Origin: Octopus sinensis
Taxonomy: Eukaryota
Direction: 5' to 3'
Assembly (NCBI RefSeq): GCF_006345805.1
Contig: NW_021825838.1
Location: forward strand, 1-15,892
Length of the DNA stretch: 15,892 nucleotides
Positions 1 to 15,892 of the stretch are shown here, one piece after another. The position numbers and the translations under genes are program-made. Position 1 is the first letter of the stretch. Each line of letters opens with the position of its first letter. Below the pieces are notes generated by a model, which saw nothing but the letters and a program-made list of their open reading frames with translations, did no database searches and was not told the origin of the DNA.

Positions 1-121
1 ATACACAATGTAAGATTCCAATACCTTATGAGTAAGATTCAACAGTATTTAAAATTGGTCATTCCAAGTACAGAATTTATACACTAGGGGTTTTTTTTCT
101 TATCTCATTACGCAAAAAATT

Positions 122-169
<48 letters not shown>

Positions 170-579
170 CATACATATAAAAGTAATCAATTTAATGTCA
201 GATTATAGAGTGATCATGGTTCTGCATTCACAAGCATTTGTAGATGCACAACATTTGGTCACTCTATGACTGGATGTAAGATTCCAATCTATGTAAGATT
301 CCAATACTTTGTGAGAAAAATCCAGCAGTATTTAAAATTGTTTATTCCAAGTTTAAAGTTTATACACAATGTAAGTTTCCAATACCTTATGAGTAAGATT
401 CAACAGTATTTAAAAGTGGTCATTCCAAGTACAGAATTCATACACTATGTTTTTTCTTATATATATATATACATATACATACATATAAAAGTAATCAATG
501 TCAGATTATAGAGTGATCAATGGTTCTGCATTCACAAAGCATTTGTAGATGCAAAACATTTGGTCACTCTATGACTGGA
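1..579. repeat. Local tandem duplication (period about 361 bp) built from about 79-bp subunits plus a (TA)n microsatellite
   Basis: 1-275 matches 362-579 (atacacaatgtaag...tggtcactctatgactgga). An extra diverged subunit (atgtaagattccaatac...tatacaca) lies at about 290-368. The (TA)n tract is long at 124-177 and shorter at about 458-486. Confidence 0.85.
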
Positions 580-979
580 CATCAACTCAATAACTTTAAT
601 AAATTAGTGCCCAATGTTTACACACACACACACAAACATATATATATATAAATTTTACTTTCAATAGCTAGAAGTGAGACATACTACTGATGACACCCAC
701 ACACACATATAACTCCATCCCCAACCTCTTGACACCTTCCATACATCATCTCTTACTTTGTGTGGGATTTTTCCTTGCATCTTGTCACCAACATCTTAGT
801 TTCATCCCGGATACTCCCACCCACACTTAGGTAAAAGTATGTTAACTATGTATCTTCTCTATAGCAAAACATTTCTTCCTTGGTGCAAAATCACGTCCCA
901 GGCCCTTTATTAAACTCTCTCCTCCCACTTAACGAAGTGAACTGCTTTTTTTGTCTTATTTTTTCATATCTTACAAGTT

Positions 980-1085
980 ACTTGGCAACCCCTCACTAGT
1001 GCTGGTAGTAAGAAACAAGCACCCAGTACACACTGCGAAGTTGCTAGCGCTAGGAAGGGCATCCAGCTGTGGAAACAATAGCAAA
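980..1085 (+). mobile_element. Decayed fragment of an RTE-related SINE/LINE 3' region
   Basis: aagcacccagtacacact...aggaagggcatccagctgt is the reverse complement of the motif acagctggatgcccttcct...gtgtagtgggtgcttt at about 11800-11855. Confidence 0.55.
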
Positions 1086-1109
1086 GTTGACATGTATTGA
1101 TGAGGAATA

Positions 1110-1172
1110 TGAGGGAGGGAAGGAGGAAGCAGGAAGGAGGAAGCAGGAAGGAAAGACGAATGGATGGATGGT
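1110..1172. repeat. Purine-rich compound microsatellite (GGAA/GGAAGCA/GGAT)
   Basis: gagggagggaaggaggaagcaggaaggaggaagcaggaaggaaag...ggatggatgg seen directly. Confidence 0.8.
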
Positions 1173-2178
1173 TGGACGTGTACGTACATAGATAAATGTA
1201 CACGCACATTCTTAAGTACAGACAAACATGTTTGTATCACTTTTAATTAAACTTATTTTTCGTTTGGTAGTTATAGTGTTGGAGTCTTTCGTTGCAGGAA
1301 TGTAAACAAACTAACAATGGTTTTCGAACACTTATAGGAGAAACACACACACATCTCCATCCCACCTTGCTCCATCATCACTGTCTGACAAGTTTCGTTG
1401 GTTTCTTTCCGTACCTGACGCTTTGGGGGTTCGGTAACAGGATAGCGTAAAAGAAGCAACAGACATGAAAAGAAGCAGTCAGTTTCTAGTTTTCTATCTT
1501 TTGTCACCATTCGGATTGTTTTTTTATTACATTTCACATTTTCAGAAAGTAATTATAGCAATAAAAATCGTAAAAATTTACCACTTGAGTTTTCGCATCA
1601 GACAATTGTGGAATAATATAAGGTTTTACAATGGTCGGATATTTAGTTCATTTCGTTGTCATTCCGTGTCGCTTTTCTGATGTCTCCTTAACTTATATTT
1701 CCTGCGAAATCCACTCCTTTGGGTGATTAACGTTAATTCACATTAAACTGGATTTATTTATGATACGAGGTAAGATATAACACATTTCTTTAATAAAAGC
1801 CAACGAACCCGGCTACTTGACAGTGAAAGTATTAAATATTGCTAGTCTGACATCGATATAAATTCTGTACCCCGGTAAACTTCTTTAATTAGGCAAATAA
1901 AATCTAAATTGTATTTTATTTGGTATTGCCACGAAAAAGCACCAAATTTCTAATTACTTTTATTACAGTAAATATTCCATTTGCTAATTGTCCCCATCCA
2001 AAGCCGTCTATTGTTTTATCATAAAATTATCACTTGCTACATATCTCTGCGGTTTTTTCTGACAAAATGATCCACGTTAATAGTTTAAATGTTTTTTTGC
2101 ATTGCAATCGTCTTCATTGCTCTCATACATATAATCAATTAATTCCATTTATAGATTGTATGTTCTAACTAAAGTGTT

Positions 2179-2400
2179 TATGTTTGGTTGTTCGCTGGAA
2201 TTGAACGGATTAGCAAACGTCGCTTTGTTGTTCCTGTGACTGGTCAGAAGCGTGACAAAGCAACATTGCTTCCACTAATTCAAAAATACATCAAACCTGG
2301 CTCAGTTATTTACAGTGATTCTTGGACGGCTTCCAAAGATATACAAACATTGGGTTCTCAGAATTACATGATAAACCACAAAGAAAACTTTGTTGACAGC
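2179..2400 (+). mobile_element. Merlin / IS1595 (ISXO2-like) DDE transposase remnant
   Basis: The translation WLFAGIERISKRRFVVPV..RDKATLLPLIQKYIKPGSVIYSDSW..INHKENFVD fits the family pattern W(V)FGGIER / RxxxTLxxxI / PGSxIxSDxW / VNHxxxFVD. It is a fragment only, with no ATG start and no TIR pair found. Confidence 0.85.
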
Positions 2401-2908
2401 ATACATGCACCCGGCGATTTTTAATAGCCTAGTATTCCTTCAAACTATCTACACCTGTACCTGGCCAGATATTTATTTATCTCTGCTAGAGAAAAATGAA
2501 TGATGCTACACCAATTTTTTTAGCTTGTATTAAATAATTTTGACCTCATAACCCATTAAAATAATTGCTGTGTTTTGAACTTATCTCTCTGCTTTTATAT
2601 AAAATATTGCGTGTGTAGGCATGTATAAATTCATATAAAGAGAGATATTTTAAAAGTGTCCCGTATATATTGTTTTCTAATCTGGCAACCCTATCCAAAC
2701 ATGTCCCTTATGAGCCTATACAATTGATGATACAGCATAGAATTCACACTTGATCAATGTATGATAAAAGTTACACATTTCTCCAAACTAATCTACAATA
2801 AATGTTTGTTTTGAAGTTATATAATTTGATGGCATTTTTTAATATACAAAATACCAGATATTTCAAAAAATAACTCTTAGCACCTTTTCAAACTCCACCA
2901 GCCTAATA

Positions 2909-3220
2909 TCAGAAAACAGCACAGCTCCAATGACTTTCGGAAACATTTTTTCACGCTAAGAATTGCTGAAGCATGGACCAAACTTCCGGCATCAGTTGTT
3001 AGTTGTTGGAGCACTGCATCCTTCAAAACTTCCATGCTTCCTTAGATTCGCCAACACTACACCTGATTTTCTCCCCTCCATACACACGCAAGCATGTATC
3101 TGACTCATACACTGTTCACTTCCCAGACATTTGTACATTACTGCATATACTTTATACGCACTTTTGACAAGTTGTTGTGCACCTGAGCACTGTATACAAT
3201 AATTTCATTATTATTATTAT
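2909..3220 (+). mobile_element. CR1-like LINE 3' end with (ATT)n tail, 5'-truncated
   Basis: Encodes RKQHSSNDFRKHFFTLRIAEAWTKLPASVVSC, the typical CR1 ORF2 end (FFxxRxxxxWNxLP). It ends in cattattattattat and matches the reverse complement of 12265-12555. Confidence 0.85.
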
Positions 3221-3499
3221 AGATGCTAAGGTGCAGTGATGAGAGATAAATAAATGGATAAGTTTGTTCATTAAATGCTAATGATGGTGGTTATCTAGTG
3301 AATATGTGACGGATCTAGTTAGTAGATGGTAACCATGTGAGAGTGAATGTGTGGAAAATATATTTCCCAGTCACTGATAAAATGTGAGAATATAACAATG
3401 GTAGGAAATTCTCAACAGAACTGAACAGCAGAGGGTCTTCAGAGTCAAAACCCCACTGAGGCAAGTCTTTTGCTCCCTAACTTGTTACATTCTACCAAC

Positions 3500-3870
3500 T
3501 ATTTCTAAGTTACCACTCGCTCTCCCCTCCACATTTGACAGCATCTATTTTCTTGTATTTATTGCACATGTACATCTACTACTTTTCGTGTTGACGTTCC
3601 TCTAATATTGCTGCACATCTTATGTATCCATAACTTGCACTGGCTACACCTTATCGAGTTTCTTCATATTCCTTTTCCATATTTCAATCAGGGCCATTTC
3701 CCTATAAGATTTGTCCGCTTACTAACTTATTAAGACTTTGGTCTCTGCCAAATTAACTCTAAGGACCACTAATTGCAGACCCTGCTTACACACCTGAAAT
3801 CTCTTTTCTCTTGCTGGTATTGATTCAGCTGTAAGATGATCAGCATAGAGGGTTTCACAGGGGCAGCCCA
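3500..3870 (-). mobile_element. Old, decayed RTE-type reverse transcriptase fragment with a Cys/His insertion
   Basis: Manual minus-strand translation gives GCPCETLYADHL-TAESIPAREKRFQVCKQGLQLVVLRVNLAETKVLIS (decayed YADD and VNxxKTK motifs), then GKWP*LKYGKGI*RNSIRCSQCKLWIHKMCSNIR. It carries stop codons and is absent from the ORF track. Confidence 0.75.
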
Positions 3871-4345
3871 GTATGTGTGTGTGTATTGTGGTTAGTGACT
3901 AAATTATAGTGATGTTTATGTTTGATCTGTTCTAACGGTCATGACACTCGTGAACACTAATTTCCTAAATAGATCTACTCAGTGAAGGGTGACCTAGGCC
4001 TAAACAACAGTGACTTATCATGTTTCCTAAGACAGTACAACGTTATGATCCAGTATTTGGTAGTTTAGCATTTTACATAATACTTGAAGGTGGACGAGCT
4101 GAAGTCTGTGCATATGTGGACATTACACAAGGTTGTATAATATAATTGTAATAACAAAATAAATTTTAAAGACTAATTATTGGGGTAAAAGTTTCTTTCC
4201 ACAGTTTATCATTATCATATCACCTGAAAGGTTCAGCTTCCTCTTTTCATCATTTCATGTCTGACGTCCATACTGGAGCAGTTTGATGGTTTGAGCAGGG
4301 CTGGCAAACTGCAGAGCTACAGCACCCTCCTGTCTGATTTATGAT

Positions 4346-4975
4346 TTCTTCTTCTTCGTCTTCTTACAGCATTCACCCGGGGTAGGTTGAGCTGGCTTCA
4401 TTCATCCTCAATGTTGCATCTCTCACAAACGCTGACCAGGCCTGGCGATTTGAGGCTAACGACCTCGTGATCTCCAACCACTCCTTATTTCAGCGGCGAA
4501 CGGCGTAGATATGGGGGCCTAGGTTGGGTTCCAGATCAGCCAGGTTTTTCGTTGTCCACCACATCGCTTTCGCCAACCCTGAAGGGGAGCTGGGGCAATT
4601 GCTTCGTAGGTTGGGTTCCAGATCAGCTTTGACTGTCATCAGCCAGGTTTTTCATTGTCCACCACAACACTTTCGCCAACCCTGAAGGGGAGCTGGGGCA
4701 ATTGCTTCATAGGTTGGGTTCCAGATCAGCCTTGACTGTCATCAGCCAGGTTTTTCGTTGTCCACCACATCGCTTTCACCAACCCTGAAGGGGAGCTGGG
4801 GCAATTGCTTTGTAGATGAATTCTGGTTGATGACGGAGGGCATGACCCAGCCAACGCAGACGTCTCGTTAGGATGACTTGTCGGAGGGAGGTGATTCTGC
4901 ACTGGTGTCGCACCGAATTGTCAGAGACAAAGTGATGCCATCGGACACGAAGGATGCGGCATAGACACTTCACAG
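4346..4975 (-). mobile_element. RTE-clade LINE 3' fragment with (AAG)n tail and an internal tandem triplication
   Basis: ORF 4776-4973 gives KCLCRILRVRW...RRLRWLGHALR, an RTE ORF2 C-terminal motif. The ORF end reads ...RDATLRMNEASSTYPG* near 4375-4425, followed by an AAG-repeat tail (plus strand ttcttcttcttcgtcttctt). Confidence 0.85.
4521..4813. repeat. Three tandem copies (87, 103 and 103 bp) of part of the LINE ORF2 3' region
   Basis: aggttgggttccagatcagc starts at 4521, 4608 and 4711. The first copy lacks 16 bp between two atcagc motifs. Confidence 0.92.
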
Positions 4976-5269
4976 GGTACTTTTATGTGAATCCACGTAC
5001 TTGCAATTTCACTTTGATGAAGAACAATCACAAGTGCTTGGGGCCACCAGGGGGATGAGTCTGAACATTTCTGCTGTGGAGTATGGGTCTTTATCATATC
5101 ACCAGAAAAGTACTCTGTCCTGACTTTGCTCATCCACACTTCTTCCATCTACTTTGAAAGATCGGCAATTCTTTACAGAACTGTTTTTGTCCGGCTGAGT
5201 TGTTAAGGTAAATGTTTATCTCAATAAAAGTGAGTCTGTATATTTTAAGTAGTTTCTACATTTTACACT

Positions 5270-5290
5270 GTTGTTTCTCTATAATTTCAG
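5270..5290 (+). promoter_or_regulatory. Putative 3' splice acceptor of the ZNF exon
   Basis: gttgtttctctataatttcAG has a pyrimidine tract plus CAG and is identical in the paralog at 15487-15507. Confidence 0.65.
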
Positions 5291-5307
5291 AACGTCAGGT
5301 GACAGAA

Positions 5308-8300
5308 CATCATCATCTTCATTGTTCGTCCGTGGTCGAGACAATGGAATTTACCATGCTATGCCAGACTTCACGGTCCATCATAGCATTACGGAGGTCC
5401 TGTTGCTGGATGCTTGTATCCCTGGAGATTACATCAGGGTAGGAGAGTGTGCACCCTCTGGTATCGCGACCGTGGTCGAGACAATGGAATTTACCATGCT
5501 ACGCCAGACTTCACGGTCCATCATAGCATTACAGAGGTCCTGCTGCTGGATGCATGTATCCCTGGAGATTACATCAGGGTAGGAGAGTGTGCACCCTCTG
5601 GTATCGCGACCGTGGTCGAGACAATGGAATTTACCATGCTATGCCAGACTTCACGGTCCATCATAGCATTACGGAGGTCCTGTTGCTGGATGCATGTATC
5701 CCTGGAGATTACATCAGGGTAGGAGAGTGTGCACCCTCTGGTATCGCGACCGTGGTCGAGACAATGGAATTTACCATGCTACACCAGACTTCACGGTCCA
5801 TCATAGCATTACGGAGGTCCTGTTGCTGTATGCCTGTATCCCTGGAGATTACATCAGGGTAGGAGAGTGTGCACCCTCTGGTATCGCGACCGTGGTCGAG
5901 ACAATGGAATTTACCATGCTACGCCAGACTTCACGGTCCATCATAGCATTATGGAGGTCCTGTTGCTGGATGCATGTATCCCTGGAGATTACATCAGGGT
6001 AGGAGAGTGTGCACCCTCTGGTATCGCGACCGTGGTCAAGACAATGGGATTTACCATGCTACGCCAGACTTCACGGTCCATCATAGCATTACAGAGGTCC
6101 TGCTGCTGGATGCATGTATCCCTGGAGATTACATCAGGGTAGGAGAGTGTGCACCCTCTGGTATCGCGACCGTGGTCAAGACAATGGGATTTACCATGCT
6201 ACGCCAGACTTCACAGTCCATCATAGCATTACGGAGGTCTGTTGCTGGATGCATGTATCCCTGGAGATTACATCAGGGTAGGAGAGTGTGCACCCTCTGG
6301 TATCGCGACCGTGGTCAAGACAATGGGATTTACCATGCTACGCCAGACTTCACAGTCCATCATAGCATTACGGAGGTCCTGTTGCTGGATGCATGTATCC
6401 CTGGAGATTACATCAGGGTAGGAGAGTGTGCACCTCTGGTATCGCGACCGTGGTCAAGACAATGGGATTTACCATGCTACGCCAGACTTCACAGTCCATC
6501 ATAGCATTACGGAGGTCCTGTTGCTGGATGCATGTATCCCTGGAGATTACATCAGGGTAGGAGAGTGTGCACCCTCTGGTATCGCGACCGTGGTCAAGAC
6601 AATGGGATTTACCATGCTACGCCAGACTTCACAGTCCATCATAGCATTACGGAGGTCCTGTTGCTGGATGCATGTATCCTGGAGATTACATCAGGGTAGG
6701 AGAGTGTGCACCCTCTGGTATCGCGACCGTGGTCAAGACAATGGGATTTACCATGCTACGCCAGACTTCACAGTCCATCATAGCATTACGGAGGTCCTGT
6801 TGCTGGATGCATGTATCCCTGGAGATTACATCAGGGTAGGAGAGTGTGCACCCTCTGGTATCGCGACCGTGGTCAAGACAATGGGATTTACCATGCTACG
6901 CCAGACTTCACAGTCCATCATAGCATTACGGAGGTCCTGTTGCTGGATGCATGTATCCCTGGAGATTACATCAGGGTAGGAGAGTGTGCACCCTCTGGTA
7001 TCGCGACCGTGGTCGAGACAATGGAATTTACCATGCTACGCCAGACTTCACGGTCCATCATAGCATTATGGAGGTCCTGTTGCTGGATGCATGTATCCCT
7101 GGAGATTACATCAGGGTAGGAGAGTGTGCACCCTCTGGTATCGCGACCGTGGTCAAGACAATGGGATTTACCATGCTACGCCAGACTTCACAGTCCATCA
7201 TAGCATTACGGAGGTCCTGTTGCTGGATGCATGTATCCCTGGAGATTACATCAGGGTAGGAGAGTGTGCACCCTCTGGTATCGCGACCGTGGTCAAGACA
7301 ATGGGATTTACCATGCTACGCCAGACTTCACAGTCCATCATAGCATTACGGAGGTCCTGTTGCTGGATGCATGTATCCCTGGAGATTACATCAGGGTAGG
7401 AGAGTGTGCACCTCTGGTATCGCGACCGTGGTCAAGACAATGGGATTTACCATGCTACGCCAGACTTCACAGTCCATCATAGCATTACGGAGGTCCTGTT
7501 GCTGGATGCATGTATCCCTGGAGATTACATCAGGGTAGGAGAGTGTGCACCCTCTGGTATCGCGACCGTGGTCAAGACAATGGGATTTACCATGCTACGC
7601 CAGACTTCACAGTCCATCATAGCATTACGGAGGTCCTGTTGCTGGATGCATGTATCCCTGGAGATTACATCAGGGTAGGAGAGTGTGCACCCTCTGGTAT
7701 CGCGACCGTGGTCAAGACAATGGGATTTACCATGCTACGCCAGACTTCACAGTCCATCATAGCATTACGGAGGTCCTGTTGCTGGATGCATGTATCCCTG
7801 GAGATTACATCAGGGTAGGAGAGTGTGCACCCTCTGGTATCGCGACCGTGGTCAAGACAATGGGATTTACCATGCTACGCCAGACTTCACAGTCCATCAT
7901 AGCATTACGGAGGTCCTGTTGCTGGATGCATGTATCCCTGGAGATTACATCAGGGTAGGAGAGTGTGCACCCTCTGGTATCGCGACCGTGGTCAAGACAA
8001 TGGGATTTACCATGCTACGCCAGACTTCACAGTCCATCATAGCATTACGGAGGTCCTGTTGCTGGATGCATGTATCCCTGGAGATTACATCAGGGTAGGA
8101 GAGTGTGCACCCTCTGGTATCGCGACCGTGGTCAAGACAATGGGATTTACCATGCTACGCCAGACTTCACAGTCCATCATAGCATTACGGAGGTCCTGTT
8201 GCTGGATGCATGTATCCCTGGAGATTACATCAGGGTAGGAGAGTGTGCACCCTCTGGTATCGCGACCGTGGTCAAGACAATGGGATTTACCATGCTACGC

Positions 8301-9975
8301 CAGACTTCACAGTCCATCATAGCATTACGGAGGTCCTGTTGCTGGATGCATGTATCCCTGGAGATTACATCAGGGTAGGAGAGTGTGCACCCTCTGGTAT
8401 CGCGACCGTGGTCAAGACAATGGGATTTACCATGCTACGCCAGACTTCACAGTCCATCATAGCATTACGGAGGTCCTGTTGCTGGATGCATGTATCCTGG
8501 AGATTACATCAGGGTAGGAGAGTGTGCACCCTCTGGTATCGCGACCGTGGTCAAGACAATGGGATTTACCATGCTACGCCAGACTTCACAGTCCATCATA
8601 GCATTACGGAGGTCCTGTTGCTGGATGCATGTATCCCTGGAGATTACATCAGGGTAGGAGAGTGTGCACCCTCTGGTATCGCGACCGTGGTCAAGACAAT
8701 GGGATTTACCATGCTACGCCAGACTTCACAGTCCATCATAGCATTACGGAGGTCCTGTTGCTGGATGCATGTATCCCTGGAGATTACATCAGGGTAGGAG
8801 AGTGTGCACCCTCTGGTATCGCGACCGTGGTCAAGACAATGGGATTTACCATGCTACGCCAGACTTCACAGTCCATCATAGCATTACGGAGGTCCTGTTG
8901 CTGGATGCATGTATCCCTGGAGATTACATCAGGGTAGGAGAGTGTGCACCCTCTGGTATCGCGACCGTGGTCAAGACAATGGGATTTACCATGCTACGCC
9001 AGACTTCACAGTCCATCATAGCATTACGGAGGTCCTGTTGCTGGATGCATGTATCCCTGGAGATTACATCAGGGTAGGAGAGTGTGCACCCTCTGGTATC
9101 GCGACCGTGGTCAAGACAAGGGATTTACCATGCTACGCCAGACTTCACAGTCCATCATAGCATTACGGAGGTCCTGTTGCTGGATGCATGTATCCCTGGA
9201 GATTACATCAGGGTAGGAGAGTGTGCACCCTCTGGTATCGCGACCGTGGTCAAGACAATGGGATTTACCATGCTACGCCAGACTTCACGGTCCATCATAG
9301 CATTACGGAGGTCCTGTTGCTGGATGCATGTATCCCTGGAGATTACATCAGGGTAGGAGAGTGTGCGCCCTCTGGTATTGCAACTGTGGTCAAGACAATG
9401 GAATTTACCATGCTATGCCAGACTTCACGGTCCATCATAGTATTACGGAGGTCCTGTTGCTGGATGCCTGTATCCGTGGAGATTACATCAGAGTAGGAGA
9501 GTGTGTGCCCTCTGGTATCGCGAGTAGATGGCTTCCAGAGGAGAAGAGTAGAAATTGCCTCGTTTTCAGCTCTACAACAATGTCCAGCAAACTGGATTCT
9601 TCTACCTTTCACAAGAGATGACACAGGTGGTAGTTTCCCATATATTTGTACTTTGGTTGGATGACGCTTCCACGAGAGATTTTGAGCTCTCATAAGGAGG
9701 CGAGTGTAGGTTCCATCCAACCGCCTCTCAAGCTTCTTTGATAACGTCCAGGTTTATGAGCCATATAGTAGAATTGGTTCGACTGTGGCTTTGAAGATTT
9801 CAAGTTTGAAGTCTCTACTTAGATTTGATGACCAGATCTTATGCTTGTCATTACAGGCTGACCAGGCCATACCCTTTCTAGTTAGAAAGTATTTTCCAGT
9901 TGATGATATGTATGACCCAAGATATTTGTAATCAGAAACCATATTTAAGGGCACATTGTTGTTGTTGTTGTTGTT
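5308..9975 (-). mobile_element. 5'-truncated RTE-group LINE with its 3'-terminal 140 bp amplified 30-fold; 9-bp TSD GTGACAGAA (5299-5307 and 9976-9984)
   Basis: 9954 to 9524 encodes DYKYLGSYI...ATVEPILLYGS*TWTL...LDGTYTRLLM...RRIQFAGHC (RT thumb and C-terminus, one in-frame stop at 9754-9756). The frame continues into the array unit and ends ...SIVSTTDEQ* (TGA at 5319-5321) followed by a (GAT)n tail. The empty site is visible in the paralog at 15508-15545. Confidence 0.93.
5330..9523. repeat. Tandem array (satellite) of 30 x 140-bp units
   Basis: cgtggtc(g/a)agacaatgg recurs at 5331, 5471, 5611 ... 9245, 9385. Six units are 1 bp short. The central units are essentially identical. Confidence 0.98.
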
Positions 9976-9976
9976 G
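9956..9976. repeat. (TTG)7 microsatellite at the 5' junction of the LINE
   Basis: ttgttgttgttgttgttgttg lies between the LINE coding sequence and the right TSD, and is absent from the empty paralogous site. Confidence 0.9.
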
Positions 9977-10289
9977 TGACAGAAGAAGCAACCTCAGTAT
10001 CTACAATGTTTTAAAGACTAAAGGAAAATATCATAGAAAACAAACATATAATATTGTTTCTATAAATCTGTGAAAGAATTCGTTTGAAACATTTTGCTCT
10101 GAAATAATATTATTAGCCAAATTTCTGAACATTGCTGACTAGAGTGACAAGAAAAGAAGCTTGTGTGCAGATAAAGATTGGATAAAGTAGAAATTTATGT
10201 AAGCAATAAAGTAAAAAAACGAAGGCAGGAAAAATATATCAACTGGGATTTGAGAGGAAAAGTAAAAGAAATTGATTTCCCCTGAACGC

Positions 10290-10991
10290 ATGAGAAAAGA
10301 GATGAGATCATATGACTGTGATATCTGTACAAAGTCGTTCTCTTGGAAAAGTAACCTAATTATGCACAAACATACACATACAGGTGAGAAACTGTATCAT
10401 TGTGATATCTGTGGTAAATCATTCTCTCAAAGTAGTCACTTATCTACACACAAATATATTCATACAGGAGAGACACCCCATCACTGCGATATTTGTGGTA
10501 AATCATTCTCTCAAAATACAGCCTTAACAGAACACATACGTATTCATACAGGAGAGAAACCTTATCATTGTGATATCTGTGGTAAATCATTATCTGAAAA
10601 TTGTGACTTAACCAAACACATACGTATTCATACAGGAGAGAAACCATATCATTGTGATATCTGTGGTAAATCATTATCTGAAAATTGTGACTTAACCAAA
10701 CACATACGTACTCATACAGGAGAGAGACCTTATCATTGTGATGTCTGTGGTAAATCATTCTCTCAAAATACAGCCTTAACAGAACACATACGTACTCATA
10801 CAGGAGAGAGATCATGTTATTGTGATATTTGTGGTAAAACATTTTCTGAAAGTACTGCCTTAAGAAAGCACAATCGTATTCATACAGGAGAGAAGCCATA
10901 TCACTGTGTTATCTGCGGTAAATCATTCTCTGCAAATAGTAACTTCATGAGACACAAACTGATTCATACAGGGGTGAAAGGAAAAGGGTAG
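10290..10991 (+). CDS. C2H2 (Kruppel-type) zinc-finger protein with 8 tandem fingers
   Basis: Eight CxxC-x12-HxxxH units joined by TGEKP-like linkers. The first in-frame ATG is at 10290 (alternative 10302); the ORF-track start at 10272 is TTG. No effector domain is seen, and expression cannot be judged from the sequence. Confidence 0.9.
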
Positions 10992-11009
10992 TCTCTAGTT
11001 TCTTGGTTG

Positions 11010-11423
11010 CTATACTCTTTACTCTCTTTTACTCTTTTTCTTGTTTCAGTCATTTGACTGCGGCCATGCTGGAGCACCGCCTTTAGTCGAGCAAATCGAC
11101 TCCGGGACTTATTCTTTGTAAGCCCAGTACTTATTCTATCGGTCTCTTTTGCCGAACCGCTAAGTGACGGGGACATAAACACACCAGCATCGGTTGTCAA
11201 GCAATGCTACGGGGACAAACACACACACACAATTTACAGGCACACATATATATATATACATATGTATACGAAAGGCTTCTTTCAGTTTCCGTCTACCAAA
11301 TCCACTCACAAGGCATTGGTCGGCCCGGGGCTATAGCAGAAGACACTTGCCCAAGATGCCACGCAATGGGACTGAACCTGGAACCATGTGGTTGATAAGC
11401 AAGCTACTTACCACACAGCCACG
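11010..11423 (-). mobile_element. tRNA-derived SINE (octopus-type) with an internal (CA)/(TA) microsatellite
   Basis: The minus-strand head gtggctgtgtggtaag...ggttcagtccc shows A-box and B-box-like motifs at about 11365-11423. The microsatellite is at 11219-11268, and the tail is an (AAGAGTA)-like repeat at 11011-11040. Confidence 0.8.
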
Positions 11424-11692
11424 TTAATATTCCTGTGTTTCATGCAATGTAAATTATGACTAAAATATTTACAAAAATTTCAGATTTTCTTTGTTTTGTT
11501 TTTGCAATATTCATCTCCTCCTCCTCCTCCTTTCTTGACCACTCATGTTCTTTCCTTGCCATGGTCTAAGGAACTCTTATACCGAATCTCCTCCCCTGAC
11601 CACCCCTACACATTATTCGTTCTTGAATATCGCATCCTGTAATCACAGCATATTTTATTGTTTGTTGTATTTTAAAAGATTCACTCATTAAA

Positions 11693-12040
11693 TCATCATC
11701 ATCATCATCATTTAACATCCGCTTTCCATGCTAGCATGGGTTGGACGGTTTGACTGAGGTCTGGCGAACCAGGCTCCAATCTGATCTGGTAGAGTCTCTA
11801 CAGCTGGATGCCCTTCCTAGTGCCAACCACTCCAAGAGTGTAGTGGGTGCTTTTTATGTGCCACCAGAACTGAGGCCAGGCAAGGTTGGCAATGGCCACG
11901 ATCCAATTGTGCTTTTTACATGCCACCGGCACGGAGGCCAGTCGGGGCAGCGCTGGCAACGGCCAAGTTCGGATGGTTCTCTTACATGCCACCAGCACTG
12001 GTATTACAGCTACAATTTCCATTGATTTTGATCGATTTCG
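11693..12040 (-). mobile_element. RTE-related SINE/LINE 3' region with (GAT)n tail and internal 60-67-bp repeats
   Basis: (CAT)n at 11693-11711, then tttaacatccgctttccatgctagcatggg...ctggatgcccttcct. The motif tta(c/t)(a/g)tgccacc recurs at about 11854, 11916 and 11982. Confidence 0.7.
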
Positions 12041-12135
12041 ATTTATCTCTTATATGAAGTATTTCTGGCCCTAACTCTCATTTGTCCCTTTATCTTTCAG
12101 TATATTGCTATCGATATTACACACATTTTATCTCT

Positions 12136-12245
12136 TCATCATTTAACGTCTGTGTTCCATGCTGGCATGGGTCAGACGGTTTAACAAAGATCCAGTGTGT
12201 TGAGGACTGCATTGTTCTTCAGTGTCTTCTATGGCAGGATATCCA
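12136..12245 (-). mobile_element. Shorter, diverged copy of the same RTE-related 3' end
   Basis: tcatcatttaacgtctgtgttccatgctggcatgggtcagacggttt resembles 11706-11750. Confidence 0.6.
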
Positions 12246-12264
12246 CTTTACACACTGTATTGCA

Positions 12265-12850
12265 AAATAATAATAATGAAATTATTGTATACAGTGCACA
12301 GGTGCACCACAACTTGTCAAAAAGTGCACCTAAAGTCTGGAAAGCAAACAATGTATGAGTCAGATAAATGCTTGTGTGTGTATGGAGGGGAGAAAATCAG
12401 GTGTAGTGTTGGCGAACCTCAGGAAGTTTTGAAGGATGCAGTGCTCCGACAACTAACAACTGATGCCGGCAGTTTGTTCCATGCTTCAGCAACTCTTAGT
12501 GTGAAATAAATGTTTCCGAAAGTCATGGAAGGATCTATGCTGTTTTCTGACTTTGTAAAGATGTCCACGGGTGTTAGACAGGTGGAGTTTGAAAAGGTGC
12601 TCAGAGTTATTGTTTGTAAGATGGTTAATAATTTTATGGGTGTCTGCCAAGTCAGCTGCCAGACGTCGGAGTTTCAATGTATCCTTGCCCAGGGATGTAA
12701 GGCATTCAGAATATGGCAAATACCTAATGGAGTGTATTCATTTGGTTGCACGTCGCTGAACGGCTTCCAGACGATTAATATCCTGGGCAAGATAGGGGTT
12801 CCAGACCGGTGATGCAAATTCCAGGTGCGGTGTTCTTTACTCATGTCACT
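12265..12850 (-). mobile_element. CR1-like LINE 3' fragment with (ATT)n tail
   Basis: The minus strand encodes WNPYLAQDINRLEAVQRRATK...LPYSECLTSLGKDTLKLRRLAADL...NTRGHLYKV...FRKH (CR1 ORF2 C-terminus, with frameshifts). The tail appears as aataataataatg at 12266, and the family is the same as 2909-3220. Confidence 0.88.
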
Positions 12851-13041
12851 GGCACAACTGAGGGCACATTGTAGCTCACAAGTAAACAAACCCAGGGAGG
12901 GAATATGTTGCCACTACAAGGTAAGTAAGGTTAAGTCTATGAGAGAAGGGTTTGAAGCAGATCAGATTGTTGTGAAGGAGCTGTATGGCTAATCACATAT
13001 AGGAGGAAAAGTCGGACTGAACTAGAGGTATCTCTGAGGAT

Positions 13042-13258
13042 GGTTAGCACACCGGGCGAAATGCTTACCGGTATTTTGTCTACTGTTACGTTCTGAGTTC
13101 AAATTCCACTAAGGTCGACTAAGCCTTTCATCCTTTCGGGGTCAATAAATTAAGAACCAGTTACGCACTGGGGTCGATATGATTGACTTAATCCGTTTAT
13201 CTGTCCTTGTTTGTCCCCTCTATGTTTAGCCCCTTGTGGGTAGTAAAGAAATAGGTAT
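13042..13258 (+). mobile_element. SINE (octopus-type), 5' end missing
   Basis: Contains a B-box-like gagttcaaattcc, the central gcctttcatcctttcggggtcaataaattaagaaccagt...ggggtcgat block and a taaagaaata end. It is flanked by an imperfect direct repeat (aggtatctctgaggat / aggtatccctgacgagat). Confidence 0.75.
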
Positions 13259-13271
13259 CCCTGACGAGATT

Positions 13272-13490
13272 AGGCATCGGGGTGGACCTTGAGGCAGCAG
13301 GTGGGGGTAGTCATGGTCCGCTATTGTGGGTGGAAGGGAGGTTGGCAACATTTGTAACACTTGAGGGAAAGGGGTCTGAACTAGAGGTGTCTCTGAGGAT
13401 ATAAGGCATCGGGGTGGACCTTGAGGCAGCAGGTGGGGGTAGTCATGGTCCGCTAGTGTGGGTGGAAGGGAGGTTGGCAACATTTGTAAC
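13272..13490. repeat. G-rich tandem duplication, period 132 bp
   Basis: aggcatcggggtggaccttgaggcagcagg...caacatttgtaac occurs at 13272 and 13404, and ctgaactagaggt(a/g)tctctgaggat occurs at 13017 and 13376. Confidence 0.88.
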
Positions 13491-13496
13491 CCAAAC

Positions 13497-15421
13497 GGTT
13501 AATATAGGGCGTAACAAATATCAGAAAATCAAAAAAAAAATGTGTGTAATAGGTGTAAAACAACTTCCTATGAACGAATATGAAAAAAAAAATTCGCGCA
13601 CGCGAAAGGGGGGTGGGGGAGAGTCCTCGGAAAATTCACATCGGGAAGTTCCGAAAGCGTCTGAGGGGCTGACCCGGGCACCAAAACAAAAAAAAAATAG
13701 TGTAATATGTGTAAAACAACTTGCTCTAAACGAATATGAAAAAAAAATGCTCTCTCGCGAAGAGGGGTGGGGGAGAGGCCTCGGAATATTTATATCGGGA
13801 ATTTCCGAAAGCGTCTGAACCGGGCACAAAAACAAAAACAAAAACAGCGTAATAGGTGTAAAACAACTTGCTCTAAACGACTATCATGAAAAAAATGCGC
13901 GCTCGCGAAAGGGGGGTGGGGGAGAGGCTTCGGAAATTTCACATCTTCAGTCCACGGCCTTTAAACTAAGAAAAAATAGTGTAATTGGTGTAAAACTACT
14001 TGTTCTAAACGAGTATCAAGAACACACACTCACACATGAATCATAAACTCCGTATTTCGCAAAAAAAAAAATAAAGAGAAGAAATTCTGGAAAAAGTGAA
14101 GAAATGTTGGATCTCATTCCTTGGTTAAAGCTATTTTAAACATTAAATTTATGCTTTTCTTTGAAATAGTTCAGATATATGCAATTCTTCTCACTTATTA
14201 AGATGCATTTATCAGAAAAAAAGAGACAGAAAAAATTATTATTTGTTGTCAATCCTTCCCTAATTATCCTTTATTAATTAGTTTTGGCGTGTATTTTTTT
14301 CCCAAATTTTTTTTTCACCTTTACAACACTGTTTAGTAAAGCAATTAATTATCTTTATAATTTGCATATTTGACTTATTAATCAAAATTCTCTAGATGTA
14401 ATATATACTAAGTAATGCATCCTTCATTTATGTGTTCCGTTCTGTATTATGCATGCATGACTGTTTGTATGTAAGTGTGTTTAACTGTGCACATGAATGT
14501 GAATATTAAAGAACATATTTATTTACTATGATTGTTATTTTCAGAACAAATAAATCTTTTGGCTGTTATGTTATTGATGTTATTATTATTGCTAGTTAAA
14601 GGGTGGTGACTTGGCTGAATATTTTGAGTCTTGTAGTATGTAGTTGTGTTAGTCAATATTCTGAGTTCAAATCCAACTCATTTCTTTATCATCATTATCG
14701 ATGGACCACTCAAAGAGGTATGTATACATTATCATTTTCGTAACATAATTTCTGTAGTATTTCAAGATGTTTCTGACACGTATTTTGATTCACATGGCGG
14801 AGATCCAACATTTCTTCACTTTTTCCAGAATTTCTTCTCTTTATTTTTTTTTTTGCGAAATACGGAGTTTATGATTCATGTGTGAGTGTGTGTTCTTGAT
14901 ACTCGTTTAGAACAAGTAGTTTTACACACAATTACACTATTTTTTCTTAGTTTAAAGGCCGTGGACTGAAGATGTGAAATTTCCGAAGCCTCTCCCCCAC
15001 CCCCCTTTCGCGAGCGCGCATTTTTTTCATGATAGTCGTTTAGAGCAAGTTGTTTTACACCTATTACGCTGTTTTTGTTTTTGTTTTTGTGCCCGGTTCA
15101 GACGCTTTCGGAAATTCCCGATATAAATATTCCGAGGCCTCTCCCCCACCCCTCTTTCTCGAGAGTGCATTTTTTTTTTCATATTCGTTTAGAGCAAGTT
15201 GTTTTACACATATTACACTATTTTTTTTTTGTTTTGGTGCCCGGGTCAGCCCCTCAGACGCTTTCGGAACTTCCCGATGTGAATTTTCCGAGGCCTCTCC
15301 CCCACCCCCCTTTCGCGTGCGCGAATTTTTTTTTTCATATTCGTTCATAGGAAGTTGTTTTACACCTATTACACACATTTTTTTTCTGATTTTCTGATAA
15401 TCGTAACGCCCTATATTAACC
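13497..15421. mobile_element. Foldback-like non-autonomous DNA element: about 620-bp inverted arms (13497-14115 and 14800-15421) around a 684-bp AT-rich spacer
   Basis: The arms are near-exact reverse complements from GGTTAATATAGGGCGT to gaaatgttggatctc. Each arm holds about three and a half 130-155-bp subrepeats (gtaat.gtgtaaaacaactt at about 13546, 13702, 13849, 13981). There is no transposase ORF. Confidence 0.85.
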
Positions 15422-15430
15422 TTTGTTCCT

Positions 15431-15892
15431 ACAGTTTATCTCAGAAATGAATCTGTATTTTTTAAGTAGCCTCTACATTTTACGCCGTTGTTTCTCTATA
15501 ATTTCAGAACATCAGATGACAGAAGAAGAATCCTAAATATCTACAAGGTTTTAAAGACTAAAGGAAAATATTATAGAAAACCGTTTCTACAAATTTGAGG
15601 AAGAATTCTTGTGAAACATTTGCTCTGAAATAATATTTTAGTCAAATTTCTAAACATCACAGACTATTGTGTCAAGAACTGGAGCATATGTGCCACTGGA
15701 ACTTGGATAAATTTAGGGATGTTTTGCTAAACAAAGACAACAGTAGAAGGAAATAGAGGAGAGAAGTGTAAGGAATAAAGTATAAAAACAAGAGCAAGAA
15801 AAATATATCAACTGGGATTTGAGAGGAAAAGAAATAGGAAAGAGAGAGAAAATTATTGAATTGATTTTCCCCTGAACACATGAGAAAATAGA
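15431..15892 (+). other. Intron end, splice acceptor (AG at 15506-15507) and 5' part of the exon of a second paralogous ZNF gene; fingers expected beyond the window
   Basis: Colinear similarity with 5214-5307 joined to 9985-10302 (ttaaagactaaaggaaaata; aaaatatatcaactgggatttgagaggaaaa; ttgattt(t)cccctgaac.catgagaaaa). Confidence 0.85.

What the first reader, a model, noticed from the sequence alone, without database searches (positions are those of the whole stretch)
5308..9975. A satellite formed inside one LINE copy: the last 140 coding bases of an RTE element repeated 30 times between intact TSDs
Seen: the 140-bp unit, read on the minus strand, is the direct in-frame continuation of the LINE ORF2 (...LLLWKPST|RDTRGHTLSY.DVIS.DTGIQQQDLRN.MMDREVW.SMVNSIV.TT). 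The real terminus (DEQ*, then the GAT tail) appears only once, after the last unit. The whole 4.67 kb lies between two copies of GTGACAGAA. The unit junction has near-microhomology (native end acgg-ACG-aac versus unit start ctac-TCG-cga). Inference: this is a complete record of a LINE 3' end turning into a satellite, seeded either by reiterated copying or template jumping of the RT at the RNA 3' end, or by a microhomology duplication later expanded by unequal exchange. TE-derived satellites are known in general, but a fully bracketed case with an empty paralogous site is unusually clear.
Basis: partly seen in the sequence, partly recalled or inferred. Interest (0 to 1): 0.8.

Follow-up and report, generated by a model that had tools for sequence, protein, structure and literature searches.

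The report
LINE-end repeat spreading between retrotransposon copies
In what is likely an octopus genome, a 140-base piece from the end of a common retrotransposon is repeated head-to-tail with the same junction inside about 45 separate copies crowded on a few small chromosomes, and it likely spread from copy to copy by DNA recombination after they had inserted, which would show how a new satellite seeds itself at many sites.

Summary
In detail: 30 units of 140 bp from the coding end of a 5'-truncated RTE-like LINE lie between 9-bp TSDs, with an empty paralogous site. It is not a one-off birth. The same 3-bp (TCG) junction occurs in about 45 independent insertions with 2 to ~98 units. Of 36 placed ones, 31 lie on three small chromosomes and 1 on chromosomes 1-13, although single-unit copies are genome-wide. 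Arrays sit in several LINE subfamilies, their junction units often differ from the host's first unit, neighbouring arrays share rare variants, and 5' truncation is not shifted as array-bearing RNA would require. Best reading: one microhomology duplication made the junction, ectopic gene conversion likely copied it into already inserted copies nearby, and unequal exchange expanded it. Near-identical paralogues of the window's insertion carry 3-5 units, so 30 is a late local expansion; reads could not confirm the count. A second LINE family in the same window shows the same pattern (103-bp unit, overlapping chromosomes). No insertion was caught in both single and arrayed states, so conversion remains inferred.

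The parts
5299..5307 (.). target-site duplication, copy at the element's 3' end
5308..5329 (-). native LINE terminus and (TGA/GAT)n tail; the T>A change here is private to this insertion's paralogues
5330..9523 (-). 30 x 140-bp array of the LINE's coding end
5467..5469 (-). TCG microhomology at the last unit junction; 287 of 290 junctions scored across loci have the same spacing
6170..9243 (-). recently amplified block: 20 units share one haplotype (0-1 substitutions); the array's six units with a 1-bp deletion lie here
9384..9523 (-). first unit, in frame with the LINE body; the frame runs on into unit 2 and stops after VAIPEGAHSPTLM
9524..9961 (-). 5'-truncated LINE body (438 bp; one in-frame stop near 9754)
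9962..9975 (-). (AAC)n run at the 5' junction, variable in length among paralogues
9976..9984 (.). target-site duplication, copy at the element's 5' end
10266..10991 (+). C2H2 zinc-finger ORF (8 fingers) of the likely host gene; the insertion lies just after an inferred splice acceptor at 5289-5290
   Evidence: acceptor read from the sequence, not tested
15516..15524 (+). empty target site in a diverged tandem paralogue
4535..4810 (-). 103-bp x 2.7 array in a second RTE-like LINE (about 4340-5150) with a CTA-microhomology junction shared across the genome: the replicate case

Best explanation
The array is one of about 45 arrays that share a single TCG junction inside independent RTE-like LINE insertions, and the junction was likely copied into those insertions after they had landed, by ectopic gene conversion from nearby array-bearing copies, and then expanded by unequal exchange. 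Step 1 (junction shown, origin inferred): a rare duplication between two TCG triplets 140 bp apart made a dimer in one copy. Step 2 (inferred): when a single-unit copy is broken and repaired from an array-bearing neighbour, synthesis runs through the junction and re-anneals one or more units out of register. The host keeps its own TSD, 5' end, body and first-unit start but gains junction units. Step 3 (clustering shown, cause inferred): donors are mostly nearby, so arrays stay confined to a recombination-prone territory (C27, C29, C20 and a few spots elsewhere). Step 4 (shown by paralogues): arrays grow locally, here from 3-5 units to 30, elsewhere to about 98. The window's insertion was also duplicated with its zinc-finger gene into 7 places.
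For: (a) The junction is fixed: 136 exact and 301 degenerate hits against 0 for the control; 287 of 290 scored junctions have identical spacing. (b) Insertions are independent: 45 events after collapsing 12 duplicates among 57 loci; 14 of 45 have a strict TSD and all 14 differ (chance 39 of 1,640; singles 11 of 26). (c) Territory: 1 of 36 placed events is on C1-13 against 45 of 76 placed tail-selected controls (p 1e-9); C27 19, C29 8, C20 4 against 2 of 76 controls. (d) Host/junction discordance: unit position 5 agrees between first and junction units in 10 of 35 scored events. (e) The junction allele is regional: A-type in 7 of 8 C29 sites against 4 of 24 other placed sites (p 0.0007). (f) Bodies span the same subfamily haplotypes as single copies; the tree needs 17 changes (shuffled mean 20.5) and one clade has p-AU 0.0499. 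(g) 5' truncation is not shifted: median body 241 bp (n=45) against 187 bp (n=39), p 0.30; 4 of 45 lack a body against 12 of 35 expected for a 2-unit RNA (p 0.0096) and 23 of 35 for 3 units (p 1e-7). (h) Rare non-CpG unit alleles are shared between independent insertions within 1 Mb: 15 against 4.9 expected (permutation p 0.0003; capped-unit version 10 against 3.8, p 0.019). The 12 neighbour pairs checked have unrelated 3' flanks, and bodies show no significant excess. (i) Paralogues of the window's one insertion differ at family-diagnostic sites (9 of 39 differences against 21 of 423 sites, p 2.5e-5), as conversion by other copies predicts. (j) A second family repeats the pattern: 0 of 25 placed arrays are on C1-13, while 99 of its 258 single copies are on C1-8.
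Against: No insertion was found in both single and arrayed states; all 7 paralogues of the window's insertion carry arrays. Two arrays on different chromosomes (C27:20.71, C29:16.54) share unit-by-unit variants, which a common source RNA explains as easily. Second units are only slightly less diverged than single units (0.95% against 1.2%), so late acquisition is not shown by age. The tree has no strongly supported branch and the AU result is marginal. The body-sharing test has little power (17 shared alleles in all). Position 5 is a CpG, and diagnostic sites may be mutation hotspots. The truncation test assumes truncation depends on distance from the tail. The first 25 fetched loci were found with a G-type pattern, which inflates G-type counts in (d).
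Confidence: 0.6

Rival explanations
1. Array-bearing source elements retrotransposed as a subfamily (like the SVA VNTR or mouse L1 monomers, recalled). Arrays collapsed to one unit outside a few regions and persisted or grew inside them.
For: The ORF survives with 13 new residues, so an array-bearing source could stay coding. The C27:20.71 and C29:16.54 arrays share unit-order variants. Units are about as diverged as single copies. Array flanks hold about twice as many other tandem repeats (17.8 against 8.3 per 100 kb; control pieces were shorter).
Against: Bodies fall in several subfamilies. 5' truncation is not shifted. Neighbours share unit alleles. The longest array-bearing body found is about 1.3 kb. 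Nearly complete collapse on C1-13 would be needed, yet a different 216-bp x 3 tandem persists at C18:3.5 Mb.
Confidence: 0.15
2. The RT built the arrays during insertion by switching between LINE mRNA and a short or arrayed RNA at the TCG site, possibly a chromatin-bound RNA near its source.
For: Both breakpoints lie in predicted hairpins, one of them the terminal stem-loop. Switching would explain mixed bodies and first-unit discordance. Several loci show other rearranged 5' parts.
Against: The hairpin z-scores are only about -1.7. It does not predict unshifted truncation. Clustering and neighbour sharing need local retroposition, which I do not know of for LINEs (own knowledge). No Rfam family above threshold lies in the units, and I found no splice-compatible junction by eye.
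Confidence: 0.12
3. Extrachromosomal circles looped out of arrays re-integrated by homology into single-unit copies; this is a DNA-level variant of the best explanation.
For: It gives the same fixed junction, discordance and unshifted truncation, and was proposed beside interlocus conversion for Rsp-like spread (PMC7403614, passages).
Against: Free circles should not prefer targets within 1 Mb, and every array examined lies inside a LINE end.
Confidence: 0.09
4. One reading: the junction arose independently in this copy from its own sequence, and likewise in each other copy.
For: This copy's first and junction units agree at position 5. De novo 3' tandems with other breakpoints do occur (1 of 40 controls).
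Against: It needs the same 3-bp breakpoint about 45 times, and 25 of 35 scored events are discordant with their host.
Confidence: 0.04

Closest known systems
[quoted passage not shown]
   Same: A rare microhomology junction shared by many loci; spread into pre-existing homologous repeats by proposed interlocus conversion or eccDNA; the repeat next to the junction is discordant with its host; local expansion by unequal exchange.
   Different: There an unrelated satellite enters satellite clusters on one chromosome. Here the landing pads are dispersed single LINE copies with TSDs and 5' truncations as internal markers, the unit comes from the landing pad itself, and two families do it in overlapping chromosomes.
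LINE-derived satellites: common cetacean satellite (L1 3' part), chicken HinfI (CR1 3' UTR and ORF2 part), Phodopus PROsat (as listed in review PMC9659126; passages)
   Same: The monomer is homologous to a LINE 3' or ORF segment.
   Different: Those are described as satellite families by similarity to the element. Here arrays of 2 to ~98 units still sit inside their host insertions, and the spreading step can be analysed.
Elements that carry internal tandem repeats: oyster Helentron central repeats (PMC7492417, search listing; passage in PMC9659126); SVA VNTR and mouse L1 5' monomers (recalled)
   Same: Short, variable-length arrays at a fixed position in a mobile element.
   Different: Those arrays move with the element. 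Here bodies are mixed, truncation is unshifted and the distribution is regional.
Non-allelic gene conversion among transposable-element copies (human LTRs, PMC4921805, search listing only); repair-driven change of tandem-repeat number (Paques, Leung and Haber 1998, title seen only in a reference list)
   Same: The proposed mechanism.
   Different: Here the converted allele is a length-gaining junction that turns each recipient into a new donor.
RTE-2_OV of Octopus vulgaris (PMC9115989; passages)
   Same: An RTE-clade LINE with endonuclease and RT in one ORF, in an octopus.
   Different: It has 1,109 aa and UTRs of about 600 nt. This family's stop codon runs straight into the tail and its relatives have about 1,045 aa. 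The word 'tandem' does not occur in that paper's main text. The sequences were not compared.

Membership tests
RTE-clade LINE | APE endonuclease and RT in one long ORF | tested here: met
   Copy L116 has Exo_endo_phos and RVT_1 in broken frames; relative P0004 (1,046 aa) has both. An upstream ORF1 was not looked for.
RTE-clade LINE | 3' end in short tandem repeats, TSDs, 5' truncation | tested here: met
   (TGA)n tail, 9-bp TSD, varied 5' ends
RTE-clade LINE | RT phylogeny places it in the RTE clade | not tested
   No named reference set was available; 'RTE-like' rests on anatomy and recalled C-terminal motifs
TE-derived satellite | head-to-tail monomers homologous to part of a TE | tested here: met
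TE-derived satellite | long arrays free of the parent element | tested here: inconclusive
   All 57 loci examined lie in LINE ends; the largest has about 98 units. Pattern lists were cut at 100 places, so unlisted arrays were not seen.
TE-derived satellite | heterochromatic or centromeric location | not testable with these tools
   no chromatin or cytological data
Element-borne VNTR (array moves with the element) | array-bearing copies form one lineage | tested here: not met
   several body haplotypes; 17 changes on the tree; p-AU 0.0499, marginal
Element-borne VNTR (array moves with the element) | dispersed like the family, with truncation shifted by array length | tested here: not met
Rsp-like/1.688-type spread | same microhomology junction at many loci | tested here: met
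Rsp-like/1.688-type spread | junction repeat discordant with its host | tested here: met
   25 of 35 scored events
Rsp-like/1.688-type spread | recipient present without the array at the orthologous site in sister species | not testable with these tools
   no relative assemblies; laid contigs do not span the array
Rsp-like/1.688-type spread | extrachromosomal circles of the repeat | not testable with these tools
   needs circle-enriched sequencing
Ribozyme-bearing tandem retroelements (retrozymes, recalled) | hammerhead or similar ribozyme in the unit | tested here: not met
   Rfam on 5250-5900 gave one chance-level hit (18 bits against 47)

The most novel reading that the evidence does not exclude
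A tandem junction behaves as a protein-free, self-propagating element. Each LINE copy it converts becomes a new donor, repair adds units, and it sweeps through dispersed retrotransposon copies inside one hyper-recombining nuclear compartment formed by a few small chromosomes, some with zinc-finger clusters. Two unrelated LINE families have been taken over in overlapping chromosomes, so the arrays map that compartment and catch satellite families at the multi-locus seeding stage.
Probability: 0.35. Interest if true: 0.82.

Novelty: new variant of a known kind. Interest (0 to 1): 0.63.

Why it matters
How a new tandem repeat gets from one locus to many is an open question in satellite evolution, and the intermediate steps are usually erased. 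Here every recipient keeps its own TSD, 5' truncation point and subfamily marks, so transposition and recombination make different, testable predictions, and the data lean to recombination. If right, dispersed TE copies act as landing pads for their own tandem derivative, and the arrays mark genome regions with high ectopic exchange. It also warns that TE subfamily and age estimates in such regions are blurred by conversion. No function for the host is claimed.

Tried and rejected
Reads: four runs under four coded organism labels were laid on paralogue L033. All are assembled contigs. Pieces cross the 5' junction of this insertion in X1-X3 and the 3' junction in X3 and X7, but none spans the array, so they say nothing on copy number or on a single-unit state; depth was not used. 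Back-splicing or circular RNA: I found no GT-AG placement that gives the junction on either strand (by eye). Ribozyme: no Rfam support. Segmental duplication as the cause of the shared junction: true for 12 of 57 loci, which were collapsed; neighbour flanks are unrelated in 12 of 12 pairs checked. Assembly artefact for the arrays in general: rejected, since most arrays are internally diverged. For the window's count of 30 it stays possible (my estimate about 0.2): the contig is short and unplaced, 20 units are near-identical (polishing could homogenise them), and 6 units carry 1-bp deletions. Age test: not discriminating. Zinc-finger clusters as the cause of the territory: only 9 of 40 array loci had a zinc-finger linker in their 10-kb stretch, against 0 of 62 shorter single-copy stretches; suggestive only. 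The first tail-pattern control gave 6 hits and was not used. The C29 test printed wrongly included contig C2979; the corrected test is. Rows left out: the tree used 67 rows with at least 220 bp of body and one or two representatives per duplicated insertion, CpG columns dropped; L126 was left out of the truncation controls; the proximity test used 33 placed events. Look-ups of earlier findings gave nothing relevant. The 1998 repair paper is not held in the library, so only its title was seen.
Full report
Observation. The window is a whole unplaced contig, G000:C2309, of a 2.72-Gb genome. The most identical named relative listed for the adjacent zinc-finger ORF is an Octopus protein (P0127, 61%), so the organism is likely an octopus. 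The array is real: 30.0 units of 140 bp at 5330-9523 between two copies of a 9-bp TSD, with one tail. The first unit continues a frame that is 73% identical to the C-terminus of an endonuclease + RT protein. A diverged tandem paralogue shows the empty site. The family terminus is TTVEQ*, so the two breakpoints share a perfect TCG; the DEQ* seen here is private to this insertion's paralogues.

This insertion is itself multi-copy. Six places carry its 3' junction and a seventh, C27:11.63, carries its 5' junction with a deleted 3' end. The five other complete copies hold 3, 3, 4, 5 and 5 units. The two closest, with bodies 1.1-1.8% different, hold 3 and 5. In the window, 20 units share one haplotype with 0-1 substitutions. 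So 30 is a late expansion of an older array of a few units, or partly an assembly effect; contigs laid on paralogue L033 could not tell.

The junction is not private. An exact 22-mer across it has 136 hits and a degenerate 20-mer 301, both with 0 for the reversed control. A junction-plus-terminus pattern gives 44 sites against 2,889 single-unit copies (both lower bounds). I fetched 57 array loci and collapsed 12 as duplicates by shared flanks or TSD, leaving 45 events with 2 to about 98 units (one has a single unit plus an 8-bp junction remnant); some unplaced ones may be alleles of placed ones. Their 5' ends differ, and 14 of 45 have a strict TSD, all different (chance 39 of 1,640). Of 290 junctions scored, 287 have the same spacing.

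The arrays are regional. Of 36 placed events, C27 has 19, C29 8 and C20 4, and C10, C14, C19, C26 and C30 have one each; the window's insertion also has three paralogues on C18. These three chromosomes are 2.6% of the genome. Two tail-selected controls put 45 of 76 placed copies on C1-13 and 2 of 76 on C20, C27 and C29. I fetched 40 of the 85 control sites: none had the junction, and one had a 216-bp tandem with another breakpoint. By arithmetic from these calls, roughly a fifth of C27 copies may be arrayed (wide error). One paper reports C2H2 clusters on chromosomes 14, 27, 28 and 30 of O. sinensis (PMC9795677, passages); I did not check whether that numbering matches G000.

Four tests separate the mechanisms. 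First, origin from the host's own sequence or RNA predicts matching first and junction units. They match at position 5 in 10 of 35 scored events, and the junction allele is regional (A in 7 of 8 C29 sites against 4 of 24 others). Second, a mobile master predicts one body lineage. Bodies span the same haplotypes as single copies; the weakly resolved tree needs 17 changes against 20.5 shuffled (29 of 500 as low), and one clade has p-AU 0.0499. Third, an array already in the RNA should use up reverse transcription. Array-bearing bodies are not shorter (median 241 against 187 bp, p 0.30), and 4 of 45 lack a body against 12 of 35 expected for two units and 23 of 35 for three. Fourth, DNA exchange predicts sharing between neighbours. 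Rare non-CpG unit alleles are shared 15 times within 1 Mb against 4.9 expected (p 0.0003; 10 against 3.8, p 0.019 with units capped), with no excess at whole-chromosome scale. The 12 pairs checked have unrelated 3' flanks, and bodies show no significant excess, though with only 17 shared alleles. Separately, paralogues of the window's single insertion differ at family-diagnostic sites far more often than chance (9 of 39 against 21 of 423), which suggests conversion by other copies.

Against this reading: no insertion was seen in both states; one cross-chromosome pair shares unit-order variants; unit divergence (0.95-1.36%) is close to that of single copies (1.2%); position 5 is a CpG; and the first 25 fetched loci were ascertained with a G-type pattern. 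Both breakpoints fall in predicted hairpins, one of them the terminal stem-loop, but the z-scores are about -1.7.

A replicate lies in the same window. A second RTE-like LINE carries a 103-bp tandem at 4535-4810 with a CTA microhomology. Its junction has 350 hits; of 15 loci examined, 13 have flanks unlike the window's and 2 are its paralogues. A junction-plus-end pattern finds 35 arrays: 25 placed (C27 7, C29 6, C28 4, C14 3, C19 2, C24, C26 and C30 one each), none on C1-13; the shorter junction pattern adds one at the tip of C4. Of 258 single copies, 99 lie on C1-8 (p 1.3e-5). The truncation and sharing tests were not run on this family.

Mechanism. One microhomology duplication made the junction; the A-type is most simply a CpG change in a donor. 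Repair of a broken single-unit copy from an array-bearing neighbour, with out-of-register re-annealing, would add junction units while leaving TSD, body and first-unit start in place, and would make a new donor. Unequal exchange then expands arrays. The junction identity, clustering, discordance, neighbour sharing and local expansion are shown; the repair pathway and the cause of the territory are inferred. Out-of-register repair of tandem donors is from my own knowledge; I saw only the title of the 1998 yeast paper.

Known systems and novelty. It works like Rsp-like spreading into 1.688 clusters (PMC7403614, passages), and it belongs among LINE-derived tandem repeats (PMC9659126, passages). 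It fails the tests for an element-borne VNTR. Paper searches listed no report of these arrays or of a junction spreading between LINE copies; most subscription papers are not covered. Of the O. vulgaris repeat annotation I read part 1 of 3 and passages (PMC13282606), not its supplement, whose library might list the repeat. Verdict: a new variant of a known kind, interest 0.63.

Noticed in passing
window 4340-5150 (array 4535-4810): Second RTE-like LINE with a 103-bp tandem whose junction recurs at 350 places, in chromosomes overlapping those of the 140-bp arrays; one array at C27:14.78 Mb runs at least 6.6 kb.
   Followed up: partly
G000:C29 about 16.024-16.038 Mb (L166, L103): Largest 140-bp array found, about 98 units, A-type junction, with an 11-bp TSD candidate.
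   Followed up: partly
L126 (G000:C18:3.51 Mb): Independent 3'-end tandem of the same LINE with a different breakpoint, 3 x about 216 bp.
   Followed up: partly
window 13494-15424: Foldback-like element with about 620-bp inverted arms (98-100% complementary) built of 156-bp subrepeats; not found in the aligned C27 paralogue and arranged differently in C4842.
   Followed up: partly
window 9962-9975 and paralogues: (AAC)n microsatellite formed at the LINE's 5' junction, of different length in different paralogues.
   Followed up: no
L031 and L033, left flank (window 4775-5105 equivalent): Both near-identical paralogues carry an extra copy of an approximately 340-bp block that is single in the window.
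   Followed up: no
L075, L087, L089, L102, L109, L110: Several array loci have a second, same-orientation piece of the same LINE directly upstream or nearby.
   Followed up: no
homologue list: The closest relatives of this LINE's protein (up to 82% identical) come almost all from unnamed metagenome or read assemblies, with no cephalopod name among the 120 listed; horizontal transfer is possible but untested.
   Followed up: no
window 12489-12810 (-) and 2864-3221 (+): Fragments of a further repeated element, LINE-like by eye, occur twice in opposite orientation; the one piece scanned had no Pfam match.
   Followed up: no
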